From the IMG/VR virus record IMGVR_UViG_3300026484_000053, positions 64,001 through 128,000 of that record: a DNA stretch of 64,000 bases. The stretch is one strand, 5' to 3'. The notes below the pieces were generated by a model that saw nothing but the letters and a program-made list of their open reading frames with translations, was not told the DNA's origin and did not search any database. Of this stretch, positions 1 through 64,000 are shown piece after piece (position 1 is the first letter of the stretch; each line of letters starts with the position of its first letter). Source of the DNA: a virus. Made by a program: the position numbers and the translations under genes.

Positions 1-465
1 GTCTTTTTGTACTCTAGTAAATTGAGTATATACAGATGTCATAGCTTTAGACGTGTCGTTTATACCCTTAATAAGAGAGCTAAATGATTCTATCATCTCT
101 GCTGCTGAACCTTCTTCAGATTCAAGCAGCAGGTCTTGCTCGTACTTATCTAATACATTACTTGCACTTTTAATACTTCTTCTAAGCAACCTTCTCATTA
201 ACTCAAAATCTTCCATCATAAGATCAGATTTAGCAATTGCTGTAATTACAGTATCATCTGATTCTACGTCTATAATTTCTGATTCTACATCGTGCGTGTC
301 GTGCGTGTCGTGCTTTTCTATACTATGTTTATCTAAAGTGTCTTGCTTAGCCTTTTCCATAGACTGTTGCATATTACCTGCTTCAATCTCGAATGTGCCA
401 AGTAGAGCTTTAAATTTGTCTATTTCTACCTTTGGTGTTTGTGTCGTGTGCGTCGTGTGTGGCAT
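1..465 (-). CDS. gp16: Probable terminase small subunit (T4 gp16-like), runs off the window end
   Basis: Not in the ORF track. Hand-translated open frame from ATG at 465 (AAGGA upstream) to base 1: MPHTTHTTQTPKVEIDKF...EDFELMRRLLRRSIKSASNVLDK...AEMIESFSSLIKGINDTSKAMTSVY, resembling the gp16 helical core (DYE.VR...EVFATLM). Same strand as gp17. Confidence 0.6.
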   Translation of the reverse strand, partial: MPHTTHTTQTPKVEIDKFKALLGTFEIEAGNMQQSMEKAKQDTLDKHSIEKHDTHDTHDVESEIIDVESDDTVITAIAKSDLMMEDFELMRRLLRRSIKSASNVLDKYEQDLLLESEEGSAAEMIESFSSLIKGINDTSKAMTSVYTQFTRVQKD

Positions 466-635
466 TATTTTATCTTTCCTTCTTTTTTAAGTTGTTTAGT
501 AAGTATTCCCATCTTTACTTCTCTTTCCCATACTAACATATTATCTACTTCAAAATCCGAGTAGTGTCCGAAATACTTAAAGTTATGGTATTCATTATAT
601 AGAGTTCCTAACGTAGTGCTGAAACTCAAGTCCAC
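465..635 (-). CDS. gp51: Baseplate hub assembly protein, gp51-like (56 aa)
   Basis: Not in the ORF track. The GTG start overlaps the gp26 end and the TAA overlaps the next ATG. Translation ...YHNFKYFGHYSDFEVDNMLVWEREVKMGILTKQLKKE matches the gp51-type 'HKYSL.E.ENM.PWER.IY..LL' pattern that follows gp26 in T4-like phages. Confidence 0.65.
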   Translation of the reverse strand: MDLSFSTTLGTLYNEYHNFKYFGHYSDFEVDNMLVWEREVKMGILTKQLKKEGKIK

Positions 636-1324
636 AAAAAATTGGGAATTGAACTAAATTCTATGTTATGTTCTTCTCCGCAAAATATGCACTTAAAATC
701 TCCACTTATATGAAGAGATCCTTTCTGCTCTTTAAACTGATCGTAAAGTTCATCAAATTCTTTGCTTGGAAGTGAATTAATAAACTCGTAACATTCATCA
801 AACGTAAACGTGTTGTTATATTCTCCATTAAAGTCTACACCTTTTACGCTAAGTATAAATTCTACATATGCTTTTTCTACTTTGGTTTTTGCTTCGTCTA
901 TACGTTTTGTGCTACGTGGCTTTTGCAGTTCTATTTCGCATTGTTGTGACGTTATTTTTTTCAAAGTACGAGCTTTAAACTTAACTACGTCTGATAATTT
1001 AACGTCAAATTCTAAGTATTGACCGCATTTAGGGTTTTTACATAGTCTTTCTATTTGGAACGTGTCGCCGATAGATATTTTACGTATCTCTATCATTAAC
1101 ATTTTCTTGTCTATATCATCAAGAACTATTTTTTTAGATTGTGGTTTAATACAAGGTTCTATAAGGCATTCGTACAGATCTTGTTCTGTTATCGTCTCAC
1201 CTTCTGGTAAAGACTCTTTTAATATAAGATAATCTTTCTCGTTCTTTGTAGTCCATGGTTTAAAATAAACTACTTGACTTGAAAGTTTTACCTTGTGGTT
1301 GTAAGATTGAGTTTGGTTGAACAT
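626..1324 (-). CDS. gp26: Baseplate hub subunit gp26
   Basis: FKPWTTKNEKDYL, IRKISIGD and CxxPxC / CxxCG Zn motifs typical of the gp26 family. Confidence 0.8.
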   Translation of the reverse strand: MFNQTQSYNHKVKLSSQVVYFKPWTTKNEKDYLILKESLPEGETITEQDLYECLIEPCIKPQSKKIVLDDIDKKMLMIEIRKISIGDTFQIERLCKNPKCGQYLEFDVKLSDVVKFKARTLKKITSQQCEIELQKPRSTKRIDEAKTKVEKAYVEFILSVKGVDFNGEYNNTFTFDECYEFINSLPSKEFDELYDQFKEQKGSLHISGDFKCIFCGEEHNIEFSSIPNFLWT

Positions 1325-1358
1325 TAAGTTCCTTTCTGTTAGGTTTATATAAACATAT

Positions 1359-1985
1359 TTATATGAAATAAGACACTGAACCTGTCGTAAATCCGTGTTT
1401 TATCACGTTTTCATTTGTACTGAGCGTGTTCATCATCGTAGTGTATTGCATCGTTTTTTTTTTCAAAAACGACTTTTTCCTACTTGCCATACCTCTGTAG
1501 TCGTATAAAAGTCCTAACATGATCCTTATTCTCGATGATTGAGTACTTTGATCTTCTAATTCTTTACCTGTAATACTTTTGTAAAGAGACTTAACGTCCA
1601 GCTTTAAAGAATTTACCCAATACGCTACGCTTATAGCCTGGTTGTTTAGTTCTTGTCTTTGTAACATATATGGTACAAATTCTTTTCTTAAATCTTCTGT
1701 ACTAAAAGATGATACATTTTTATAAGACATGATGAGCATTTGCCCTTTTTCATCATCTTCTGCTTCGTACTGTAGTAAGTGTAAAAGTTCATGTATAAGA
1801 CTGGCTTTAGAACTGTATGCTACGGTGTATGGTCTTTGCGCGTGTCCACCCTGTTCTATTTTAATAAGTTTTATCTTTTTAATTAGATGGTCTACATTAA
1901 AAGCTTCACAGAATGCGTTTAACTCAGAAAGTTCGAAGTCGTTAGTACTTATTTTTACGTATTCTCTGAAGTGCTTTATGCGCAT
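1359..1985 (-). CDS. Hypothetical protein with HExxH zinc-metallopeptidase motif
   Basis: LIHELLHLLQ motif. The start is ambiguous (2003 or 1985) because of an 18-bp tandem duplication. Confidence 0.5.
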   Translation of the reverse strand: MRIKHFREYVKISTNDFELSELNAFCEAFNVDHLIKKIKLIKIEQGGHAQRPYTVAYSSKASLIHELLHLLQYEAEDDEKGQMLIMSYKNVSSFSTEDLRKEFVPYMLQRQELNNQAISVAYWVNSLKLDVKSLYKSITGKELEDQSTQSSRIRIMLGLLYDYRGMASRKKSFLKKKTMQYTTMMNTLSTNENVIKHGFTTGSVSYFI

Positions 1986-2010
1986 TATGTGCTTTATGCG
2001 CATTATGTGC
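1971..2010. repeat. 18-bp tandem duplication (gtgctttatgcgcattat x2)
   Basis: Directly visible; it duplicates MRIKH at the ORF start. Confidence 0.9.
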
Positions 2011-2022
2011 CTTTATAGACGT

Positions 2023-2427
2023 TTATATTTTAACTATAATAGACGAGTGACTAAGTTCTACGTCTGTAACTCCAGCACTTTTAAGATCTTCGAATGCTTG
2101 TTCAGCAAACTTAGATTTAAAAAGTTCGATTTCTATTTGTTCTTTACCTGGATGTACTTTCTTTATCTTAAATCCTGCGTCTCTAAGATATTGTTCTACT
2201 TGCTTAGCATCTTTAGCGCTTTCTTCTATGTTGGGTTTACTCATTTTTTGAAGTAATTTCTGCGCTACTGTTTTACCACCAAGTGCTTTAACTATTTTCT
2301 TGAATTCTTTTTCTAACGCAGCGTCTTGAGCAATATACTCGTCAGCGTCTTTAGAACCTGTTCTACCTTTAGAGCCAACTGGGCTCTCGTTTAATGAGAA
2401 GTCTAGTACTAATTTTTCAAATGTCAT
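2023..2427 (-). CDS. Hypothetical protein, late-promoter driven
   Basis: 134-aa ORF with AAGGA RBS and TATAAATA 20 nt upstream. Confidence 0.65.
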   Translation of the reverse strand: MTFEKLVLDFSLNESPVGSKGRTGSKDADEYIAQDAALEKEFKKIVKALGGKTVAQKLLQKMSKPNIEESAKDAKQVEQYLRDAGFKIKKVHPGKEQIEIELFKSKFAEQAFEDLKSAGVTDVELSHSSIIVKI

Positions 2428-2446
2428 GTTTATTCCTTTTTATTTT

Positions 2447-2454
2447 TATTTATA
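2447..2454 (-). promoter_or_regulatory. T4-type late promoter
   Basis: TATAAATA on the minus strand just upstream of ORF 2427. Confidence 0.7.
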
Positions 2455-2465
2455 ACAACTTATAC

Positions 2466-2532
2466 TTAATGCTACGTTTAATACTGCGTTTAATGCTGCG
2501 TTTAATACTGCGTTTAATACTACGTTTAATAC
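2466..2532. repeat. 12-bp imperfect tandem repeat (ttaatRctRcgt x5.5)
   Basis: Directly visible, immediately after the terminase stop. Confidence 0.9.
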
Positions 2533-4748
2533 ACATCTTCCATATCTCTTCTCCAGCCTGCACTGTCGAAGGGTTCTTCTGAAGCATGTTCTATATCTGA
2601 ACTAAATCCCATGTTCATAATCTTACACATTTCTAATTCTTCTTGTTTTTGCTCTTGCGCTCTTTGCTCTAAAAGATCTATAAATCCCTTAAAGTCATCA
2701 AAGTTTTTTATATCAAGCATAGGTGCAAATAACAGTGCTGTAGCCATAACCATGTCATCTTTATAACCGTCTTCAGCACTGTAACTTCCGTTTTTCTTTT
2801 CTATAAAATTAAATAATTGCTCTATAGTAACATGATCTTTAAGAATAAGCATATCTTCTTCAATAAATTTCTTTAAAAGACTAAGTATCTGTCTTTTAGT
2901 TTTTGTAGTAGTTCTAAAACCTAATAAGTTAGCACTTGCTTTTTTCTTTTTCTTTTCACGGAATATCTCACCTTCGTACTCATAGTTGTAATTCAGTGTA
3001 TCAAGTACGCCTATACCAATGTTATTCTCTCCTACTATAAGGGCTTTATTATAATAATTACCAAGATCAAATAATCTACCTGGCATTACCATATAAGACT
3101 CTGATATGTTGGCTGCTGCTACTTCCTTAAAAGGTATTGACGTCACGTCAAATACATGGACCCCTGCATCATCTTGGCCATCAATTTTAGGATCGAATGT
3201 AAGAATATAATGCTTACCTGATTCAGGTTCTTCAAATATTCTTAGTCCTTTAAATATTTTATCTTGTATTATTTCTTCTTCTGGTAATGCATTAAGACAT
3301 TTTAAAGCTTCGGCTCCTATTAAAGTAGCTGAAGAACCGACGAAAGCATTTTTAAAATTCTGTGCGAAATGTATTTCTCCATTTTTAGCTACTTGCTCTT
3401 GTTGAAATTGTTCAGGAGATTTTTTCGAACCGTCTTTATTCCATCTTGGTACATCTTTCCAAGATGCTTCAGCTATTCTGTATCCGTTTACTCCTTCTCT
3501 TGCTCCCTTAACAATTTGATAGAAATGATTTAATCCATTAGCTGTACTACTAAATATAATTTGTGAATCTTTAAACGATGCCATAGCTGGAGTAACAGAA
3601 TCCAACATATCATGAAATAGATTAGCTTTAATAAAAGATGCCTCGTCTATATATGCATATCTAAGAGAGTAACCCCTGAATGCGTCGCTATTTGAAGCAC
3701 TAATAAGTATTCTATTGTTATTAGTAAGTTCTATGGATTGCTTATTCCAAGATTTAACCCCAGGTTGCATCCAGATTGGTAAGTTCATGTAAATATCTCG
3801 TATTTTAGTTAATACTTCTTGAGCTAGCGATACTTTATTTGCTGCTACACCTATATTAATATCTTCTTTTATAAGAGCAATCCATAGCAAATAACAAGCG
3901 ATAGTAACTGTTTTACCGCTGTTATGACTAAGTATTCCATCACTATAAAACAACTCGTCTAAAGAGTCTAAAGATATATCATACATGTTTTCAAATACAC
4001 CTGTATGTTCTACACTTATTACTTTTGAATACCCTTCAGTAGTGATTAACTCCTGATTTAAAGAATTTTCTAAATGAACTTCTTCGTTACTAGAGTTAAT
4101 CACTACATGTTTAGGAGATCCAGATAAAGTCATACCATTTTCTAAAGTTATGTTTAGTACTTCGTATTTATGCGTTACGTAAACGTAATTTATATTAGAA
4201 CTTTCAGATGTACTTAAATCTTTATTAGTGCTTATGTTTTTACAGTTTAAAGTCCTAGAACTTATAAACGTGTCGTGATTTTCGATTTTAAATTCATTAG
4301 TTGCACTGTCGTATAATTCTTTAATAGTTATTTCTTCGTTGTTAACTTTTAACTTTGTATTTCCTGCAACGCACTGTCTAGGAAAAAATACTACAATGTC
4401 TTCTCCAGTAACTAACTGCTCTTCTAGATTTAGTTGATATTCTCTAGGTTCTGGTCTTGTTATTCCTTCTTTAGTAAGAATTCTGCAATAATTCCTTCTG
4501 AAATAGAAATAATCTTCATAAGCTGATTTAATTTCTATTTGCTGCATTTCAGACATAGGTATTTTAACATCTGCGCCTCTTAATCCATTTATTCCTGAAA
4601 AACTTATCTTCTGGCCAAACGCGTCTAAATAAAAACCGTTTTCATCTTTTTGCGTATCAATTGCTTCTAATAATTGATCTTTTGTTTTGTTGTCTAGTTC
4701 ATTACCGTTATTATCTTTAGCTAGAACGTCATATAATCCTTTTGACAT
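2526..4748 (-). CDS. gp17: Terminase large subunit gp17, intein-containing
   Basis: PREYQ (Q motif), RQ/SGKT Walker A split by the intein, YIDEASF Walker B, FSSTANG, nuclease DPKIDGQD and DDMVMA motifs. Confidence 0.97.
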   Translation of the reverse strand: MSKGLYDVLAKDNNGNELDNKTKDQLLEAIDTQKDENGFYLDAFGQKISFSGINGLRGADVKIPMSEMQQIEIKSAYEDYFYFRRNYCRILTKEGITRPEPREYQLNLEEQLVTGEDIVVFFPRQCVAGNTKLKVNNEEITIKELYDSATNEFKIENHDTFISSRTLNCKNISTNKDLSTSESSNINYVYVTHKYEVLNITLENGMTLSGSPKHVVINSSNEEVHLENSLNQELITTEGYSKVISVEHTGVFENMYDISLDSLDELFYSDGILSHNSGKTVTIACYLLWIALIKEDINIGVAANKVSLAQEVLTKIRDIYMNLPIWMQPGVKSWNKQSIELTNNNRILISASNSDAFRGYSLRYAYIDEASFIKANLFHDMLDSVTPAMASFKDSQIIFSSTANGLNHFYQIVKGAREGVNGYRIAEASWKDVPRWNKDGSKKSPEQFQQEQVAKNGEIHFAQNFKNAFVGSSATLIGAEALKCLNALPEEEIIQDKIFKGLRIFEEPESGKHYILTFDPKIDGQDDAGVHVFDVTSIPFKEVAAANISESYMVMPGRLFDLGNYYNKALIVGENNIGIGVLDTLNYNYEYEGEIFREKKKKKASANLLGFRTTTKTKRQILSLLKKFIEEDMLILKDHVTIEQLFNFIEKKNGSYSAEDGYKDDMVMATALLFAPMLDIKNFDDFKGFIDLLEQRAQEQKQEELEMCKIMNMGFSSDIEHASEEPFDSAGWRRDMEDVY
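3921..4373 (-). mobile_element. Mini-intein (151 aa, residues C126-N276) without homing endonuclease
   Basis: Begins CVAGNT, has block B-like SGSPKH and block F MYDISL, ends SHN followed by Ser(+1). Removing it restores FPRQ-SGKT. Confidence 0.93.
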
Positions 4749-4861
4749 TACTTTCCTTTCAATTAAAGTATATCTATTTATTATGCAATGCTAACATTTA
4801 TGTAATGCTAGTATTTAATATTCTTTTAACGTTAATATGTTATTAAGACACTCTGTATTCT

Positions 4862-5305
4862 CTAAATAAGCTCAAAATGCGGTAAGTCATGGAAAGTTTG
4901 ATCTGCATATGTTTGATCTCCATCCCAATCTAATCCAAATCTTATTTTGTGGGTTATTTTACCTTCAGAGTATAGTCTTTGCGCTATACTAGATACTTTA
5001 CCCATCATAAAATAAAATCTTCTGCTATCGAGTTCAGTACCAGAAAAGGCATTAGTGCCTTTAACATATGGCATAATATCAACAGCCATAGACACTCCGT
5101 TTATACCTTGGTGTTTAGATCTTTGCGTAACGCCGTCTAATTTGCTGCGTCCTTCTTCGAATAGTTCTATTTGTTCTTTTATAGTTCTTATTCCGCAAAT
5201 AACTGAGAAATCGTAATATTTAATAAGTTCTTCAAGTATTAACTGAATATCTTTATGACATGTGTCTAACTTACTTTTTGAAGATTCTGAAAATGAATAA
5301 GCCAT
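4862..5305 (-). CDS. Endolysin, peptidase M15 family (L-Ala-D-Glu peptidase type)
   Basis: True start is MAYSFSESSK at 5305. Motifs CGIRT..EQ, SKH, AVDI and DLPHFEL (Zn ligands H, D, H). The longer track ORF extends into upstream repeats. Confidence 0.9.
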   Translation of the reverse strand: MAYSFSESSKSKLDTCHKDIQLILEELIKYYDFSVICGIRTIKEQIELFEEGRSKLDGVTQRSKHQGINGVSMAVDIMPYVKGTNAFSGTELDSRRFYFMMGKVSSIAQRLYSEGKITHKIRFGLDWDGDQTYADQTFHDLPHFELI

Positions 5306-5309
5306 ACTA

Positions 5310-5798
5310 TTACTCTTTAGGCTCTGAAGAGTCTTCGACGTCTTTTGTTTTGTCTGTAACGTCAGTAACGTCAGTAACGTCTTGACCATTATTATTAGAT
5401 TTTGCATCACTTTTTGCATCACTTTTTGCATCACTTTTTGCATTGTCTTTTTTACCTTTCGCTTTCATATCTTTCTGCTTTTGGTTGTCTTTAGCTATTC
5501 CTTCGTCGTCTAGTTCTGGCTCAGGATCTGCTTCTGCGTCTATTTCTTCTGCTGAAGCTTCGTATTCTACAGCTGTTGCAGCGTTAGACACGAAATCTTG
5601 TATATTCATAGTAAGTTCGTCTAAAGAAGATTGAAAATTTATCACCTCTTTTCTCAAAGGATTCTCTTCTCTCATAATTGCCACTACTGGCAAGAAACTT
5701 ACAGCTACAAGATTAGCCTGTATTTCTCTTAACTGTGATAATGCCTCGAATCTCATATCTTCATTTAATGGTCTGAAGTGTTCGTTTAATAATTTCAT
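5310..5798 (-). CDS. Hypothetical acidic protein with AKSD/VTD repeats
   Basis: 162-aa ORF with AAGG RBS and a late promoter at 5834-5841; contains 9-bp and 12-bp tandem repeats at 5356-5381 and 5400-5444. Confidence 0.6.
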   Translation of the reverse strand: MKLLNEHFRPLNEDMRFEALSQLREIQANLVAVSFLPVVAIMREENPLRKEVINFQSSLDELTMNIQDFVSNAATAVEYEASAEEIDAEADPEPELDDEGIAKDNQKQKDMKAKGKKDNAKSDAKSDAKSDAKSNNNGQDVTDVTDVTDKTKDVEDSSEPKE

Positions 5799-5827
5799 TT
5801 GGTTGCCTTTTGCTGCATAACGCAGTT

Positions 5828-5841
5828 TATAAATATTTATA
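5828..5841. promoter_or_regulatory. Overlapping divergent late promoters
   Basis: TATAAATA on + (5828-5835) and on - (5834-5841) between divergent genes. Confidence 0.7.
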
Positions 5842-5886
5842 CAGCTTGATACGAATTTATGCGTGCAGGTTTGCTAAAGGAATATT

Positions 5887-6402
5887 ATGAAACAACTAAG
5901 AATTTTAAAATCATCTGAAATACCGATTATAAGAGAAGAGCTACTAAAAGAGCAGCATATGAAATGTAAGATATGTAATAAAGATTGGTCTGCAGATGCT
6001 GGATTTAGTCTAGATCATCAGCACGGTAACAAATCTGAAAAATTTGGAGAAGACGGATACGCATTAGTAAGAGGAATACTTTGCAGAGCATGTAATGTGG
6101 AAGAAGGTAAAATATGGAATTCTATGAAAAGATTTGGATTTGGTACGTCAGTTGACTCCAGGATTGAATGGTTAGAGTCATTAATATGTTATTATAAGTC
6201 AGACAAACCAAAGATAAGTGGCGAATTACTTATACACCCAAATGAAGTTCCTAAAGAACCTATAATAGGTAAAAGAGAATTTAATAAGCTTAATAAATAT
6301 TTTAAAATAAAGTATCCTAATAGAAAAGAGCTGCAATACCCAAAAAGTAAGAAGTGGAATAATATACTTAAAGAACTAAAAATAGAAATGGAGCAAAAAT
6401 GA
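5887..6402 (+). CDS. gp49: Recombination endonuclease VII (Holliday junction resolvase)
   Basis: CKIC...LDHQH...VRGILCRACN.EEG motif of the Endo VII family. Confidence 0.85.
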   Translation: MKQLRILKSSEIPIIREELLKEQHMKCKICNKDWSADAGFSLDHQHGNKSEKFGEDGYALVRGILCRACNVEEGKIWNSMKRFGFGTSVDSRIEWLESLICYYKSDKPKISGELLIHPNEVPKEPIIGKREFNKLNKYFKIKYPNRKELQYPKSKKWNNILKELKIEMEQK

Positions 6403-7910
6403 TAGAAAAAGAACAAACATTATGGGAGTCTTTAAAGGCTAGATTTATGAAAGATCCTGAACTACCAGATTACGAATCAGAACCAGAAGAGGACGATATT
6501 GATATAGTTTTAAATTCTATAGTTCCTACAGGATTTAAAGATGACGGTCTTCATGGTCAAGGATTTGGTTTAGAATCTAAGAAAGAATTAGCTGTAAGGA
6601 AACAAGCCCAAGTAATTAGAGCTTATAGGAATCTTCTTAATATAGCAGAAGTAAATGACGCTTTAAAGGAAATAGTTAATGAAGCCGTTTTTAATCCTCA
6701 AGGTAAAGATCATATTAAAATAGATTTTGACAGCGAAATTATAGATAGTCTTAAAGATATTATACAAGACGAACTTGATAATATAGATGCTATGATGAAT
6801 CTTAAGAAAAACATGTACAGCGTATTTAAAAAATATTACGTAGACGGACAGCTTAATTTCCACTTATCGTACGCTAAAGGTGCTAAAGGTGCAAAAGGTG
6901 CGAGTGGAATTAAAGATATTAAAATAATTAGTCCTATTAATTTTATTTACAACAAGACTAAAAAACAATTTGAATATGTTAAAGAGTCTGATGGGAGTAC
7001 AGTTGAAAATACAGCTGGGTTTGATATAGAAGAAATAGTTAGAATAGATAGTGGCGAATACTCTAACGACATTATACTTGGAAATTTACATCCTGCTATT
7101 AAACCTGCAAGTATGCTTACTACACTTGAAAATATGCTTGTTCCTACTAGATATAACAGAAGTAAATCTAGAAGATTATTTAACGTAGACGTGGGTGGAC
7201 TTAATCCTGCTAAAGCGCAAGAAGCAATGAATAAGATAGAAAGAGAGTTTAAAACAAGTAAGTATTACGACGTTAAGAAAGGAACTATTAGTACTGAAAC
7301 TAATATGAGTTCTTTAACTGAAGATTATTGGTTACCTAATAGAGATGGTGGAAAAGGTACTACTGTTGAAATGATGGATGAGTCTTTTAGTGAAGACAAC
7401 CTTAATGACTTACAGTACGTTAAAAGAAAACTATATCTTAGTATGAATGTACCTATAGGTAGATTAGCTGGTATAGATTCTGCTGGTGAAGCAGAATTTA
7501 GTACAAGCGATGATACTATATCTAGAGAAGAACTTGCTTTCTTCAGCCATATTAGCAGATCAAGAATACAATTCCTAGACGGTTTTTACGAAATAATTAA
7601 GAGACAACTTATTAGTAAAGGAAAATGCACTGAAGAAGAATGGGTTAAGATAAGAAAGCAGTTCACGCTTAAATTCACTAATGAAAATACTTTCTTTGAA
7701 AAGATGGAAAGAGACAAATTAAGTGAGAATTTAGGTATTATAGACGACTTAGATGAAAAACTTGGTAAATTCTTTAGTTATGAAATGGTATTTAAAGACG
7801 TTCTGAAAATGGATGAAGAACAAATAAAAGAATTATCTGAACAAATTGCTAAAGAGAAAAAGGATCCTTTATATGCAGCGTTTTATAACTCATCTGAAGA
7901 AGAATGGTAG
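6399..7910 (+). CDS. gp20: Portal protein gp20
   Basis: EVNDALKEIVNEA, YYVDG, RRLFNVDVGGL...KAQE, EDYWLPNRDGGKGTTVE, LYLSMNVPIGRL, ISREELAF motifs. Confidence 0.96.
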   Translation: MIEKEQTLWESLKARFMKDPELPDYESEPEEDDIDIVLNSIVPTGFKDDGLHGQGFGLESKKELAVRKQAQVIRAYRNLLNIAEVNDALKEIVNEAVFNPQGKDHIKIDFDSEIIDSLKDIIQDELDNIDAMMNLKKNMYSVFKKYYVDGQLNFHLSYAKGAKGAKGASGIKDIKIISPINFIYNKTKKQFEYVKESDGSTVENTAGFDIEEIVRIDSGEYSNDIILGNLHPAIKPASMLTTLENMLVPTRYNRSKSRRLFNVDVGGLNPAKAQEAMNKIEREFKTSKYYDVKKGTISTETNMSSLTEDYWLPNRDGGKGTTVEMMDESFSEDNLNDLQYVKRKLYLSMNVPIGRLAGIDSAGEAEFSTSDDTISREELAFFSHISRSRIQFLDGFYEIIKRQLISKGKCTEEEWVKIRKQFTLKFTNENTFFEKMERDKLSENLGIIDDLDEKLGKFFSYEMVFKDVLKMDEEQIKELSEQIAKEKKDPLYAAFYNSSEEEW

Positions 7911-7916
7911 AAAATT

Positions 7917-8639
7917 ATGAACTTCAATCAAGGTAACACTAATAATAACGAGTATATGTTATTTAGATCCCAAACTGAGGAGCTAATAAACTTATATGGT
8001 GTACCAGTTACGTATATAAACGTAGTTAAGGAGAATCAAGATAAAGTATTTGGAGAGCATTCTCATATCAAAACTACTGACACTCACGAGTTATATATGC
8101 TTCCTGAAGATCCGCAAGGTTGGGAAGGCGACGGTGGACTTTTTAGTTCATTCGGATTAGAAAACTTAGATAGCGTCACGTTGTTTGTTTCAAGAAATGA
8201 TATGGAGAAAATCCATCCAGCTTTGACTGATAACGAATCGGGTGAATTACAGGTTAATGATATACCTAATGGTAGCTTATGCGTGTTTGAAAGTGACAGA
8301 ATTATGGAAGTGACTTCTTTCAAACTGCATGCAGAAGGTGCGAATAACATATATACTTCTAAATTAGGTAAAAACGTTTATAAACTTGTTATGACTACTT
8401 ATATGCCAAATGGAGATAACGTGTCTTCAGTTGATGATGTACAGGAGGACTATGAAAGTTTTGGAGATCTTGATAAAATATTCGGTAAAATAGCTGAAGA
8501 CAAAGTTGAGCAAGAGCATATTGCAGAAGAGAGAATTATGGAAGATGAAGTGGTTTATCCTGCTCCTGTTAGGAAAAAACCAATAAGAGCTAAAGTAAAT
8601 GAAATAAGTACATTAGGTGTATTTGGAGATTTAGACTAG
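7917..8639 (+). CDS. gp14: Neck protein gp14
   Basis: EELINLYGVPVTYI...FGE and GWEGDGGLFSSFGL..LDSVTLFVSR match the gp14 family. Confidence 0.85.
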   Translation: MNFNQGNTNNNEYMLFRSQTEELINLYGVPVTYINVVKENQDKVFGEHSHIKTTDTHELYMLPEDPQGWEGDGGLFSSFGLENLDSVTLFVSRNDMEKIHPALTDNESGELQVNDIPNGSLCVFESDRIMEVTSFKLHAEGANNIYTSKLGKNVYKLVMTTYMPNGDNVSSVDDVQEDYESFGDLDKIFGKIAEDKVEQEHIAEERIMEDEVVYPAPVRKKPIRAKVNEISTLGVFGDLD

Positions 8640-8652
8640 TTTAGACATATAA

Positions 8653-8661
8653 TGTTATAAT
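8653..8661 (+). promoter_or_regulatory. Extended -10 sigma70-type promoter (TGTTATAAT)
   Basis: TGnTATAAT upstream of ORF 8885. Confidence 0.5.
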
Positions 8662-8742
8662 AGCATAGATTTAAAATATAACCTTACGCTTCTACGCTTC
8701 TACGCGCTATATTTTAGTCACATTTTGGCCGCTTTTAGTTAG

Positions 8743-8750
8743 TATAAATA
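8743..8750 (+). promoter_or_regulatory. T4-type late promoter
   Basis: TATAAATA upstream of the structured element and ORF 8885. Confidence 0.6.
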
Positions 8751-8790
8751 ACATTATAACTGACGTACTTTAAAGTATTAACAAACATTA

Positions 8791-8868
8791 TGATTAGAGA
8801 TTTTAATTATTGGTAGCTCTCGCAGGTCCTACCAATAATTAAAGTGACCTGCGGTCACTCTCTTATCA
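8791..8868 (+). other. Multi-stem structured element (RNA leader or DNA cruciform)
   Basis: 15-bp perfect inverted repeat 8802-8816/8829-8843; 6-bp hairpin gtgacc-tgc-ggtcac 8844-8858; closing stem 8791-8800/8859-8868 (9/10 bp); loop 8821-8828 complementary to 8846-8853. Confidence 0.75.
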
Positions 8869-8884
8869 ATTAATAGGAGATAAA

Positions 8885-10861
8885 ATGAAAGCAAAATTAC
8901 AAGCTCAGTCAAATCTAAATTTTGACAATATAAGCTCATTATTATTATCTTCTATAAAAACTAACAAATTCAATCAAGCTAACAAATTCAAACAATCTAA
9001 ATATAAATCTAAATTAAAGAAAAAGAAGCATATTAATGCTATATACCCTAGTTTAAGCGTTCTTAAAATGCATAAAGAATACATATCAAGCCTAGATAAC
9101 GCACCGCAATCTAGAAGTATAGATATACTTATTGACGTTATAATCGATTTTACTAAAATGCACAGAACTAATCATATGCTAAGTAAGACTAACGGTCATC
9201 TGCTTTTAAGTTCTGAATTCATGAAAAAGTCAATTAGGCATTTCAACACCAGAAGCAACCTTACAGGTACTTTAAGAATAATCACTGGTTTTTATAACAG
9301 AACAAGAAAAGGTAACAATAAAGACAGACTTGGTGCAAGTACTTATACTAAAATAGAGCAAGAAGACACTACTTATGGGTGTGATAAAAATGTACATGAA
9401 GCAGTTAAAGAATATCTACTAAGTACTGATCCTAAAGCAGATGACCATTACGAGCAAATATCTAAACCTAAGGAAAAATCTAATAAAGACAGTAAGAATT
9501 TCCTTAAGGCAATATCAACTCCTGTAAAAGCCCTTAAGCAATGCGAACAATGCGAACAATCTAACCATTATGAGCAAGGTAGTAAAACGACGCAATCTAT
9601 AAAGCAATACAGATTTGACTATAAAGATATACAAGATGAGCTAAATGTTAATAGCTTAGCTAACAGACTAAAAGAAAAAGAACGATTAAATGAGTATATG
9701 AAAGAACAAGTACGTAACGACACGTATAAGCATGCATACCAAAAATACATTTATAAGAAAAATATTGCTGAAAATAACGAGATAATACGTTATTGTAAAG
9801 ACTTCTTTGCTAAACTAACTCTTAAAGGTAATATTCGAAGCACTCAGTATTATACAATAGACATAAAAGAAAGTACAAGTATGAGAAATGGTAGAGTATA
9901 TTCTTACTTTACGTCTTTACCATCTAAAGTAAGAGACTTTATATTTAATGGAATATCACTTGACGGTAAAAACATGGCATTCGCTACGTTATATAACAAG
10001 TACGCTAAAGAAGGACTTGATCTACCATATATGAAAGACTATGTACAGAACAGAGAAAAGCACATCAGACTATTATGCGACTTTGCATATATTGAAGCAA
10101 ACGTCCTAAACGGCTATGAAATGATAGAAGATACAGATTGTAGCGGCTATACTAAGCTTATAATATATGATTACGCTGGAGAAGTAAAAAAGCATAGAAT
10201 GACAAATCTGTATAAAAAAATGAAGAAAGAAGCTAAAATGTTATACTTAAGTGCTCTATTCGGATCTAATCTTAATGAACACTTCACTGACGACAGTACA
10301 TTAAAAATGTTAAGAAGAACGGCTACAGGTGTAAATTATGATAATCCTGCGCATCATTTTATTAAAAACCTTAAATCTGATCTTCTTAAGTGCTGCGCCT
10401 TTAGTAATGTAAAAGTTAAAGATCTGGCTAATGAATTTATGAAGATAGAGACAAGTATGATGAATGAAATACAAAATACGCTTAAGTCAGACATTAAAAA
10501 TACTATAAGAATACATGATGAAGTTATTATACCTTTTATACCTAGTAAAGGTAAAGATACTATAAGAATAAGTTCTATTAATAAAATAGAACAGATATCT
10601 GATCTATATAACGTAAAGATATCTAATGTAGATGATTTATACGATTATGCTTATTATCATAATAGTTGCACTACTTGTAGTACTTGTAGTACCCAATCAA
10701 CACCAGCAGAGATTAGTATAATCGAAAATAATAAAGTACATAGTATCATTAGTAATACAAAGCTATATGATAATGCTACGTATAAGAACTTTAGTTTCTT
10801 TGTTAGAGCTAATAAGCTAAATTACAAAGATAAAGTACCAATTTCGAGCTGCAATAGTTAA
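8885..10861 (+). CDS. Family-A polymerase / T7-type single-subunit RNA polymerase-like palm protein
   Basis: NGRVY, SLDGKN, KxxxKxxxxxxxFG and RIHDEV occur in the order of T7 RNAP/PolA motifs, with the canonical internal spacing of motif B; AGGAGA RBS. Confidence 0.6.
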   Translation: MKAKLQAQSNLNFDNISSLLLSSIKTNKFNQANKFKQSKYKSKLKKKKHINAIYPSLSVLKMHKEYISSLDNAPQSRSIDILIDVIIDFTKMHRTNHMLSKTNGHLLLSSEFMKKSIRHFNTRSNLTGTLRIITGFYNRTRKGNNKDRLGASTYTKIEQEDTTYGCDKNVHEAVKEYLLSTDPKADDHYEQISKPKEKSNKDSKNFLKAISTPVKALKQCEQCEQSNHYEQGSKTTQSIKQYRFDYKDIQDELNVNSLANRLKEKERLNEYMKEQVRNDTYKHAYQKYIYKKNIAENNEIIRYCKDFFAKLTLKGNIRSTQYYTIDIKESTSMRNGRVYSYFTSLPSKVRDFIFNGISLDGKNMAFATLYNKYAKEGLDLPYMKDYVQNREKHIRLLCDFAYIEANVLNGYEMIEDTDCSGYTKLIIYDYAGEVKKHRMTNLYKKMKKEAKMLYLSALFGSNLNEHFTDDSTLKMLRRTATGVNYDNPAHHFIKNLKSDLLKCCAFSNVKVKDLANEFMKIETSMMNEIQNTLKSDIKNTIRIHDEVIIPFIPSKGKDTIRISSINKIEQISDLYNVKISNVDDLYDYAYYHNSCTTCSTCSTQSTPAEISIIENNKVHSIISNTKLYDNATYKNFSFFVRANKLNYKDKVPISSCNS

Positions 10862-10917
10862 ATCCTGCCTATAGTGGCGTCTGCTTTACGTCAAGTCCTT
10901 TAACGTGACTTCAACTA

Positions 10918-10983
10918 CTTCAACTACTTTAATACAACTTTAATCTATCTTATGTTATAATATACTTATAAAAATTATAAAGG
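10918..10983 (+). repeat. 66-bp direct repeat copy 1, containing an early promoter and RBS
   Basis: Identical to 11737-11803 except for one A; contains TTTAAT tracts, TGTTATAAT (10953-10961) and AAGG. Confidence 0.9.
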
Positions 10984-10990
10984 ATAATGA

Positions 10991-11410
10991 ATGAAATTTA
11001 AAACAATAAAATCGCCTACAACAGGCAAAATATGGATGGACAGAAACATCGGTGCCAAGAGAAGAGCCAAAGCAATTGACGATAAAAAGTCATATGGTAA
11101 GATATTAACTTGGGACGAAGCAGTAGATGTATGTAAAAAATACCCAGGCTTTAGATTACCTACGATAAAAGAGCTTAAATCCGAGAATATACAAAACAGT
11201 AATGACGCATTTAATAAACTTAAACTACCTTCTGCTGGTGACGGTTTTGCGTACAGTCAAGGTTCTTGGGGTACTCTGTGGTCGAGTTCTATCGAAAGCA
11301 AGCGCTCTTTCGCATTGGGCTTCCATTCAAAGTCTACGAGCAAGTACAAATACAATCGCGAATTTGAATTTTCAGTAAGATTAATAATGAAAAGAAGGCC
11401 AAATAAATGA
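10991..11410 (+). CDS. Small C-type-lectin-fold protein (FISUMP/DUF1566-like), candidate DGR target
   Basis: GKIWMDRNIGA, TWDEA..C...FRLPT.KEL, LWSSS, R.FEFSVRL are typical of CLec domains used as DGR targets. Confidence 0.8.
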   Translation: MKFKTIKSPTTGKIWMDRNIGAKRRAKAIDDKKSYGKILTWDEAVDVCKKYPGFRLPTIKELKSENIQNSNDAFNKLKLPSAGDGFAYSQGSWGTLWSSSIESKRSFALGFHSKSTSKYKYNREFEFSVRLIMKRRPNK

Positions 11411-11580
11411 AAGCAAGTAACGAAGAAATGAGAGACCAATAAGCAAGAGTCAGCTGTGACGGTTGTCCATTTTTCGATGCTATAGATAGATGCACTATAA
11501 TAAATTATAACGAAGAGATTTTCGCAGATACTGAACATAAATGTGGAGCTTACGCATGTATTGCAAATGAAGGTAATTAG
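11407..11580 (+). pseudogene. Small Cys-rich phage ORF interrupted by an in-frame TAA
   Basis: ATG overlaps the previous stop (ATGA); reads MKASNEEMRDQ*ARVSCDGCPFF...HKCGAYAC..* with TAA at 11440-11442. Confidence 0.4.
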
Positions 11581-11598
11581 GAACTTCATAAACCTGAG

Positions 11599-11751
11599 AT
11601 GGAGAAGCATAATTGCAAATTCCAAGTTGGTGATACAATCAGATTCAAGGGATTTTCAGGTAAATACAAGATCATCGACATTGATCACGAAAAAAGAAAA
11701 TACATCCCGGAAATTCAGACACATCATTTAATGCGACTTCAACTACTTTAA
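11599..11751 (+). CDS. Small hypothetical ORF (KFQVGDTIR motif), 3' end lies in the promoter repeat
   Basis: Hand-translated MEKHNCKFQVGDTIRFKGFSGKYKIIDIDHEKRKY...; this KFxVGDxVR-type start is common in small phage proteins. Confidence 0.4.
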   Translation: MEKHNCKFQVGDTIRFKGFSGKYKIIDIDHEKRKYIPEIQTHHLMRLQLL

Positions 11752-11803
11752 TACAACTTTAATCTATCTTATGTTATAATATACTTATAAAAAATTATAA
11801 AGG
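11737..11803 (+). repeat. 67-bp direct repeat copy 2, containing an early promoter and RBS
   Basis: Matches 10918-10983; TATAAT at 11775-11780. Confidence 0.9.
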
Positions 11804-11809
11804 TTTATT

Positions 11810-12010
11810 ATGAAACTTCAAACTTCTATTAATGGTACGTTAAAAGAGTATCTTCATCTTTTAATAGGTAAAAAATTCAAGAGTGCTTCAGGTAACATTT
11901 ACGAAATTAATGTTCTACCTTTCGCTTTTTATGCTATATCTTTTAATGATAACGTATTATTTACGTCTAACAGAGCAGATGTTATAAATGATTGGCTGTA
12001 CAGAAACTAA
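11810..12010 (+). CDS. Hypothetical protein (66 aa)
   Basis: Follows the promoter repeat; TAATG-coupled to the helicase. Confidence 0.55.
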   Translation: MKLQTSINGTLKEYLHLLIGKKFKSASGNIYEINVLPFAFYAISFNDNVLFTSNRADVINDWLYRN

Positions 12011-14700
12011 TGTATTTAACAATTTTTAACGCTATTAAAAGCACTAACAAAGCAAATAAAAAGCCTATATCTCAATATGATGACGAGTCATTTATTTTTT
12101 ATAATGTTTATTGCGCATCCTTAAGACAGTGTTTTAAGGTTCTATCTAACGAATACATCCTTAGCCAAACCATAAATATTGACGAACCTTTAAAACTGAC
12201 TAGAAGTGTAAAGGTTTTAAAAGAATTTAAAAGTGACAATTTAGAAATACTACCATTAGATTTAGATTACATTTATACGCAAGAGATGTGTTTAAAAGTT
12301 ATACAGTTTTTTAAAGATATGAACTTTAAATGTATATTAGGTAAAAGTAGAGGATTTAATAACAAAGATAAATTTACTCTTAAAGGATTTATCGTACTAG
12401 ACATTAAAAATGACAGAGCAGTAATATCAGGATTGCTAAATTACATCCAAACTTTAATGAATGAATATGGATTAGAAGGAGTTGAGTTAGACTGTGCTAT
12501 TAAAACAATAAATTCAGTGCAAAGCCCAGTCTTAAATAATGATGTTTTATATATTAATGAGTCAAGTAAAGCAAGAGTATTAAATAACACAGACTTTAAT
12601 ATTATAGAAGTGCAGTCTTATAACGATACGGTAGTTGATTTATCTAGCTTAAATACTAAAGAATCAGCATTAGACACTTGTTTAGAAATATTTGCACAAA
12701 AAGGATTTACAGCCGTATCGCAAAGAGAAGATACTAGCATTAATTTTAGTCATCCAAGTGAGAAGAAGTCTAAAGGTGGTTTCTTCTTCTTTAAAGAATC
12801 ACCAACTATAATGCACCATCCTAATAGTGCAAGGACTATTAATATAGCTCAAGAATTTAAACGTACCGCTATTGGTAAAGCATATTTTATTGAACGTGGA
12901 AAACTTATACAGAAGAATATGTTAGAAAAACCTGATTATGGTATATTCGTAAATGAAAGATACCTTAACGTAGAGCCTAAAATTAAAGAAATACAGGATT
13001 TTGTTCATAAAGATACAGAAGTTTTAAAGATAAAATCAGCTATGGGTACAGCTAAAACGAATATCATATCAGCAGTTATTAAAGAAGCTCAAATTAAAAA
13101 AGAAAAGTTAAGAGTTATTTTAGTGTCTAATAGAGTAAGTGTAGCAAGAGATTTTGCTGATAAGTATGAAGAATATAATATGTCATATTATAAAGAAGTC
13201 CAAAACAGTAAAACAGAGCCTTTTAATCTTATAGTACAGTTTGATAGCCTTTATAAATTTAAAGTGCATGAATATGATATTGTCATTTTTGACGAGTTTA
13301 TAAGTCTTTTATTGCATCATCAAAGTCCGTTAGGTACGAATGGTAATTTAAACGCTGCAAAATTCAGAGTTTTATTAAATAAGAAAATTCTATGTTGCGA
13401 TGCTTTTCTTACTGGATACGAAGACGTTTTCTTTAAAGACAGAAAAATAGTACAGTTTGCTAACAAATATCGTGACGATGTTAAACTTATAGAGTATAAA
13501 GATAAAGGTAGATTTTGTAAAGATATAATAAACAATTCACTTTCACTTAAAGAAGGCGAACATATTAGCGCATCTTTTACTTCTTTAAATATGCTGAAAG
13601 TTGTACAACAGGAGTTACTTTCAAAAGATATAAGGGTAATCAGTCTTACAGGAGAGACACCAGATACTACTAGAGAATTAATTTATAAAAGATTTAAAGA
13701 AGACAGCCACAACGCATTTCAGGTTATACTTTATACTCCTACACTTACAGTAGGAGTAAGTAATGTTAATAACGTATTACAGCACTACCATTATGACTCT
13801 AGTATGAGTTGTGACGTTATTAGTTCATTACAAATGATTAAAAGATCTAGAACAGCTAAAGAGATACGATTTTATTTAGAAGATAAAAAGGCAATTAACG
13901 AAACGTCGGCTGCTAAACTAAATGAGATAGCTAAAAACAATATTGTAGAGTTCTACAATAACAGTGATAAAACTCTTCTAGTAAAATTAAATGAAGATAC
14001 AGGAGAGGTTGAACTTACTAAATTAGCTTACTATCTTAACAATATTAATGCTTTTAGTAATCTATTAAGCAACGATCATGCTAATGCTTTTAAAGTTCTG
14101 CTGAAATACCAATTTAATGGCGGCTACGATTCTGCTGAAATTAATGAAGAAATTTATGAATTCGACTATAAATCAAAAATAAAAGAGATTAAAACTAAAG
14201 AAAAAGAAAACGCTGCTAATTTATTGGAAGAATATTCTTATTTTAATTATACTGAGCAAGATGTTAACGACGCTAAGTTTAGTACTATAGAACTTAAAGA
14301 CGAAGAAAAAGTTATGCTGATGAAAGATAATATCCAAAAGCTATTTAAGCACCAAATACCAAAACATATTTTAAATGAACTTGTTAAGATAGATCAAAAA
14401 GATAATATAGTTAGAAAGATTAAAAACTACCATTTGTTTAGTGGCGACAAAGATTATTTAATGTATAAGCTTAGTTTTACAGTAAGTAATAATCTTCATG
14501 TTAGTAAGCGATTCGTTAAAAATATTAAGATAGCTTGTGAAGTGAAAGAGTTAAAAGACGCTTACTCTAACAACGATATAAAACGTATAGAAAGTAACAT
14601 ACAAGGTTTTGGAGAATTTATAAAAGAAATAGGTTATGTTAAACAAAGAAACAAGTACAGATTAGATAAAAGAATACTAACATATCTAAAGTATCTATAG
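12010..14700 (+). CDS. UL9/origin-binding-protein-like SF2 helicase with putative N-terminal primase (AEP)-like domain, paralogue 1
   Basis: KSAMGTAKT, VSNRVSVA, FDEFISLL, CDAFLT, YTPTLTVGVS and LQMIKRSRT align in order with UL9-type motifs. The N-terminus has LPLDLD...GKSRG...KGFI. ATG at 12010 is preferred over the TTG at 11992. Confidence 0.8.
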   Translation: MYLTIFNAIKSTNKANKKPISQYDDESFIFYNVYCASLRQCFKVLSNEYILSQTINIDEPLKLTRSVKVLKEFKSDNLEILPLDLDYIYTQEMCLKVIQFFKDMNFKCILGKSRGFNNKDKFTLKGFIVLDIKNDRAVISGLLNYIQTLMNEYGLEGVELDCAIKTINSVQSPVLNNDVLYINESSKARVLNNTDFNIIEVQSYNDTVVDLSSLNTKESALDTCLEIFAQKGFTAVSQREDTSINFSHPSEKKSKGGFFFFKESPTIMHHPNSARTINIAQEFKRTAIGKAYFIERGKLIQKNMLEKPDYGIFVNERYLNVEPKIKEIQDFVHKDTEVLKIKSAMGTAKTNIISAVIKEAQIKKEKLRVILVSNRVSVARDFADKYEEYNMSYYKEVQNSKTEPFNLIVQFDSLYKFKVHEYDIVIFDEFISLLLHHQSPLGTNGNLNAAKFRVLLNKKILCCDAFLTGYEDVFFKDRKIVQFANKYRDDVKLIEYKDKGRFCKDIINNSLSLKEGEHISASFTSLNMLKVVQQELLSKDIRVISLTGETPDTTRELIYKRFKEDSHNAFQVILYTPTLTVGVSNVNNVLQHYHYDSSMSCDVISSLQMIKRSRTAKEIRFYLEDKKAINETSAAKLNEIAKNNIVEFYNNSDKTLLVKLNEDTGEVELTKLAYYLNNINAFSNLLSNDHANAFKVLLKYQFNGGYDSAEINEEIYEFDYKSKIKEIKTKEKENAANLLEEYSYFNYTEQDVNDAKFSTIELKDEEKVMLMKDNIQKLFKHQIPKHILNELVKIDQKDNIVRKIKNYHLFSGDKDYLMYKLSFTVSNNLHVSKRFVKNIKIACEVKELKDAYSNNDIKRIESNIQGFGEFIKEIGYVKQRNKYRLDKRILTYLKYL

Positions 14701-14781
14701 GGTCTATATCGTCTCTTATCTTCGTTTAAGCTTTTATTATAAATATTTTTATAACATCACATAACACTATAAAGGCATATA

Positions 14782-17403
14782 ATGCATGAACATAAAACTA
14801 AAATAACTTTATTTGACGGTCAAGGAGATACTAAAATTCCTTTTTCTACAAGAGAAGATGGATCTTTTATTTTTGCCACTCTAGAATTAAGTTACACTGA
14901 AATAGTAAAAGTTAAGCAAGATTCTTATTCCCTAGCTTATTCATATAATATACAAGAACCAATATTAACTCACAGAGCAAAATTATCAAACGTAGCGCCT
15001 ATAAATGATGGAGATATTGTAGATTCAATTACGTTTAATATTAAAGTCGAAGATATTAATATAGAAGACGCTATAAATGTACTTAGAAACACACAATATG
15101 ATATGATAGCACTAAAATCAAAGCAAGGATTAACTTGCATATTAAAAGTACAAATGGAACTAAAATATATTTACTACAGCATGATGGAACTTCAAAAATT
15201 ATTAGGTTCTCAATGTAGCATTAAAGTACCTAACATTTACGACATCGAGAAACCGTTTGAAAACCTTGAGGTACTTTACGAAAGAAACACTAATAAAGCT
15301 TTACATAATATAATGATAGAGAAAGAACTTGAAAACACATCTTCTATGACATTTATAGAGATATGTTTATCAGAATTTGAAAATATGGGATACGAACAAA
15401 CTAGCATAAAATCACTTAAAGGTAAACCAGGAGTGTTCTTATTTACTAAAGACCAGGATAAATTTCATTTTAACGAAGAATATCCCATTAAAATGCAAGG
15501 TATTTACGGTGCAAAATCTGAGTCAATATTTTATCTTATAAACAAAACAAAGCAAGGTAAAGAGTGGCTTCAAAACAGAAATAAAAAAGAACAGATAAAC
15601 GCTTTAGAAAATAAAAAATCTAAGAAAAGCAAAAATAATATCATAATAAACGAGAGATATCTTAAGGCTGAAGATTTAAAAGCAGTTACAAATAAATTCA
15701 TTCAAACTAAGGACTGCGTTTTAAAGATAAAATCAGCTATGGGTACAGCAAAAAGTGACGTTATTTATGATATTATAAAGCAAGCACATGAAGATGGCAT
15801 GAAGATTATAGTTGTTTCAAACAGAATATCAGTAGCGAAAGATTTTGCAGAAAAGTACAATATGGATATCTATCAAAATATGTACAACAGTTCTAATTCG
15901 ATAGTAGTACAGTTTGATAGTTTACACCGTTATAATCCAGCTGATTATGACTTAGTAGTATTTGATGAGTTTATGAGCTTATTGCTGCACCATAGAACTT
16001 CTTTAGGTACAAACAGTAACATTAACGCTATTAAATTTAAAATCCTACTCCAAAAAAGAGTAATACTTGCTGATGCCTTTCTTACTGGATACGAAGACGA
16101 GTTTATAAAAGATCGTAAAATTATACAGATAGAAAATACTTATAGAGATTGTACTGATCTTTTTAACTACTCTAATAAAGAGCACTTTATACAAACTTTA
16201 ATAGACGAGTCTCAAAAGTTAAAAGATGAAGAGCATATAAGTGCGTCGTTTACTTCATTAGCAGCATTAAAATTGGTATACTACTCTCTTAAAAAGAAAG
16301 GTGTAAAGGTAGTTAAACTAACAAGTGAAACGTCTGAAGATACAAGGCAGTTAATTTATAAAAGATTTAAGGAGCAAACGCATATTGCATTTCAGGTTAT
16401 ACTTTATACTCCTACACTTACAGTAGGAGTAAGTAATGTTAATAACGTCACTAAACATTTTCATTATGACTCTAGTATGAGTTGCGACGTTATTAGTTCA
16501 TTACAGATGATTAAAAGATCTAGAACAGCTAAAGAGATACATTTCTTTTTGCAGAATAGACAACTTCATAAAGACATCGATCTTGAAAGTATAAACAGAA
16601 GAGCTGAGCATAATGCTGTAAAATACTACGCTAATAAAGATAAAGCATTACTTTTAGATGTAGATTATGAAACAGGTGAGATGAAGCTTACACCTTTAGC
16701 GCATTATATTAACAAGATAGAAGTGTTTAACAATATCCTTATGAACAATCACAAGAATGCATTTTTAGTACTTCTATCTTACCAGTTTAATTCAGCACCT
16801 ATAGAAGTTAAAGGTAAAGTATCTTGGAAAATGAGAGATCTTACTAGACAAATAAAAGAAAAAGAATTACAAGACGCTTTAAGTGTTTTCGATAAATTTA
16901 AAGACGTTAAATTAAGTGATAAAGAAGTTAAAAGACTAAGATTTAAAACGTCAGAGTTATCAGATGAAGAAAAAGTAGCACAAATAAAACATGATATTCA
17001 ATCTATGTATAGCAAAGAAATTCCTCAAAAATCGCTAGACGAATTAACGCGTTTAGAAATAGAACAGAACTTTAAGTTTACTGATAAAGTTAAATTAAAT
17101 AAGATATTTCAAAACGAAGACGACAGTTATGCAAAATACGAATTATCTGAAGCTATAAGTAATAATATAGGAATGTTGCAAGATAATAATAAAGAGACAA
17201 TAAACTTTTTAAAATATCTTATTATTAACGATAACGCAGCATTAAAAGGATCTTATACTTTAGATGACATAAAAAGAATTGATTTCGAAAGAGGTAAAGG
17301 TTCTAAACTTGCTAATTTCTTAAAAAGCTTAGGATATACGTACAGCGCTGGTAAATGGGAAGTAGACCTAAGAGTTCTTGGTTATATTAAGTACCTTGAT
17401 TAA
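14782..17403 (+). CDS. UL9/origin-binding-protein-like SF2 helicase, paralogue 2
   Basis: Same motif series (KSAMGTAKS, FDEFMSLL, ADAFLT, YTPTLTVGVS, LQMIKRSRT); the N-terminus lacks an obvious DxD. Confidence 0.8.
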   Translation: MHEHKTKITLFDGQGDTKIPFSTREDGSFIFATLELSYTEIVKVKQDSYSLAYSYNIQEPILTHRAKLSNVAPINDGDIVDSITFNIKVEDINIEDAINVLRNTQYDMIALKSKQGLTCILKVQMELKYIYYSMMELQKLLGSQCSIKVPNIYDIEKPFENLEVLYERNTNKALHNIMIEKELENTSSMTFIEICLSEFENMGYEQTSIKSLKGKPGVFLFTKDQDKFHFNEEYPIKMQGIYGAKSESIFYLINKTKQGKEWLQNRNKKEQINALENKKSKKSKNNIIINERYLKAEDLKAVTNKFIQTKDCVLKIKSAMGTAKSDVIYDIIKQAHEDGMKIIVVSNRISVAKDFAEKYNMDIYQNMYNSSNSIVVQFDSLHRYNPADYDLVVFDEFMSLLLHHRTSLGTNSNINAIKFKILLQKRVILADAFLTGYEDEFIKDRKIIQIENTYRDCTDLFNYSNKEHFIQTLIDESQKLKDEEHISASFTSLAALKLVYYSLKKKGVKVVKLTSETSEDTRQLIYKRFKEQTHIAFQVILYTPTLTVGVSNVNNVTKHFHYDSSMSCDVISSLQMIKRSRTAKEIHFFLQNRQLHKDIDLESINRRAEHNAVKYYANKDKALLLDVDYETGEMKLTPLAHYINKIEVFNNILMNNHKNAFLVLLSYQFNSAPIEVKGKVSWKMRDLTRQIKEKELQDALSVFDKFKDVKLSDKEVKRLRFKTSELSDEEKVAQIKHDIQSMYSKEIPQKSLDELTRLEIEQNFKFTDKVKLNKIFQNEDDSYAKYELSEAISNNIGMLQDNNKETINFLKYLIINDNAALKGSYTLDDIKRIDFERGKGSKLANFLKSLGYTYSAGKWEVDLRVLGYIKYLD

Positions 17404-17415
17404 GTACCTTGATTA
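17387..17415. repeat. 13-bp tandem duplication at the helicase stop
   Basis: ttaagtaccttga x2. Confidence 0.85.
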
Positions 17416-17421
17416 TAAATA
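17414..17421 (+). promoter_or_regulatory. T4-type late promoter
   Basis: TATAAATA 22 nt before the gp3 ATG. Confidence 0.75.
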
Positions 17422-17443
17422 ATTATAAAATAGGAAAGTAAAA

Positions 17444-17911
17444 ATGAGAAACTTAAGAAACTTCAGTACTACTAGTAACTACCAATTTGGTACGTCTTTA
17501 TTCGGTACAGAGACAACATACGCTATACAATCTGTTAACTTACCAGGTATATCATTTACTCATCCTGAAGTTTCTTCTGGTTCAGTACTTGGCCATATAC
17601 AAGGCGATACAGCACAGTACAATGAACTTGAGTTAAATTTTATTATAGACGAAAACCTGGAAGTATGGAAAGAGATTATTAATGGAATGATTAAGATGAG
17701 AAATACAGAAGGTCTTGGTCAGCAAGTGAATTGCAATTCATTTCTTAAAATATTAGATTCTAATAATAAGGAAATTCTTCACTTAGACTTCACAAACACA
17801 TTAATAAGCGTTATTAGCGACGTAGAATATTCTAGTACAGAAGAAGATGAAATAATAACTCTTCCTGTTACTATAACTTATGACTACTACAATATCAAGA
17901 ACACTAAGTAA
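17444..17911 (+). CDS. gp3: Tail completion/tube terminator protein gp3
   Basis: AIQSVNLPGISF, GDTAQYNELELNFIIDENLEVWKEI, F.YDYY gp3/gp19-family pattern. Confidence 0.8.
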   Translation: MRNLRNFSTTSNYQFGTSLFGTETTYAIQSVNLPGISFTHPEVSSGSVLGHIQGDTAQYNELELNFIIDENLEVWKEIINGMIKMRNTEGLGQQVNCNSFLKILDSNNKEILHLDFTNTLISVISDVEYSSTEEDEIITLPVTITYDYYNIKNTK

Positions 17912-17916
17912 CTTTA

Positions 17917-18543
17917 ATGCTTAGAAGACAACTACCACTACAACCAGACGGTTCAGTAAATAGATTCGACCTGCCAGAAGATTATACTGGTGGTGACGTT
18001 ACGATATTTGTTAATGGACAATTATTAGCTACAAGAGATATAGAAGATCACGTATACGGATTTGAAGTTAAACTAGATGACGAAGATAATGTTTATTTCC
18101 TAGAATTCTACACTGTACTTGAAGATGAAGAGCATCTATACGTTCTTTATGATGGTGAAGGTGACGGAAATTTCGCTGGAGAAGGTACAATCAGTGTTGA
18201 AGCAAATGTATGGCAACTTATAGCTCTTCCATTAGAAAACCAAGTATGGCTTGATGGTAAGATGCAGAAAAGTGATGAGCAAAGTACTATTAAGAATTGC
18301 GTCGTAGATCAACTAGAAGATGTATACGATAGACCAGCTGAAGAATTATTTAAAGTGGCTAATTGTGCTATAGGTGATGAGGGTGGACAATTAAGAAATT
18401 ATATACCTGGATTTACTAAAGATACTTCTGTACATAATTTCCCATTAGTATATATTGACGATAACGGTGATACAACTAGTAAGGAAATAGTAGGTTTTTG
18501 GATTAGATCCTTAGAAGAGTTTATTATAACTTGGAAAGTGTAA
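17917..18543 (+). CDS. Probable virion structural protein
   Basis: Acidic, beta-rich (DGSVNRFDLP...VTIFVNGQL); co-transcribed with gp3. Confidence 0.45.
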   Translation: MLRRQLPLQPDGSVNRFDLPEDYTGGDVTIFVNGQLLATRDIEDHVYGFEVKLDDEDNVYFLEFYTVLEDEEHLYVLYDGEGDGNFAGEGTISVEANVWQLIALPLENQVWLDGKMQKSDEQSTIKNCVVDQLEDVYDRPAEELFKVANCAIGDEGGQLRNYIPGFTKDTSVHNFPLVYIDDNGDTTSKEIVGFWIRSLEEFIITWKV

Positions 18544-18555
18544 CGCACTAGTACG

Positions 18556-18774
18556 TTATAACTTAACGTATATAACTACAAAATTATCCGTACTCCAATC
18601 AACACCTGAATCATCTATTATGGATATACTGTTATCCGTTATATCTAACTCATCTTGCATTAATGCAATCATTCCATTTAGTACTACGTCAACTTGTTCA
18701 GACGTGTCGATGTTTTCTTTAACAGTAATTGTCTTATTATCTTGATCTATACTTGGATTTTTATCTATTATCAT
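18556..18774 (-). CDS. Small hypothetical protein downstream of gp13
   Basis: 72-aa acidic beta-rich ORF (VVLNGM...VVIYV). Confidence 0.5.
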   Translation of the reverse strand: MIIDKNPSIDQDNKTITVKENIDTSEQVDVVLNGMIALMQDELDITDNSISIIDDSGVDWSTDNFVVIYVKL

Positions 18775-18786
18775 AACTACCTACAA

Positions 18787-19503
18787 CTACTTAACGTGTA
18801 TACCAAAAGGTTCTACGTTATTTTCTAATTCTTCATCAGTCTTCTCGATTATTGCTTCACCTTTAGCTTGCATATCACCGTAAGATATTTCTGATCCAGA
18901 TACAAGACTAGTACTATACTTACCAGTAACAGTAGCCCATTTAAAGAAAGCCTCTCCGATTGCTCTTTGTTTTATCCATACATTGTTATATATTAGATCT
19001 TCTTCTTGAGGCTCGTACTCTTTCGCTACTTCTAAAAGGATAGCACTATGTGTAGGTGTTTCTAACATAGTAAGTATTTTACTATTTGAGTTGAAGTCGT
19101 AATTAAGTTTCTTGTTAAATGTACTTTTAATGTTACTAAATTTAGCTAGCGTAGAACTCATACCTGCCATGTCAAAACTAGATGTAGTATCAAACATTAT
19201 TGATTTAGTATCAAGTACCATACCTTGAGGTATCTGCGCAAATAAAGAGCTTATAGCACTTGAACTTATACCAGTTATTTCCATTATATTATCTGGAAGT
19301 TTGTAAGTATATACGTTATTTTCTAACGTAACTATATGAGATCCTATAATTCTTCCATCGTAATGCCATTCTGAATACCTTTGTATTGTATCGTCTATGC
19401 AATCTGATAATTGCTCTTCTGTAAGTTCTACTCTTAGTGTAGGTGCACCTAAAGATCTTTTAATATACTCTATAAGCTTTTCTTTTGTGTTTATTCTAGC
19501 CAT
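18787..19503 (-). CDS. gp13: Neck protein gp13
   Basis: LIEYIKRSLGAPTLRVELTEEQLSDCIDD.IQRYSEWHYDG; NNVWIK...KW; G.EI.Y. Confidence 0.92.
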   Translation of the reverse strand: MARINTKEKLIEYIKRSLGAPTLRVELTEEQLSDCIDDTIQRYSEWHYDGRIIGSHIVTLENNVYTYKLPDNIMEITGISSSAISSLFAQIPQGMVLDTKSIMFDTTSSFDMAGMSSTLAKFSNIKSTFNKKLNYDFNSNSKILTMLETPTHSAILLEVAKEYEPQEEDLIYNNVWIKQRAIGEAFFKWATVTGKYSTSLVSGSEISYGDMQAKGEAIIEKTDEELENNVEPFGIHVK

Positions 19504-20260
19504 CTATATCTCCATTAGTTATTGTTGTACCGTTTTCATTAGCTTTTATAACACTCTCAAGTTCATTACCTGGAGTATCTAACGTCTCATCAAGTCCGTA
19601 ATCAGCACCTGTATTTGTACTATTTAACTTTATCTCAACTTCTTTAATTATAGATGAACTTCTAGTAGGTGGATATAAGTTACCTTGTAATGTAACTTCT
19701 ATACTTGCTGTTATTATTCTTACTTGAGCATCATCAAGATCTTCAGGTATTTCGATATCAGGATCTGATATCTTTACAATAACTGTAGTAGGTTCAAGAA
19801 GTTCATCTATTTCATTAATCTTTAATACTACACTTGGGTTAAATGAAGTAACTATTTGTTCTATTATTATAAGGCAATCTGTAAGTGATTTTGTAGCAAT
19901 ATTTAAACTGAAAGTAAAATCATAAGCACTAGCGTTATAATAAAAATCTACAAGTTCGTTAGATTTGTTATTTTTAACTACTCTAGATAATTTATTAGTA
20001 TTTCTTTCAGGAGCTTTACTCATAGACTCTAAACTAAGAGACATTCTAGGCATAATATTTGCTCTAACATTACCACTAAGAAGTGACTTCATATCGTTTT
20101 CTGAAATAGTATAGTTGTTTTCTCTAGTTCCGAATTTAATAGGCACCACGAGATCTTTAATTCTGTCGCCGTTCTCATATCTAGGAACAGAGATGTCGTT
20201 AAAAAGATCTAGAAGAGCTACTGTATAATTCTTAATACTTGAATGATAGTAGTATTCCAT
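19496..20260 (-). CDS. gp15: Tail sheath stabiliser/terminator gp15
   Basis: YYYHSSIKNYTVALLDLFNDI, VPIKFG, MPRMSLSL, IIEQI..F.P motifs. Confidence 0.9.
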   Translation of the reverse strand: MEYYYHSSIKNYTVALLDLFNDISVPRYENGDRIKDLVVPIKFGTRENNYTISENDMKSLLSGNVRANIMPRMSLSLESMSKAPERNTNKLSRVVKNNKSNELVDFYYNASAYDFTFSLNIATKSLTDCLIIIEQIVTSFNPSVVLKINEIDELLEPTTVIVKISDPDIEIPEDLDDAQVRIITASIEVTLQGNLYPPTRSSSIIKEVEIKLNSTNTGADYGLDETLDTPGNELESVIKANENGTTITNGDIDG

Positions 20261-20301
20261 GTATTTTCCTTACATTTGTATAACGACTAAAGTCGTTATA
20301 T

Positions 20302-20814
20302 CTATGATTTTACCCAATGAGAATATGCAAAAGTTACCTCTTGTTCAGTGATTTCATCAACGCTTGATGTGTCTAATGCTACTTCTGCAAGTTCAGTAGG
20401 GAATGCATTTTTGAAAGTATATACTTCAATTACTTCATTAGATGAAGTATCTAAAGGTTTAATTTCTAAGAATGACATATAGTCGTCATTCTGAGTAACA
20501 CTTCTTTCTCCAGTTTGTACTGAATCAATAATGTCCATCCAATCGATAATTACAGATCTAATATTTAAATTAGGTGTATTCCAGAAAGTCATGCTGTAAG
20601 TACCCTCAAATTGTGCTTCTCCAGCTAATGTCATTTTATGACCTTGGCTATGTACTTCTACTGATCCAATTGTTTTACTTGGTAGTGAAGCCACTTTACA
20701 AAGTGCTGATATAACATTACCATCAAGAGATGCTCCTTTAGGTGCAAATGATGCAACAAATTTATTTCCTCTATAACCTAAACCTAGGTTCTGTTTTAAT
20801 ACGTCTAAACTCAT
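20302..20814 (-). CDS. gp19: Tail tube protein gp19
   Basis: RGNKF, LCKVASLP, LAG...F..Y.MTF, Y.FKNAFPTEL.EV.LD, EVTFAYSHW. Confidence 0.85.
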   Translation of the reverse strand: MSLDVLKQNLGLGYRGNKFVASFAPKGASLDGNVISALCKVASLPSKTIGSVEVHSQGHKMTLAGEAQFEGTYSMTFWNTPNLNIRSVIIDWMDIIDSVQTGERSVTQNDDYMSFLEIKPLDTSSNEVIEVYTFKNAFPTELAEVALDTSSVDEITEQEVTFAYSHWVKS

Positions 20815-20836
20815 AGTTTAACTCCTGTTTTAGTTG

Positions 20837-20844
20837 TATTTATA
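20837..20844 (-). promoter_or_regulatory. T4-type late promoter
   Basis: TATAAATA on the minus strand upstream of gp19. Confidence 0.7.
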
Positions 20845-21307
20845 TACCTAACTCTTTTTCAGTAATTATAATAAAAGTAGCACCCATTGAAATTGCAAAT
20901 AATTTAGCTGCTTCCCATTTAGCTTGGTTTATAACGTATGTTTGTAAGGATTTTTGATAATTAAGATTAGATTTAGGAGTATCTTTTTTAGGCTTTTTAG
21001 GTGGATTACATTCTGTGCTTGGCTTTACTTCTACAAGAAATATCCTACCGTCTTCCATCTGTATAGTATAATCGATATAATACCTGTGCTTTTTACCGTC
21101 AACAGGACTTATATACGGTACAATCGTTCCTTCTGAATTTGCTTTTACTATATACGGATTATGAGAGCAAAATACGCAAAATTTATGTTCCCAAGAAGAC
21201 CTATATTTTATACCTGGTTCTTTCATATCAAAAGCCTCTGTTATAATCCACTTATCTTTTGCACTTTCAGGTGGAATATATATTCCTTGCTTGTATTTTC
21301 TGCCCAT
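20840..21307 (-). CDS. gp4: Head completion nuclease gp4
   Basis: YRSSWE, SE..IVPYISPVDGKKHRYY.D, LVEVKP, VINQAKWEAA, F.IITEKEL. Confidence 0.93.
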   Translation of the reverse strand: MGRKYKQGIYIPPESAKDKWIITEAFDMKEPGIKYRSSWEHKFCVFCSHNPYIVKANSEGTIVPYISPVDGKKHRYYIDYTIQMEDGRIFLVEVKPSTECNPPKKPKKDTPKSNLNYQKSLQTYVINQAKWEAAKLFAISMGATFIIITEKELGI

Positions 21308-21654
21308 TATTCTATCTCTATTGTCGCTTTGTCATATTTGAATAGCTGTTCTATTTCTTCTACTTCAGGTACGTCTTTATTAAGAGATTCGTTCCTTTTT
21401 AAAATTGTTTCTGATTCGTCTTTTATGAAAGACTGTATAGCACTATTTTTACTGATGCTTAGTTTATTAAATACAAGAGTTTTATCACTTAAGTGCGTAT
21501 CGTTTATTTCTCCAGCTATAATAAAATAATCTGAATAACATTGCACATATAAATCGTCACTATACAATTCGTCTTTCTTAAATATTTTAGATTTACCTTG
21601 CAATCTAAGAGTTATACCTTCATTATAAGCGTCTTTTAATTTGAACTTTTTCAT
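21307..21654 (-). CDS. Hypothetical protein
   Basis: 115-aa ORF with AAGG RBS, coupled to gp4. Confidence 0.6.
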   Translation of the reverse strand: MKKFKLKDAYNEGITLRLQGKSKIFKKDELYSDDLYVQCYSDYFIIAGEINDTHLSDKTLVFNKLSISKNSAIQSFIKDESETILKRNESLNKDVPEVEEIEQLFKYDKATIEIE

Positions 21655-21694
21655 TACTAACCTTTATATGCTATTAATAGCATTTATCTGTAAA

Positions 21695-21716
21695 TATTTA
21701 TAAATATTTATAAATA
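21695..21716. promoter_or_regulatory. Tandem/divergent late promoters (tatttataaa repeats)
   Basis: TATAAATA at 21699-21706 and 21709-21716 (+) and at 21695-21702 (-). Confidence 0.7.
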
Positions 21717-21752
21717 CAACTAAATACGTTAAACGTATCTAAAGGAAATAAA

Positions 21753-22631
21753 ATGAAAGTAAACGAAACTGAAGGCATAGATGTAATTAATCAAGCCGAA
21801 CTATTAGGTAAGTTAGACAAGATAGTTCAGAAAAAATCGATAGCATATAGATGTAGTGATATGCAACCTCTTCAAGGTGGTAATGGAGTTATCTCTGGTA
21901 TAACTTATGACGCTGTACAAGACAAATTAAAAGTATTAAGTACTAATATTGAAGCTAGTACTGAAAGAATTAGAGCAGCACTTACTTCAGAAAGTACTGA
22001 AGACCTGAAAGCTATCTATGGAGAAGATATTATAGATGTTTTAGCATATTACTTAGCAGACGAACTTGTATACAGAATTGATACTAGATATCTTCAAATG
22101 ATAAAAACGAGAGCTAAAGCTTCTAAAAATCTTGTATTTAGTTCAGATTATGCGTTAGAACTAAATACAGTAATTAAAACTATTGTTATGAGAGTAAGCA
22201 AGTCTTTAAATGATCTTGCATTTAGTGATAGAAGAGCAAGTGGAGCGTTCTGTGTAGTTAATTCAGATGTTGCTGCGTTACTTGGATTCGATGCTCAAGG
22301 TGGTATTGATGGCGACTGTTCTTACCTTGGAGAATTAAGTGGAATTTCATTTTTTATTGACTTCACTAACGATAATTCTGGTACTGATGCTTGCGTATGT
22401 GGTATTAAAGGAAATGGAATTAACAGAGGAAGTACTGTTATAAGTCATTATAGAGAAGATTGGGTTAGCACTGTGGATCATACTAATGGATCTAACATTG
22501 AATTTCTTGTTGATAGAACAGCAATGAGTATTAATCCATTAGATAACGAGTTTTGGTTAGAAGGTGACGGAGAAAGCGCTTTCTTAGTAAAATTCGATGT
22601 TGATTTAACTGATGTGCATGCAGCTGTATAA
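21753..22631 (+). CDS. Short capsid-protein paralogue (gp23/gp24 family, possible vertex protein)
   Basis: MQPL.G.NGVI, LAYYLADELVYRID...L, RRASGAFCVVNSDVAALL mirror the MCP in this window (QPL..PTG, EM.LEIDREVI, RRGKGNVLLVSSNV). Confidence 0.7.
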   Translation: MKVNETEGIDVINQAELLGKLDKIVQKKSIAYRCSDMQPLQGGNGVISGITYDAVQDKLKVLSTNIEASTERIRAALTSESTEDLKAIYGEDIIDVLAYYLADELVYRIDTRYLQMIKTRAKASKNLVFSSDYALELNTVIKTIVMRVSKSLNDLAFSDRRASGAFCVVNSDVAALLGFDAQGGIDGDCSYLGELSGISFFIDFTNDNSGTDACVCGIKGNGINRGSTVISHYREDWVSTVDHTNGSNIEFLVDRTAMSINPLDNEFWLEGDGESAFLVKFDVDLTDVHAAV

Positions 22632-22652
22632 CGCTGTGCACATTATGCGCAT

Positions 22653-22660
22653 TATAAATA
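22653..22660 (+). promoter_or_regulatory. T4-type late promoter for fibre module 1
   Basis: TATAAATA followed by an AGGAG RBS. Confidence 0.75.
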
Positions 22661-22680
22661 AAATAAAAAGAGGAGTTTAG

Positions 22681-25146
22681 ATGGCTGGTATTATAACAGA
22701 AAACGAAAATCTAGAATTTCATGCTAAAGGTGCTAATTCTAAAGTAGTTTTTAAAGAAAATGATGTTGAAATAAACGTAGCTAAAATAGAAGATGTACAA
22801 GCTGTTAAGACAGAACTTACATCTTACGTTTATAGCCAAGCTGCTAGTAACGTTATAGATATTAAAGGTGTTAGTACTTCTAACGTAGTTAAGACTAAGA
22901 ACCATGCTGTAGTTACTTATACTGGGAATGGCGACACGCAAACAATTGAAACTGGTATATCAAGTGTTGACTTTACTCAACCAAATAATGGAAGTGGCTT
23001 TTATAATAAAAGAGTTGCTGGAGGCTTTGCAGTTATTGCTGATGATGCTGTAGATTTGATAGATAGTACTAACGATACGAGTTCAGTGGATAACTGGACT
23101 GCTGTAAATGATGCTAATTTAAGTGTAAGTAATGGAGTGTTAAGTGTTAACGCTGATGATACTGATTATCCATACGCAAAAAGAACATTCACGCTAAATA
23201 AAGGTAGTTATGCTATAAGTTGCACTGCTGAAGGTACTGCACCAAAGTTAAAAGTAATGACAGATGACGATATAACAAGCATTACACCTTTAATTAGTGG
23301 TTCTATGTTATATATAATAAATGTGCCTAATGATGATACTAATTATGTAATTAGACTCGAATGCGGTACATCTGACGATGATGCTACAGCTACATTTAGT
23401 AACCTATCGATATTACCCGTAGCTGGTAATGGAAGTGGTAGTTGTGTTGCTAATACTAGTAATGTTCATTTTAAGAGTAGGAGTAGTGAAGGAAATAATC
23501 AAATATATGATGGGCTAAGAGGAGTTCATCGTAGAGTATTCTCAAACTTAACTAATGTTGAGTTCCACGATGACACAGACGATTTATCAGAATTTACTTT
23601 AAATGGTGTAGTTATAGAAGGTGCTCAAGTTGGTCAAAATGAATTAGACGAAACATATGTACTATACCAAACACTGTTCACTCATATCAAGTGGGGAATG
23701 ACTTCACATAATAAATTCTATGTAGAAGCATACAATCCTGTTACTAAAGAAGGTACGATACTTTATAGTGGTTCAGCTAGTGCTGGTCATCAAGTTCCTC
23801 ATAGTGCTGGGGTTGAGTTGGGTTATACTGTTGTTAAGAACCTAGTAAGTGCTTCACAATGGCGAGTCAGCATCAAAGGTATAGCAGAAAATGGAAAGAA
23901 GATGCTCTTGAATACGGATAGTGCTAAGGTCTCTACTGGGTACTATTCAAATATAACAAGCACAAGTATTAATGGAGTTCAAACAAGCGATAACTACATG
24001 TTATATTACAAGTGTAAATCAGAAACATGGACAATAGGTACTTATATTGGTACAGGTAGTACCGGTAATAAGATTATTACTACTGATGTTAATGGTAAAG
24101 AAGTTAAGTTAAGAGATGTTGTTATTAAGAGGATTGATGATGTTGGTGATTGGGGAGTCTATAATAGTGAAACCTTAGTTAGGTTAGAGCTTAACACACC
24201 AGACAAAGAGGCAACTGATGGATATAGAGCTATACTGTTAGATTATGGTTTTGTTTTAAACACTTCAGCTGCAATAGTTAACGCACTAAACGGGCAATAC
24301 CTATATATGGGATATATCGACACAAATGCTACAACAACGCCTGATGATTCATATTATATGAAACCAACTCATAGTACAGACCCATTAGCGATAAGTACAA
24401 CTACTTTAAATAGTGACGTTTCTATAAGCGTATCTAAAGACGCTCTTGGTTACAAAAATGTTCTTAAGAATTTCAATCAAGTAATAGACGCATCTCAATT
24501 AGAAGATGGTAAGTACTACGTAGGTATTAAAGAAGACGGTACTAATATGTTCGTTAAAAACAAACCGATGTACAGAGATTATGAAGCTCAATTTGCTCAA
24601 GACAGCAGATATGTTCTTAAAGAAGGTAAATGGTACCTTGCAGAGACTGCTGAGTTACTTATTAATGGTACATTTAAAGATGGTACTACTAATGGATGGA
24701 GTGCTGTTAATGCTGAAATAAGTGTTGAAAATGGTATGTTAAAAGTAGATGATAGTGCTGACTCTGGTAGTTGGAGTAGTGCTAGGACTAATATTTTATT
24801 AGAAATCGGTAAAAGGTATTCTATTTCTATAGGTAATTTTTCTTCAAACGCCACTGACGTTACTAATAAAGTACATATTAGTATTTACAGTGGGTACAAT
24901 TGTGGATTAATGGCTACGGGGGATGTATACTATCACCATAACGGAACATCTTACGCAGAGTTCGTAGCCACTGCCAGCGAAAACACACTCTCTGTCGGAA
25001 TTCACCATGAGGATATTGCATACTTCGACAATATAAGCATATACAAAACACAACCAACATTAGGAACAACACCTGAAGCTATTACATGGTTATCTAAACC
25101 AGTTCAAGTTGCTAACGGAATAATACAAGACTTACCAAGTTCATAA
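22681..25146 (+). CDS. Tail fibre/receptor-binding protein 1
   Basis: Beta-rich; repeated YTG.G / Y.GTG domains and carbohydrate-binding-module-like segments; paralogue of 26664 and 40667. Confidence 0.7.
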   Translation: MAGIITENENLEFHAKGANSKVVFKENDVEINVAKIEDVQAVKTELTSYVYSQAASNVIDIKGVSTSNVVKTKNHAVVTYTGNGDTQTIETGISSVDFTQPNNGSGFYNKRVAGGFAVIADDAVDLIDSTNDTSSVDNWTAVNDANLSVSNGVLSVNADDTDYPYAKRTFTLNKGSYAISCTAEGTAPKLKVMTDDDITSITPLISGSMLYIINVPNDDTNYVIRLECGTSDDDATATFSNLSILPVAGNGSGSCVANTSNVHFKSRSSEGNNQIYDGLRGVHRRVFSNLTNVEFHDDTDDLSEFTLNGVVIEGAQVGQNELDETYVLYQTLFTHIKWGMTSHNKFYVEAYNPVTKEGTILYSGSASAGHQVPHSAGVELGYTVVKNLVSASQWRVSIKGIAENGKKMLLNTDSAKVSTGYYSNITSTSINGVQTSDNYMLYYKCKSETWTIGTYIGTGSTGNKIITTDVNGKEVKLRDVVIKRIDDVGDWGVYNSETLVRLELNTPDKEATDGYRAILLDYGFVLNTSAAIVNALNGQYLYMGYIDTNATTTPDDSYYMKPTHSTDPLAISTTTLNSDVSISVSKDALGYKNVLKNFNQVIDASQLEDGKYYVGIKEDGTNMFVKNKPMYRDYEAQFAQDSRYVLKEGKWYLAETAELLINGTFKDGTTNGWSAVNAEISVENGMLKVDDSADSGSWSSARTNILLEIGKRYSISIGNFSSNATDVTNKVHISIYSGYNCGLMATGDVYYHHNGTSYAEFVATASENTLSVGIHHEDIAYFDNISIYKTQPTLGTTPEAITWLSKPVQVANGIIQDLPSS

Positions 25147-25155
25147 GGAGAAATA

Positions 25156-25659
25156 ATGATACGTAAAGAAAGAGAAGAAATCCTTGAGAATGTTCAAGGC
25201 GGTACAGAGTTTACAGGAGCCATTGTAGCTCCTGAGATGGAATGCGACACAATGATAATGAAAGATAGACCTATGTTCTTTGCTGGTAGAAATGCTGGAC
25301 ATATAGATACAGATATTATTATAGACTTTAACGATGTTCAAATAGATACACATAATGCTTACAAAGGTGGTATTTGGGTTTGTCCTAAGGACGGGGTTTA
25401 TAGTATTGAATTATTATTTTCAGTAATACTGCAAGAAGGGGTTATAGAAATACAAATACGTTATCCTCGTTCAAGACATTTATTGCAATTAAATGATGAT
25501 ACCTCTAATGGAATAAGATGTATATCATACGCTAAAACCATTAAATTTAAAGAAGGCGATACTTGGTATGTTAAATCAAATAACACAGATGATAATGAGT
25601 ACATTTATGGTAGTAGCTCGAATTATACAAACCTATCAATAAGCTACCTAGGAGCATAA
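25156..25659 (+). CDS. Stand-alone C1q/TNF-like fibre-tip domain 1
   Basis: RPMFFAG...IIDFNDV..D..NAY.GG.W.CP.DGVY...LSISYL is a C1q-type jelly-roll signature. Confidence 0.7.
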   Translation: MIRKEREEILENVQGGTEFTGAIVAPEMECDTMIMKDRPMFFAGRNAGHIDTDIIIDFNDVQIDTHNAYKGGIWVCPKDGVYSIELLFSVILQEGVIEIQIRYPRSRHLLQLNDDTSNGIRCISYAKTIKFKEGDTWYVKSNNTDDNEYIYGSSSNYTNLSISYLGA

Positions 25660-25660
25660 A

Positions 25661-26110
25661 ATGATAATACAAAACAAAGACAATAAAATAACAATAATTT
25701 CTGAAACAGCTACAGAGTTACTTCCCATACACAAAGAACTAGGTTACGAACTTATGCCTAAACCTGATTTCGATGTAAGAACTAAGTTACATTTAGTTGA
25801 TGGCGTTCTTAAAGAAGATACTCAAGAAGTTCAAAGATTAGATCAAGCCGCTACGCACAAAGAACAAAAAGCTCAAAAACTTAAAGCTCTTAAAGAACTT
25901 ACAGTTACTACAGAAGCAGGTAATACATTTGATGCTGACGACCAGTCAAGAGCCAACATGAATGAAGCTATTACGGCAGCTGCAGTACTTGGATTAACAG
26001 AAAGTCCTTGGAAACTACATGATAACTCAGTAGTAACTATAAGCGTAGATGAGATTAAAGAGGCACTTGCACTAGGAATAGTAGAAAAGGGTGCTATCGT
26101 ACTAGGTTAA
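25661..26110 (+). CDS. Tail fibre assembly/chaperone protein (DUF4376-like C-terminus)
   Basis: FDADDQSRANM...WKLHDNSVV.I...E..EAL pattern; follows the fibre genes. Confidence 0.7.
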   Translation: MIIQNKDNKITIISETATELLPIHKELGYELMPKPDFDVRTKLHLVDGVLKEDTQEVQRLDQAATHKEQKAQKLKALKELTVTTEAGNTFDADDQSRANMNEAITAAAVLGLTESPWKLHDNSVVTISVDEIKEALALGIVEKGAIVLG

Positions 26111-26114
26111 AGTT

Positions 26115-26624
26115 ATGCACGAACTAGAGTCTAACGAGTATATTGTTAGAGTACCTGTAAAGGTACTCATGTATAAGGGTACTTCTAAAGACAATCCTAA
26201 GAGTACTATAACGGACAAATCAATTTCTTGGTGGACTAACTCAATGTACAGCCATTGCGAGATTGTAGTTAACCGTACTCATATTACAGTAGCACCTGAA
26301 ACTGGTATAGTAATAGACGACGCAATACCAGAAGATAAAACGCCCAAAGTGTGGGATATTATCGAACTATCGTATGAGGTTACGCAAAAACAATACCTGG
26401 ATTGTATGCAGTTCATTCATTCTCTTGAAGACGCAGAATACGATTGGAAAGGAATACTACTATGCCAGTTCTTGAAGATAGGTCTTGATAGAACTGACAA
26501 GTGGTACTGTTCTGAACTTGTAAGCAAGATATTACAGATACTCGGAGAAGAGAAAATGTATTATATAGAACCTCATAGAATTAATCCAGGTGACGTGTCA
26601 GAAATACTTACTGGTATGAGATAA
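26115..26624 (+). CDS. Permuted papain-like (YiiX/NlpC-P60-type) amidase
   Basis: YSHCEIV (His) precedes YDWKGIL...WYCSELV (Cys), the permuted catalytic order. Confidence 0.8.
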   Translation: MHELESNEYIVRVPVKVLMYKGTSKDNPKSTITDKSISWWTNSMYSHCEIVVNRTHITVAPETGIVIDDAIPEDKTPKVWDIIELSYEVTQKQYLDCMQFIHSLEDAEYDWKGILLCQFLKIGLDRTDKWYCSELVSKILQILGEEKMYYIEPHRINPGDVSEILTGMR

Positions 26625-26633
26625 CACGCTCAG

Positions 26634-26641
26634 TATAAATA
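26634..26641 (+). promoter_or_regulatory. T4-type late promoter for fibre module 2
   Basis: TATAAATA followed by an AGGAG RBS. Confidence 0.75.
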
Positions 26642-26663
26642 AAATCAAAACATAGGAGATTAC

Positions 26664-28943
26664 ATGGGAATTAAGATTAAAAGTCCTAATGGAGCACTAA
26701 TATTAGAAGCTCAAGATGGTGCAGATAACGCCACGGTAGTATTGCCGAGAGAACCCATAGCAACAGAAAGTCATGTTCAGACTAAGGTAACAGACGCTAC
26801 AACTATTTTAGACAGTAAAATCAATAATACACCAAGACAAATAGTTAGTAACGTACTGGTGAATAGTAATAGTGTAACTATAGATAATATAATAGTTACT
26901 AAAAATCACGCTGTGATTACTTATACGGGTATTGATGGCGATATATCAGTTCCAGTTGGTATTAATGCAGAATGGTTTACAGATTCAACTAATAGTTCAG
27001 ATTATTACTTAGATGGAGAAGAAGTAAAGCTACAGTCAGATGATAGTGTTATAGCTAGTGGAAGTTGTGTATTAAATTTAGTAAAAGTGAAAATCAAAAA
27101 GAGAAGTGGTGGAGATTTTGATGATGATAATTCTGCTAACTTTGTGTTTGATGGACTAAGACTTAAAACGGATGTTATTAAAACAGGCCAAACAGACGCA
27201 AGAGCAACAGTAGCGGGTATTGATTTTTCTGGTAGCAATATCATAATAAAAGGGAATGATGCTAATACTAATGAAATAGATAGTGAATATGTAATGGGTG
27301 TTACTTTATATACACATATCAAATGGGGAATGACTAGTCATAATAAATTCTATGTAGAAGCATACAATCCTGTTACTAAAGAGGGTATGATACTTTATAG
27401 TGGTTCAGGTAGTGCTGGGCATGAGATTAAACATAGTATGGGTGTTGAGTTGGATTATTTCGGTTATAAAAACTTAACATCTGCCATAGAATGGAGAGTT
27501 GGTACAAGATACAATGGTGGTACTAATAAGTATCTAGTGTTAAACACTGATGCTTCTATAGCTACTAATAGCGGACAGAATGAAAGCACAAACAACAGTA
27601 TTATATTCGGAACTTCTACTTCTTGTAATGCTTCAACTGATACCTACATAGCATACTACAAATGTAAATCAGAAACATTTACAATAGGTACTTATATTGG
27701 TACGGGAGCTAGTGGTAATAAGATTGTTACTACTGATGTAAATGGTAAAGAAGTTAAGTTACGAGATGTTGTTATTAAGAGGATTGATGATGTTGGTGAT
27801 TGGGTAGTACTTGATAGTGCAAGAAACGACGCTGATTTAACATTGAATGGGTCTGGAGCAGAAGAATCAAGACATAAGCTAAATTATACTACAGGTTATA
27901 TTGTAATTGATGACACTTCCACTTATGGTGGTGGTATTAACAAGCTAAACGCTCAATACCTATATATGGGGTACATAGACACAAATGCTACAATAACACC
28001 TGACGATAGTTATTACAATAAACCAGTAGATAGTTCAGATGTAGATGCAACAGACACAACTACAACAACAGCAGATTATACAGTTGATACCATTGTAAAG
28101 GATAGTACAAGTGGTAAGATGTATAAAGCTATCGTTGATATAACGAGTGGGGATTTACTGACTAATACAGACAAGTTTAAAGCACTAAGTACATTATCGA
28201 TAACAGATGGTACATTTATAACAACTAATGGTATTGATGGTCAAGGCTATATTCATTCAACTGAAAAGTTTACTGGAACTATTGATTTTAGTGGCGTTAG
28301 TGATGGACTTAAATGGGTAGGTAAAAGAGGTACTAACTTTGTATTTGAAGATAAGAAGCCTATGAATGGTTTATATACAAAAACAAGTGCTGATGATAAT
28401 AGATTAGTTAATATTGATGGTAAATTATATGATACTGTTGGTGGTGAACTGGTTGTAGGTGGTAACTTTGATACACAAGCTGATGTTGATTTAATAAACA
28501 GTACTACTGGTACAGTATCATTATCAAGTGGAAAACTAAGGGTAACACAAGATGGCTCAATTGGTGAAGCTTATACTCAATATATAGACACGATAATAGG
28601 AGAAGAATATATAATCTCTTGTAATGACATAGGAGGTACTGCTAATGGGTATTTTTTCCCTGTAAAATCAGATGATAGTTATTATCTATCGCTGGGCTAT
28701 AACACTACAGGAAACTTAAGTGGAACATTTATAGCGTCTGAAACAACTGCACGTGTTAAGTTTAGAGTTATTGATGGTACTGATGACTATGCAGAGTTCG
28801 ACAATATAAGTGTATATAAAATAAAACCAACACTAGGAACACTACAAGAACCAACAGCGTTCCTAAAGTATCCAGTTATGGTCGCAAGTGAAACACCTAT
28901 GCATATAGTAAAACCAATGACAAATAGAACAAGGAGAGTATAA
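26664..28943 (+). CDS. Tail fibre/receptor-binding protein 2
   Basis: Shares HIKWGMTSHNKFYVEAYNPVTKEG and YKCKSETFTIGTYIGTG...KRIDDVGDW blocks with fibres 1 and 3. Confidence 0.7.
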   Translation: MGIKIKSPNGALILEAQDGADNATVVLPREPIATESHVQTKVTDATTILDSKINNTPRQIVSNVLVNSNSVTIDNIIVTKNHAVITYTGIDGDISVPVGINAEWFTDSTNSSDYYLDGEEVKLQSDDSVIASGSCVLNLVKVKIKKRSGGDFDDDNSANFVFDGLRLKTDVIKTGQTDARATVAGIDFSGSNIIIKGNDANTNEIDSEYVMGVTLYTHIKWGMTSHNKFYVEAYNPVTKEGMILYSGSGSAGHEIKHSMGVELDYFGYKNLTSAIEWRVGTRYNGGTNKYLVLNTDASIATNSGQNESTNNSIIFGTSTSCNASTDTYIAYYKCKSETFTIGTYIGTGASGNKIVTTDVNGKEVKLRDVVIKRIDDVGDWVVLDSARNDADLTLNGSGAEESRHKLNYTTGYIVIDDTSTYGGGINKLNAQYLYMGYIDTNATITPDDSYYNKPVDSSDVDATDTTTTTADYTVDTIVKDSTSGKMYKAIVDITSGDLLTNTDKFKALSTLSITDGTFITTNGIDGQGYIHSTEKFTGTIDFSGVSDGLKWVGKRGTNFVFEDKKPMNGLYTKTSADDNRLVNIDGKLYDTVGGELVVGGNFDTQADVDLINSTTGTVSLSSGKLRVTQDGSIGEAYTQYIDTIIGEEYIISCNDIGGTANGYFFPVKSDDSYYLSLGYNTTGNLSGTFIASETTARVKFRVIDGTDDYAEFDNISVYKIKPTLGTLQEPTAFLKYPVMVASETPMHIVKPMTNRTRRV

Positions 28944-29464
28944 TGAGTGATTATAAAGATTGGACAGATAGAGAGTTACCATCAAGTGTGATGGATACTC
29001 TGGAGGTAGATGATTTAGCAGTTAATTATGAGATTGTATGTGCTGACTTGAAGATGACTGATAGACCTATGTTCTTTGCTGGTAGGACTGCTGGTAATAT
29101 AGATACAGATATTATTATAGACTTTAACGATGTACAAGTAGATACACATAACGCTTATAGTGGTGGTGCTTGGGTTTGTCCTAAGGATGGTGTTTATAGT
29201 ATAATATCTAATATTTTTATGTATATATCTTCTTCAGATTATAGTACTTTTGCAATAATGTATATAAACAATGACATAGTGCAAATAACTTATCAAAGAG
29301 ATACTGATGTTAGTGGAGATAGGCACTCAGTAATAGTATCGAGTAGAGAACTTAAAAAAAATGACTTAGTTTTTATAAAATCATACGCAGTTAATGGAGA
29401 TGAATATATAAGCGGTACAGACTCTGCTAGAACAAACCTATCAATAAGCTACCTAGGAGCATAA
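28943..29464 (+). CDS. Stand-alone C1q/TNF-like fibre-tip domain 2
   Basis: Paralogue of 25156; own AAGGAG RBS. Confidence 0.7.
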   Translation: MSDYKDWTDRELPSSVMDTLEVDDLAVNYEIVCADLKMTDRPMFFAGRTAGNIDTDIIIDFNDVQVDTHNAYSGGAWVCPKDGVYSIISNIFMYISSSDYSTFAIMYINNDIVQITYQRDTDVSGDRHSVIVSSRELKKNDLVFIKSYAVNGDEYISGTDSARTNLSISYLGA

Positions 29465-29465
29465 A

Positions 29466-29912
29466 ATGATAATACAAAACAAAGACAATAAAATAACAAT
29501 CGTATCAATGGCAGATAAACTACTGCCGATACACGAAACACTAGGGTATGAACTTATGGCTAAACCTGATTTCGATGTGCAAGGACAAAAATTACATTTA
29601 GTAGATGGTATTTTAGCAATAGATACAGAACTTACAAATGAGTTAGCTACTAAACAGCTTATTAAAGAAATGGAGAAGTCTGTACAAGGACTGATTGATT
29701 CAACAGCTAAAGGATTAGGTTATGATAACATGAACTCAACAGCTAAGTATTTACGTCCTAATAGTCCGTTCTACGATGAGTGTATTGCGCTAGGCGACTG
29801 GACAGATGCAGTATGGGCCAAAGTATACGAAGTACAGGCTGATGTTGACTCAGGTGCCGAATCACCTACTATAGAAGAATTACTTGAATTAATGCCTGTT
29901 TACGGTGCGTAA
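29466..29912 (+). CDS. Tail fibre assembly/chaperone protein
   Basis: N-terminus nearly identical to 25661; C-terminus LIDSTAKGLGYDNM.S.AKY...W.DAVW is a different chaperone type. Confidence 0.7.
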   Translation: MIIQNKDNKITIVSMADKLLPIHETLGYELMAKPDFDVQGQKLHLVDGILAIDTELTNELATKQLIKEMEKSVQGLIDSTAKGLGYDNMNSTAKYLRPNSPFYDECIALGDWTDAVWAKVYEVQADVDSGAESPTIEELLELMPVYGA

Positions 29913-29918
29913 TTAAAC

Positions 29919-30101
29919 TTGAACGCCTTAACTAACATATACCAGAAGGACCTATACGAAATTATAGGTCCTAAAGACAGAGGTAATGCAGATATAGTAG
30001 TAAAGCAACGAGTAGAAGTTAAATCTTACAAGTCTCCTCAGTATCTGGGGTTTATGCGAATACCAAAGTTCTTCATAAAGAACAAGATGCATAACTTTTA
30101 A
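29919..30101 (+). CDS. Possible small hypothetical protein
   Basis: 60-aa TTG-start ORF filling the gap; no recognisable motif. Confidence 0.25.
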   Translation: MNALTNIYQKDLYEIIGPKDRGNADIVVKQRVEVKSYKSPQYLGFMRIPKFFIKNKMHNF

Positions 30102-30145
30102 ATACAAGGTACTGAATACAAGGTACTGAATACAAGGTACTGAAT
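30101..30145. repeat. 14-bp tandem repeat (aatacaaggtactg x3)
   Basis: Directly visible, intergenic. Confidence 0.9.
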
Positions 30146-30180
30146 TAAAGATAAATAAACCAAAATATTAGGATGATAAT

Positions 30181-30630
30181 ATGAACACAACTTTCCAAGA
30201 ATTAGTACAAAACTTTAAAATAAAGTCTCCACTTGTGTCAGAAGAACAAGAAGCATGGACTAGAGAAGATCTGCATGATATTATAGATTTCTTATACGAA
30301 GAAGACTTTGAAGATGCAGTAGAAGCTCTTATTGACTTTATAGACGACGAAGACTTAGAAGATCTTGAAGACGAACTAGACAAAGACGTTACTGAGAAAA
30401 TGTCAGCTTCATCTAAACGTGACGCTGCAAAAGGTAGACGTAAAGCTTCTTTTAAGAACAAAATGAGAAAGAAGAAAAAATGCCTACAAAAACACGGAGA
30501 TACTATCAAGAAATCAAACGGTAGAAAAACATGTAACGTTAAAGGTAAGCTTGTAAAAGGTATGTCTAGACAAGACAGAAAGTCTATGAGAAAAACTAGA
30601 CGCAAGAATAAAAACAAAATTACTTCGTAG
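30181..30630 (+). CDS. Probable prohead core protein (gp68-like)
   Basis: Very acidic N-half and very basic K/R-rich C-half, the architecture of T4 gp68. Confidence 0.5.
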   Translation: MNTTFQELVQNFKIKSPLVSEEQEAWTREDLHDIIDFLYEEDFEDAVEALIDFIDDEDLEDLEDELDKDVTEKMSASSKRDAAKGRRKASFKNKMRKKKKCLQKHGDTIKKSNGRKTCNVKGKLVKGMSRQDRKSMRKTRRKNKNKITS

Positions 30631-30644
30631 AATAGTAGAGCATT

Positions 30645-30962
30645 ATGTTTAAAAAAATAGTACAATCTATATCTGAGTCACTTCAAAGTGACGGTTCTAT
30701 AGCAGATCTGCACTTACAAAAGTCTCATAGTAATAATTTATTAGAACTTAGTATGGATCTTAAGAGATCAGTAACGTTTGTTAAGTCTTTAGATTCTATT
30801 AAAGCTGAATACGAAGAATCTCAGTATGACGAGATAGAAAAACGATACGCTAAAATAGAGCAATCTTATACCAAAGACTTTCATAAGATACATAAAGATT
30901 TTGAAAAAGACATAAACTTATTATTACAGAAAATGGGTAAAGATATTAAAAAGGCATTCTAG
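30645..30962 (+). CDS. Hypothetical protein
   Basis: 105-aa helical ORF in the same run. Confidence 0.55.
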   Translation: MFKKIVQSISESLQSDGSIADLHLQKSHSNNLLELSMDLKRSVTFVKSLDSIKAEYEESQYDEIEKRYAKIEQSYTKDFHKIHKDFEKDINLLLQKMGKDIKKAF

Positions 30963-32402
30963 ATGAATATTACAGTAGCAGGAGATGTTTACTTAGAAGA
31001 CGATACGTTAGTAGATTGTAAAATCGAAGTATTTGTTAAAACAACTTTAACAGGTTGGAGTGACATCAGAGATACAGAAGACACTTCTTACAATATAAAC
31101 TTAGGAGATCCTGATATTTCAGGTCAGGACAATGTACTTAAGATAACTAACTCCAGCACTGAATCTGTTCTTTTAGCTGCGTACTACCAAGGTTCTCGCA
31201 CAGACAACGACAATATACCAGATCAATTTTGCTATTATTTCTTTAACCTTGATGGTTCAGATCTTTATTTAAATGACTTATATCTTAAACCTTTACAGGC
31301 TATAGATTGTTCTTTATGGAATATTCCTGATACTCTTAATGTAAATGATGTACTTGTAGCAAAAAACGGTGCGACTAATGAAGAGTCTTATGTTAAAGAT
31401 GGTAAAACTTACTGGCACAAAAAATATTACGGATCTGAACTCGTTTATAACTTCGTCGGTACGTCTTTAACTGAATACAGGTTCTGGTACGACGACGAAG
31501 ATGAAGACGAGTACAGTACTACTAATGTGCACGTTCTTACTAGAAGTGGAGATATACATGTAGACATTCGTACTACTGATTATCTTGGAAGAACTAGAGA
31601 ATGTCATGACTCGCTAGAGATATATCACACAGCTTTTGCTTGCTTTAATAACAATAATCCTACTAAGAACCAAGAACTCGTAGTTACGTCATGTGCTGGA
31701 AGTACAACTGACTTCTCTGTAGACTATGTTATAGACGGAGAGTATTACAATACAGAAGATGTACAGATATTTGAATTAACAAAACACGACATAAAAGCTA
31801 CTCAGTACGTACACTTCTTTAATGGTTACGAAGATATAACTCTTGAATTAAGTAAAATAATCCAGATGACTAACATACCTCCTGAAATGGATCTTGTAGT
31901 TACAGAACCTTTAAACGACACGTTGCTTTATAAATTCGAGCATAACGGTACAGATGAAGATGGAACTATACAGCATACTCAATATGACATTTATAAGAAT
32001 GTTAAGTCCAGTGATGGAGAAGATAACTGGACTCTGTTCTACAGTACAGGTAAAACGCAACCGCAAGACTTCGAATATGATTTTAGTGCCGACATTGCAG
32101 AAATGCGTGTCGTTGTACAAGTATGGGATGATTCAGCTGCACAAGTACAACAAGAATATGAATTTACTGTAGAATGTCCAAGTAAAGGTGTTAGTTTTGA
32201 AAACGTAGACTGGACTAAAAAGATACGAACTATAGATTGGACGCCTAGAGTGATTAAAACACCTTGGTTAGAAAAACGTGTACCAATAGACTTTACAATA
32301 AAAATAACTAAAGTACCTTGGAATATTACAAAGCATCGTTTAGATTGGTCTATTCTAATAAATAAATTAAAGTTTACTCTTCGTAGAAGAGATATATTAT
32401 AG
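30963..32402 (+). CDS. Probable virion structural protein (Ig/PKD-like beta domains)
   Basis: Acidic, beta-rich; TNIPPE...F...TDEDG...Y...V.V.D pattern. Confidence 0.5.
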   Translation: MNITVAGDVYLEDDTLVDCKIEVFVKTTLTGWSDIRDTEDTSYNINLGDPDISGQDNVLKITNSSTESVLLAAYYQGSRTDNDNIPDQFCYYFFNLDGSDLYLNDLYLKPLQAIDCSLWNIPDTLNVNDVLVAKNGATNEESYVKDGKTYWHKKYYGSELVYNFVGTSLTEYRFWYDDEDEDEYSTTNVHVLTRSGDIHVDIRTTDYLGRTRECHDSLEIYHTAFACFNNNNPTKNQELVVTSCAGSTTDFSVDYVIDGEYYNTEDVQIFELTKHDIKATQYVHFFNGYEDITLELSKIIQMTNIPPEMDLVVTEPLNDTLLYKFEHNGTDEDGTIQHTQYDIYKNVKSSDGEDNWTLFYSTGKTQPQDFEYDFSADIAEMRVVVQVWDDSAAQVQQEYEFTVECPSKGVSFENVDWTKKIRTIDWTPRVIKTPWLEKRVPIDFTIKITKVPWNITKHRLDWSILINKLKFTLRRRDIL

Positions 32403-32408
32403 GAGCTA

Positions 32409-33032
32409 ATGATGGCAGAAATACAAACAGTAGAAGTTACAATAGGCGACAGCTCAGACTTATGGGAATTTTCAAGTAAGGACATACCAGTTCTTGATAT
32501 TAACTGGACAGGATCATGGACTATAGCAGAATCTATTGGCGAAACGCCAGTACTGCAAGGTAACTTAACTAAGAACATTGACATTTTTAATGAAGACTCA
32601 CTAATTAATGAACCGTTAAGAAATTCTTACAAGCTATTCGAGCCAGATGATGAAACAGTGACGTTTAATGATAACGTTCAAGATGGTAGTACAGTTACTG
32701 TTAGTGGTACAGTTACTAAAGACGGTGCAGCAGTGCCATCAAAGTACATTTACATTATTGTTAAAGGTCTATTCGTACCTCATTCAAGAACTATAAGAAC
32801 ACAGTGTGACGTTAATGGTGAATTTTCTGTTCAGCTAAACCTAGACATTACTCTTAAAACTCCTGCAGACTCTTTCTTTATTTTTCAATTAATGCCTACT
32901 GACAGCGAAACGTTACTTGAAAAGACTTATTATCTTACATGCGAAGTTAAACAAGACGACGCAGGTACTATTAAATTTAGAAAAGAGCTGCTTCAACTTA
33001 AACTAAAAATGATTAAGCAAGGTGTGATTTAA
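32409..33032 (+). CDS. Hypothetical, probably structural protein
   Basis: 207 aa, AGGAG RBS, beta-rich. Confidence 0.5.
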   Translation: MMAEIQTVEVTIGDSSDLWEFSSKDIPVLDINWTGSWTIAESIGETPVLQGNLTKNIDIFNEDSLINEPLRNSYKLFEPDDETVTFNDNVQDGSTVTVSGTVTKDGAAVPSKYIYIIVKGLFVPHSRTIRTQCDVNGEFSVQLNLDITLKTPADSFFIFQLMPTDSETLLEKTYYLTCEVKQDDAGTIKFRKELLQLKLKMIKQGVI

Positions 33033-33234
33033 CGTTACGCTGCTTAATCAGGCTTATTTAAGATTATAAACTATATAAGCAACACTTATCTTTCAATCCT
33101 CATCTAATGTAATACATTGTTAGTACGATCTAAAATTAACAAATCCAAGTATTAACCTGTAGACCTGACTAACTGTAAAATGCTCATACAGAGAGCATGT
33201 ATATAGATATAAGCAATCTTCATTTTGAAGCAAT

Positions 33235-33266
33235 TTAATACCTGTTTAACAATATTATGATATAAT
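33235..33266 (+). promoter_or_regulatory. Extended -10 early promoter
   Basis: tttaat...tttaac...TGATATAAT (TATAAT at 33261-33266), followed by an AAGGA RBS. Confidence 0.65.
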
Positions 33267-33295
33267 AAGACTATAAACAGTATAAAGGATTATTT

Positions 33296-34306
33296 ATGGG
33301 TGGAAATACCAAATGTATAAAAGACGGTGTAGAATATATGCCTAGTAAGTTAAAAGTAAATAAAAACGCTTTAAAAGAGATATCTCAAATACTTAAAGAA
33401 CTTAATATAGAAGAATACTATTCAGGTAGTACGTCACTATTTTTTAATAATTATGATGATATAATAAAGCACAAGCAATATATGGGTGACGTAGACGTTA
33501 TGGTTGACAAGGAAAAAGTTAAATATTACATTAAAGTTATAAGATCTCATCATAAGTACAAATGCGACAATATAAACATTCAAAAACCAGGTAACACTTT
33601 AATAGCTTTATTTAAGTTAGATAGTAGTCCTGAAGATGAGTTAACCCAATTCGATTTTGAGCTACTCGATTTTAAAGATAATAAGCCAACAGAATGGTCT
33701 ATGTTTAGCCACTCTAGTCATATAGAAGATGCAACAATTGTAAAAGCAGTATTTCATAAACACCTTCTAAGAGCTCTTGTTGGTATGAGCCACATTAAAA
33801 AGGCAGTAGTCTTTACACCTAGTAGTACTAAAGAAAATCCAAAATTAAAATCTAAGCAACCACCATACATAAGACTATATAATTTTGGTGTAGATTCTGG
33901 TGTTGGTCAAGCGTATGAGAAAATTAATGATGTAATGTACAGAGAGTTAAGAAAGAATAAAGGTGGAATTAAAGGTGAAGTACAGTATAATAAAGATTTA
34001 GATTATTGTGCAAAGATCGCTTTAGATAAAAACGCTACAAAATGTGATATCATGTCATTAGAAAGAATAATAAAATATGTTCAGCAAAACGAAATATGTA
34101 AAGTACATAAACAGCTCGTATTTTATAGATTTTATGAGATTGTATTTGGTATAGGTTGTCAGGCTCAGCCTATAGAAGACAATGCAGAAGATGATATTGC
34201 AGCAAAATTAAAAGCATATCATTACGTTAGAAAAGCGTGGCAATTAGACGTAGACGAATGCTTAGAAGACACTGTTGAAAAGTATCTAGAAAGAGTATGG
34301 AACTAA
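33296..34306 (+). CDS. Pol-beta-superfamily nucleotidyltransferase
   Basis: MGGN start, YYSGS, MGDVDV (DxD), TQFDFE (third Asp). Confidence 0.7.
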   Translation: MGGNTKCIKDGVEYMPSKLKVNKNALKEISQILKELNIEEYYSGSTSLFFNNYDDIIKHKQYMGDVDVMVDKEKVKYYIKVIRSHHKYKCDNINIQKPGNTLIALFKLDSSPEDELTQFDFELLDFKDNKPTEWSMFSHSSHIEDATIVKAVFHKHLLRALVGMSHIKKAVVFTPSSTKENPKLKSKQPPYIRLYNFGVDSGVGQAYEKINDVMYRELRKNKGGIKGEVQYNKDLDYCAKIALDKNATKCDIMSLERIIKYVQQNEICKVHKQLVFYRFYEIVFGIGCQAQPIEDNAEDDIAAKLKAYHYVRKAWQLDVDECLEDTVEKYLERVWN

Positions 34307-34325
34307 CGTATGGAACTAACGTATG
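34295..34325. repeat. 13-bp tandem duplication at the gene junction
   Basis: gtatggaactaac x2. Confidence 0.85.
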
Positions 34326-35327
34326 AAAAATAAACTAATTAGCAGTATTAAAGAAAGTAATTTATCAGATTCTGAACTAGCGTATATTTACAATCAAGTT
34401 ATGTACGTACATGTAGAATCATCTGTAAACTTGTTATTTCAACAATGCTCTGCACACGCAGAGTCTGAAAAAGTTATAAGAGAGTACATTAAGAATTCTG
34501 CTCAGCCTTATAAAGATAAAATACGAGTTATACAATATATCACTACGCATCGTATTGACAAAAACAACTTTTTACAGAATGGCGTAGCGCAAAAACTAAG
34601 TGATTTTTACAGAATGAATTATGCCTGGATTTACAACGTACCGTTCTTTAAAGAATTTGTTAAGTGGCTATCAGAGCTTAAGCTAAATCCACAAGGCCAA
34701 GGTGCTACTGGAGTAGGACGTGGCGAACATTTACTTATTATACTTTGCAAGAATGGTGAATTTGCTACTAAAGGTGACGTTCTTATAGGTAACGATCAGG
34801 TAGAAGTTAAGAATGGCGGCGAAATATACAAAGCACCAAAACAATATCGTGAAATAGAACAAATTATAGAGTTAGAGCTTGGAGTTAAGAACGTGACTAA
34901 TCTAGGTAGATTAGTAAAATGTTTTAATAATTTAGACAGAGACAGACAGTACATCTTAGACATGTACAGTGGCATTTACAAGCATATGTTTAGTGACGTA
35001 CCAGAAGTATATGATAAGATAGATGATATTTTTAACGCTACATTAGATAAAGACGGCAGGTGCTCTAAAGAAGATATACTATTAGCTTTTAAGAGATTAA
35101 ATTTCTCATTATACCAGGAAGAATACGGATTCGATTATTGCGTTTTCTTTAACTTCAAAGACGGAGACGAGATGATCAGTGCAGTACAACATGAAAGCCA
35201 AATCTGTAAAGAAAATGGTTATAAAATAGATGGATTGAACTTTAAAAATGGATATAAAGGCAGTGCTCTAACAATTAAATTAGACGTATCTAGGTCTAGA
35301 AAGGATTATTTAAATGGCAAAAGATAG
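34323..35327 (+). CDS. PD-(D/E)XK nuclease-like protein
   Basis: GVGRGE...KGDVLIG..QVEVKN fits the E...GD...(D/E)xK pattern. Confidence 0.65.
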   Translation: MKNKLISSIKESNLSDSELAYIYNQVMYVHVESSVNLLFQQCSAHAESEKVIREYIKNSAQPYKDKIRVIQYITTHRIDKNNFLQNGVAQKLSDFYRMNYAWIYNVPFFKEFVKWLSELKLNPQGQGATGVGRGEHLLIILCKNGEFATKGDVLIGNDQVEVKNGGEIYKAPKQYREIEQIIELELGVKNVTNLGRLVKCFNNLDRDRQYILDMYSGIYKHMFSDVPEVYDKIDDIFNATLDKDGRCSKEDILLAFKRLNFSLYQEEYGFDYCVFFNFKDGDEMISAVQHESQICKENGYKIDGLNFKNGYKGSALTIKLDVSRSRKDYLNGKR

Positions 35328-36603
35328 ATTGGATGTAAGTATTAAAAACGTAGAAAAACTTACTAAAAAACACTCTAAAGAATTAAATGAATATATCTCT
35401 AGTAAAGGTATAATAAAGATAGAAGAGAAAATAGATGGTATTAAAATTAACATTATTAAAGCGCATAACACAGGTGATTTAAAACGTGACTTAAAAGTTT
35501 ACTATAAAAACGATTTACTTATATGGGATGAATTTAATTACCTTTCAGACAGTGATATTAAAATGTTTAGTACAGGTAATGCTCAATTTAAATTCTGTTT
35601 AGATGAAGTGTTACGATTTAATAAAGAAGAAATAAAAAAATTAGAAATTAATACAGAGCTATTCTTTGAATACGTTATGCGTAAGAGTACTTTAAGCCAT
35701 ACTTACACAGAATTATTTAATCTTATTTTTATAAAGGCTACAACTGAACAAGATATGAGTTATTTTAAACAAAGATATCCCATCTACGTAGTGAATAATA
35801 ATTATAAAGCACAGTCGCTTGATTTTATGATAAAAAGTTTAAAACAAGATCTTAAAGAATATAGTTCTGTTTATGGTGGAATCAAAGGTACTGCTGAAGG
35901 TTTTGTTATCAAAACCGATATAGGATTATTTAAATTACAGAAAGAATCTCAAAACGACCAAGAAGAAAGAACTAAAATAAAGAACAAGCACCGTATGGAA
36001 CCTTATGCAGAAGAATTATACTGGTCTCAAGTAAGATCAAGTGCTTTATACTTTATGGAAAATAATAGTCACGTTTTAGCATTACCGTATCATAGTAAAA
36101 AGAATAAGGTACAAGTATTAGATGATATAATGGGTAATGTAAAATTTATAACGCACAAGAGACTGCCAGGAAATAACGGTGCGCTATTCATAGGCAAGTT
36201 TAGAGTACTTACAGTACAACATCTTAAAATAATTAAAGAAGCATATAAGGAATACGATACGTTAACTATATGCGTAGTTACTAGTAAAGACACTAAAAGT
36301 ACTAAAGAATTCAGACTTAGCGTGCTTAATGAAGTATTAAAAAAGAATAATATAAAAGCTAACGTGATTAAACATGGAAGTGGAAATATATTTGGTATAA
36401 TGAATAAAAGTGCTTGCAATATTAATGTTATTGTAGCAGGTACAGATAGAGTAGAAGCTTATAGAGAAACTCTTAAAAATAATCCTGACTTAAGTGTATG
36501 CGAAATAAAAAGAACAGATGAAGATTGTAGCGCTACTAAAGCATTTAAAGATATGAGTCTTGTACCTGAAGAGATCAGGTACAGATATTGCGAGTTCGTC
36601 TAA
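35314..36603 (+). CDS. Fusion of an RNA-ligase-like (KxDG) domain and a HIGH-class (cytidylyltransferase-like) nucleotidyltransferase
   Basis: EEKIDG (motif I), LFFEY (III), AEGFV (IV), FKLQK (V); C-terminal FIGKFRVLTVQH and IVAGTDRV. Confidence 0.7.
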   Translation: MAKDRLDVSIKNVEKLTKKHSKELNEYISSKGIIKIEEKIDGIKINIIKAHNTGDLKRDLKVYYKNDLLIWDEFNYLSDSDIKMFSTGNAQFKFCLDEVLRFNKEEIKKLEINTELFFEYVMRKSTLSHTYTELFNLIFIKATTEQDMSYFKQRYPIYVVNNNYKAQSLDFMIKSLKQDLKEYSSVYGGIKGTAEGFVIKTDIGLFKLQKESQNDQEERTKIKNKHRMEPYAEELYWSQVRSSALYFMENNSHVLALPYHSKKNKVQVLDDIMGNVKFITHKRLPGNNGALFIGKFRVLTVQHLKIIKEAYKEYDTLTICVVTSKDTKSTKEFRLSVLNEVLKKNNIKANVIKHGSGNIFGIMNKSACNINVIVAGTDRVEAYRETLKNNPDLSVCEIKRTDEDCSATKAFKDMSLVPEEIRYRYCEFV

Positions 36604-37322
36604 AAGTTCATAATGAATCTGTGCTTATACGCTACGCCAGTCTTACTAGCACTAGTCTTGTATTGCTCCCAACCGAACAGTACGTGGCCTTTCTTAGTTT
36701 TCCATTGTGGAAACTCCTTAACCCATACTATACTTTCATCATTAGTATCTTTAGCATATGCAAAGTTGTATGCAGTATTTCTTAGTAACCACAAGAACGT
36801 ACTCCATCCACTTATTGAGTAATCAGCTAAATCACCTTGGTCGAATACTCTACCGTATGCATTAGTCTCTTCTAACTTAGCTAAGTCTCTCTTGAATGCT
36901 TCTCTAACACCTGGTATTTTCAGTGTCCATTGTTCTTTCTCACCTTTTAGTACAGCTCCATTGAACCATGCACTCCAAGTTTCTTGAGTTGAATCATCAT
37001 CGAACCAACCCCATACGAAGAATGCTACATAGTATGTGGCTTTATTTACTGTACGTTTGTGGAAGTAACCTTGAGGTACTGACTTACTTGGATCGAACAG
37101 GTGATGCACTGGCTTAGTAAGTAGTATTTTAGTACCATCTTCTGATAGCTTTGGATTTCTCTGATTGAATCTCTTCACGAATCTATTGTTATCAAACCAA
37201 TAATTATATACTCTATTTCTAGCCCACTTTCTGAACGGTGATAGCAAATAGAACATCGGAATACCTATTAATTTACTTATTATGTCCCATAGAACTAACA
37301 CTGTGTAGTATACGTATTTCAT
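36600..37322 (-). CDS. Hypothetical protein with N-terminal transmembrane segment
   Basis: MKYVYYTVLVLWDIISKLIGIPMFYLL...; the ATG at 37322 overlaps the upstream stop (ATGA). Confidence 0.55.
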   Translation of the reverse strand: MKYVYYTVLVLWDIISKLIGIPMFYLLSPFRKWARNRVYNYWFDNNRFVKRFNQRNPKLSEDGTKILLTKPVHHLFDPSKSVPQGYFHKRTVNKATYYVAFFVWGWFDDDSTQETWSAWFNGAVLKGEKEQWTLKIPGVREAFKRDLAKLEETNAYGRVFDQGDLADYSISGWSTFLWLLRNTAYNFAYAKDTNDESIVWVKEFPQWKTKKGHVLFGWEQYKTSASKTGVAYKHRFIMNF

Positions 37323-37771
37323 GATGGTCTCCCTTCTACCCATAATCTACTCTGCTCAGCACCACTTAATGCTAATATAGCTTGTAGATCTAACTTAGTT
37401 AACTGTTCTACTGAATTATCGCTAGTTACCCAGTTTACCGTAGTCTCATCATCAGGTAGTGCATTAATTGCTCTACTCATTCGATCCTGGCTTTTCTCAT
37501 TACCTTGGAACGACGAACCGTTGAACTCTACTACTATATTATCTACTGCTGTAGCTCGTTCAATTTTCCATTCTTTAAGCCGTTCACCTAATTCACTAGC
37601 ATTTATTTTATCCATATCTGGTGTAGTATAATCTGTGTAGTATGCGTAGTAGTTACCTTCAGCATCTACTGCTATATCTTCAACTTGTTCATATCCATTG
37701 TCTATATGGAACTGTAATAGTTCCCCATTACCTAGGGTAGCTAGTACCCCATCTGTTATTTTAGCTATCAT
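37319..37771 (-). CDS. Tail fibre assembly/chaperone protein (DUF4376-like)
   Basis: FQGNEKSQDRM...W.TSDNS...LT..DL..I pattern; follows fibre 3. Confidence 0.75.
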   Translation of the reverse strand: MIAKITDGVLATLGNGELLQFHIDNGYEQVEDIAVDAEGNYYAYYTDYTTPDMDKINASELGERLKEWKIERATAVDNIVVEFNGSSFQGNEKSQDRMSRAINALPDDETTVNWVTSDNSVEQLTKLDLQAILALSGAEQSRLWVEGRPS

Positions 37772-37772
37772 C

Positions 37773-40667
37773 TTATTTACCTCCTATGTATGTTATGTTC
37801 AGTGCAGTACCACCATCGCTAATATTTCCGTGTAGTAAGTAATTATCAGAGTCAGCTAAAATAAGATTTACGTGAATAATGTCACCTTTCTTTAATTCAA
37901 GTGTTGTCGTTGTTGTAATTACCGGGTACTTAGCACCATCTTCAGCTTTATCTCTTGAAAAGCCTCCCATACTTTTAATAGACGAGCCGTTTAAGTAAAC
38001 AAGAGTACTAGTCCTACCTACGGTAGTACTTTTATGTCCAAATCTAAAGCGTACTGTTATTATGTAAGTACCGTCTTTTGCGCAAAGCCATAAACCGTTA
38101 GACAACGCATTATGAGTATCTATTGTTGTATCCCAGTTAACTATAGCAGGAGCAGTTAAGTTAGTAGTGCTACGTGCGTTAAGTATAGGTCTATCGATAA
38201 TTTTAACATCGCTAGCTTCAACGTCATTAACTACAATCGTATCAGCTTCCATAGTACCAATAACAGTATCAGCCAAGCTTCTATTATAATCAATATCAAC
38301 TGGTGTTTCACTTGCAACCATAACTGGATGCTTTAAGAACGCTGTTGGTTCTTGTAGTGTTCCTAGTGTTGGTTGTGTTTTGTAGACACTTATGTTGTCG
38401 AAGTATGCTGTGTCGTCATCTCCCGTACCATTCATTTTTAGGATTAACGCTTCCGTTTCATTTTGAGCAACAAATCTTAAATATCCGCTTTCAGATAGAT
38501 TATATCCTGAGATATTTAGTAAAGGATTAACTCCACCCATTGAAGCCTTAACTGTGTATTCTGCACCTATTTCTAGTGTTATATCCTGACTAGCAAAAGG
38601 ATAATCAGTATCATTAGCATTAACAGATAATTGGCCGTTAGACAAACTTAAATTAGCATCATTATTTGCAGTCCACCCGTCAATATCATCGGTAAAACTA
38701 TCTTCAAATATAGCGCCGCCAATAGTATCATATGATTTACCATCAATATTAACTAATCTATTATCATCAGCACTTGTTTTTGTATATAAACCATTCATAG
38801 GCTTCTTATCTTCAAATCTCCAAGTACCATCTGATTTTCTACCAACCCATTTAAGTCCATCACTAACGCCACTAAAATCAATAGTTCCAGTAAACTTTTC
38901 AGTTGAATGCACATACCCTTGACCATCAATACCATTAGTTGTTATAAATGTACCATTTACAATGTTTAGATTCGTGTCGTCAGTTGGTAAATTAAAGTAA
39001 GTATCGTCAGGCGTTGTTGTAGCATTTGTGTCTATGTATCCCATATATAGGTATTGCCCGTTTAGTGCGTTAGTTTGCTCAGATGTGGCAGATACTTCAA
39101 AATACCCATAAGGAAATTGGGATATAATTGCACTGTCAATTTCTGCTGCGGCTGCTAAATTCAAACTATACCCTTCTCCTTGCCTGGCACTGTCAAATAC
39201 TTTCCAATCACCAACATCATCAATCCTCTTAATAACAACATCTCTTAACTTAACCTCTTTACCATTAACATCTTTAGTAACAATCTTATTACCAGCACTA
39301 CCTGTACCAATATAAGTACCTATTGTAAATGTTTCTGATTTACATTTGTAATACATCATTATCACCGAATCTGCTATATTTTCTGCACCTGACTGTGGTA
39401 CAGCTATGCTTGTCTCAGATACAGTGTACCTTTTGTTTGCTGGGTTAAGTAGTTTGTTGTCCACATTAGCTTCTAGATAGCCATATTCTCTGTAACTTGC
39501 GAGCCAAGACCTATCGTCATTTAAACTTTTACTCACCCAGTAACCCAACTCAACCCCAGCACTATGACTAATCTGATGTCCAGCAATACCACTTCCAAGA
39601 TACATTATCATACCTTCTTTAGTAACAGGATTGTATGCTTCTACATAGAATTTATTATGTGAAGTCATTCCCCATTTGATATGAGTATATAGTGTTTGGT
39701 ATAGTACATATGTTTCTGCGTCTGCATTTACACTTGTGTCATTATCGTAAACAACCGTAACACCAGAAGCAGTAAACTCGCTTACTTTGTCAGGGTTTGA
39801 ATTTTCAGCAGCAATTGTGTCTGTAAAGATTCTTTTATCTATCCCTCTCAGTCCATCGATAACTCCATTAGAGTTATCTGCACTTTGAATCTTGTAACGA
39901 ACCTTACTAGTATTAGCAACACAGCTACCACTTCCATTACCAGCTACGGGCAATATCGATAGGTTACTAAATGTAGCTGTAGCATCGTCTTCAGGACTAT
40001 ACATTGAACAATATACATCAATACCAGCGTCTTCTGTTAAGGTAAACACTCCGCCTATAGTCCCATTAATGTAAGAAGAATTTACTATTATTCCCTCCGA
40101 ACCTGTACCTTCTAAGTTGGCATACATCATAGGAGATGTGCCTGCAGCCTCCACACTAAGGAAGTATGACCCAGCCGATAGCTGTATAGTTTCTATAGCG
40201 TATGGATAATCAGAATCATCAGCGTTAACACTCAAGACACCTCCGTTTACACTTAAGTTAGCATCATTTACAGCAGTCCAGTTACTAACATCACTTGTGT
40301 CATTACTAGAGTCTATCAAATCAACAGCATCATCAGCAATAACTGCAAATCCACTACCTACTCTTTTATTATAAAAGCCACTTCCATTATTTGGTTGAGT
40401 AAAGTCAACTGAACTAATTCCAGTAGCTATCTCCTGAGTATCTCCATTACCAGTATAAGTAACTACAGCATGGTTCTTAGTCTTTGAAAATCCGTCTATA
40501 CTCGAAGAGCTAGAATTCATAAGAACGTTAGTAACACTCATATTAGGAATCTTACCCTCAACCTTTTGTAATTCAGTTTGAGTAGCAACATCAAAATTAA
40601 GATTTCCAGTACTTACTACGTTATTTTGTACTTTATCTATACCAGTACTTCCCGTTATTTTAGTCAT
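37773..40667 (-). CDS. Tail fibre/receptor-binding protein 3 with fused C-terminal C1q domain
   Basis: Shares blocks with fibres 1 and 2; ends DRPILNA...GLWLCAKDGTY...LNITYIG. Confidence 0.75.
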   Translation of the reverse strand: MTKITGSTGIDKVQNNVVSTGNLNFDVATQTELQKVEGKIPNMSVTNVLMNSSSSSIDGFSKTKNHAVVTYTGNGDTQEIATGISSVDFTQPNNGSGFYNKRVGSGFAVIADDAVDLIDSSNDTSDVSNWTAVNDANLSVNGGVLSVNADDSDYPYAIETIQLSAGSYFLSVEAAGTSPMMYANLEGTGSEGIIVNSSYINGTIGGVFTLTEDAGIDVYCSMYSPEDDATATFSNLSILPVAGNGSGSCVANTSKVRYKIQSADNSNGVIDGLRGIDKRIFTDTIAAENSNPDKVSEFTASGVTVVYDNDTSVNADAETYVLYQTLYTHIKWGMTSHNKFYVEAYNPVTKEGMIMYLGSGIAGHQISHSAGVELGYWVSKSLNDDRSWLASYREYGYLEANVDNKLLNPANKRYTVSETSIAVPQSGAENIADSVIMMYYKCKSETFTIGTYIGTGSAGNKIVTKDVNGKEVKLRDVVIKRIDDVGDWKVFDSARQGEGYSLNLAAAAEIDSAIISQFPYGYFEVSATSEQTNALNGQYLYMGYIDTNATTTPDDTYFNLPTDDTNLNIVNGTFITTNGIDGQGYVHSTEKFTGTIDFSGVSDGLKWVGRKSDGTWRFEDKKPMNGLYTKTSADDNRLVNIDGKSYDTIGGAIFEDSFTDDIDGWTANNDANLSLSNGQLSVNANDTDYPFASQDITLEIGAEYTVKASMGGVNPLLNISGYNLSESGYLRFVAQNETEALILKMNGTGDDDTAYFDNISVYKTQPTLGTLQEPTAFLKHPVMVASETPVDIDYNRSLADTVIGTMEADTIVVNDVEASDVKIIDRPILNARSTTNLTAPAIVNWDTTIDTHNALSNGLWLCAKDGTYIITVRFRFGHKSTTVGRTSTLVYLNGSSIKSMGGFSRDKAEDGAKYPVITTTTTLELKKGDIIHVNLILADSDNYLLHGNISDGGTALNITYIGGK

Positions 40668-40682
40668 TTAAACTCCTTTATT

Positions 40683-41300
40683 TTAAACTATAACCCAGTT
40701 ACTTCCATCAGGAATTGTAACAGTTACGCCATCGTTAATTGTAATATCTCCAGCACTTACAGCATTACTACCTGGTGGTATTTCAACATCTGTATCTACA
40801 ATATTTGTATGAATTAACATACCTGGAGCCGAACTTCCACCACCTGAACCTGAACTTACAATAACAAGTTCAGTAGCACTTATAGCTATACCTACTTGGG
40901 GTGCAAACTCATCAAGTCCAATCCCACCTGGAACATCGTCACTAAGGTAATACGGACTACCAACTGTAAAATCAGCTCCTTGCACTTCAACTCTTCCTGC
41001 TGGAATTAAGAAATGCTCAGAGTTTATTACTTTATACATTCCAATAGTTTTGTTTCTTAGTTTGTCTTTACCTACAGTTAATCCGTAAGTTCCGTCTGGG
41101 TTAACATACAGAAAGTCATTCTCTTGTACATCGCCAGGAAGTTTAGATTGGTCTATTTTCATAGATACAGCAGGTATACCAGAAGCGTCTTGTAACGTTC
41201 CAGCATCAATCATTTGTACTATTTCTTTTAGAGCTCTGTTAAAATTAACTGCGTCAGGTGCTTCACCGTTTTGCAGCCAATTAATACTATCTACTAACAT
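40683..41300 (-). CDS. Baseplate/fibre-associated structural protein
   Basis: C-terminal NAVSAGDITINDGVTVTIPDGSNWVIV motif is typical of phage fibre-base proteins. Confidence 0.55.
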   Translation of the reverse strand: MLVDSINWLQNGEAPDAVNFNRALKEIVQMIDAGTLQDASGIPAVSMKIDQSKLPGDVQENDFLYVNPDGTYGLTVGKDKLRNKTIGMYKVINSEHFLIPAGRVEVQGADFTVGSPYYLSDDVPGGIGLDEFAPQVGIAISATELVIVSSGSGGGSSAPGMLIHTNIVDTDVEIPPGSNAVSAGDITINDGVTVTIPDGSNWVIV

Positions 41301-41343
41301 TATACTCTCCTATTTTAATTTTATTTATCATATATTTGTATGT

Positions 41344-42009
41344 CTAAACAGAAATAGACCATTTAATAACTAATTTTGATGACTGGTCTTTAACTCTTGA
41401 ACTCATCGTTTTCATACTAAATATTCTAGGTCCAGCGTATAATGCAGCTTCTGTATAAGCAATAGTACTTGCACCGTCGTTACCATTAGACGCAACTTCA
41501 GGTACTTCTACTGTATATGTTACTTTTCTACCAAGCATAGATATTTGAACAGGTATTTTAGCATTTTCAGCATCGTTTTCTGTACCATCTTGATTTTCTT
41601 TATTTCCAATAGCACTCAAATTAAGCGTACCGTTATTCCACTGAACAGGATCTCCATTAACGTCTACTGGATTATGAACATCCCAAGATATAGTATAAAA
41701 GAAACTTCCATCAGCTTCACTATAAAGGCTTGTTTTACTTGGTATAAAGCCATTACTACCTGGTTGAGTAGGACTAAGAATATCTCCACTTACTGTATTA
41801 TGACCTCTAGTACCTATTTTTAGTTTACTAATTACCACACCTGTGGTAAAACCAGCAATGATTTCTGCCATGTCTTCTCTGGCACTATCCATAATCATAT
41901 TATCTTCTTCGTAAGAGTCTATTAGAACTCCGTCTTTATATACGTCAGCTTTAAAGTGCCCTTTAAGCGCTCTTCCTGCGTGATCTTCGAATTGTTTTGA
42001 ACTTTTCAC
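41344..42009 (-). CDS. Baseplate wedge/fibre attachment protein
   Basis: NMIMDSARE, KLKIGT, YTEAALY, FSMKT...K.....VIKWSI; lies in the baseplate operon. Confidence 0.55.
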   Translation of the reverse strand: MKSSKQFEDHAGRALKGHFKADVYKDGVLIDSYEEDNMIMDSAREDMAEIIAGFTTGVVISKLKIGTRGHNTVSGDILSPTQPGSNGFIPSKTSLYSEADGSFFYTISWDVHNPVDVNGDPVQWNNGTLNLSAIGNKENQDGTENDAENAKIPVQISMLGRKVTYTVEVPEVASNGNDGASTIAYTEAALYAGPRIFSMKTMSSRVKDQSSKLVIKWSISV

Positions 42010-42030
42010 TTAGATCTCCTATTTTAGATT

Positions 42031-42038
42031 TATTTATA
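42031..42038 (-). promoter_or_regulatory. T4-type late promoter
   Basis: TATAAATA on the minus strand with an AGGAG RBS before 42009. Confidence 0.7.
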
Positions 42039-42057
42039 ACGAATCGTTACACAGCAG

Positions 42058-42107
42058 TGCTTTATACTGCTTTATACTGCTTTATACTGCTTTATACTGC
42101 TCTATAC
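42058..42107. repeat. 10-bp tandem repeat (tgctttatac x5)
   Basis: Directly visible, intergenic. Confidence 0.9.
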
Positions 42108-42111
42108 AACA

Positions 42112-44019
42112 TTATGCTAGTTTACTAACACCATTATCATTTAGTTTTACACCGTCTTCATAAACGTCAATATACATTAAATCTTCACCAGCGCTTGAAT
42201 TCATTGCATCTCCATAATTAGTAATTTGATACTTTATACCTGTAAGTTCTACCCATATCTTATCTGTACCACTAAGAATGCCACATAAATTGCTCATGTA
42301 ATCTTCTTTATTAATATTCGTACTAAATCCAATAGGCGGCACGTCTATAACCTCTCCAGTTTCGTATACAGTAAAAGTAGTGTCTCCAATACTATAAAGA
42401 GCTCTAACTACTTCTGCTCCGAATGGATCAAAATTATAACTATCCACAAAAGAATACTCTTCCATAGCTATTCCATCACTGTATAATATATTATCTTGGT
42501 TATTCGCTATTTCTTGAGCAGTAAATGTCTCGTTATATCGTTGCGTTCTAGCATCGAAATCTTTTCCTATATGGAACGATGCGTCTGTATCTCCAATAAC
42601 TTGATATTTGTTATACGCGTCTCTGTCTGGATCGAACGATGGCTCTCCGATAAACCATCCATTACTTACTGTAGTTAATTCTCTCTGAAAATAATCTATG
42701 CTTTCATCTTCAATATCAGTAGTTTCTTCGTCGCTTATAACTATTGTTTCTAATACTTGCACGTTGTATTGTAAAGTATCTGTACTTGGAAGTGTTTTTA
42801 TAAGTCTACCATTATATGCTCTAGATCTTTCTAGTATCTCTTCAGACGTTATTGTTCTTCTTTCATAATATTTCTTGTCGTTGTTATCAAGAGGTATATC
42901 TCCACCAAGATCTATTTCTATCGAGCTATAATACCATTCTTCAGACGAATCTCCAAATATTTGAAACATCACAAGTAAGTTTCTATCATCATTAAGACTA
43001 TACTGTCTGTATTTTATATAATCAGTACTTCCGTTAGTGTTTAAACTTGTTTCATCAATAACACCATCATTAACGTCACTTAATTTAACATTAGATACTT
43101 CTATATTAGTAAAGTCATAAAATCTAACCTTATTTTCATAATCTTTAACTATTTGAACTAATGTAGGCTCTTCCTGATATTGAACTAATATGCTGACATT
43201 CTTAGATCCTTTTACATCATATTCTTCGTATTTTATAGCTTCTCCACCGTCTAGTAAGTCTATTACAGTTTTAGCTCCATTCTCTACGTTATATGATGTA
43301 TGAGTAAGAACATCTACCTTCTTTGTAATTTCAACACTATAGAAATCTTCGAATATAGCCGTAACAAGTTTGTAAAATAAGTAATCAAATCCTAGTGGGT
43401 GAGCTAATGGTTTAACTGCCTCGTCAAATACTTCCTTATAGATACTACTTTCTACTCTATAAGAAAACGGTTCGTTAGGATCTAGTTCAGTACCTTCAAG
43501 TACGTTAAGGAAATCACCCTCAGAAACATCCTGAAGTTGTGCCTTGTTTACAAGGTCGAATATATAATAGAACGCTGCTGCAGTACCTTTCTTTTGTTTG
43601 TAATCTTTATTAGAGTTAATATAAGAACTATCAAGCACTTCCTGTAACTTGTTATCCATAACAATATCGTTAACAGGTAAATCAAGTATCTCGTATATCT
43701 TTTTAAACTTATTAAATACAACTTCAGATGATTGAACATTATCAAATGTTCTAACTATCTCTTGTAAGTACATATCAAGTACTTCTTTTTTAGCGTCTCT
43801 ATATCTTACATCATTAGTTTCTTCATATTTGTAATTTAAGAAGTCTAAATCTCTAACTTCGTTAGGATAAGCACTAAGATATGAAGAGTCTTTCATATAA
43901 TCCATATAAATTTCAAGTAAAGAGTTTACCTTCTCGTTTTCTCTTATACTGTCAGGAACTAACTTCATGAACAGATCTGATATTTCTTGCGGTGATAATT
44001 TTATTTCTGAATTTGTCAT
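42112..44019 (-). CDS. gp7: Baseplate wedge protein gp7-like
   Basis: KGT..AF.YIF, FSYRVESSI, VKPLAHPLGF (HPxG); follows gp6. Confidence 0.7.
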   Translation of the reverse strand: MTNSEIKLSPQEISDLFMKLVPDSIRENEKVNSLLEIYMDYMKDSSYLSAYPNEVRDLDFLNYKYEETNDVRYRDAKKEVLDMYLQEIVRTFDNVQSSEVVFNKFKKIYEILDLPVNDIVMDNKLQEVLDSSYINSNKDYKQKKGTAAAFYYIFDLVNKAQLQDVSEGDFLNVLEGTELDPNEPFSYRVESSIYKEVFDEAVKPLAHPLGFDYLFYKLVTAIFEDFYSVEITKKVDVLTHTSYNVENGAKTVIDLLDGGEAIKYEEYDVKGSKNVSILVQYQEEPTLVQIVKDYENKVRFYDFTNIEVSNVKLSDVNDGVIDETSLNTNGSTDYIKYRQYSLNDDRNLLVMFQIFGDSSEEWYYSSIEIDLGGDIPLDNNDKKYYERRTITSEEILERSRAYNGRLIKTLPSTDTLQYNVQVLETIVISDEETTDIEDESIDYFQRELTTVSNGWFIGEPSFDPDRDAYNKYQVIGDTDASFHIGKDFDARTQRYNETFTAQEIANNQDNILYSDGIAMEEYSFVDSYNFDPFGAEVVRALYSIGDTTFTVYETGEVIDVPPIGFSTNINKEDYMSNLCGILSGTDKIWVELTGIKYQITNYGDAMNSSAGEDLMYIDVYEDGVKLNDNGVSKLA

Positions 44020-44028
44020 CTTATTTCC

Positions 44029-47000
44029 TTATATTTGATCTGTAAATACAACTGACTTTAGTCTCGCAAACGAAGTTCGTTTTAAGTTAATGTTATCATT
44101 TTTAGCGTTTATATTAAGTATTCTAGTAGTTTCTAACATGTTAGTAGGTATAGGCTGTATACCAGTATCGTTAGCGTAACTTTTAAACACTGGCTTGTCT
44201 ATACCAGTACCGTCTTGTATATATTCTTTAACTTCTTTAAAGTTGTCTTGCGTAGAAGTATATATTTTAAAAGAAACAATTGCCTCATTAACGTATATAA
44301 TATAATCACCTATTTTTACAGTGTCTTCATACGCAGGTAATTGAACTAACTCTCCGTCTTGCATACCTTGCGCATCGTCTCTAATAAAAGTATACATTAC
44401 GGGTATTTTAATAATAACTGAGTTAGAATCGACTACACTAGTTTGATTACCAACGTAATTAAATCCTATCTTATTATCAAAGTCTAAAAATATCTTATCT
44501 CCATTTGTAAAACAGTCATTAGCACTTAGATTGTAAACTAATTCTTGTCTAAAATCACCTACTTGCTCAATTTCACCTTTTTCATTGTAAATTAGAGGAG
44601 TGAATAAACTTTCAGTTGGAAGACCAAAGAATATCTCGTAATCAAGTACTCCATTTGGTAATCCGTTAGTGTGTATAACATTAAAATTATCTTTGTTAAA
44701 CGACGCATTAACTGTAACTGACATATCAAATCCAACTGTATCTCTAACTTCTTTATCAATGTATTTTATCATAGTAGAGTTAAAGAAAGTACTATCGAAT
44801 ACCTCTATAGAACCGTTAAAATATTCTTTAATTACGTTAAACACCTTAATGTTAGACTCTGTTATCGTTTCACCTCTATTTCTATTAAGTAAGTTCAGCT
44901 TAATAGAATAATCAATATAAACTGGATTTTTATGTTTAAGCTGTATAGTAATAACTTTATATCCGTTAAGAATATTAAACAGACTATTCTTCTCGTCGCC
45001 ACTTATTTGCGATTCTGGTAAGTAAAAATATTCTCTTTCATTAGAGTTGTTTAAAGTAAATTCATTAGCATTTTTAACACTAAATCCAGTTTTTCTTGAG
45101 TTAGGAGTTATACTAAAGAAAACATGACCAAGTTCTTTTTGCGGTACTTGCTCTTCTCCACCCCATATTTGCGCCTTTTCAACGAATGATTGTTTATTAC
45201 AAATAGTAACATAATCATTCTTAGTAACTGCTCTATTAGCTGTATTGTTAAATAACGGCGCAAATTCTCTAATTTCTTCATCACCTTCTTCGTCAGCTCC
45301 AATAACATTAGTTACTACATTAATACCATCACTGAACTGTACAGCTTCAAAACTATCAAATTCTGGAGTTATAAGTGACTCGGTATTACCTAAAGCACCA
45401 GAAGATCGTAATATATTAAATCTAAAATACATGTTTGACTCATATTTAGTTCCACTTCCTGCGTATCTAGAATATACTTTTAAGTATTCTGGAAAGTCTA
45501 AATCTTGAAGAACTACATACGTGGCGTCTTCACCTTGGGATTTTTCAGCTATAAGGAAATCTCTTTTAGTCCATAACTTATTTTCTTCAATATCTCCGTT
45601 TGGTAATGTTCTAGTAACAAACATCTCAACTCCGTTATCTTCAACGTCTTTAGAGTCTATAAGTATAAACTGATCTTTTAGTATTTTAGGTGAAGATGCT
45701 TTATTGTACTTAGGAAATTCAACGTCGCCGTCTTGAAAATCTGTGTACTTACTTACTGTACCTTCTTGAACTATTAATTCAATAGTTTTCTTTTCTTGTA
45801 CGTCCTTTATTAATGAGAATACAGTGTTTTTATCGAAAGCGCTATAAGTAACTTCTCCGTCTACTATAGTTGTAGTACACTTAGATATTCTATTAGTTTT
45901 AGTACTAGAGAAGATAACGTCCATTTCAACACCGTCTACATCATTGATAGTACTAGAATCAGTTATATCGAATAATAGTACACCTGTTTCAGCGTCGAAG
46001 TTAATACATGTAAATCCATCAAACGTATCGCTGTGCTTGATATCGTCACTAAAGAATTTATGTATAAGCGTACCGTCTGCATTTTTATCGCTTTTATAAG
46101 TAACTCTTACTTGAGTATCGTTATCAAGAGCTAAACTAGTGCAGTCTATACCTCTTTCATCTCCTGCCAATTCACCGTCTACAGGAGCTACTATAGAGTT
46201 AATATCTGCTTGAACATAATTAGTACCGTCATAAACTTCGAATAACTGCACGTTTTTAATCCTACCTTGAACAACTACTTTATTGTCCTGAACTAGAAGT
46301 TCTTCTGTAGAAGTATCGCATACAGGAAATTCAAGACCTTCAGTCGGTTCGATCTGAATTTTAAACTCGGTACCATCATTATCTATTTTAGTAGCATTAA
46401 CTATACCATTTAATACATAATTGCCACTTATATCGAAATCAGAGCTTTTTGTGTATAAAGAAGTTTGTACAGTTCCACCTTTAACTACTTCACCGTCTAT
46501 AGTTTTAACAAGGAATTTTTGGTTATCTATTTCATCTATCTTTCTTAGAACTTGCAATAACGCACCGTCTTCTGTTCTTAAATAATCTTCTACATTACAA
46601 GATTGGAATTCATTAGTACCATTAAGAGAGTTGTTATATTCGTTATTCAGCATCTCAACATTTATAAACGAACCATAATCTCCCTGCAAGTCTTCGCCAA
46701 GATAAACATAATCCTTACCTTCACTTTTAAACTTACTATATTTTGATATTATTACATTACCTTCATCTTTAGACTTAAGTCTAATTTTATACTGGTAAGA
46801 TACTTTTCTTTTAGGATTATAAGACAATTCGAACGCATGTTTTCTAATGTTAGTACTATCTTTAGCTTGCGTTATAAACGATTCGTTTAGACCATGAGTA
46901 ACATTTATATTATTCATGGCTGCGTTATAAGCTAGCATGTTTATCATTTGCGATATATTAGATCCTTCGTATTGCGCATCGTCAAGACCATATACTTCTT

Positions 47001-47061
47001 GAGCTTGTAATCTAAGCTCAGCCTTTATTTCCTCTACTTTATAAGGTATAATGTTTATCAT
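44029..47061 (-). CDS. gp6: Baseplate wedge protein gp6 (1010 aa, with insertion)
   Basis: YEGSNISQMINMLAYN, ESFITQA, LSYNPKRK, GA.EE.DEEIR.FAP, NRAVTKNDY, WGGEE. Confidence 0.92.
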   Translation of the reverse strand: MINIIPYKVEEIKAELRLQAQEVYGLDDAQYEGSNISQMINMLAYNAAMNNINVTHGLNESFITQAKDSTNIRKHAFELSYNPKRKVSYQYKIRLKSKDEGNVIISKYSKFKSEGKDYVYLGEDLQGDYGSFINVEMLNNEYNNSLNGTNEFQSCNVEDYLRTEDGALLQVLRKIDEIDNQKFLVKTIDGEVVKGGTVQTSLYTKSSDFDISGNYVLNGIVNATKIDNDGTEFKIQIEPTEGLEFPVCDTSTEELLVQDNKVVVQGRIKNVQLFEVYDGTNYVQADINSIVAPVDGELAGDERGIDCTSLALDNDTQVRVTYKSDKNADGTLIHKFFSDDIKHSDTFDGFTCINFDAETGVLLFDITDSSTINDVDGVEMDVIFSSTKTNRISKCTTTIVDGEVTYSAFDKNTVFSLIKDVQEKKTIELIVQEGTVSKYTDFQDGDVEFPKYNKASSPKILKDQFILIDSKDVEDNGVEMFVTRTLPNGDIEENKLWTKRDFLIAEKSQGEDATYVVLQDLDFPEYLKVYSRYAGSGTKYESNMYFRFNILRSSGALGNTESLITPEFDSFEAVQFSDGINVVTNVIGADEEGDEEIREFAPLFNNTANRAVTKNDYVTICNKQSFVEKAQIWGGEEQVPQKELGHVFFSITPNSRKTGFSVKNANEFTLNNSNEREYFYLPESQISGDEKNSLFNILNGYKVITIQLKHKNPVYIDYSIKLNLLNRNRGETITESNIKVFNVIKEYFNGSIEVFDSTFFNSTMIKYIDKEVRDTVGFDMSVTVNASFNKDNFNVIHTNGLPNGVLDYEIFFGLPTESLFTPLIYNEKGEIEQVGDFRQELVYNLSANDCFTNGDKIFLDFDNKIGFNYVGNQTSVVDSNSVIIKIPVMYTFIRDDAQGMQDGELVQLPAYEDTVKIGDYIIYVNEAIVSFKIYTSTQDNFKEVKEYIQDGTGIDKPVFKSYANDTGIQPIPTNMLETTRILNINAKNDNINLKRTSFARLKSVVFTDQI

Positions 47062-47085
47062 TTATTTCTCCGTTTGGATTTTCTG

Positions 47086-47445
47086 TTATTGGAATACTAT
47101 GTTTGTTGTATGTACGTCGTCGAATTCTTTAATGTTGTAATCTATCTTAATGCTTACTCTATTATAATCTGAATCTTCAGTAGCAACTATTTGTTCTATT
47201 TGGATTCTTTTCTCGTACTTTTTAAGTTGTTCTCTAATTTCTTCTTCTATAAGTGTTAATATAAGTGGATTTATAGTTTCAAACAAAAATCTACGTAAGT
47301 TACAACCAAAATCAGGTTCACCAGGTACTGTACCTCTTTCTGTCATAACTATGTTTCGTATAGCATTATCTACGGCACTATAGTTAGTATTATTAGGTAC
47401 TAAAGCACCTTTAGACTCTATTCTAGAACTTACATCAATATACAT
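47086..47445 (-). CDS. gp25: Baseplate wedge protein gp25
   Basis: AV.NAIRNIVMT.RG.VP.EPDFGC.L...LFE. Confidence 0.92.
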   Translation of the reverse strand: MYIDVSSRIESKGALVPNNTNYSAVDNAIRNIVMTERGTVPGEPDFGCNLRRFLFETINPLILTLIEEEIREQLKKYEKRIQIEQIVATEDSDYNRVSIKIDYNIKEFDDVHTTNIVFQ

Positions 47446-47465
47446 AGATACTCCTCATTTGTTAA

Positions 47466-47473
47466 TATTTATA
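47466..47473 (-). promoter_or_regulatory. T4-type late promoter
   Basis: TATAAATA on the minus strand upstream of gp25. Confidence 0.75.
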
Positions 47474-47486
47474 ATAAAGTATACGT

Positions 47487-48386
47487 CTAGAACAGGTCTG
47501 ATACGAAAGGAGTTTTCTTACTATAAGAAGATGTACTAAATTGATCGATGCTAAAACCAGATTTAGTACACATTTTAGCATTTAATTCTGTTTGCGCTTC
47601 TTCTTTAACTTTAGTGTATTGTCTATGCTTATTTTGTTGTTTAAATAGTTTTACTTTTTCTTGTGGTGTGTACTTTCTATCTTTTTTACCTTCTATTAGC
47701 TGTAAATCAAGTTTACCATTTGAAGGATTAATAGGTAGTACATAACCATTAATGCTATTACCGTCTTTATATATTACAGGATCTATATCTTCCACACTAT
47801 TCTTACCTTCTGTACAGTTCTCATTAATACATTCTCGCATTTTCTTTATAGATTGTATAAGAGCAAATAAGTTAGTCATCTCTAAGAAATTATTAAAAAT
47901 ATCTATTGCTACGTATAATGCTCTTTCAAATGCATTACCTACCATTGACATAACATCCAGTAGTTCGTTGTTAACGTCACGTTGTAGTCCACTAAGATAA
48001 GCTAACGATGGATTAGCATAATCCCATACTGCATTTTTAGTTAACCAGCTTGGTGATGGAGCACTTGGACTTAAAAAAGATAAATCCATATTCAGTACAT
48101 CTTCTAGACATTCTCTCTGTTTAGTGTCTTTTTCTGTACTTTTACTACCTTCGCCGCCTACATCTACGTTAGAGTCTATAATTTTATCAGTCATATCATC
48201 TAGTTTGTCAACAGCGTCTTGCACGTTACCGTATAATCTATTAGCAGTCATAATAGTTGATTTTACTTGACTAACAGCGTTGTTATATCTTTCAATAGCA
48301 CCCTTACACTTAACTCCTTTATCAAAGTTATCGTAATGCAGCGTGCTTGGCGTGTTTTTTGTAAAGTTATTTATGTTATAAACCAT
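47487..48386 (-). CDS. Hypothetical protein in baseplate operon
   Basis: 299-aa ORF between gp5 and gp25 with a GGAG RBS. Confidence 0.55.
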   Translation of the reverse strand: MVYNINNFTKNTPSTLHYDNFDKGVKCKGAIERYNNAVSQVKSTIMTANRLYGNVQDAVDKLDDMTDKIIDSNVDVGGEGSKSTEKDTKQRECLEDVLNMDLSFLSPSAPSPSWLTKNAVWDYANPSLAYLSGLQRDVNNELLDVMSMVGNAFERALYVAIDIFNNFLEMTNLFALIQSIKKMRECINENCTEGKNSVEDIDPVIYKDGNSINGYVLPINPSNGKLDLQLIEGKKDRKYTPQEKVKLFKQQNKHRQYTKVKEEAQTELNAKMCTKSGFSIDQFSTSSYSKKTPFVSDLF

Positions 48387-48400
48387 TTAATTCTCCATGT

Positions 48401-49387
48401 CTAATTTAGATTAATAACAGAACCTTTAACTGTTATTGCACCAGACGCTTTAACATCCATAGATGCAGCACTTTCTATAGTCATTGCTGCTCCACTCTTT
48501 TGCGTAATCTTAGCTGCACTTTCAACGTTTAAGTTTCCAGTAATAGTACTTGTTGATTTACCATCTATTATAGTAGTTCTGTCGCCGCCTACAGCTATAT
48601 CTTCATTTTTAACTACTTTAGTTTCTGCGTTTTCATGTACAGTAAGGTATCTGTTCTTTTGAACTACTTCCATGCTATCGCCATCTGTAATTTCATATCT
48701 GTCTTTTATACTTTTCATAACAAACGTACCGTCTGGTAATAGTTCAACAAAACTTCCACTATTGTGGTGAATGTGTATTCTTTCATTACCTTCAGTATCG
48801 TCTACTTCTATAATATGTCCAGATTTAGTTTCTATTACAGTACAGTCTGGGTATGACGTGCTCTCGTTTAATGTTTCTGGTTGATCCCATACAACTCCTG
48901 TAGAAGTACTAATACCTTTAGTTTCTTGAGCTTTTTTCTTACCTAATAATGTGTCGCTAAATTTTTCATTTCTAGCTAATCTATTAATGTCACTTTCTTC
49001 TAATCTATCATCTAATGGATACACGCCATCTGGATCTGTAAATGCACCATTGTCTTTAACTACACTTTTACCAGCTATAGATCCTATAATTACAGGCTTG
49101 TTCCAATCATCATTTTCTAAAAACAGCCATACATACGTACCGTTTACTGGTATAGAACTTATACCTACTCCTGAACTAAATCCAAACATAGTAGATTGCA
49201 TTAATTCTGCCCACGGAAGCATTTCTTTTGTTACTGACTCATCGTCTGGATGAATACCAAAGATACGTACCTTTACTCTTCCAAGCATTTCTGTATCGTT
49301 ATTGTCTTCTATAACTCCCCTATAAAACATAGATGAATTCTGAAGATCCTTTAAGTTGTTCAGTTTGTCGGTTTGACTGTTTTGCAT
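48401..49387 (-). CDS. gp5: Baseplate hub/spike gp5 without lysozyme domain
   Basis: OB-fold GVIED.ND...GRVKVRIFGIH, LPWA, GT.VW.F; YP...VIETKSGH..EVDDT.GNERI; C-terminal beta-helix repeats. Confidence 0.92.
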   Translation of the reverse strand: MQNSQTDKLNNLKDLQNSSMFYRGVIEDNNDTEMLGRVKVRIFGIHPDDESVTKEMLPWAELMQSTMFGFSSGVGISSIPVNGTYVWLFLENDDWNKPVIIGSIAGKSVVKDNGAFTDPDGVYPLDDRLEESDINRLARNEKFSDTLLGKKKAQETKGISTSTGVVWDQPETLNESTSYPDCTVIETKSGHIIEVDDTEGNERIHIHHNSGSFVELLPDGTFVMKSIKDRYEITDGDSMEVVQKNRYLTVHENAETKVVKNEDIAVGGDRTTIIDGKSTSTITGNLNVESAAKITQKSGAAMTIESAASMDVKASGAITVKGSVINLN

Positions 49388-49388
49388 A

Positions 49389-50483
49389 TTAAGCCTTTCC
49401 TAATTTTATTCTAGATACTATTATCTTTTGCATGAAGTCGTCACCAAGATGCTTGTCTGTTATTTTAGTTATTATCCAGTCACCATTAATGTTTTTCTCG
49501 TCATCATCTTTACTTGTACTATTTATCTGTATTTCAACAGTGTCGCCTATATTAGTGTCTAATGTACCAGGTACTACCATTTGTAACTCATAGTTATTAT
49601 AAAGCACTTTATAAAACTGATTTTTAATAGTACTGTCTTTAACATAAAATGTTTTAACGAAATGTTTCTTATCAGATTTAGTCTCATTAAAAACATCTCC
49701 AAGACTCATCCCTTCCGTGTAGTCTTCAGATTTAAAGTCATCATATATTTTTCGTTTGTCTAGAACGTCATAACTTACATGAGAGCTATCAGGTAATAAA
49801 GCGTTAACTTTCATACCGTCTGATTGCTTAACTATAAACTCGTGTATCTTATAAACGTAATCTGGATTATCCGGTGAGTGCTTATATACTACATTACTTG
49901 GTTCTTGTATTAAAGATGTAAATTCTTTTAATTTATAAGCATCCCTAGTCTGGAAAAACAGCATATTACTTGTATTCTTCATATAGGTTATAACGTGACT
50001 AAATGGTCTATCCAGCGGTATTATAAAATTATCATATTTTTGTTCTGGAGTATCGAAATCTTGTTCGAATTCTTCAAAATTTTCGCATGATTCTAACACT
50101 TCTTTCATAGTACATTGTTCGAATCCTTTTATCTTGTAAGTATTCATGTTCTTTACTGTAAAAGTATCTAAGAATTCTAATATAACTAGTTTTTCACCGT
50201 TATTAGCATCACTAAAGTTTACGTTTGTAACACTAAATGTCTGTTTAAACTCTTTATCGTTGCAATCTTTAAATGCTAACTCAAGTTTACTATCAGTTAT
50301 AATAGACTTCTTTTCACTCATTCCAGTAACGTCTCTAAAAGACATATTACCTGACGTATAAGTTTTGTTAATGTCGAAATATATCTCCATGTCTATTATT
50401 TGTTCATTCAATATTTTAAGACCCTCTAGATATACTTCCTTATTTTTAAGTTGTATATCTTTGTTTCCTTGAGCAAACGCCAT
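49389..50483 (-). CDS. gp27: Baseplate hub protein gp27-like
   Basis: Position next to gp5; VVPG..DTNIGDTVEI...ING.W.ITKI.D...MQKI.V C-terminus. Confidence 0.65.
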   Translation of the reverse strand: MAFAQGNKDIQLKNKEVYLEGLKILNEQIIDMEIYFDINKTYTSGNMSFRDVTGMSEKKSIITDSKLELAFKDCNDKEFKQTFSVTNVNFSDANNGEKLVILEFLDTFTVKNMNTYKIKGFEQCTMKEVLESCENFEEFEQDFDTPEQKYDNFIIPLDRPFSHVITYMKNTSNMLFFQTRDAYKLKEFTSLIQEPSNVVYKHSPDNPDYVYKIHEFIVKQSDGMKVNALLPDSSHVSYDVLDKRKIYDDFKSEDYTEGMSLGDVFNETKSDKKHFVKTFYVKDSTIKNQFYKVLYNNYELQMVVPGTLDTNIGDTVEIQINSTSKDDDEKNINGDWIITKITDKHLGDDFMQKIIVSRIKLGKA

Positions 50484-51013
50484 TACATATCCTTCGCTGC
50501 GTATTTAGTCTCGTCTATCGCCTTCCTAATGTATTCTGGCTTAACTAAGTTAATTATACGGAATTTTTCATTATTACTTTGTATAACGTCTTCAATTTCA
50601 GTTCTCTTAGCGCTTTTCTCTTCAAGCGGTGTATACACGTCAGTGTAATTATCTTTCCATTTTTCGTATCTAGCATCAGTCTTTAGTAGAACTTCATCAA
50701 ATGCCTTTGGTAATTCATTTATAGATCTTATACTGTTAAATAACATAATAAAATCCCACATAGCAGTGTTATCATAATAATCTTGTGCTATTGACTCTAT
50801 TAATTGCCCATCATCGACTCTATACTTTTCAATGTATTTTTCTTTATAATACTCTTGAGGCACTTTAAGATACTTTAATTTAGTAATATCCTGTACTTTA
50901 TATCCACCAAAATCAACAAGCCCAAAATCTAAAATTGAGTTTTGCATGTATAACTTCTTATGATTTTCCGTATTTGTTTCTATTATGTCTGCTATTATTC
51001 GCATTATTTCCAA
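50483..51013 (-). CDS. gp53: Baseplate wedge protein gp53
   Basis: Y.V.DG..IE.IA.DYY......WDFIMLFN LysM-like motif; NEKFR.I..VKPEY. Confidence 0.85.
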   Translation of the reverse strand: MEIMRIIADIIETNTENHKKLYMQNSILDFGLVDFGGYKVQDITKLKYLKVPQEYYKEKYIEKYRVDDGQLIESIAQDYYDNTAMWDFIMLFNSIRSINELPKAFDEVLLKTDARYEKWKDNYTDVYTPLEEKSAKRTEIEDVIQSNNEKFRIINLVKPEYIRKAIDETKYAAKDM

Positions 51014-51678
51014 TCCTTTCTAGTCTTAACGCCGTATTCAGCGAACGACATGTTAATTTGCATCATTTTAGACGAACCGTCGTGGAAAGTACTAGGATAA
51101 CCTTGAGCAAAGTGCTCTACAGCAAAACTAGTTAACGCCATAGCATCGAACTTCATGTTCTTTTGAAGAACGTCGTTGCTGAACTTTATCTGAAAGAAAT
51201 ACGGACTTTTTAGCATAGCTCCACCAGCTACTCTTTCAGGTGCAGACCATAACTTAAAGTTCTTAATTATGTCTTGTACCATATCAGATTCTGCCTTACT
51301 TTGAGGTATAAACGTAAAACTACAGCTCCACTCTCTAAGACCAGTACCGTTATATACTTGCGTTAATTTAGGATCTGTTATAGTACCAAAGCTTGTAGCA
51401 CCTTTCTGAATAGCTTTACCTATTTTAGTACTTGAAGCAGCTTCCATAACGTCAGATAATATAGAACCGTCTTGGTTAAAATTGTGATTTATAGTCTCTC
51501 CTAAAGAGTTAGGCATTGGTAGAGTAATACCTCCAATAACAGTACTATTTGATTCAGACGCATCAGATAAACTAAGTAAGTCTTTAGTACCTGGTTTTAG
51601 TTCTTTAGCTATAAACGACACGTATGGAATATCGTCTCCAAATAGTTCTAGTGGGTAGTGAAATGATTGTCTTGACAT
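51004..51678 (-). CDS. gp48: Baseplate tail-tube cap gp48
   Basis: I.LPMPN, DP.L.QVY.G...RE..FTFIPQS..ES..V..II..FK, P..F.IKF. Confidence 0.85.
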   Translation of the reverse strand: MSRQSFHYPLELFGDDIPYVSFIAKELKPGTKDLLSLSDASESNSTVIGGITLPMPNSLGETINHNFNQDGSILSDVMEAASSTKIGKAIQKGATSFGTITDPKLTQVYNGTGLREWSCSFTFIPQSKAESDMVQDIIKNFKLWSAPERVAGGAMLKSPYFFQIKFSNDVLQKNMKFDAMALTSFAVEHFAQGYPSTFHDGSSKMMQINMSFAEYGVKTRKDWK

Positions 51679-51687
51679 TTAATCTCC

Positions 51688-53694
51688 TTATCTGCCGTCT
51701 ATAGCAAGTGTAAGCAATAACGAGTCGTTATCGCCAAAGTTATTTAAACCTACTTGTGGTTGTTTTTGTTCTTGTTGGTTTGAATTAATTATTATCGGTT
51801 GCTCTTTCTGTTCTTTCTTCTCTTGTACTTTTGGAACTTGGACACTAGGTGATATACTTTTAAGTTGTTCAATTCCTTTAGGCATAATAGCTTTAGAAGT
51901 AATCTTCTGAGAAGCTTCTTCATTAGTATTTATAGATGGCGCGCTATTATGCTTTTTAATCTTTACTTTAAGAGATTTTAACCTCTTCATTGTATTATCA
52001 TCCCAATCGTCATCTTGTATTAACTGATCGATTATTTGGCTTGGTAACTGTTCTATACTATCCCAATCTTTTATAATCGAATTTCCCAATAAGTTTTGTT
52101 CAAGTATACCTTTCTCTTCTAACGTATCCAAGTTATCTGAGCTGTCAGATCCTAAATTAGTACCTTGCTTAGCGTTAAAACTTGTTAGCGCTTTAGCATT
52201 ATATATACTTTCTTTATTCTGAGCGTCTGTTTTCTTACCAAAAACAAAATCACTTATGTTTTGGCTAACTTTAGATAAACCAGTTTTAGGTGCGTATTCC
52301 TCGCTTATAACTGAGTTTGTTAAACTAGTGTAATTTTCGTTACCTAACGATGCGCTAAGTGAGTTAAGATACTTTGTTTTTGTAGCGTTATCCCAATCAT
52401 TACCTTTAACTCTTTTTAATTCTTCTTCAAGGTAATCTTTAACGTTATCAGTACTTATAAGTTCAGGTGCTGAACTTTCAAGAGATTTAATTTCACCTTG
52501 TAAGTCTTCAGCTCTGTCAGGATCAGTTTCAACACTAAGTTGTTGTTTCATGTTTGGTAACAGTGCGTTGTTAATATAGTCGTACATTACGAAAGGAGAT
52601 TCTTTCTGATCATCTGGTATTTTATCGAATGGTTTTGCAAACATCTCATTAAGCTTTTCTCCTACCTTATCACCAAGCACATAACCAGCACTAGCTCCAA
52701 CAGCAGTACCTACAAGTCTAGCACCTGGTATTGGTAGTGGCGCTGCCATCATAAAGCCTATTTTAGCGCCACTAATTGCACCAGCTAGTCCACCACCAGT
52801 CTCAGCTATTACTTCTTTTCTATCGAAGTCATTATTTTTTAACTTATACTCTTTAGATGCATTATATACATCGTAAGCCATTAACGCAGCTCCTGCTAAG
52901 GGCATAGCCCTAGATGCTCCTTTACCAAGTCCTTTCATAAGACCTCTAGCACCTTTCTTAACGCCTTTACCTAAAGACTTGAAGCTAGAACCTTTAGATG
53001 CTTTAGAACTTTTATGATCGTTATTAGAGCCAAACATATCAAATATATTTGAACTTTGTTCTTTGTCTTTAGATATCGACGCGCTATCGTTCATTGAACT
53101 TGCGTCTACAGTACCTAATCCAGACTCTCTGTCTTTAAAGTCTATAGCGGTATCTTGCTCTTTTTTCTTTGGCTTTTTAATTTCTTGTAAAGCATCGTCT
53201 ATATTGTCTAGTTTTTCATTTATTTTCTGTAATTCAACAGAACTATTATGATTTGAACTTACTAATGGAGTACTAGATATACTAGATATACTAGATATAC
53301 TATGCGTATTAGCTTTATATTTGCCTGTCTTGTTATATGCTCTTTTGGTTTTAATATCTTGAACAACTTCTTCAATTTGTTCTGCACTACTTGCGTTTTT
53401 AATGTTTCCAGTGTTAACGACCTTGGATGAAGAGTCTGTATTTTGCACTTGATTGTCTTTATTTTTAGGCTTGGTATTTGGCTTGGTATTTGGCTTGGTA
53501 TTTGGCTTTTCATCTCTATTGTTATTAGAGCTGTTATCTTTAAGCATATACTTGGCACCTTTAAAAGTACTTCCTATAAGGTCTCCTATAGGATTGTCAG
53601 TAGCTAGACTAATTAAGGAGTCTTTCATATTATTTAGACCCTTTCCTGTAAGATCTTTAGTATTTCTAGCTACGTTTCTTGTTTTTTCGAACAT
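51688..53694 (-). CDS. Tape-measure/hub protein (gp29-like)
   Basis: 668 aa, helical, with a Gly/Ala-rich GGLAGAISGAKIG segment; lies between gp54 and gp48. Confidence 0.6.
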   Translation of the reverse strand: MFEKTRNVARNTKDLTGKGLNNMKDSLISLATDNPIGDLIGSTFKGAKYMLKDNSSNNNRDEKPNTKPNTKPNTKPKNKDNQVQNTDSSSKVVNTGNIKNASSAEQIEEVVQDIKTKRAYNKTGKYKANTHSISSISSISSTPLVSSNHNSSVELQKINEKLDNIDDALQEIKKPKKKEQDTAIDFKDRESGLGTVDASSMNDSASISKDKEQSSNIFDMFGSNNDHKSSKASKGSSFKSLGKGVKKGARGLMKGLGKGASRAMPLAGAALMAYDVYNASKEYKLKNNDFDRKEVIAETGGGLAGAISGAKIGFMMAAPLPIPGARLVGTAVGASAGYVLGDKVGEKLNEMFAKPFDKIPDDQKESPFVMYDYINNALLPNMKQQLSVETDPDRAEDLQGEIKSLESSAPELISTDNVKDYLEEELKRVKGNDWDNATKTKYLNSLSASLGNENYTSLTNSVISEEYAPKTGLSKVSQNISDFVFGKKTDAQNKESIYNAKALTSFNAKQGTNLGSDSSDNLDTLEEKGILEQNLLGNSIIKDWDSIEQLPSQIIDQLIQDDDWDDNTMKRLKSLKVKIKKHNSAPSINTNEEASQKITSKAIMPKGIEQLKSISPSVQVPKVQEKKEQKEQPIIINSNQQEQKQPQVGLNNFGDNDSLLLTLAIDGR
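53468..53507. repeat. 12-bp in-frame tandem repeat (KPNT x3)
   Basis: ggcttggtattt x3; a 9-bp repeat at about 53272-53300 gives ISS x3. Confidence 0.85.
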
Positions 53695-53709
53695 ATATAC
53701 TCCTTATAC

Positions 53710-54198
53710 CTAAACTCTACTTCTACCACTTTTAAACGTAACACTAAACTCAGCTATAGTATTTTGCGCTTCGTTATCTAAGTTAAGTCCACTTACGCCA
53801 ATTAGCATACAATTTTCGAATTTAGCTAACAATACTCTGTCTTTATTAAATGAATCTTTTATGTTTATCTCTATGTCTACTCTTTGTTCATCAGCATACC
53901 ATCTTTCCGCGTCTATAAACCATTTGCTAAAGTATCTGTTTAGCTCAGCTGCATTACGGTCTCTAAAATTTAATGTTATTAGATAATTTTCTAATTTACC
54001 TCTAGCAAACATCCATGTTTCAGAAATATATTCTTCAATAGGGCTATCAGCGTAATCTGGCAAAGTTATGTTTTTAAGACAAGTATTTAGAGTTTCGTCT
54101 CCACCTGCTAACGCAGTAAGTTTATCACCTACAAGCGTCATCGATATATCGAATTTGTTCTGTGCTGTCCAATTAGTGTTTCTTATATTATCTATCAT
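53710..54198 (-). CDS. gp54: Tail-tube initiator gp54 (gp19 family)
   Basis: NKF.I, KNITLP, ITL.FRD, F...L..V....LD.E...IAEFSVTF. Confidence 0.6.
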   Translation of the reverse strand: MIDNIRNTNWTAQNKFDISMTLVGDKLTALAGGDETLNTCLKNITLPDYADSPIEEYISETWMFARGKLENYLITLNFRDRNAAELNRYFSKWFIDAERWYADEQRVDIEINIKDSFNKDRVLLAKFENCMLIGVSGLNLDNEAQNTIAEFSVTFKSGRSRV

Positions 54199-54202
54199 AG
54201 TT

Positions 54203-54216
54203 GTATTTATAAATAC
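54203..54216. promoter_or_regulatory. Palindromic bidirectional late promoter
   Basis: gtatttataaatac contains TATAAATA on both strands between the divergent baseplate and head operons. Confidence 0.8.
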
Positions 54217-54247
54217 ATTTAAATAAACTACACGAAAGGCATATCAA

Positions 54248-54682
54248 ATGCAAGACAACAAAGAATTAAACGAGTTAATAGACGACGTTGAAGACAAAAA
54301 GTACATTGAATTTGCTAAAAAAGCAAAGAAATCATTAGAAGACAAAATAAGAAATAATCCAAAAATAACAAAAGCAAAAGCTGAATTAGATAGATTAAAT
54401 TCTCTTAAAGATGCGTTTGTAGCGCTACAAAAAGACAAGAAAGTTACTCCTGAAGAGCCTAAAGAAGAGCCTACTGATATTGAAGAGCCTACTGAGCCTA
54501 AAGAAGAGCCTACTGATATTGAAGAGCCTACTGAGCCTAAAGAAGAGCCTAAAGAAGAGCCTACTGATATTGAAGAGCCTAAAGAAGAGCCTACTGATAT
54601 TGAAGAGCCTAAAGAAGAGCCTACTGATATTGAAGAGCCTAAAGAAGAGCCTACTGAGCCTACTAAAGACGAAGATAAATAA
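54248..54682 (+). CDS. Probable prohead core protein (gp67-like) with EEP/KEEPTDI repeats
   Basis: Position upstream of gp21; acidic repeat tail. Confidence 0.5.
   Translation: MQDNKELNELIDDVEDKKYIEFAKKAKKSLEDKIRNNPKITKAKAELDRLNSLKDAFVALQKDKKVTPEEPKEEPTDIEEPTEPKEEPTDIEEPTEPKEEPKEEPTDIEEPKEEPTDIEEPKEEPTDIEEPKEEPTEPTKDEDK
54449..54666 (+). repeat. Coding tandem repeat array (gaagagcct / actgatatt / aaa units)
   Basis: Directly visible; encodes EEPKEEPTDI variants. Confidence 0.95.
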
Positions 54683-54704
54683 ATCTAAAATACAGAGGTA
54701 TAAT

Positions 54705-55538
54705 ATGAAATTAATTTTAGAAGAAGCTATTGAGTTAGACGGTTCTATAGAAGAAGAACTTAATGAGTCTAGTGGCGCTAAGGAGAGAAACTATTACCTT
54801 AGCGGTATATTTTCTACTCCAGAAGTAAAAAACAGAAACGGTAGAGTTTATTCAAGAGAACTTTGGGAATCATGCGTTGCTGAATACCAGAAAGAAATCT
54901 CTGAGAAAACTATTAATTCTCTTGGAGAATTAGAACATCCACCAAGATCAGAAGTAGATCCTATGCAAGCTGTTATTAGAATAATAGAACTTAAGATGAA
55001 AGATGGTAATGTTTGGGGTAAAGCTAAAATACTTAATAATAACGAACCTGAGACAAATAAATTAAAGGGTTTAGTTAAAGAAGGTATTAAGATTGGTGTT
55101 TCTTCAAGAGGTATTGGTTCAGTATCTAGCACAGGTGTTGTTGAGTCGTTTAAACTAATTTGTTACGATGTTGTAAAAACTCCAAGTGATTATAATGCTA
55201 ATCTATCTGGTGTAACTGAATCTGCTGGATTAATGCTTGAAAATGGTATTCTGAAAGATAAAGAGTTTAAAGTACTTGAAAGTGGCTGTATTGGCGAATG
55301 TTCGTTAGATTCTAAATTAGAAGAATCAGAATCAGGACTTAAAGCTTCAAACCTAGAAGTATTCAAGCAAATATTAGAATCTAAAGGTGCATCTATAATG
55401 TGTGACTTAAGTATATCTGAAAAAGAAGAAGTTCTTAAAGAATTTATTAATATTATTACGTCTACTAATGAAGATACATCACTTAAAGACGAAGAATTAG
55501 GTGTTAAACTGTTAGAGGCGTTATCGGTAGTGAAATAG
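54705..55538 (+). CDS. gp21: Prohead protease gp21
   Basis: True start MKLILEE at 54705 (GAGG RBS); YLSGIF, KNRNGRVY, LGELEHP, GVSSRG.GS, DVV..PS. Confidence 0.95.
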   Translation: MKLILEEAIELDGSIEEELNESSGAKERNYYLSGIFSTPEVKNRNGRVYSRELWESCVAEYQKEISEKTINSLGELEHPPRSEVDPMQAVIRIIELKMKDGNVWGKAKILNNNEPETNKLKGLVKEGIKIGVSSRGIGSVSSTGVVESFKLICYDVVKTPSDYNANLSGVTESAGLMLENGILKDKEFKVLESGCIGECSLDSKLEESESGLKASNLEVFKQILESKGASIMCDLSISEKEEVLKEFINIITSTNEDTSLKDEELGVKLLEALSVVK

Positions 55539-55586
55539 CTTTAATTAGCGAATTGCGCACGTACATTAACTTGTATTCTAAGCAAG

Positions 55587-55594
55587 TATAAATA
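55587..55594 (+). promoter_or_regulatory. T4-type late promoter with long leader
   Basis: TATAAATA about 130 nt upstream of gp22. Confidence 0.75.
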
Positions 55595-55722
55595 CATTCA
55601 TAAGCTTACGTAAATAACGTATATACTTTAGTCGACATAGACTCTGACCGTAAAGTCATTTAAACTATGTTTTTGTCGACAGAAACAATCCGTAAGGAAA
55701 TAAAATTAAAACAGGAGACAAT

Positions 55723-56400
55723 ATGAAAGACTTATTAGAAAGTTTAGAAATGAGTGAAGAAGTTAAAACTTCAATCGCTGAAGCATTTGATAAACAAGTA
55801 CAAGAAAGTTCAGAAGCTAAAATTCAAGAAGCTTTAGAAGTTCAAAAAGAAGAACTAATAAAACTTGGAGAAGCATTTGCTAAAGAACATAAAGAAGAAT
55901 TAAAAGAAACTACAGATCTTTACTTATCAGAATTATCTGAAGAAGTAACTAAAGCGCAAGAACCAATGCTAGAAGCAGAGGTAGCAAAAGCTAAATATTC
56001 TGCATTAGTAGAAGGTATTACTGCAATAGTTGAAGCTGCTGGTATAGATATACTTGCGTTAGAATCTAAAGACTCTGAAAAAGAAGCTTTACAAGAAGCT
56101 GAAATTAAAGAGACTACTGCTAAAGTTGATTCTTTAATTAAAGAAAATGCTGACTTAAGAGCTCAAGTATCTAACTTATCAAAAGCTGGATTACTAAAAG
56201 AACTTCAAGAAGGTATGACTGAAACTCAAAAAGATTCATTTATGAAACTATCTGAAAACGTTGAATTCGTTTTATCTGAAAGTGCTGCATTTGTTGCATC
56301 ATTAACAGAAATTAAAGAATCTCTTAAAACAGTACCAGAAGTTAAAGAAGTTATTGAAGAATCTGCACCTGCAGTATCTAAATATAGCCACATGTGCTAA
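55723..56400 (+). CDS. gp22: Prohead scaffold protein gp22
   Basis: Acidic coiled-coil between gp21 and gp23; LSE.LTETQK..F.KL.E pattern. Confidence 0.85.
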   Translation: MKDLLESLEMSEEVKTSIAEAFDKQVQESSEAKIQEALEVQKEELIKLGEAFAKEHKEELKETTDLYLSELSEEVTKAQEPMLEAEVAKAKYSALVEGITAIVEAAGIDILALESKDSEKEALQEAEIKETTAKVDSLIKENADLRAQVSNLSKAGLLKELQEGMTETQKDSFMKLSENVEFVLSESAAFVASLTEIKESLKTVPEVKEVIEESAPAVSKYSHMC

Positions 56401-56418
56401 TCAGTTAATCTGATTAGG

Positions 56419-56426
56419 TATAAATA
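56419..56426 (+). promoter_or_regulatory. T4-type late promoter of gp23
   Basis: TATAAATA followed by AAGGA and ATG. Confidence 0.8.
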
Positions 56427-56449
56427 CAAATAAAACAAGGAAATACATT

Positions 56450-57778
56450 ATGTTATTAACAGAAAAATACCAAGAATTACTAGAGTCTAAAAACTTTAAA
56501 GCTTTAGAAGATATTCAAAAAGATTCAATGGCTGTTCTTTTAGAGAACCAAGAAAAAGCGCTTTCAGAAGCTACAGTAGACGCAGACGTTGCTGATTTTA
56601 CACAAATCTTTTTACCATTAACAAGAAGAGTTCAACCAGCATTAATTGCTAATACTTTACTAGGTAACCAACCTTTAAATAAACCAACTGGTTTCATTTA
56701 CTCTTTAAGCTTCCATTACACAGGTATGGGTGCAGATGCTAACGATAAAACTGCTGGAAGAATTTCTCCTGTTGCTGGTGGTCAGATCATGACTGTTGTT
56801 TTAGAAGCTGGACAAGTTTTACCAAAAGGTACTATTGTTACTGTTGGCGGTGTTGCTGCTACTGTTATCCATTCTGAAGAAGGTGCTGTTTTAATTGATG
56901 CTAAAATTGGTTCTGCTGGAGCTGATATCAACGACGAAGCTGATTCTACTAAATTAGCTACATGTGTTAACACATTCTCTGACGAATTAGGTTTCAGAAA
57001 AGTACTTAAAGCTTACACTGGTTCTTTACCAACATCTGAAGCTGAATTATTAGGTTACAACATTGCTGAAATTGGATTTACAATTGCACAAGTTGGTGTT
57101 TCTGTTAGATCAAGAAAACTTAAAGCTGCTTACACAATGGAAATGTACCAAGATTTAAAAGCTGTTCATGGTTTAAGCGCTGATAAAATTCTTTTAGAGC
57201 AAATGTCAAATGAAATGAAATTAGAAATTGATAGAGAAGTTATTGATTTTGTTAATCTTAATGCTGAATCTGCTGGAGATTTTAAAATTGGTGGTACTAC
57301 TGCTGATGGTTCAACTAGATTTGAATTAGAAGGTATGGCTCATATCGGAATTAAAATTGCTAACGAAGCTAGAAAAATTGCTAAAAGTACAAGAAGAGGT
57401 AAAGGTAATGTTTTACTTGTATCTTCTAATGTTGTTACTGTTTTAGAAGCTATTAAAGGTTTCAAAGCATTTGATGTTAAATCTGCTGTAACTGCTGGTG
57501 TTAATGCTGTTGGTACATTTAATGGTATGACTGTTGTAGAAGATATTTTCTCTGATGCAGATTACTGTACAGTAATCTATAAAGGTTCTAACACTGATGC
57601 TATCGGTTATTACTCTCCATATGTTACATCTTCACCAATTAGATTAGTAGATCCTTCTAACGGTCAACCTTCAATCTTAATTAATACAAGATATGCACTT
57701 ACTAAAAACCCAATGGGCGGAGAAGTATATGCAAGAAGATTCTCAGTTGTATTCTCAAATGACGCAATCATCGGGTAA
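56450..57778 (+). CDS. gp23: Major capsid protein gp23
   Basis: LPL.RRV.P.LIA, QPL..PTG.IY, V..RSRKLKAAYTMEMYQDLKAVHGL.A, EIDREVI, YYSPY. Inferred gp21 cleavage at LSE40/A. Confidence 0.97.
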   Translation: MLLTEKYQELLESKNFKALEDIQKDSMAVLLENQEKALSEATVDADVADFTQIFLPLTRRVQPALIANTLLGNQPLNKPTGFIYSLSFHYTGMGADANDKTAGRISPVAGGQIMTVVLEAGQVLPKGTIVTVGGVAATVIHSEEGAVLIDAKIGSAGADINDEADSTKLATCVNTFSDELGFRKVLKAYTGSLPTSEAELLGYNIAEIGFTIAQVGVSVRSRKLKAAYTMEMYQDLKAVHGLSADKILLEQMSNEMKLEIDREVIDFVNLNAESAGDFKIGGTTADGSTRFELEGMAHIGIKIANEARKIAKSTRRGKGNVLLVSSNVVTVLEAIKGFKAFDVKSAVTAGVNAVGTFNGMTVVEDIFSDADYCTVIYKGSNTDAIGYYSPYVTSSPIRLVDPSNGQPSILINTRYALTKNPMGGEVYARRFSVVFSNDAIIG

Positions 57779-57815
57779 AACCTTTGATTGATTTAATTTA
57801 GTCAATATTACGCTG

Positions 57816-57846
57816 ATAGCCAGATCTTAATTGGTCTGGCTATTTT
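57816..57846 (+). terminator. Rho-independent terminator after gp23
   Basis: atagccagatc-ttaatt-ggtctggctat stem followed by T residues. Confidence 0.8.
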
Positions 57847-57875
57847 AGTTTAGGGTATATTAACAAAAATAATTA

Positions 57876-57904
57876 ATATTCCTTTAATGTCTTTATGTTA
57901 TAAT
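57876..57904 (+). promoter_or_regulatory. Extended -10 early promoter
   Basis: ttaat...tttaat...TGTTATAAT (TATAAT at 57899-57904). Confidence 0.65.
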
Positions 57905-57984
57905 TATATATGATAAACACTTATATACTTATATACTTATACGTAAGTTATAAAATTTATTAAATATTAAACAAACGAGACAAA

Positions 57985-58938
57985 ATGACAAACGCAACAG
58001 TAACAGCAGAATTTAATGGAAAAGAACTTACAATTAATCAAGTCAAAGATGGTAATATATCTTTTAATATAGGCAATACACCTGTTACTAGAAAATTAAA
58101 AGACGGTTCTTTTAAAATATCAGGTAACAAATACAAATACTGCCCAGTAGCTAATACTATAACATCATTTGATGATTCAAATGATTCAAAAATAATGTCA
58201 ACATATACAATGTTAACAACACGTACAAAGCCACTTTTTAATATTAATCAAAGATTTGACTTTTTAGGTAACTTTGTAAATATGGTAATTAAAGATATCA
58301 CAGCATCTTTACTTGTTCACGGAGAAGGTGGTCTTGGTAAAACACACACAATTAAAGAAAAACTTTCAGAAGCTAATTTAGTTGAAGGTGAAGACTATAT
58401 TTTTGTTAAAGGTTATAGTACAGCAAAAGCTCTATATAATACTCTATATGAAAATTCTACTAAACTTATTATCTTTGATGATTGTGATTCAGTTCTTCAA
58501 AACGCTACGTCTTTAAACATTCTTAAAGGTGCTTTAGATAATTACGATAAAAGAATTATTTCTTGGTTAAGTGCGCCTTTATTTGGTTCAGAGATACCTA
58601 ATAGCTTTGAATTTACAGGTAGAATTATCTTTATCAGTAACTTAAGTTCTGCAAAATTAAATCAAGCTGTTAAATCAAGAACGCTTGCAGTTGACTTAAG
58701 CATGAGCACACAAGATAAGTTAGATAGAATGAGAAATATTCTTGAATTTATCGTACCTGAATACTCTATAGAATTAAAGACAAAGGTTCTTGACTTTATA
58801 GATACGAATAGAAATATTTGCGCCGAATTAAATATGAGAACTCTTGAAAAATGTACTAAAACATTTTCATATTACGAGGGAATAGGTTTAGAAGACCAAG
58901 GTTTTGATGCTATTAAATACTTATTAAGTGCTGAATAA
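57985..58938 (+). CDS. P-loop (AAA+-like) ATPase
   Basis: GEGGLGKT Walker A, IIFDDCD Walker B, IIFISN sensor, KSR arginine finger. Confidence 0.85.
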   Translation: MTNATVTAEFNGKELTINQVKDGNISFNIGNTPVTRKLKDGSFKISGNKYKYCPVANTITSFDDSNDSKIMSTYTMLTTRTKPLFNINQRFDFLGNFVNMVIKDITASLLVHGEGGLGKTHTIKEKLSEANLVEGEDYIFVKGYSTAKALYNTLYENSTKLIIFDDCDSVLQNATSLNILKGALDNYDKRIISWLSAPLFGSEIPNSFEFTGRIIFISNLSSAKLNQAVKSRTLAVDLSMSTQDKLDRMRNILEFIVPEYSIELKTKVLDFIDTNRNICAELNMRTLEKCTKTFSYYEGIGLEDQGFDAIKYLLSAE

Positions 58939-58961
58939 CAAAGTAATAAATGTAACGCTAA

Positions 58962-58991
58962 AATAGCCAGGTCAACTAAGATCTGGCTATT
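58962..58991 (-). terminator. Terminator hairpin between the convergent ATPase and gp18 genes
   Basis: aatagccaggtc-aactaa-gatctggctatt; near-inverted copy of the gp23 terminator. Confidence 0.8.
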
Positions 58992-59018
58992 ATGGTTTGT
59001 GAATTCTGAGAGGAGCTA

Positions 59019-61244
59019 TTAAACTCCTCCTACAACCTCACTAAATTCAGTTCCAGTACCTACAGCTACAAAGCTTAAGTTAATAAATTCTGCAGTTCTA
59101 CTAGGTTTTATAAACAGAGCAGCATTAAACTCGTTATTATCAAGAGACTGAGCAGTGTTATTTGTTTCGTCACATTGTACGTAAAAGTCATAAACACCTC
59201 TTCCAGCTTTAACACCTGCTAAGAATGGAGATACTTCATTAGTAAATCTACTTCTTGTAAACGAATCATTAATTTCGAATACGTAGTTTTGAGCAGCTCT
59301 TTCTACAGATCTCTTTAAGAAGTTAAATAACGATCTTACATTGATTCTTGTAAATGCACTTCCAGCAACACCAGTCATTGTATATTGACCCCATATTACG
59401 TTACCTTTACCAGGGAATGAAGTTACAATGTTAGCTTTCGCTCTAGCAATAAGTTCTCTTTGTCCAGCATTTGGAACAAACGCAAGTTTGTTAATACCTT
59501 TAAGAGCACCTCTTTGAAGACCTGCACTAGCATCCCATACATTACCATTTTCATTAGCTTGAGCTCTTAAACCAGCAGCATGTCCAGCTACAGATACCCA
59601 TCTGTTTTTATCGTTATATTTATCATACATTTCAACATAGTTACCATATAAAGCACAGTAAGAAGTAGCGTTATTGTTCATTTCACCAGTTTGAGCATCT
59701 TCAACGATAGCACTAACAGCTTTAGTACTTGAAATACCAACACAATCTTCGTATCTTGAACCAGCAAAAGCAATAGAATCTTTTCTAGTATCAGCAATAG
59801 CGCAAGCAGCAGTTCTATTAGCTTCAGCAGCAATAATAGAATCTACGATAACTTCTTCTTTATTAGCAAATACTTCGTAAGCGTCAATGTAATCTCCAGC
59901 ATTAATTAAACCTTCACTACCGTTAGATAATTTAATAGGTGATTTACCTACTAATGAAGCAATTCTACTTTCAGGCATTAATACATTAGATGTATTATCT
60001 TTAGCATAAACTATAGTACTATATTTGTTTAATACGTTTTCAATGTAAACACTTTTACCAGCAGCATCTTTAGTACCTTCAATAAGTGATACAATAAATG
60101 TTTCTTTTACTTCACCGTTAACTCTGATAGCAATAGCAATTTCTTTTTTACTTTCAAGTGGTTTCTTAATGAATAATTCATTTAAAGAAATACCTGTGAA
60201 CGCAGTAGCTTCACCTGATGCAAAATCAGCTTCTCTAGCAATAGCAATTTCAGTACCGTTAAAGTAATCTCCACAAGATTTAGCTATAAACTTAATTTTA
60301 GAATCTGTACTTACAGGAATAGATACTTCTCTAGAAGCGTAATCTGTTTCGTTACCGATAAAAATTCTGTTAGGGTATAATTCAGCAGCAGTTTTAAGCA
60401 CTGTACCTTCAGCAGCAGCTTCAACGAATGGATTACAAGCAAAGTCTTTAACAAGAACTTCAGCACCTACGTTAGCAATAGTAGTAAAATCAGTAGCGTC
60501 GTCAAATACTAACTCGTAAGATTCACCAGGTACATTTTCAGTAGTTGTTTCTAAAGTCATAATAGTTGAACTTGAATTTACATTATCCATAGCAACACCA
60601 GCAACAGATGCAGTAATAGTAATAATATTAGAACTAACAGAAATATTAGTAGCGCTTGCATCAACAGCTTCAAGTAAATCACCTAACTCAGTAGCTACTG
60701 TACTAGTAGTGTCTGTGTCATTAGCTGTATAAGAAACGTCTGTACCGCTAACATTTAATGTGTATACGTTAGTATCAGCAACAGAATCAATAGTTAATGT
60801 ATCAACTTGTTTTTGAGCTTCAACAGGAGCTTCAATAGCAGTAATCATATATTGGTCTTCAGCATCAGTTGCGAATCTAACTAAAGATCCAACTTGCATT
60901 TTTGACGGTACGTTTTGCACTTCAACTTTACCTAATTCGTTAACAGCAGTTACAGTGTTAGTTGTACTTGTAAAAGTACCGTTTACATCAACAACTCTAG
61001 AAACTAATATAGTACCTGAATACTTTAAGAAAGAATCAACTTGGAACCAATCATTAAAATTAGAATTAGTAGGGAATCCAAAGTTTTGAGTAAAGATGTC
61101 GTGACTAGTAACAGCTACTGGTTGTCCAACAAATCCTTTAGTAAATTTTCCAGCAAATGCTCCGATTGCTGCTCCAAGTGGTGTAATAACTGTACTTAAA
61201 TCAATTTCTTTTGATCTAACTCCAGCAGAGGCGTAATTTGCCAT
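59019..61244 (-). CDS. gp18: Tail sheath protein gp18
   Basis: SAGVRSKEIDLS, F.G.F.KG, RKDSIAF, Y.EMYDKYND..RWV, INVRSLF.FLK..V, E.ND.FTR.RF, IKPSR.AEFI. Confidence 0.97.
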   Translation of the reverse strand: MANYASAGVRSKEIDLSTVITPLGAAIGAFAGKFTKGFVGQPVAVTSHDIFTQNFGFPTNSNFNDWFQVDSFLKYSGTILVSRVVDVNGTFTSTTNTVTAVNELGKVEVQNVPSKMQVGSLVRFATDAEDQYMITAIEAPVEAQKQVDTLTIDSVADTNVYTLNVSGTDVSYTANDTDTTSTVATELGDLLEAVDASATNISVSSNIITITASVAGVAMDNVNSSSTIMTLETTTENVPGESYELVFDDATDFTTIANVGAEVLVKDFACNPFVEAAAEGTVLKTAAELYPNRIFIGNETDYASREVSIPVSTDSKIKFIAKSCGDYFNGTEIAIAREADFASGEATAFTGISLNELFIKKPLESKKEIAIAIRVNGEVKETFIVSLIEGTKDAAGKSVYIENVLNKYSTIVYAKDNTSNVLMPESRIASLVGKSPIKLSNGSEGLINAGDYIDAYEVFANKEEVIVDSIIAAEANRTAACAIADTRKDSIAFAGSRYEDCVGISSTKAVSAIVEDAQTGEMNNNATSYCALYGNYVEMYDKYNDKNRWVSVAGHAAGLRAQANENGNVWDASAGLQRGALKGINKLAFVPNAGQRELIARAKANIVTSFPGKGNVIWGQYTMTGVAGSAFTRINVRSLFNFLKRSVERAAQNYVFEINDSFTRSRFTNEVSPFLAGVKAGRGVYDFYVQCDETNNTAQSLDNNEFNAALFIKPSRTAEFINLSFVAVGTGTEFSEVVGGV

Positions 61245-61365
61245 GTGTTTGTCCTTTGTCTATTAAATAGACACGCATAAAGTATAGGTAGACAATTTTT
61301 AATACAACTGCGTTAAATTGTAACCTCTATTTAGAGATGTATTGTTCTATATTCCTATCTATGTT

Positions 61366-61373
61366 TATTTATA
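61366..61373 (-). promoter_or_regulatory. T4-type late promoter of gp18 with long leader
   Basis: TATAAATA on the minus strand about 120 nt upstream of the ATG. Confidence 0.75.
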
Positions 61374-61412
61374 TAAGACAACGCTACGCAATGTTAGCTA
61401 AGTTGTTAAAAA

Positions 61413-61451
61413 AGATTTAATACAAGTTGTGTTATAATATACTTATAAATA
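61413..61451 (+). promoter_or_regulatory. Combined early (TGTTATAAT) and late (TATAAATA) promoter
   Basis: TATAAT at 61433-61438 and TATAAATA at 61444-61451; shares tgttataatatacttataaa with the 10.9/11.7 kb repeats. Confidence 0.7.
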
Positions 61452-61468
61452 AATTTAAAAGGTGCATT

Positions 61469-62149
61469 ATGAAAACACTTAGAGAAATACTACATGAGCG
61501 TAGAGAAGAAATAAAAGATTTAAGCGAAGTAGATAGACTAAGAGCATTAGCTGAAGCTCCTGTACATATGCATGGAAATGCTCCATTCGAGGAGGTTAGT
61601 TTTACAAAACTAATGGATGTAAGTAATAAAATTATGGACAACGACTTTAGCTTAATATCTAAAGACTTCATTACAGTAAATGATGGTAAATTATCATTAT
61701 ATAAAGCGAACTATGGAGAATATTTTAGACTTGGTACATATCACAAAGACACAGAAGAAAAAAGTAGATTTGCTGTTATATTTTCATTAGTATTTAAAAA
61801 AGAGAAGTTCAAATCTAACCAAAAACAATTAAAAAACAAAAATACTGTTATTATAGAAACTGTTCATACAGCTAAAGAGTTTAGAGGTAATAAAATTACT
61901 ACTAAAGTATATGAACTTATTATGAAAGAAAATCAAATAATGTCAGATAGCATACAATATGACGGTGCAGTAAACTTATGGAAGAACTTTATAGCAGACA
62001 AAAACATGGTAGTATGGATATATGATTCTCTAGAAGATAAGATAATTTCTAAAGCAACACCTAAAACAGATATATCTTCTATTTGGAGTAACGGAGATGA
62101 AAGAAATTATAGCAAAATAAGAATTAGACTAATAGCTCAATATCTGTAG
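61469..62149 (+). CDS. GNAT-fold acetyltransferase-like protein
   Basis: True start MKTLREILHE (AAGG RBS); IETVHT.KEFRGNKITTKVY (motif A) and IMSDSIQYDGAVNLW. Confidence 0.65.
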   Translation: MKTLREILHERREEIKDLSEVDRLRALAEAPVHMHGNAPFEEVSFTKLMDVSNKIMDNDFSLISKDFITVNDGKLSLYKANYGEYFRLGTYHKDTEEKSRFAVIFSLVFKKEKFKSNQKQLKNKNTVIIETVHTAKEFRGNKITTKVYELIMKENQIMSDSIQYDGAVNLWKNFIADKNMVVWIYDSLEDKIISKATPKTDISSIWSNGDERNYSKIRIRLIAQYL

Positions 62150-62191
62150 CGTTATATGTAGCGTTATATGTGCGTTATGTGCGTTATGATG

Positions 62192-62199
62192 TATAAATA
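62192..62199 (+). promoter_or_regulatory. T4-type late promoter with no ORF for about 200 nt
   Basis: TATAAATA. Confidence 0.65.
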
Positions 62200-62204
62200 G
62201 TATT

Positions 62205-62400
62205 CACTTGTTTAACTAGCAAGCGGTTATCTGCAACTGAATCGTAGAAGGGAGATGCTTAGCAGCATAACACCAAAGATTATCCTTGGGATATTATAAA
62301 CTAGCTAGTACGTATTAGTTATGCGTACGCCTTTATTAACATTCACTGTTGCAATTCGCAGCGTTACACTTCGTAAAAGTATTACACCCAGCAGCTCTAA
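62205..62400 (+). ncRNA. Candidate structured non-coding RNA
   Basis: GC-richer intergenic stretch; closing stem 62232-62242/62341-62353 encloses hairpins 62255-68, 62281-93 and 62308-28. Confidence 0.4.
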
Positions 62401-62493
62401 AGATATAAACTTATGAATACTGCATATACTCCATATAGTGCATATACTCCATATAATGCATATAGTGCACTACACTATATTATAAATAATTAT

Positions 62494-63036
62494 ATGAAAA
62501 AGATATCTAAAAACAAATTAACACCACAAGAACAAGAAGCAGAAATAATGATTAAAGATCTTATTAAAAAGCCAAAGTTATTAAAAGCTTCTGACTTTGC
62601 TGTTGGAAATATAGTTATGTATAGTTATACAGCTAAAACAGTTAATATATACGACACAACGCCTCTTTCTTTTATTCTAGGTAAAACTCAGAAACACATT
62701 TATGGTATAAACATTAACTGGATTCCACCAGCACTAAGAAAGGGTATCATGAAAATGATATTTGACAGTGCTAAGAATAAGAAAAATGTTAAACAAGGTA
62801 AACCTATTGAAGTACCTAAAATGCTTGTTAAAAAGATATTTAGAATGGGAGTTCCTGCATTTAGAAAATACATTAAAAAGAGAGTATCGAAAAGAGGTAT
62901 TGTTATTCCGCATCATATGTATAACAAAGTTACAGATTTAAGATCTGAAAATTTTACTGGAATATCATCTCAAGATGCATGGAAAATAGCAGTAAGTAAG
63001 CTTAAAAAGAATAAAAGAAAGGTATCTAGGAAGTAG
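62494..63036 (+). CDS. gp2: DNA end-protector protein gp2
   Basis: Y.AKT...YD..PL, GINLNWIPP.LR, FRKY; own TATAAATA at 62481-62488. The track start at 62413 lies in an 18-bp repeat. Confidence 0.8.
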   Translation: MKKISKNKLTPQEQEAEIMIKDLIKKPKLLKASDFAVGNIVMYSYTAKTVNIYDTTPLSFILGKTQKHIYGININWIPPALRKGIMKMIFDSAKNKKNVKQGKPIEVPKMLVKKIFRMGVPAFRKYIKKRVSKRGIVIPHHMYNKVTDLRSENFTGISSQDAWKIAVSKLKKNKRKVSRK

Positions 63037-63038
63037 CG

Positions 63039-63581
63039 CTAGATCCAATACTGTGTGAATTCATGCTTTATATTAGCTTCGCTATAAGGATATATTTCGC
63101 CTTTATCTAACACATATAATTCAAGATTTTCGTTTATAAAAATATTAAAATATTTGTCCTTATTTCTAGCTACTCCGAAAGCACTATTATGAAACCTTGA
63201 AGATTCGAATACAGCTTTAAGATGTAACGCATCGTTTTCACCGTCTACGCCTTTAAAAGCTTTAGCAATTTTTAATATATCACTTAACATAACTGTATTG
63301 ACTTTATACTTAATGTTAAATAAAGTCCTAGCTCTACTACATTTCTTAATAACTTCTTTTACAAACACTTCATCTACTTCTTTAGCATACGCATCGTTTA
63401 AAACTACGCCAAATATTTTAGATTTTTTCTTAAGTTCTAATTCTTCTCGCATACCATTTATTTGTTCATTCATTTGTAAGTTTTGTAATTCGAAATACGT
63501 AATCTCATTTTTTAGATTCGCTTTATTAATTCTTTGCTTCGTTAATAAAGTGTTAAGGTTAATAATCGTTGCGTCCTTCAT
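63039..63581 (-). CDS. Hypothetical protein (possibly N-terminally frameshifted)
   Basis: 180-aa ORF; see the finding on the A5 tract at about 63653-63657. Confidence 0.6.
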   Translation of the reverse strand: MKDATIINLNTLLTKQRINKANLKNEITYFELQNLQMNEQINGMREELELKKKSKIFGVVLNDAYAKEVDEVFVKEVIKKCSRARTLFNIKYKVNTVMLSDILKIAKAFKGVDGENDALHLKAVFESSRFHNSAFGVARNKDKYFNIFINENLELYVLDKGEIYPYSEANIKHEFTQYWI

Positions 63582-63684
63582 AGCATTATTAACCTTTAAA
63601 CCTTCTAATAAAGAAGAGGCATGTATTTCATTAGCCCAACAACCTTTACTTATTTTTCTACATACTCTTTTAAAAAATTCATAA

Positions 63685-63969
63685 TTAGCAAGCGCAACTT
63701 GTTTGTACTTGTGAAATAAATTCTGCTGTTTTTTTATCTTTAACGTCTAGCATTATACCTTTAAGATTAAGTGCAGGTATTAATCCATTTTTAATAGATA
63801 TCGTCTTAGGTATAGATCCGTTTAACGAATAATGCACCGTCTTTTTAAGCATCATTTCTATATTTGTCATAACAGAAGTATCGTTGTCAAGTTTTAATAC
63901 TATCCATCCACCTCCAGTCTTTATTGCACTTTTTTCATGTAATTCCACGTATTCTTTAAATGTTATCAT
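63685..63969 (-). CDS. Hypothetical protein with internal-protein-like N-terminus
   Basis: MITFKEYVELHE...; GGGAG RBS. Confidence 0.6.
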   Translation of the reverse strand: MITFKEYVELHEKSAIKTGGGWIVLKLDNDTSVMTNIEMMLKKTVHYSLNGSIPKTISIKNGLIPALNLKGIMLDVKDKKTAEFISQVQTSCAC

Positions 63970-64000
63970 TTAGTAACTCCCTTATATTTTTAATAAATGT

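Follow-up and report, generated by a model that had tools for sequence, protein, structure and literature searches.

A putative TV-Pol-like polymerase gene behind a structured leader, next to tandem UL9-like helicases in a T4-like vent phage

Gene content and promoters of the locus

The window analysed here is a stretch of 64 kb (positions 64,001-128,000 of the IMG/VR record IMGVR_UViG_3300026484_000053), and all coordinates refer to it unless marked as genome positions. The source phage is T4-like and comes from a hydrothermal vent, and its genome measures 193.7 kb. Between a neck-family gene and a tail-tube-family gene lies a block at 8640-17403 whose genes are all on the + strand in an uninterrupted run. 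The block and its flanks comprise the following features.

7917-8639, +, neck protein of the gp13/gp14 family, upstream flank (Pfam T4_neck-protein, E 2e-9; phrog_679)
8640-8684, +, early-type promoter segment with the extended -10 box TGTTATAAT at 8653-8661 (promoter scan)
8685-8708, +, tandem 8-mer TACGCTTC, two exact copies and one degenerate copy (sequence)
8743-8750, +, T4 late-promoter-like box TATAAATA, the outer box of the leader cassette (sequence scan)
8802-8843, +, helix S1, a 15-bp perfect AT-rich hairpin (arms 8802-8816 and 8829-8843) with a 12-nt loop starting CTCT (sequence and fold)
8821-8853, +, helix S2, formed by complementarity between the GC-rich 8-mer of the loop (8821-8828) and 8846-8853, which lies 2 nt past S1 (sequence; flank-shuffle p = 0.0002)
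8844-8858, triloop hairpin with a 6-bp stem and a 3-nt loop (fold)
8859-8881, +, small hairpin in which CTCTCTTA pairs with TAGGAGAT, predicted to sequester the ORF658 Shine-Dalgarno (SD) sequence (minimum-free-energy fold)
8885-10861, +, ORF658 (P0001), N-terminal helical region and putative minimal family-A (TV-Pol-like) polymerase domain at residues ~232-588, no exonuclease domain (AF2, Foldseek, VIA, motifs)
10908-10975, +, promoter/RBS repeat copy 1, periodic CTTTAAT tracts plus TGTTATAAT (sequence read; fits the PeSL concept, PMC2839356)
10991-11410, +, C-type-lectin-like gene, 139 aa, Lcl_C/DUF1566-like (Pfam Lcl_C, E 5.8e-7, under the curated cut-off)
11738-11805, +, promoter/RBS repeat copy 2, driving ORF66 and helA (sequence)
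11810-12010, +, 66-aa ORF (ORF66), its TAA stop overlapping the helA ATG as TAATG (ORF list, sequence)
12010-14700, +, helA, UL9-like SF2 helicase, 896 aa from the ATG or 902 aa from an upstream TTG at 11992 (phrog_10417, E 1e-92; Herpes_ori_bp; UL9 structures; gene-caller product P0009)
14738-14748, +, late-type promoter box TATAAATATTT, 44 nt 5' of helB (sequence scan)
14782-17403, +, helB, helA paralogue with intact helicase motifs and degenerate N-terminal motifs (42% identity to helA)
17444-17911, +, tail-tube-family protein, downstream flank (phrog_45, E 1e-24)

A first-pass annotation had described this block as a non-T4 insertion on one strand between gp14 and gp3, consisting of a hairpin, a polymerase and two helicases behind an early-type promoter. 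The single strand and the neck flank agree with our results, whereas the downstream neighbour is assigned only to the tail-tube family. All listed components are present, together with the lectin-like gene and the 66-aa ORF. The helicases are no insertion peculiar to this phage: four related contigs (L013, L031, L032 and L033) show the same order, neck gene - (Dda) - UL9-like helicase(s), with gp13-family genes of the same size ahead of the helicases. The early box TGTTATAAT does occur at 8653, 10953 and 11772, but helB sits behind the T4 late-type box at 14738.

Genome-wide, TGTTATAAT is found in 47 copies, mostly 30-60 nt 5' of + strand genes, and TATAAATATTT also lies 5' of the endonuclease VII gene and of further late genes. 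The promoter segment of ORF658, ~45 nt long, is present in near-identical form upstream of a second ORF658 paralogue, and its tATGTTATAAT box also stands upstream of P0002, P0006 and P0007. The TACGCTTC array recurs once elsewhere, as 3.5 copies on the minus strand at genome 18240-18272. Searches of Pfam and PHROGs gave no family match for the 66-aa ORF. The lectin-like region (10991-11450) has no second copy in the genome by blastn at word size 7; the lectin-like gene was considered as a target of a diversity-generating retroelement and rejected, because blastn found no template repeat in the genome.

The tandem UL9-like helicases

Only helA matches Pfam Herpes_ori_bp (PF02399), with 33.9 bits against a cut-off of 20; helB does not match this family. 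When a profile of four members of the helicase family was compared with the PDB, the sole significant matches were to UL9 (E 7e-10), over motifs I-III. For helA the matches cover only UL9 residues ~83-224, and the C-terminal origin-binding domain of UL9 was not detected. Besides the helicase core, helA carries a conserved N-terminal region of ~330 aa with an hhhDhD motif and a C-terminal region of ~270 aa, the latter giving no Pfam or PDB match in either helA or helB. ESM features offer RepB_primase and BT4734-like_N (0.90) as leads towards an AEP/RepB'-type primase for the N-terminal domain, which has no HMM match to PF16793, PF08800 or any other Pfam family.

helB keeps Walker A, motif II and motif VI and has lost the DxD and HPSEKKSKGG motifs, and hhhDhD, conserved in all primary copies, is lost in helB and in hel1 of L031. 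In most family members Walker A reads MGTAK[ST], with Ala replacing the usual Gly. The usual position of the UL9-like helicase is beside the neck genes, and it is found without the polymerase in L032, L033 and all Campylobacter phages searched. In our preferred reading, helA and helB stem from tandem duplication of a UL9-like SF2 helicase gene that belongs to the core set of this phage clade, a group of vent phages related to the T4-like phages of Campylobacter. The most likely role of the helicase lies in DNA replication, recombination or repair.

The polymerase-like protein ORF658

ORF658 belongs to a family whose members are only 16-24% identical (nine sequences), and sequence profiles gave no link to Pfam DNA_pol_A, T7 polymerases or a candidate TV-Pol. 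None of eight members matched Pfam even at E 10. With hhalign, the ORF658 profile reached E 0.39 against T7 RNAP and E 0.49 against T7 DNAP, with motif C alone aligned, and E 0.13 against gp030 of Ma-LMM01, a presumed TV-Pol since it lies beside transposases.

An AF2 model from an eight-sequence family alignment is of medium quality, with pLDDT 70-90 in the core and a mean of 57. Its best 50 Foldseek matches in the PDB are all of the Pol I type/family A (E 0.01-0.1; probability 0.9-0.99 for most). VIA, a structural search that is independent of Foldseek, aligned 284 residues to Pol theta (Z 12.4, rmsd 5.8), followed by Klenow (Z 11.2), a further chain at Z 9.7, T7 DNAP (7.7) and mitochondrial RNAP (7.6), and its top ten rows are all chains of the PolA/ssRNAP superfamily.

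The motifs TxxGR, A, B and C occur in order, as NGRVY, D360xxxxA365, K451..L..FG and IHDE, colinear with T7 DNAP and T7 RNAP. Eight residues (R337, R350, D360, A365, K451, L455, H544 and D545) are invariant across the nine sequences; G460 is kept in eight, being lost in the paralogue ORF683, and is preceded by F in six. The spacing of motif B (K+4/+8/+9) equals that of T7 RNAP K631/M635/Y639/G640 and of T7 DNAP K522/Y526/Y530/G531. Long antiparallel helices at 255-275 and 281-309 form the predicted thumb, a strand at 322-332 leads to R337, and most members have [KR]xxxK451. By this medium-quality model and these motifs, ORF658 is predicted to adopt the right-hand fold of family-A polymerases, made up of thumb, RRM-like palm and fingers.

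Among viral structures in BFVD, the best match is a Zamilon virophage replication protein (E 4e-6), and the others are virophage or uncultured-phage proteins, including a helicase/primase/polymerase of Qinghai Lake virophage (E 1.9e-3), besides a protein of an algal giant virus named for an origin-binding-protein domain (E 6.5e-4). In the ESM Atlas, the structural matches are D5_N/DUF5906 proteins of Preplasmiviricota. TV-Pols have been recorded in transposons, in virophages and in a small number of phages, and we know of no TV-Pol-type minimal family-A polymerase that has been characterised. They are defined by a two-helix thumb, a beta-hairpin that carries a conserved Arg, two Asp and RxxxK in the fingers, with an optional helical N-domain and no nuclease, and they reside in mobile elements without displacing the resident replisome (Iyer, Abhiman and Aravind 2008, PMC2579912). 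ORF658 is best read as a divergent, TV-Pol-like minimal family-A polymerase with predicted thumb, palm and fingers and no proofreading domain. The invariant Ala at the steric gate should permit the use of ribonucleotides, which would fit the primase-polymerase activity predicted for TV-Pols; primase plus polymerase activity is a prediction even for the founding members (PMC2579912).

The structured leader of ORF658

The intergenic region 5' of ORF658, 245 nt long, contains genuine structure. Folded as RNA, 8790-8890 reaches -32.2 kcal/mol (z -5.3), a value equalled by none of 200 shuffles, and the SD is paired. S1 and S2 interleave, and their topology makes them mutually exclusive.

The same architecture, in unrelated sequence, was found in 10 leaders in total, seven before ORF658-family genes and three, in related phages, before free-standing homing endonucleases (phrog_655; phrog_314 with SegE_GIY-YIG; NUMOD3). 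All 10 S1 stems are perfect, 15-27 bp long and unrelated in sequence, and S2 has a shuffle p <= 0.0002 in eight. In six leaders, with a linker of 0-3 nt, S1 and S2 cannot coexist in one compact fold. The long hairpin always lies in the sense leader, beside an RBS hairpin, and equivalents of the SD-pairing hairpin of ORF658 occur in the other element-bearing leaders. In 8/10 leaders a TATAAATA late box is found no more than 30 nt from the long hairpin. All three endonuclease leaders carry TATAAAT, a candidate inner late promoter, within the anti-SD 5' arm of the RBS hairpin; in the ORF658 leader this position reads TATCAAT, and the outer box is 59 nt upstream of S1. Three members of the ORF658 family have no hairpin. 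The whole genome holds exactly two S1/S2 elements, each 5' of an ORF658 paralogue, and one of them is 110 kb from any helicase.

Because the same architecture precedes homing endonuclease genes and the second paralogue is far from a helicase, the hairpin is best read, largely by analogy, as part of a portable gene-expression leader of ORF658 that is not tied to the helicases. The cassette would consist of a host-type promoter, a late-promoter box, the long hairpin S1 with a loop that pairs with its 3' flank (S2), and a hairpin that sequesters the RBS. Judged from this structure and by analogy with I-TevI, segB and mobE of T4-type phages, the leader most likely holds translation of ORF658 low or restricts it in time. 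That the polymerase gene shares its leader with nuclease genes suggests that it travels like a selfish gene.

Distribution of ORF658 and its linkage to the helicases

Relatives of ORF658 are rare, with only 7 among 1.84 billion representative proteins and ~10 known in total. The second paralogue of this phage lies at genome 187145-189196, and the member in L031 is ORF757. The genomic context varies from locus to locus. A UL9-like helicase lies within 10 kb on the same strand in five of 10 loci (the window, L013, L031, L021 and L016, where the two are directly adjacent), and no helicase is nearby in L018, L022, L017 or at the 187-kb paralogue. The co-occurrence of polymerase and helicase, which the first-pass annotation proposed as a check, applies to half of the loci and breaks down in the others, as it does in the contigs and Campylobacter phages with the helicase and no polymerase. 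ORF658 has no nuclease or integrase domain and no evident mobility mechanism. It nevertheless behaves as a mobile or accessory gene, because the genome holds two diverged copies, the distribution is patchy and the neighbours vary. ORF658 is probably a mobile, tightly regulated accessory gene beside clade-core helicases.

Interpretation of the block

The structured element, the PolA/RNAP-like palm polymerase and the pair of ~900-aa UL9-like helicases that the first-pass annotation named are each borne out by the evidence above. We favour, with moderate confidence, a composite reading of the block, in which clade-core helicases stand beside a mobile TV-Pol-like polymerase and its portable leader and do not form one machine with them.

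An alternative that we consider unlikely, and still the foremost of the rest, is a split primase-helicase, in which the TV-Pol-like enzyme and one or both helicases form an auxiliary priming and unwinding pair for restart, repair or extra initiation and the hairpin is a leader only. Such a pair would be analogous to the fusion of TV-Pol and D5 helicase in Sputnik V13. TV-Pols are predicted primase-polymerases and, as a rule, are linked to helicases or fused with them (PMC2579912, PMC3671162). The same-strand gene pairs in five loci, the giant-virus match named for an origin-binding-protein domain and the steric-gate Ala, which fits RNA priming, all agree with it. However, each gene also occurs without the other at the loci named above, common synteny inside a single sub-clade accounts for much of the linkage, and a gp41-like helicase and a gp61-like primase candidate are already encoded by the phage.

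We give little credence to the view that ORF658 has a polymerase-like fold without polymerase activity, serving for example as a nucleic-acid-binding regulator or an anti-defence protein. The extreme divergence, the low-complexity inserts, the lack of profile-level similarity and the missing motif-B FG of ORF683 would suit it. Yet nine sequences of such low identity all retain both catalytic Asp, the motif-B Lys, two Arg and the His that precedes motif C, a pattern typical of retained catalysis. Equally improbable in our estimate is that each TV-Pol-like paralogue uses its own S1/S2 as a private substrate, either priming site or template, together with a UL9-like helicase, whose opening of S1 could let S2 form. 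If true, this would constitute a hairpin-specified, protein-matched route of initiation or DNA synthesis in vent phages, unknown in T4-like phages, and the same element before nuclease genes would mark sites where synthesis helps selfish genes to spread.

The full model of the first-pass annotation, in which the hairpin region is an origin that the UL9-like helicases recognise and melt, ORF658 primes and T4-style R-loop initiation is replaced, is very improbable. Its components have the right general activities, the region has tandem 8-mers and AT-rich DNA, and hairpin-dependent priming has precedents in mitochondrial OriL with POLRMT and in phages G4 and M13. But the hairpin lies in the sense leader beside an RBS hairpin wherever it occurs, shared with homing endonuclease genes and with a paralogue far from any helicase, and helA has no detectable UL9 origin-binding domain. 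GC skew in T4-like phages tracks transcription, and the cumulative skew, which had been proposed as a guide to the origin, does so here, turning near 100 and 150 kb but not at 72.6 kb, the position of this locus. The phage also retains a full T4-type replisome (PolB, the gp41-like helicase, the gp61-like primase candidate, UvsW, RNase H, ligase and topoisomerase II), and nothing points to a replacement of T4-style initiation.

Least probable of all is that ORF658 is a single-subunit RNA polymerase or primase for which the DNA hairpin ahead of its own gene serves as private promoter or start site, much as phage N4 vRNAP uses hairpin promoters, each paralogue being matched to its own hairpin: the fold shared with T7 and mitochondrial RNAPs (Z 6.5-7.6), the absence of the steric-gate Glu, the separate hairpin sequence of each gene copy and the triloop hairpin speak for it, but Z scores to DNA polymerases are higher, the architecture also precedes endonuclease genes and is missing from three family members, the triloop hairpin is not conserved in other leaders, and no hairpin sequence occurs twice in the genome, which would leave such an enzyme with no regulon.

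Significance

The ORF658 family would represent a very divergent TV-Pol-type branch of ~10 sequences, missed by Pfam and PHROGs, in T4-like phages of vent Campylobacterota-type hosts; it naturally has Ala at the ribose steric gate and comes in two copies per genome. Ten sequence-independent cases of the leader cassette, a two-helix interleaved design plus RBS lock common to nuclease and polymerase genes, offer a system in which to study the silencing of costly or selfish genes by T4-like phages. The UL9-like helicase emerges as a clade-core gene with a conserved, uncharacterised N-terminal domain that is degenerating in one member of each tandem pair. An attractive reading of the locus as an origin module is corrected here as unsupported.

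Comparison with known systems

Residues 232-588 of ORF658 share the predicted fold and the motif order TxxGR, A (D), B (K..x..[YF]G), C (HDE) with family-A polymerases and T7-like RNAPs. In contrast to these, ORF658 is about half the size, has neither a 3'-5' nor a 5'-3' nuclease domain, and shows sequence similarity below detection; it has Ala where DNA polymerases have the steric-gate Glu and T7 RNAP has Gly, and Phe in place of the motif-B Tyr.

With the TV-Pols (the N-terminal domain of Sputnik V13, and Zamilon, the closest viral structure) ORF658 shares the minimal family-A core, two thumb helices, conserved Arg, two catalytic Asp and a basic-xxx-K fingers helix, the lack of an exonuclease domain, the optional all-helical N-terminal domain and a home in viruses or mobile DNA that retain their own replisome. 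It differs in being neither fused to nor beside a D5-type SF3 helicase, integrase or resolvase, in residing in a T4-like myovirus behind a nuclease-type leader, in lacking a Pfam match or significant profile link, and in the small size of its family.

helA and helB resemble herpesvirus UL9 (PDB 9hgj, 9hgi, 9zgf and 9vjh; Herpes_ori_bp), their closest relative in SF2 motifs I-III, and are of similar overall size (~850-900 aa). Unlike UL9, the phage proteins place the extra ~330-aa domain with hhhDhD before the helicase core, mostly have the Ala-type Walker A, and show no detectable similarity to its C-terminal origin-binding domain.

PeSLs are mobile regulatory cassettes of T4-type phages, intergenic and ~50-100 bp long, with an AT-rich tract, a sigma-70-type early promoter, a stem-loop and an SD, that flank orphan genes in plastic regions (PMC2839356, PMC4122927). 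This description suits the 45-nt promoter common to both ORF658 paralogues as well as the 66-bp repeats that surround the lectin-like gene, whereas the stem-loops here are not of the GGGG...CCCC terminator type.

To our knowledge, no interleaved helix pair of the S1/S2 type has been described for T4. The nearest precedents for the leader are the translational locks of the homing endonuclease genes I-TevI, I-TevII, I-TevIII, segB and Aeh1 mobE in the T4 family (PMC2988022). The leader differs from them in its additional 15-27 bp perfect hairpin with a loop complementary to its own 3' flank, in guarding a polymerase-like gene and, for the ORF658 copy, in having no intact inner late box. As in those locks, a stable RNA hairpin would hide the RBS of a gene, selfish or accessory, that is situated downstream of other transcription, the cassette includes TATAAATA late-promoter boxes, and the three endonuclease copies found here carry TATAAAT, the candidate inner late promoter, in the 5' arm of the RBS hairpin.

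Gene content and order around ORF658

The window spans bases 64001-128000 of a 193.7-kb viral contig rated complete, with 32% G+C, which may come from a hydrothermal vent metagenome; that DNA data set was the one sequencing run listed as containing it, and no RNA run was listed. Its phage is a distant T4-like phage, with a portal 35% identical to the portals of Campylobacter Eucampyvirinae phages and with genes for gp23, sheath and terminase. The T4-type replication set is complete in the contig (family-B polymerase, DnaB-like gp41, UvsW, RNase H, ligase, topoisomerase II and a gp46-like SMC ATPase), and a gp61-like Toprim candidate scores just below the cut-off. Elsewhere in the genome, the ribonucleotide reductase large subunit is split over two ORFs (genome 55057-58177; L006:15057-18177); since the second opens with an intein-splicing-domain fragment, nrdA may be split or intein-interrupted. 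Another gene (genome 21153-22442; L005:1153-2442) specifies a ClpX-like ATPase that combines the ClpX zinc finger with an AAA_2 domain, and a ClpP protease gene is present in related contigs.

Every sizeable ORF in 5887-18543 lies on the + strand, in this order:

endonuclease VII, +
portal, +
7917-8639, +, neck-family protein, 240 aa
spacer of 245 nt between the neck-family gene and ORF658
8885-10861, +, ORF658, the 658-aa polymerase-like gene
lectin-like gene, 139 aa, +, between ORF658 and the 66-aa ORF
66-aa ORF, +
12010-14700, +, helA, UL9-like helicase
14782-17403, +, helB, UL9-like helicase
tail-tube-family gene, +

Megablast and tblastn searches of 50,697 phage records with the ORF658-helicase block, and with ORF658 alone, gave no match. 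Two near-identical promoter/RBS repeats of ~66 bp (10908-10975 and 11738-11805), carrying periodic CTTTAAT tracts and TGTTATAAT, flank a stretch with the lectin-like gene and small ORFs in decay. We also considered the lectin-like gene as a DGR target and dropped this reading because no template repeat is present.

ORF658 has the predicted fold of a family-A polymerase

ORF658 matched nothing in Pfam or PHROGs, and sequence and profile searches of the PDB returned noise only. A word-indexed homologue search with the protein and its alignment as queries found the protein itself alone, its candidate list being filled up by low-complexity words; an exhaustive phmmer search of 1.84 billion representatives yielded seven relatives only (P0002-P0008). 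Eleven residues are invariant in the family alignment (R337, R350, D360, A365, K451, L455, M519, E522, T523, H544 and D545), and the motifs are colinear with those of the polymerase-I superfamily.

Table. Motifs of the ORF658 family, T7 RNA polymerase and T7 DNA polymerase, in that order.
TxxGR: NGRVY; DWRGRVY; TGR
Motif A: SLDxxNAA; DGSCSG; DASGLE
Motif B: KxxxLxxxFG; K631..M635..Y639G640; K522..Y526..Y530G531
Motif C: IHDE; IHDS; VHDE

Given the single sequence, AF2 produced an unusable model (pLDDT 34); given the 8-sequence alignment, it produced a usable core, with pLDDT 70-90 at about residues 300-590. The best 50 Foldseek matches of this model in the PDB are all family-A polymerases. In a VIA search of 48,161 chains, which is independent of Foldseek, ranks 1-10 all belong to the same polymerase superfamily, with alignments covering residues ~232-588. 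The Z scores were 12.4 for Pol theta, 11.2 for Klenow, 9.7 for Aquifex Pol I, 9.3 for apPol, 8.8 for Pol nu, 7.7 for T7 DNAP and 7.6 for mitochondrial RNAP, with T7 RNAP at rank 13 (6.5). Profile comparison of the family by hhalign was significant neither with T7 RNAP nor with T7 DNAP, so membership of the family-A sequence family fails as a claim and the claim at fold level holds: as modelled, ORF658 is a family-A-type polymerase. It has no exonuclease domain. Where T7 DNAP has its steric-gate Glu (E480), the family has an invariant Ala, and loss of this Glu, as in Klenow E710A, confers ribonucleotide tolerance. We therefore predict that ORF658 tolerates ribonucleotides, and it may well be catalytically active and use them.

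The family has a second member in the same genome, outside the window. This 683-aa ORF, with its own hairpin (genome 187056-189196; L030:1057-3197), is a diverged ORF658 paralogue (family HMM E 2.6e-18, 16% identity) which keeps R337, R350, D360, A365, K451, H544 and D545 in ORF658 numbering and lacks the FG of motif B. A 45-nt promoter segment is near-identical between the two paralogues. ORF757, in related contig L031, is a further member (E 1e-15).

The spacer hairpin, a probable portable leader

Within the spacer, 8802-8816 and 8829-8843 form a perfect hairpin of 15 bp whose loop holds an 8-mer complementary to 8846-8853. RNA folding of 8790-8890 gave -32.2 kcal/mol (z -5.3; none of 200 shuffles did as well). 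In this fold the Shine-Dalgarno (SD) sequence of ORF658 is paired inside a third, small hairpin. An Rfam scan of 8400-12100 gave nothing over noise. A whole-genome scan for perfect hairpins with a loop pairing to the 3' flank found exactly two, both on the sense strand, one before ORF658 and one before the 683-aa ORF (genome 187056-187118; 19 bp, with an 11-nt loop-flank pairing). By folding, the same architecture, in unrelated sequence, precedes relatives in L012, L016, L017 and L022, and a 27-bp version precedes ORF757. Three further elements lie in related contigs, 36-39 nt before lone opposite-strand genes, which encode homing endonucleases (one of phrog_655; one of phrog_314 with SegE GIY-YIG, next to a truncated ligase ORF; one with NUMOD3):

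L031:17503-17566, endonuclease leader
L031:19254-19318, endonuclease leader
L033:12631-12692, endonuclease leader

All ten leaders have a common layout: a TATAAATA box, a TAAGAG-like tract, the perfect hairpin S1 of 15-27 bp, a loop opening CTCT or CTCC that contains S2a, 0-3 or 16-17 nt, the flank segment S2b that pairs with S2a, an anti-SD/SD hairpin and the start codon. The S2 pairing exceeded flank shuffles at p <= 0.0002 in 8 of the 10. In 3 of 3 endonuclease leaders, TATAAAT lies within the anti-SD arm, the 5' arm of the RBS hairpin. The tandem 8-mer TACGCTTC occurs at two genome sites only (window 8685-8708; genome 18240-18272, L004, minus strand) and is missing from the otherwise similar leader of the 683-aa paralogue; its copies may be protein-binding sites.

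The first-pass annotation had proposed that hairpin, polymerase and helicases form an integrated module for origin recognition, melting and priming. This proposal is not supported, because the same leader architecture precedes homing endonucleases and the distant 683-aa paralogue; the hairpin is best read as part of a portable leader rather than as an origin element. Cumulative GC skew merely follows gene orientation. The leader probably serves a regulatory role, and the ORF658 gene is probably itself mobile. The other leaders do not conserve the 8844-8858 triloop hairpin, for which reason we rejected an N4-type promoter there, and a compact H-type pseudoknot of S1 and S2 is excluded by geometry in six leaders, where a linker of 0-3 nt follows a 15-27-bp stem.

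At L031:18454-20091, the GIY-YIG endonuclease gene stands head-to-head with a 229-aa ORF that matches just the C-terminal part of an ATP-dependent DNA ligase, and nuclease insertion may have fractured the ligase gene.

The UL9-like helicases belong to a recurrent gene order

helA and helB are 42% identical and both fall in phrog_10417. In the PDB, a 4-sequence helicase profile matched herpes UL9 structures and no others (E 7e-10, motifs I-III), and Pfam Herpes_ori_bp scored 33.9 bits on helA; nothing resembling the C-terminal origin-binding domain of UL9 was seen. In 12 of 15 family members the Walker A motif (window 13042-13059 in helA) is MGTAK[ST], where Ala replaces the Gly that normally precedes Lys, and the canonical GK form occurs in the L031 helicase pair and the Campylobacter phage. 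Every primary copy has the N-terminal motifs hhhDhD, GKSRSxN and HPSExKSKGGFF. One copy per tandem pair (window 12010-17403; L031:7242-12721) has lost these motifs, hhhDhD and HPSExKSKGG among them, and kept the helicase motifs; it is the second in the window (helB) and the first in L031 (hel1). The helicase tree is compatible with one duplication or with two. The N-domain matched no family, and RepB_primase and BT4734-like_N HMMs found no match in the genome.

We found homologues in 55 records of Campylobacter phages, where they adjoin UvsW, and in ~12 environmental contigs; a related-locus search with helA alone found nothing. The order of gp13-family neck gene, Dda-like helicase and one or two UL9-like helicases recurs in L013, L031, L032 and L033, which argues that the neck-helicase adjacency is ancestral. 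The initial description of a non-T4 block inserted between neck and tail genes was largely right, with good enzyme calls, but the helicases are no insertion.

Polymerase and helicase are facultatively linked

Co-occurrence, on which the proposed module depended, proved partial. In the window, L013, L031, L021 and L016, a member of the ORF658 family lies <=10 kb from a UL9-like helicase, but the polymerase has no helicase within 10 kb in L017, L018 and L022 or at the 683-aa paralogue, which is 110 kb distant, and the helicase occurs without the polymerase in L032, L033 and Campylobacter phages; L012 is too short to judge. The linkage is real yet facultative and mostly shared synteny. A looser partnership of the two enzymes, which the five linked loci would suit and the separate ones would not, seems to us unlikely.

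Comparison with known systems

Among predicted viral structures, ORF658 best matches the "DNA replication protein" of the Zamilon virophage (E 4e-6); other matches are virophage-type proteins, a helicase/primase/polymerase from a Qinghai Lake virophage and proteins of uncultured phages, and the ESM Atlas rows are D5_N/DUF5906 proteins of Preplasmiviricota. Proteins of this kind are described as having a TV-Pol domain. This minimal family-A core stands alone or is fused to a helicase or a helical N-domain; it is found in viruses and mobile elements, with a predicted primase-polymerase role and without displacing the resident replisome (PMC2579912; PMC3671162). ORF658 has the structural features listed for TV-Pol, and hhalign against a candidate TV-Pol, gp030 of phage Ma-LMM01, was not significant. 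Judged from the model, TV-Pol appears to be the closest known kind.

In T4, late transcripts evade the RBS lock (PMC2988022). The TATAAAT in the anti-SD arm of the endonuclease copies matches the late-promoter placement in T4 nuclease leaders (PMC2988022) and is likely, by analogy with T4 I-TevI, an inner late promoter. The 45-nt promoter of both paralogues and the 66-bp repeats round the lectin-like gene match the PeSL concept (PMC2839356), and the repeat arrangement resembles a PeSL-type shuffling cassette. In our reading, the UL9-like helicases of the locus are clade-core genes and the segment upstream of them is plastic; there an accessory polymerase of TV-Pol-like type, held under a translational lock like that of the nuclease genes, would stand beside a PeSL-flanked lectin-like gene.

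What the first reader, a model, noticed from the sequence alone, without database searches (positions are those of the whole stretch)
8791..8868. Switchable multi-stem element with a C(GCA)G triloop hairpin directly upstream of the polymerase-like gene
Seen: a 15-bp perfect stem (8802-16/8829-43), a 6-bp stem with a 3-nt loop (8844-58) and a closing stem (8791-800/8859-68). The first loop (cgcaggtc) is exactly complementary to 8846-53, so a pseudoknot and the small hairpin are mutually exclusive. On the minus (template) strand the small hairpin reads gtgacC-GCA-Ggtcac. Knowledge: C(GNA)G triloops form exceptionally stable DNA mini-hairpins, and N4 virion RNAP promoters are short template-strand hairpins with 3-nt loops. 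Retrons and DRT systems also place a structured ncRNA just upstream of their polymerase. Inference: this is either a cis-regulatory RNA switch or the DNA/RNA substrate (promoter, origin or template) of the adjacent enzyme.
Basis: partly seen in the sequence, partly recalled or inferred. Interest (0 to 1): 0.72.

Follow-up and report, generated by a model that had tools for sequence, protein, structure and literature searches.

The report
Two-state hairpin leader before polymerase genes
The folded element is real. Its design, but not its sequence, recurs in front of a rare family of Klenow-like polymerase genes in several uncultured T4-like phages, and it is most likely a messenger-RNA switch that exposes or hides the ribosome-binding site, though a role as a DNA start site for the enzyme is not excluded.

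Summary
The window is part of a 193.7-kb T4-like phage from a metagenome. The element lies between a T4-type late promoter box (8743-8750) and the ribosome-binding site of an orphan 658-aa gene whose predicted fold matches family-A polymerases.

The same design recurs with unrelated sequence before the phage's second, very distant paralogue and before four distant homologues from other metagenomes. It has:
- a perfect 15-25-bp hairpin;
- a 6-12-nt stretch of its loop that is exactly complementary to the segment after the stem;
- an anti-Shine-Dalgarno stretch that can pair either with an upstream SD mimic or with the real SD.

Four other lineages lack it. Where the complement follows the stem directly, the loop-flank helix and the intact long hairpin cannot coexist.

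My best reading (about 0.5) is a two-state translational switch in the leader RNA. The trigger is unknown. The N4-type triloop promoter and retron-like readings are not supported. A DNA-level priming or origin site for the polymerase remains a live rival (about 0.2).

Unchecked notes from this scan describe loop-pairing leaders before replication genes in other phage genomes, but none has this long-hairpin design.

The parts
8640..8682 (+). Conserved promoter block. It holds an extended -10 motif (TGTTATAAT at 8653-8661), and the -35-like hexamer lies at 8632-8637.
   Evidence: The block is 93% identical to genome 186925-186967, upstream of the paralogue. The 11-nt form of the motif occurs 19 times on the + strand and once on the - strand of the genome. 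30 of 47 copies of the 9-nt core are intergenic and lie 150 nt or less upstream of a same-strand gene. There is a sigma-70-type match with TG.
8743..8750 (+). T4-type late promoter box TATAAATA, 135 nt upstream of the start codon
   Evidence: 35 of 43 genomic copies are intergenic and lie 150 nt or less upstream of a same-strand gene. Most sit about 20-50 nt from the start codon, against 135 and 120 nt for the two polymerase leaders. A box also precedes the element in all four homologue loci.
8791..8800 (+). SD mimic ('anti-anti-SD'), the 5' arm of the closing helix P1
   Evidence: It pairs with 8859-8868 in the MFE of the 98-nt RNA. Duplex -9.4 kcal/mol, matched by 10 of 1000 shuffles.
8802..8816 (+). 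S1a, the 5' arm of the long perfect hairpin P2
   Evidence: It aligns with the paralogue's 5' arm, and every difference is compensated in the 3' arm.
8817..8828 (+). P2 loop: a pyrimidine-rich 5' part (8817-8820) and S2a (8821-8828)
   Evidence: S2a is exactly complementary to 8846-8853. Apart from the paralogue's own pair, no hairpin elsewhere in the genome has a loop-to-downstream complement of 8 nt or more.
8829..8843 (+). S1b, the 3' arm of P2
8844..8858 (+). Small 6-bp hairpin with a 3-nt loop (P3). It contains S2b (8846-8853), the complement of the P2 loop.
   Evidence: The hairpin itself is not conserved in the paralogue or in L013. Only the complementarity to the loop is conserved.
8859..8868 (+). 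Anti-SD segment. It pairs either with 8791-8800 (P1, SD free) or, through 8859-8866, with 8873-8880 (SD hidden).
   Evidence: Both alternatives appear in the folds. The anti-SD:SD duplex is -8.4 kcal/mol.
8873..8880 (+). Shine-Dalgarno region (GGAG at 8876-8879), 5 nt before the ATG at 8885
   Evidence: Mean probability of being unpaired is 0.33 in the late-transcript model.
8885..10861 (+). 658-aa orphan gene with a predicted family-A (Klenow/TV-Pol-like) polymerase fold, regulated by or partnered with the element
   Evidence: No Pfam or PHROG hit. Only 7 distant relatives among 1.84 billion representatives. The invariant D, K and HD residues are in positions I read as family-A motifs A, B and C (motif assignment from memory). 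Fold hits are family-A polymerases: Pol theta Z 12.9, Klenow Z 12.6, Bst and Klenow by Foldseek. Virophage replication proteins are among the best BFVD hits.

Best explanation
The element is the structured 5' leader of the polymerase mRNA and works as a two-state translational switch.

**State 1 (open).** The long perfect hairpin P2 (8802-8843) forms. It acts as a clamp that brings the upstream SD mimic (8791-8800) next to the anti-SD (8859-8868). Their helix P1 ties up the anti-SD, and the SD (8873-8880) is free.

**State 2 (closed).** P2 is opened. Its loop segment S2a (8821-8828) pairs with the segment just after the stem, S2b (8846-8853), with the 3' arm looped out. P1 is lost and the anti-SD pairs with the SD.

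**Shown.** All four pairings exist. They recur in homologues with different sequence. The SD is hidden in the closed fold.

**Inferred.** Translation is what is controlled. I also infer that something which opens, binds or cuts the long duplex sets the balance, because at equilibrium the open state is favoured by 3-9 kcal/mol in five of six elements. Candidates are the polymerase itself in T4-style autoregulation, a single-strand-binding partner or helicase, or a double-strand RNase. The two polymerase paralogues of one phage carry the same kind of leader, which suggests they are co-regulated.
For: 1. **Recurrence without sequence conservation.** The design was found in 6 of 10 family lineages with upstream DNA.
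   - Members: this copy, the paralogue at genome 186925-187144, L008, L012, L013 and L018/L019.
   - Each has a late promoter box, a perfect 15-25-bp hairpin, and a 6-12-nt loop segment exactly complementary to the DNA 0-17 nt after the stem.
   - Shuffles of the flank reached the observed complement 0-2 times in 5000 for five elements, and 172 in 5000 for the 6-nt case.
2. **Specificity.** In the whole 193.7-kb genome only the two polymerase leaders have a loop-to-downstream complement of 8 nt or more. In the homologue loci the only such hairpins sit before the polymerase gene.
3. **Compensation.**
   - The two leaders in this genome align through the 5' arm and the loop.
   - They differ there by several substitutions and a 2-nt indel, yet both helices stay perfect.
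   - Two tandem copies in L018 differ by a double substitution that is compensated in the other arm.
4. **SD logic.**
   - In all six elements an anti-SD can pair with the SD, using G-U pairs that exist only in the + strand RNA.
   - In all six it also has an alternative purine-rich partner.
   - Each pairing alone gives p of about 0.01-0.09 by shuffles; my own Fisher combination gives about 2e-4 for each class.
   - Folds forced into the loop-flank helix hide the SD in five of the six elements.
5. **Position and orientation.** The element always lies between the late promoter and the SD, with the loop complement always on the gene side.
6. **Precedent.** T4-type phages control replication genes through leader structures: the gene 32 pseudoknot, the gene 43 operator, and the SD-hiding hairpins of e and I-TevI (PMC3014915).
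Against: - No trigger is identified.
- The open state is favoured by 3-9 kcal/mol, so the closed state needs an unknown factor.
- In this copy the minimum-energy fold of the full leader hides the SD even with P2 formed, and the ensemble SD accessibility is only 0.33. The on/off assignment is therefore not clean.
- About 119 bp of long stem and 58 bp of loop-flank helix contain no G-U pair or mismatch at all. That is unusual for RNA-level selection and fits DNA-level pairing or templated palindrome correction.
- Four lineages (P0002, P0006, P0007, L067) lack the element.
- No transcript data exist.
- Pairing of the SD mimic with the 5' part of the loop is only suggestive.
Confidence: 0.5

Rival explanations
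1. DNA-level initiation site. The long perfect palindrome extrudes as a hairpin or cruciform, or folds in displaced single-stranded DNA. It then serves as the cognate priming site, origin or promoter of the adjacent family-A (TV-Pol-like, possibly primase-polymerase) enzyme. Transcription from the upstream promoters helps to open it.
For: - All long stems and loop-flank helices are perfect Watson-Crick pairs with no G-U.
- The minus strand folds as DNA with z -6.8.
- The element is co-inherited with a polymerase whose best viral structural matches include virophage replication proteins.
- Family-A enzymes of the proposed TV-Pol group are predicted primases, and one member, CCPol-MP, has been shown to be one. 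Its preferred start site maps to a putative origin (PMC2579912, PMC7581432).
- Two SF2 helicase genes follow in the window.
- The two paralogues have different hairpin sequences inside otherwise similar leaders, as cognate sites might.
- Several long contigs of homologues end at or near the gene.
Against: - A DNA site does not predict the anti-SD, SD and SD-mimic complementarities, nor their G-U pairs that exist only in + strand RNA.
- Loop sequences are free to vary as long as the flank complement is kept, so base pairing and not protein recognition of the loop is conserved.
- Four lineages of the polymerase lack the element.
- The helicases are not conserved neighbours in the homologue loci.
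Confidence: 0.2
2. Processing or stability element. The 15-25-bp perfect duplex is a substrate for a double-strand-specific RNase (RNase III type), or a 5'-terminal protective hairpin. Cleavage or protection sets mRNA life and, by removing the clamp, irreversibly changes which partner the anti-SD has.
For: - Perfect duplexes of 15-25 bp are of the kind RNase III cuts (general knowledge).
- In L012, L013 and L018 the structured domain starts within a few nucleotides of the inferred late transcription start, so it would be 5'-terminal.
- This reading explains why a very long perfect helix is kept, and it is compatible with the switch.
Against: - It does not by itself explain the conserved loop-flank complementarity.
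- No processing data exist.
- The 15-bp stem in this copy is short for efficient RNase III cleavage.
Confidence: 0.12
3. Non-functional by-product. A template-switch (quasi-palindrome) replication error inserted an inverted copy of the local sequence. One such event creates both the hairpin and the loop-flank complement, and palindrome correction then keeps the arms perfect.
For: - In the four elements with a 0-2-nt gap, the loop complement plus the 3' arm is the exact reverse complement of the 5' arm plus the flank. That is the signature expected from one strand-switch event (direct reading).
- It would explain the perfect pairing.
Against: - The design recurs before proteins that are only 16-24% identical to this one, and in both ancient paralogue groups.
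- Multiple compensated changes separate the copies.
- The element is restricted to these genes within a 193.7-kb genome.
- It is integrated with the SD pairings.
- Long perfect palindromes are normally unstable, so their persistence suggests selection.
Confidence: 0.1
4. N4-type template-strand hairpin promoter (the C(GCA)G triloop mini-hairpin at 8844-8858), or a retron/DRT-like template RNA.
For: The minus strand of 8844-8858 does read as a 6-bp stem with a GCA loop closed by C-G.
Against: - The small hairpin is absent from the paralogue and from L013.
- The protein fold is family-A polymerase, with no reverse-transcriptase match in Pfam.
- No similar mini-hairpin occurs elsewhere in the window within 3 mismatches.
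Confidence: 0.03

Closest known systems
Autogenous translational operators of T4-type replication genes: the gene 32 leader pseudoknot and the gene 43 operator hairpin (PMC3014915)
   Same: A structured leader sits just upstream of the SD of a replication-type gene in a T4-like phage. A hairpin loop is complementary to the sequence 3' of the hairpin, as in gene 32. The regulated gene is a polymerase, as with gene 43.
   Different: Stems here are 15-25 bp and perfect, against a few bp in T4. In four of six elements the loop-flank helix cannot coexist with the intact hairpin, so this is not an H-type pseudoknot. Loop sequences are not conserved, unlike the gp43 operator loop. Binding by the protein is untested.
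SD-sequestering hairpins of T4 e, soc, 49 and I-TevI (PMC3014915)
   Same: The SD is paired with an upstream complementary segment, and a late promoter of the TATAAATA type is associated with the structure.
   Different: In T4 the late promoter lies inside the inhibitory structure, so late transcripts lack its 5' arm. Here the box lies upstream of the whole element (only L008 has a second box, inside the 3' arm). The anti-SD also has a second, competing partner.
Multi-partner refolding leaders: the hok mRNA of plasmid R1, and the loop-to-RBS pseudoknot activator of IncI-alpha/IncB rep genes (from memory; also named in scan notes e1-5866921 and e1-5919914)
   Same: Several segments each have two alternative partners. 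A hairpin loop pairs with a distal sequence near the RBS of a replication gene.
   Different: No conserved leader peptide. There is no evidence for an antisense RNA or for 3' processing. The complement sits 0-17 nt from the stem base, not about 100 nt away.
Hairpin initiation signals on single-stranded DNA: RSF1010 ssiA/ssiB for RepB' primase, the phage G4 and M13 complementary-strand origins, and N4 virion RNAP promoters (from memory)
   Same: A hairpin next to the gene of a dedicated polymerase or primase, with perfect Watson-Crick stems.
   Different: Those sites have conserved sequence or loop features that the enzyme recognises. Here only the pairing is conserved, and the element is interlocked with the SD. 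The N4-like triloop is not conserved.
PeSL promoter-early/stem-loop cassettes of T4-type phages (PMC2839356, PMC4122927)
   Same: A short conserved promoter-containing block is shared between dispersed loci of one T4-like genome (43 nt, 93% identical). It may mediate exchange of leaders between the two paralogues.
   Different: By the abstract of PMC4122927, PeSLs are small composite terminator/promoter motifs (I read only the outline). Here the hairpin lies downstream of both promoters and differs in sequence between the two copies.

Membership tests
Any Rfam family | Covariance-model match at or near the gathering score | tested here: not met
   only chance-level miRNA/sRNA matches, 14-17 bits against gathering scores of 57-86.
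N4 virion-RNAP hairpin promoter | Short template-strand hairpin (5-7 bp, 3-nt loop) conserved at the sites used by the polymerase | tested here: not met
   The mini-hairpin 8844-8858 exists but is absent in the paralogous leader and in L013. No other copy occurs in the window.
Retron msr-msd / DRT ncRNA | The adjacent gene encodes a reverse transcriptase | tested here: not met
   No reverse-transcriptase Pfam hit. The fold matches family-A polymerases.
H-type pseudoknot (T4 gene 32 type) | The hairpin stem and the loop-to-3'-flank stem form at the same time | tested here: not met
   In this copy, the paralogue, L013 and L018 the flank complement starts 0-2 nt after a 15-19-bp stem. By A-form geometry (my inference) that linker cannot span the stem. 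Coexistence is conceivable only in L008 and L012, where the spacer is 16-17 nt, or with a partly melted stem.
SD-sequestering leader switch | An anti-SD segment pairs with the SD | tested here: met
   Found in all six elements, at -7.0 to -10.2 kcal/mol. Shuffles give p = 0.026-0.066 each. It is also seen in the folds.
SD-sequestering leader switch | The anti-SD has an alternative partner whose pairing frees the SD | tested here: met
   An upstream SD mimic closes the element in this copy, the paralogue, L013 and L018 (p = 0.007-0.089; folds). In L008 and L012 the mimic is the 5' arm of a second hairpin that carries the loop complement.
T4 e / I-TevI type temporal control | The late promoter lies inside the inhibitory structure, so late transcripts lack its 5' arm | tested here: not met
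   The TATAAATA box lies upstream of the whole element in five of six cases. Early and late transcript models of both leaders of this genome give similar SD accessibility.
gp43-type translational operator | A conserved operator loop sequence is bound by the polymerase | tested here: not met
   Loop sequences are unrelated among the six elements. Binding itself is not testable with these tools.
IncI-alpha/IncB rep-type pseudoknot control | Leader-peptide translation and an antisense RNA govern the loop-to-RBS pairing | tested here: not met
   No conserved upstream ORF. Antisense transcription was not tested; only weak minus-strand promoter-like matches were seen.
Single-strand initiation (ssi) or origin hairpin | Specific priming or initiation by the cognate enzyme at the hairpin | not testable with these tools
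   Only indirect hints: perfect Watson-Crick stems and polymerase and helicase neighbours.
Family-A polymerase (the adjacent gene) | Palm/fingers fold with motifs A, B and C | tested here: met
   Invariant D360, K451 and H544-D545 in a 9-sequence alignment. VIA Z 12.9 and 12.6 to Pol theta and Klenow over about 275 residues. The top 50 Foldseek PDB hits are all family-A DNA polymerases, although E-values are only about 1e-3. Model quality is moderate (pLDDT 59 overall, 70-90 in the core).

The most novel reading that the evidence does not exclude
Polymerase and hairpin form a self-contained initiation cassette. The orphan family-A enzyme starts synthesis de novo on the single-stranded loop of the extruded or displaced hairpin. 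The 6-12-nt product has the same sequence as the segment next to the stem. It then re-anneals to the identical template beside the stem base (prime-and-realign) and is extended towards the gene. This would explain why the loop and the flank must stay exactly complementary while their sequence is free, and why each paralogue has its own hairpin.
Probability: 0.07. Interest if true: 0.9.

Novelty: new variant of a known kind. Interest (0 to 1): 0.6.

Why it matters
- **A new structured leader class.** It would be absent from Rfam and defined by architecture alone: very long perfect hairpins whose loop is matched by the adjacent flank, interlocked with an anti-SD switch.
- **A handle on an unknown enzyme.** It is tied to a previously unrecognised family-A polymerase lineage that T4-like vent phages carry in two ancient paralogues. 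Whatever opens the hairpin is likely the enzyme or its partner, so the leader gives a direct experimental route to the function of that enzyme.
- **If the DNA-level rival is right.** It would instead mark a new kind of initiation site for a family-A primase-polymerase.

Tried and rejected
- **Rfam.** A scan of 8500-9100 at E up to 10 gave only chance matches.
- **Close relatives by DNA or protein.**
  - blastn and tblastn against cultured phages found nothing.
  - The word-based protein searches returned only the query.
  - Single-protein scans of viral contigs found nothing.
- **Degenerate motif scans.** They added one truncated member (L022) and one member with an upstream 67-aa ORF and only a short 7-bp hairpin (L067).
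- **Thermosensor idea.** The closed state overtakes the open one only above about 55-75 C, and not in all elements. Rejected as a general explanation.
- **Leader-peptide attenuation.** No conserved upstream ORF.
- **Early versus late transcript difference.** Ensemble SD accessibility is nearly the same.
- **GC-skew search for an origin.** The skew simply follows gene orientation.
- **Phylogeny.**
  - Hairpin-bearing and hairpin-less members are mixed in both protein groups, and the tree is barely resolved.
  - One origin with losses, or leader exchange between paralogues, cannot be told apart.
- **PDB sequence search with the family profile.** Nothing meaningful.
- I redid it from files.

Full report
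**Observation**

- A perfect 15-bp stem lies at 8802-8816/8829-8843 with a 12-nt loop.
- A 6-bp hairpin with a 3-nt loop lies at 8844-8858.
- A closing helix joins 8791-8800 to 8859-8868: 9 bp with one T-T mismatch.
- Loop bases 8821-8828 are exactly complementary to 8846-8853.

The 98-nt RNA folds at -32 kcal/mol against -14.7 +/- 3.0 for dinucleotide shuffles (z -5.7). The minus strand folded as DNA gives z -6.8. The stem is the longest perfect hairpin in the window and the second longest in the whole genome.

Bases 8859-8866 can pair with 8873-8880, which contains the GGAG of the SD, 5 nt before the ATG at 8885.

**Context**

The window is bases 64001-128000 of a 193.7-kb virus record. The record carries a T4-type portal, neck protein and large terminase and has 32% G+C.

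The element lies in the 245-nt spacer between the neck gene (7917-8639) and an orphan 658-aa gene (8885-10861).

Two promoter motifs precede it.
- An extended -10 motif (TGTTATAAT, 8653-8661). Its 11-nt form occurs 19 times on the + strand and once on the - strand of the genome.
- A TATAAATA box (8743-8750). Of 43 genomic copies, 35 are intergenic and lie 150 nt or less upstream of a same-strand gene, so it behaves as a T4-type late promoter here.

Most boxes lie about 20-50 nt from the start codon. The two polymerase leaders lie 135 and 120 nt away, because the element is inserted there.

**The gene**

The 658-aa protein has no Pfam or PHROG match. An exhaustive HMMER search of 1.84 billion representatives found only seven distant relatives.

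A nine-sequence alignment shows invariant D360, K451, an M-x-x-E-T block and H544-D545. I read these, from memory of the motifs, as family-A motifs A, B and C.

An AlphaFold model has pLDDT 59 overall and 70-90 in the core. It matches only family-A polymerases.
- Foldseek's top 50 PDB hits are all family-A DNA polymerases, such as Bst, Klenow and Taq, though E-values are only about 1e-3.
- VIA-align gives Z 12.9 to Pol theta, 12.6 to Klenow and 7.8 to yeast mitochondrial RNAP.
- Among the best viral matches are virophage replication proteins. I take these to be the TV-Pol kind described in PMC2579912. One member of that proposed group, CCPol-MP, is a proven primase-polymerase (PMC7581432).

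So 'polymerase-like' is supported.

**A second copy in the same genome**

The first 43 nt of the spacer recur at 93% identity at genome 186925-186967, upstream of a 683-aa gene. That protein is a very distant paralogue: BLASTP E 0.048, and the family profile finds it at E 8e-122.

The second leader has the same order of parts.
- The extended -10 block and the TATAAATA box.
- A purine-rich SD mimic.
- A perfect 19-bp hairpin with a 14-nt loop.
- Directly after the stem, 11 nt exactly complementary to the loop.
- An anti-SD, then nearly the same SD region as in the first copy.

When the two leaders are aligned, the flanks are conserved. The 5' arm and the loop are recognisably homologous but differ by several substitutions and a 2-nt indel. 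Every difference is matched in the partner strand, because both helices are perfect in both copies.

The small triloop hairpin of the first copy has no counterpart in the second.

**Homologues elsewhere**

I fetched the contigs that encode the seven relatives and read their upstream regions. Four carry the same design with unrelated sequence.

| Locus | Stem (bp) | Loop (nt) | Loop-flank complement (nt) | Gap after stem (nt) |
|---|---|---|---|---|
| This copy | 15 | 12 | 8 | 2 |
| Paralogue | 19 | 14 | 11 | 0 |
| L008 | 25 | 29 | 12 | 17 |
| L012 | 22 | 18 | 10 | 16 |
| L013 | 17 | 11 | 6 | 0 |
| L018/L019 | 19 | 17 | 11 | 0 |

- Each of the four homologue elements lies behind a TATAAATA box.
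- L018/L019 also has a partial tandem duplicate.
- The observed loop-flank complement was reached in 0-2 of 5000 flank shuffles for five elements, and in 172 of 5000 for the 6-nt case. No hairpin of the observed length appeared in 200 shuffles of any region.
- The two tandem copies in L018 differ by a double substitution in the 5' arm that is compensated in the 3' arm.

Four lineages lack the long hairpin.
- P0002, P0006 and P0007 have short, plain leaders.
- L067, a member found by a motif scan of metagenomes, has an upstream 67-aa ORF and only a 7-bp hairpin.

Within the 193.7-kb genome and all the family loci, a hairpin of 12 bp or more with a loop-to-downstream complement of 8 nt or more occurs only in front of these polymerase genes.

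**Anatomy of the switch**

Reading 5' to 3', the four compact elements (this copy, the paralogue, L013 and L018) consist of:
1. the SD mimic;
2. S1a;
3. a short pyrimidine-rich loop part;
4. S2a;
5. S1b;
6. S2b;
7. the anti-SD;
8. the SD.

The gaps around S1b are 0-2 nt.

Two sets of pairings are possible.
- **Set 1:** S1a:S1b (the long hairpin) plus SD mimic:anti-SD (the closing helix). The SD is free.
- **Set 2:** S2a:S2b with S1b looped out, plus anti-SD:SD.

S2b starts 0-2 nt after a 15-19-bp helix. That linker cannot span the stem, so the two sets are mutually exclusive on geometric grounds. This is my inference from A-form dimensions.

In L008 and L012 the SD mimic and the anti-SD form a separate second hairpin. 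Its loop carries S2b, 16-17 nt from the long stem, so a loop-loop contact is conceivable there.

Constrained folding gives these results.
- Set 1 is more stable by 3.2-9.0 kcal/mol at 37 C in five elements. The two sets are about equal in L008.
- In five of the six elements the best fold containing S2 also contains the anti-SD:SD helix.

The closing helix and the anti-SD:SD helix are each only moderately unlikely by shuffling (p = 0.007-0.089 and 0.026-0.066). They recur in every element, and my own Fisher combination gives about 2e-4 for each class.

The anti-SD:SD helices use G-U pairs that exist only in the + strand RNA. This argues that at least this part works as RNA.

**Interpretation**

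The best-supported reading is a cis-acting leader RNA that toggles the accessibility of the ribosome-binding site. The long hairpin acts as the clamp for the open state. The loop-flank helix acts as the competitor that collapses it. This is the same kind of control that T4 applies to gene 32, gene 43, e and I-TevI (PMC3014915), but with a different and more elaborate architecture.

What shifts the balance is not shown. I tested three simple ideas and rejected each.
- **Temperature.** Crossover occurs only above about 55-75 C, and inconsistently.
- **A translated leader peptide.** No conserved upstream ORF.
- **Different 5' ends of early and late transcripts.** SD accessibility is similar.

By analogy I favour a factor that binds, unwinds or cuts the long duplex: the polymerase itself, a partner, or an RNase III-type enzyme.

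The protein tree has one moderately supported split (94/93). It separates two ancient groups, and each of two phages carries one member of each group (sample co-occurrence). Leaders resemble each other within a phage and not within a protein group. I read this as exchange of leaders between the paralogues, and therefore co-regulation of the pair.

**Why the DNA-level rival stays open**

No G-U pair and no mismatch occurs in about 119 bp of long stems and 58 bp of loop-flank helices. That is unexpected for RNA-level selection.

It is expected in three cases:
- the pairing matters in DNA;
- a duplex-specific enzyme needs a perfect helix;
- quasi-palindrome correction by template switching, a process first described in T4 (from memory), keeps the inverted repeats perfect.

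In the compact elements, S2a plus S1b is the exact reverse complement of S1a plus S2b. That is the footprint of a single strand-switch event, so the origin of the design may be mutational even if its retention is selected.

Three further points keep a priming-site, origin or promoter role possible.
- The enzyme belongs to a fold class that includes a proven primase-polymerase.
- Two SF2 helicase genes follow in this window.
- Several long contigs of homologues break at or near the gene.

I put this rival at about 0.2. A DNA site does not explain the SD-related pairings, and the loop sequences are not conserved as a protein-recognition site would be.

**What is not supported**
- The C(GCA)G triloop hairpin is specific to this copy, so an N4-type promoter is not a conserved feature.
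- The protein is not a reverse transcriptase, so retron and DRT analogies do not apply.
- No Rfam family matches.

**Novelty and score**

I found no description of this leader in Rfam or in the papers I searched. Other notes of this scan, unchecked by me, describe loop-pairing leaders before phage replication genes in other genomes (e1-5919914, e1-5866921). The general theme is therefore recurrent, but the long perfect hairpin with an adjacent loop complement has not been noted on other DNA.

I class it as a new variant of a known kind, the SD-controlling leader. Interest is 0.6, because it is architecture-conserved across very deep divergence and is attached to an unstudied polymerase lineage.

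Noticed in passing
genome 186925-187144 (outside the window; L006:526-745): Paralogous leader with a 19-bp perfect hairpin, the longest in the genome, before a 683-aa second family-A-like polymerase. That protein's motif C reads HDA and not HDE.
   Followed up: yes
genome 62452-62492 (outside the window; L007): A 14-bp perfect hairpin directly after a gene's stop codon. Its 13-nt loop region shares an exact 13-nt string with the anti-SD region of the paralogous leader (genome 62464 and 187119). It may be a recombination remnant or a related site.
   Followed up: partly
window 8683-8707: A short tandem direct repeat (units of about 8 nt) lies between the early promoter block and the late box. 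A 90%-identical stretch lies on the minus strand at genome 18232-18276. Its meaning is unknown.
   Followed up: no
L008, L009-L011, L017, L018/L019, L022 (homologue contigs): Contigs of 12-43 kb from different assemblies end within a few hundred bases of, or inside, the polymerase gene. This suggests an assembly-breaking repeat or palindrome, or low coverage there.
   Followed up: partly
L018:478-655: Tandem duplication of late box plus long hairpin. Only the gene-proximal copy keeps the loop-flank complement. The arms differ by a compensated double substitution.
   Followed up: yes
window 11992-14700 and 14782-17403: Two adjacent SF2 helicase paralogues of about 900 aa (phrog_10417, weak ResIII/Helicase_C hits) lie downstream of the polymerase. 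They sit between the neck and tail-tube genes, inside a structural-gene region.
   Followed up: no
window 2526-4748 (minus strand): The large terminase gene (740 aa) has a weak intein-splicing-domain hit at residues 136-225, ahead of the terminase domain. It may be intein-containing.
   Followed up: no
L008:2-9 and L008:106-113: In this homologue a second TATAAATA box is formed by the 3' end of the long hairpin's 3' arm. Some late transcripts could therefore start downstream of the hairpin and lack it.
   Followed up: partly

Follow-up and report, generated by a model that had tools for sequence, protein, structure and literature searches.

The locus described here lies in a window of 64,000 nucleotides, the whole stretch of DNA that was analysed (positions 64,001 to 128,000 of IMG/VR record IMGVR_UViG_3300026484_000053). 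It carries the gene for a polymerase-like protein, P0001, whose ATG is placed 5 nt past an AGGAG (8876-8880). Frame and Shine-Dalgarno sequence show the gene to be real, and the four polymerase motifs that the initial annotation had recognised in its product lie at the places and in the order claimed (Table 1). A structured leader precedes the gene and two genes for SF2 helicases of the phrog_10417 type follow it. Endonuclease VII, portal and terminase are also encoded nearby, the portal being of the T4 gp20 type. A DGR reading of the adjoining lectin-like open reading frame (10991-11410) was discarded, as the 193.7-kb genome contains no template repeat.

Table 1. Features of the P0001 locus (positions are those of the window).
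Feature	Position	Strand	Basis or remark
Sigma-70-like extended -10 promoter-like site	8632..8661	+	10/12 matches, TG present; consensus match only
TATAAATA, T4 late-promoter consensus	8743..8750	+	135 nt ahead of the P0001 ATG
Long perfect hairpin, 15-bp stem (8802-8816 / 8829-8843), 12-nt loop	8802..8843	+	z -5.3, 0/200 shuffles
Small hairpin, 6-bp stem, 3-nt loop	8844..8858 (7-bp as 8843-8859)	+	Folding
SD-sequestering stem, 8859-8866 with 8873-8880, one G.U	8859..8880	+	Folding
Polymerase-like protein gene (P0001)	8885..10861	+	Open frame, 658 aa, with SD
N-terminal region, aa 1-231	8885..9577	+	Basic, predicted helical
Family-A-type polymerase domain (thumb, palm, fingers), aa ~232-588	9578..10648	+	Structure matches
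T/DxxGR-type motif N335-G-R337-V-Y339	9887..9901	+	Alignment, hhalign
Motif A, beta-strand ending at D360 (L359-D360-G-K-N), then A365	9950..9982	+	Alignment, hhalign, DSSP
Motif B (O-helix) K447...K451-MLYLSALF459-G460	10223..10264	+	Alignment, hhalign, DSSP
Family-specific patch F-M519-K-x-E522-T523, last fingers helix	10436..10453	+	Invariant columns
Motif C R542-I-H544-D545-E-V, beta-hairpin tip	10508..10525	+	Alignment, hhalign, DSSP
SF2 helicase, phrog_10417 type, 902 aa, possible partner	11992..14700	+	Profile match
Second phrog_10417 helicase, a paralogue with 39% identity to the 902-aa one, 873 aa	14782..17403	+	TATAAATA at 14738

Searches of annotated sequence collections did not place P0001. 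The protein has no match in Pfam, PHROGs, NCBIfam or PADLOC; at a Pfam threshold of E <= 0.1 nothing was returned for it or for any of the eight family members scanned, P0001 gave no match to the T7-type RNA_pol family (PF00940), and DNA_pol_A (PF00476) was matched nowhere in the phage genome. Against PDB sequences, phmmer found nothing for P0001 and the family profile gave only noise at E > 0.06. Neither P0001 nor its paralogue was found by tblastn against 50,697 phage records, and word-indexed searches of 5.8 billion proteins returned the query alone. Scanning 1.84 billion representatives exhaustively with HMMER recovered just seven distant relatives (E 1.4e-15 to 3e-4), and a second paralogue, P0009, is encoded in the same genome (E 2.5e-17). 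IMG/VR scans yielded no further locus, and the known family stands at nine sequences with 15-28% identity to the query. The gene had been described as an orphan, which is correct in that none of its relatives is annotated and incorrect in that it belongs to a family of nine, including a second copy in its own genome. The phylogeny of the nine proteins is largely unresolved, with branches of ~2 substitutions per site; judged by their sequences, P0001 and P0009 are an ancient duplication, with two copies per genome.

Eleven internal columns of the nine-sequence alignment are invariant (R337, R350, D360, A365, K451, L455, M519, E522, T523, H544 and D545). Six of these, R337, D360, K451, L455, H544 and D545, had been marked as catalytic positions in the initial annotation, and G460 is kept in eight of the nine members. 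Conservation of these residues across such divergent proteins indicates that the motifs exceed what chance would produce. The residue two positions after R337 is Tyr or Phe in every member (GRVY in P0001). Position 459 is Phe in P0001, Phe, Leu or Met in the family, and Val in P0009. The third residue of motif C is Glu in five members, Ala in two and Gly in two, and the DNA-polymerase-like HDE pointed out earlier is therefore a true feature of P0001 whose Glu the family does not conserve.

Two AlphaFold models were built on the nine-sequence alignment, one of the whole protein and one of residues 225-600 alone, and both are of medium confidence (mean pLDDT 57 and 67, respectively). For both models, all 50 Foldseek matches listed are family-A polymerases, with probabilities of up to 0.99 and 1.00; Bst, KlenTaq and Klenow are among those scoring 0.99-1.00. 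VIA-align aligned the whole protein with Pol theta at Z 12.4 (rmsd 5.8, 284 aa) and with Klenow at Z 11.2, and the domain-only model with Klenow at Z 9.6 and Pol theta at Z 9.1. Ranks 1-10 for the whole protein and 1-11 for the domain were all occupied by members of the PolA superfamily, with Z falling from 12.4 to 6.6. The best matches were Pol theta, Klenow, Pol nu and apPOL, and across the family-A DNA polymerases 235-284 residues were aligned at Z 8.7-12.4. RNA polymerases scored lower, with yeast mtRNAP at Z 7.6, T7 RNAP at Z 6.5-6.6 and, against the domain model, N4 mini-vRNAP at Z 4.9 over 284 aa. With family-A polymerases as the sole top matches and thumb, palm and fingers all covered, the predicted fold is the right hand that the initial annotation anticipated. 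Its reading of P0001 as a divergent member of the PolA/T7-RNAP superfamily with mixed signatures is likewise supported by two independent lines of evidence, the invariant catalytic residues and the two models. An AEP or D5-like primase-helicase had been suggested by ESM Atlas neighbours (D5_N/DUF5906), found at TM 0.29-0.37 on the Atlas's low-confidence model with no Pfam match, and was not upheld by the alignment-based AlphaFold models.

Alignment of the family with a nine-sequence PolA set by hhalign was not significant (E 0.5). Its register pairs P0001 with Klenow at R337/R668, R350/R682, D360/D705, A365/E710, K451/K758, L455/F762, F459-G460/Y766-G767 and H544-D545/H881-D882. DSSP of the model places a strand at 356-361 followed by a helix at 364-375 in motif A, a helix at 441-459 in motif B, and strands at 541-543 and 546-550 in motif C. 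As far as the model can be relied upon, the register is in agreement with these elements, with a strand-Asp-helix arrangement at motif A and a beta-hairpin tip at motif C; on the juxtaposition of the two Asp residues this secondary structure bears only indirectly. A365, which is Ala in all nine members, thus occupies the steric-gate position (E710 in Klenow, G542 in T7 RNAP), and F459, the Phe noted from the sequence in place of the motif B Tyr, pairs with Klenow Y766.

The N-terminal region contains two patches conserved in the family, KKKKR..SILPHP and GNN.D..GCS.Y, and has pLDDT values below 50 over long stretches. No exonuclease fold appeared among the structure matches of the P0001 models, in which aa 1-231 have low pLDDT. 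The region had been called a basic, DNA-binding one: it is indeed basic, and for DNA binding there are weak structural leads to wHTH, HTH_36, DnaD_N and PriCT_1.

The leader upstream of P0001 combines several structures. Segment 8846-8853 is the exact complement of loop bases 8821-8828 of the long hairpin (8 nt; 0/2000 flank shuffles), and since this complement spans bases of the small hairpin, the two pairings are alternatives. Only five hairpins with stems of at least 13 bp occur in the genome, the two longest of which precede the two polymerase paralogues; this architecture was found nowhere else in the genome. Across the family, six of the nine genes have a long perfect hairpin, a loop complementary to the 3' flank and then an SD-sequestering stem, and three members lack the structured leader. 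The leader sequences all differ while the pairing is retained, which constitutes covariation, and the folds have z values of -4.4 to -6.7. The long stems are 15-22 bp of perfect Watson-Crick pairs without wobble. Loop-to-flank complements in the six leaders measure 8, 11, 12, 10, 6 and 11 nt, and were equalled in 0, 0, 1, 0, 58 and 0 of 2000 shuffles, in the same order. At both L006 and L007 the hairpin that is longest in the locus stands 26-52 nt ahead of the ATG and in L002 a long hairpin lies ~80 nt before it, while L025 has two tandem hairpins that end 133 and 40 nt before the ATG and whose copies show a compensatory double change. In most members the element sits downstream of the late promoter.

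Several known element types were compared with this leader. The hairpins are not intrinsic terminators of the + strand because no T-run follows them, and Rfam returned no family for the leader, the sole match being mir-15 at E 0.19, far below threshold. The 8843-8859 hairpin was rejected as an N4-type promoter, as it occurs once in the genome and has no conserved counterpart in the other leaders; a scan for perfect 7-bp stems with four or more G/C and a loop of 3-5 nt found seven hairpins genome-wide, unrelated in sequence. A tandem CTTCTACG repeat (8688-8706) was dismissed as an iteron, as its other copies sit in ordinary sequence elsewhere. The T4 gp43 hairpin operator and the gp32 leader pseudoknot resemble the leader in position, each being a structured element placed after the promoter and before the SD of a replication-protein gene. 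The PeSLs of T4-like phages combine promoter, stem-loop and SD ahead of accessory genes, with a short stem-loop upstream of an early promoter and many copies per genome (PMC4122927). A PeSL-type cassette was rejected on order, length and copy number: in contrast to PeSLs and the T4 operators, the stems here are far longer and are accompanied by the alternative pairing of loop and 3' flank, and, unlike PeSLs, the element occurs in this genome only at the two polymerase genes and in most members lies downstream of a late promoter.

The phage also has replication functions of its own. It encodes a family-B polymerase (PF00136 match, 778-aa frame, G000:C1:~164-166 kb), with which a gp43 tblastn search agrees, and the earlier view of a T4-like phage with its own PolB was correct. 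Homologues of gp41, gp44, gp46/47, gp55, gp39 and gp42 are also present, together with a weak gp61-like match. The TGTTATAAT-type extended -10 box occurs 14-17 times in the genome and is the only recurrent non-coding 12-mer; TATAAATA boxes are present as well, including 21-52 nt ahead of neighbouring late genes. A genome-wide scan, which a small or degenerate set would escape, revealed no additional promoter class compatible with a general transcriptase. A phrog_10417 helicase lies 0.5-8 kb from the polymerase gene in this genome (G000) and at three other loci (L003, L024 and L006), and all four polymerases fall within one weakly supported group in the tree. Helicase proximity may reflect inherited gene order among related phages, and in Campylobacter phage CP81 the helicase is present and no polymerase homologue was detected. 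The idea of a primase at the helicase N-terminus was abandoned, there being neither an AEP or Herpes_ori_bp profile match nor a PDB sequence match.

Taken together, conservation and models suggest that P0001 is probably a genuine, predicted-active nucleotide polymerase, representing a new and extremely divergent family within the family-A (Klenow/T7-RNAP) superfamily. In this family an invariant Ala stands in for the steric-gate Glu and an invariant Leu for the sugar-stacking aromatic residue, and therefore ribonucleotides should be accepted. Both positions are described as serving dNTP/NTP discrimination in PolA (Czernecki et al., PMC10201439), and Klenow without E710 can use rNTPs, as cited in that paper (Astatke 1998, ref 117 in PMC10201439). 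From its residues, P0001 is probably ribonucleotide-permissive; with Phe, Leu or Met at the place of T7 RNAP's rNTP-selecting Tyr, an rNTP preference does not follow from this. P0001 is accessory, since PolB, gp41, a weak gp61-like match, gp55 and early promoters of the sigma-70 type are all present in the phage. Its most likely products are RNA or mixed RNA/DNA stretches on DNA templates, namely primers or short fill-ins; faithful DNA replication is not the role we expect. Transcription would begin at the late (TATAAATA) promoter, and translation would be gated by the conserved leader, through the switch between hairpin loop and 3' flank and then through the SD-sequestering stem. By analogy with T4 gp43 and gp32, the leader could be an autogenous operator. 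P0001, as a member of the helicase-adjacent lineage, probably cooperates with the phrog_10417 SF2 helicase on intermediates of late replication or recombination. An accessory, ribonucleotide-tolerant family-A-type polymerase with a late promoter, a gated leader and a probable helicase partner is the best overall explanation, and one that we favour with reasonable, if measured, confidence.

Two other active enzymes have to be weighed against this. P0001 might be, like T7 RNAP, POLRMT or N4 vRNAP, a single-subunit RNA polymerase with site specificity, or an origin primase. In that case a particular DNA site or extruded hairpin would be bound by the N-terminal domain, and RNA started de novo would serve either the transcription of a few genes or the priming of DNA synthesis. 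Such an enzyme, which we think rather unlikely, would fit the GRx[Y/F] motif (of the T7/mitochondrial and not the PolA GRLSS type), the small residue at the G542 position and the aliphatic one at the M635 position, the unconserved third residue of motif C, the helical, non-exonuclease N-terminal domain with its weak winged-helix leads, and the structural scores of yeast mtRNAP and T7 RNAP. A long hairpin adjoins each paralogue gene, and POLRMT primes at the OriL stem-loop. DNA polymerases nonetheless score higher (Z 9-12), P0001 is about half the size of T7 RNAP and Rpo41/POLRMT, and the large insertion that separates their GR motif from motif A is missing, R337 and D360 being 23 residues apart versus ~110 in T7 RNAP. 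Furthermore, no equivalent of the specificity loop or intercalating hairpin is visible in the 350-aa core, Y639 is not conserved, the phage has its gp55 homologue and weak gp61-like match, and the sole recurrent promoter-like words are the sigma-70 extended -10 box and TATAAATA, with no cognate promoter class found in the genome. N4 vRNAP is a very divergent superfamily member that likewise escapes sequence searches, with a T/DxxGR motif and DNA-hairpin promoters; its several early promoters have 5-7-bp stems and 3-nt loops, whereas the much longer stems here stand solely ahead of polymerase genes and the N4 enzyme is a poor structural match. We also consider it improbable that P0001 is, in the manner of Pol I or Pol theta, a DNA polymerase for repair, gap filling or end joining, which with the adjoining SF2 helicases would mature branched or gapped late DNA ahead of packaging. 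The ranking of structural matches, the HDE of P0001, the short inter-motif spacing and the common arrangement, in order and register, of T/DxxGR Arg, motif A Asp, motif B [K/R]xxxK...G and motif C His-Asp all bring it close to family-A DNA polymerases; the linked helicase recalls the helicase-polymerase fusion of Pol theta, and the late promoter and the endonuclease VII, portal and terminase genes nearby would suit such a role. Yet the residues at E710 and F762/Y are replaced, Tyr766 is not conserved, the motif C Glu is gone in four of nine members, and no exonuclease-like domain was detected beside a core of only ~350 aa. PolAs are said to need their exonuclease-like domain for stability, and P0001 falls outside the BLAST-based PolA classification (PMC10201439).

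The leader itself may be more than a control element. Polymerase gene and covarying leader could form one cassette whose enzyme recognises, primes on or copies its own leader; it would then be likened to retron/DRT or OriL/POLRMT systems built on a family-A fold, with a role in specialised initiation or counter-defence, a proposal to which we assign a low probability. A related reading, in which P0001 uses the structured leader, as RNA or extruded DNA, as template, primer or recognition site and the product could be a decoy or other anti-defence nucleic acid, seems to us lower still in probability. Retron and DRT reverse transcriptases use an ncRNA encoded just upstream, and Pol theta, which heads the structural matches, is able to copy RNA. 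The covarying element is tied exclusively to these polymerase genes and was kept after an ancient duplication; its long stems admit no wobble, and the tandem copies in L025 differ by a compensatory double change. On the other hand, an SD-sequestering stem with G.U pairs fits ordinary translational control, three members lack the element, and neither PADLOC nor Rfam gave a match. Least probable of all is a catalytically dead polymerase fold, acting as a nucleic-acid-binding regulator or structural component, or else an artefact of modelling. That P0001 went unrecognised by every sequence library searched, that model confidence is medium and that the canonical E710, F762 and Y766 are all replaced would be in keeping with this. 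Dead enzymes usually lose their catalytic residues first, however, and here the catalytic Asp, Lys and His-Asp are invariant across ~2 substitutions per site; both models, moreover, give fold matches exclusively within a single superfamily.

Few enzymes have been studied as thoroughly, or are used as widely, as family-A polymerases and T7-type RNA polymerases. On the evidence of sequence and models, the P0001 family is a previously unrecognised branch of this well-known superfamily, which would be wider than sequence-based classifications reveal: its members are invisible to profiles, have a core of ~350 aa and do without the steric-gate Glu. P0001 offers a compact scaffold in which sugar selectivity is possibly relaxed. 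A new cis-element is also seen in the conserved leader, whose covariation is clear and which is directly testable. Overall, P0001 and P0009 add a second and a third polymerase to a T4-like phage already equipped with a T4-type replication set (PolB, gp41, gp44, a weak gp61-like match) and the late transcription factor gp55. That both ancient paralogues were retained points to a step not yet recognised, either in late DNA metabolism or in the conflict between phage and host.

The polymerase-like protein P0001 lies in an open frame whose ATG is 5 nt past an AGGAG, and carries the four motifs named in the initial annotation, at the residues and in the order proposed there. Its genome (G000; 193.7 kb, IMG/VR completeness rating 100%), of which the window covers C1:64001-128000, encodes a T4-like gene set that includes a T4 gp20-type portal (~35% identity to Campylobacter phage portals), a gp14-type neck protein, endonuclease VII, large terminase, tail tube and sheath-associated proteins. 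Searching the genome with T4 proteins (tblastn) yielded matches to gp43 (PolB, also supported by a PF00136 match), gp41, gp44, gp46, gp47, gp55, gp39, gp42 and beta-glucosyltransferase. The premise of a T4-like phage with its own family-B replicase and use of the host RNA polymerase therefore holds, as the genome encodes both PolB and a sigma factor that directs the host enzyme to late genes. The sole match to T4 gp61 primase was weak (G000:C1:30088-30324, E 4e-5, 74 residues, zinc-finger part). The large terminase (window 2526-4748, minus strand; 740 aa) exceeds T4 gp17 in length, and its PHROG matches are split between residues 31-412 and 274-688, pointing to a possible insertion.

The P0001 sequence was not recognised by Pfam, PHROGs, NCBIfam, PADLOC, PDB chains or 50,697 phage records. 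Seven relatives (P0002-P0008; E 1.4e-15 to 3e-4; 22-24% identity), 517-775 aa long, were recovered when 1.84 billion cluster representatives were scanned exhaustively with HMMER. A profile built from these seven and run against all ORFs of the genome revealed a second paralogue, P0009 (profile E 2.5e-17), outside the window and neighboured by topoisomerase II, dNMP kinase and SNase-like nuclease genes. P0009 retains R, R, D, A, K, FMKxET and HD. The invariant internal columns of the nine-sequence alignment (R337, R350, D360, A365, K451, L455, M519, E522, T523, H544 and D545) include every residue initially proposed as catalytic. Because branches of the family tree run to ~2 substitutions per site, this conservation is strong evidence for selection on an active site. 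The nine-protein tree is poorly resolved, with a weak split (85/87) between P0001, P0002, P0003, P0005 and P0007 on one side and P0004, P0006, P0008 and P0009 (group II) on the other. P0002 and P0006, from opposite groups, share one metagenome of origin, and therefore the two-paralogue state may be typical of these phages. Homologue contigs carry T4-type genes (gp13, a gp18 fragment, Dda-like helicase, Toprim primase, ligase and RNR), and at least one derives from a hydrothermal-vent metagenome; no polymerase homologue was detected in CP81, the one Campylobacter phage checked.

Features of the two polymerase loci (window positions unless prefixed G000 or L012)
Feature	Position	Strand	Remarks
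Sigma-70-like site	8632-8661		first in order upstream of the P0001 gene
T4 late-promoter box	8743-8750		
Perfect 15-bp hairpin	8802-8816 / 8829-8843		12-nt loop
6-bp hairpin	8844-8858		3-nt loop
SD-region stem	8859-8866 / 8873-8880		last in order upstream of the P0001 gene
P0001 polymerase-like gene	8885-10861	+	658 aa
SF2 helicase, phrog_10417	11992-14700		downstream of the P0001 gene
SF2 helicase, phrog_10417	14782-17403		paralogue of the first; TATAAATA box at 14738
P0009 leader	G000:C1:187055-187108		own 19-bp hairpin
P0009 gene	G000:C1:187145-189196 (= L012:11146-13197)		683 aa

The whole P0001 protein was modelled with AlphaFold2 from an eight-sequence alignment. This model has a mean pLDDT of 57, with residues ~300-590 at 70-90, and a second model of residues 225-600 reached pLDDT 66.6 and pTM 0.64. 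For both models, the 50 PDB matches listed by Foldseek were exclusively family-A DNA polymerases, with Bst, KlenTaq, Klenow, Pol theta and apPOL aligned over ~310-345 columns (probability up to 0.99 and 1.00, E ~1e-2). In VIA-align, a Foldseek-independent structure search of 48,161 chains, the whole protein best matched Pol theta (Z 12.4, rmsd 5.8, 284 aa), followed by Klenow (11.2), Aquifex Pol I (9.7), apPOL (9.3), Pol nu (8.8), T7 DNAP (7.7), yeast mitochondrial RNAP (7.6) and T7 RNAP (6.5), with helical-hairpin noise ranked lower. The domain-only model gave the same list (Klenow 9.6, Pol theta 9.1, mtRNAP 7.6, T7 RNAP 6.6, N4 mini-vRNAP 4.9). Both searches and both models thus predict that residues ~232-588 fold into one compact domain of the family-A superfamily, with thumb, palm and fingers. 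When P0001 was aligned locally to nine PolA sequences with hhalign, the match was not significant (E 0.5), yet all motifs fell in register: R337, R350, D360, A365, K451 and L455 with Klenow R668, R682, D705, E710, K758 and F762, F459-G460 with Y766-G767, and H544-D545-E546 with H881-D882-E883. Model secondary structure is consistent with this register, placing D360 at a strand end with a helix next, K451-F459 within a long helix and H544-D545 at a beta-hairpin tip. Family conservation and the family-A fold obtained with both models thus support the central interpretation of the initial annotation, a divergent PolA/T7-RNAP-superfamily polymerase.

The signature of the family is mixed, with the RNA-polymerase state at most discriminating positions. 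An invariant Ala (Gly in T7 RNAP) stands where DNA polymerases have their steric-gate Glu, and an invariant Leu (Met in T7 RNAP) where they have the deoxyribose-packing aromatic; the GRx[Y/F] following the conserved Arg resembles T7 and mitochondrial RNAPs, unlike GRLSS. The third residue of motif C also varies across the family, and of the proposed DNAP-like HDE the His-Asp is invariant. Klenow without E710 reportedly incorporates ribonucleotides, a finding of Astatke (1998) cited by Czernecki et al. An RNA polymerase is disfavoured on three counts: the family has F, L or M in place of the rNTP-selecting Tyr of T7 RNAP, the spacing between motifs is PolA-like, and structure scores are higher for DNA polymerases. 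Weighing the mostly RNAP-like positions with these counterpoints, we infer that the enzyme would be sugar-permissive, making RNA or mixed stretches more likely products than those of a faithful DNA polymerase. PolAs normally require an exonuclease-like domain for stability, and their dNTP/NTP discrimination is set by positions A2 and B4 (Czernecki et al., PMC10201439). No exonuclease fold was detected in the N-terminal region of P0001, which is predicted to be helical.

The two tandem helicases of the window are 39% identical to each other. Helicase homologues lie 0.5-8 kb from the polymerase gene in L003, L024 and L006, and these helicase-linked polymerases, like the window copy, all fall in the tree group of P0001; no helicase was found near any group-II gene within the flanks available. 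Campylobacter phages (28% identity) also encode the helicase, as do some phages of Vibrio. Its linkage to the polymerase is suggestive, and may reflect inherited gene order. Both helicases of the window have ~330-aa N-terminal and ~280-aa C-terminal regions without a known family. Directly downstream of the polymerase gene lies a small lectin-like ORF (10991-11410) with weak Lcl_C and Fib_succ_major matches; it was rejected as a DGR variable region, there being no template repeat across the 193.7-kb genome.

Between the late-promoter box and the ATG, the polymerase gene has a structured leader. Loop bases 8821-8828 of the 15-bp hairpin are the exact complement of 8846-8853, and this pairing and the long stem are predicted to be mutually exclusive alternatives, because a gap of only two bases separates the stem from 8846-8853. 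Only five hairpins in the entire genome have stems of 13 bp or more, and the two longest (16 and 19 bp in a one-mismatch scan, 15 and 19 bp as perfect stems) lie 40-90 nt upstream of the two paralogue genes. The longest hairpins of loci L006 and L007 (17 and 22 bp) lie 26-52 nt ahead of the ATG, a range spanning both; L002 has a long hairpin with a 21-bp perfect stem ending ~80 nt ahead, and L025 two tandem hairpins (21 and 19 bp, ending 133 and 40 nt ahead) with a compensatory double change between copies. For six of the nine leaders the predicted fold is much more stable than those of shuffled sequences (z -4.4 to -6.7, 0/200), and the other three, those of P0002, P0006 and P0007, are unstructured (z +0.4 to +0.8). 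Each of the six structured leaders has an apical loop with a perfect complement 0-21 nt past the hairpin, over 8, 11, 12, 10, 6 and 11 nt, lengths reached in 0, 0, 1, 0, 58 and 0 of 2000 flank shuffles. The putative pairing shows covariation, because the complementary sequences differ among all six.

A descriptor scan of the genome found no other copy of this architecture of comparable strength, and Rfam held no matching family. Only one other scan match had a loop complementary to its flank over 9-10 nt. This weaker hairpin, whose stem is 9-10 bp long, falls within a coding region at window 47532-47581 and is probably unrelated. The unstructured leaders of P0002 (L003:60-176) and P0006 (L022:9890-10003), from one sample, contain a near-identical cassette, TGTTATAAT ... 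ATATAAATATTTTTATAA ... AGGAGG, which suggests co-regulation of both types of paralogue in that phage. A tandem CTTCTACG repeat is present in the intergenic sequence upstream of the late-promoter box (window 8688-8706), with a triple copy on the opposite strand at G000 ~18250-18280.

Because it is present in both paralogue groups, the leader element is probably older than the polymerase gene duplication. Among described elements it comes closest to the PeSL cassettes found in T4-like phages, in which a short stem-loop precedes an early promoter (PMC4122927). These occur in many copies per genome, whereas the leader architecture was found in G000, at comparable strength, only at the two polymerase genes. 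T4 gp43 and gp32 provide precedents for autogenous operators in leaders. The simplest reading would be post-transcriptional control of polymerase synthesis; the leader may also act at the DNA level, as a recognition or initiation site. The leader appears to be a switch-like, previously undescribed element attached to polymerase genes.

Among five candidate roles, we rank highest a ribonucleotide-permissive accessory polymerase, which would act on intermediates of late replication or recombination. An RNA polymerase or primase with site specificity comes second. A general transcriptase is unlikely, because promoter-like words recur in the genome in two forms only, the sigma-70 extended -10 box (14-17 copies, TGTTATAAT type) and TATAAATA. 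A DNA repair polymerase, third, would suit the fold matches but not the replaced steric gate, and a leader-templated system is placed fourth. A dead enzyme ranks last. The active site is probably intact and lacks the usual steric gate. Overall, our analysis supports a new, deeply divergent family of the family-A/T7-RNAP polymerase superfamily, present here as two ancient paralogues and accessory to the phage's own T4-type replication genes.
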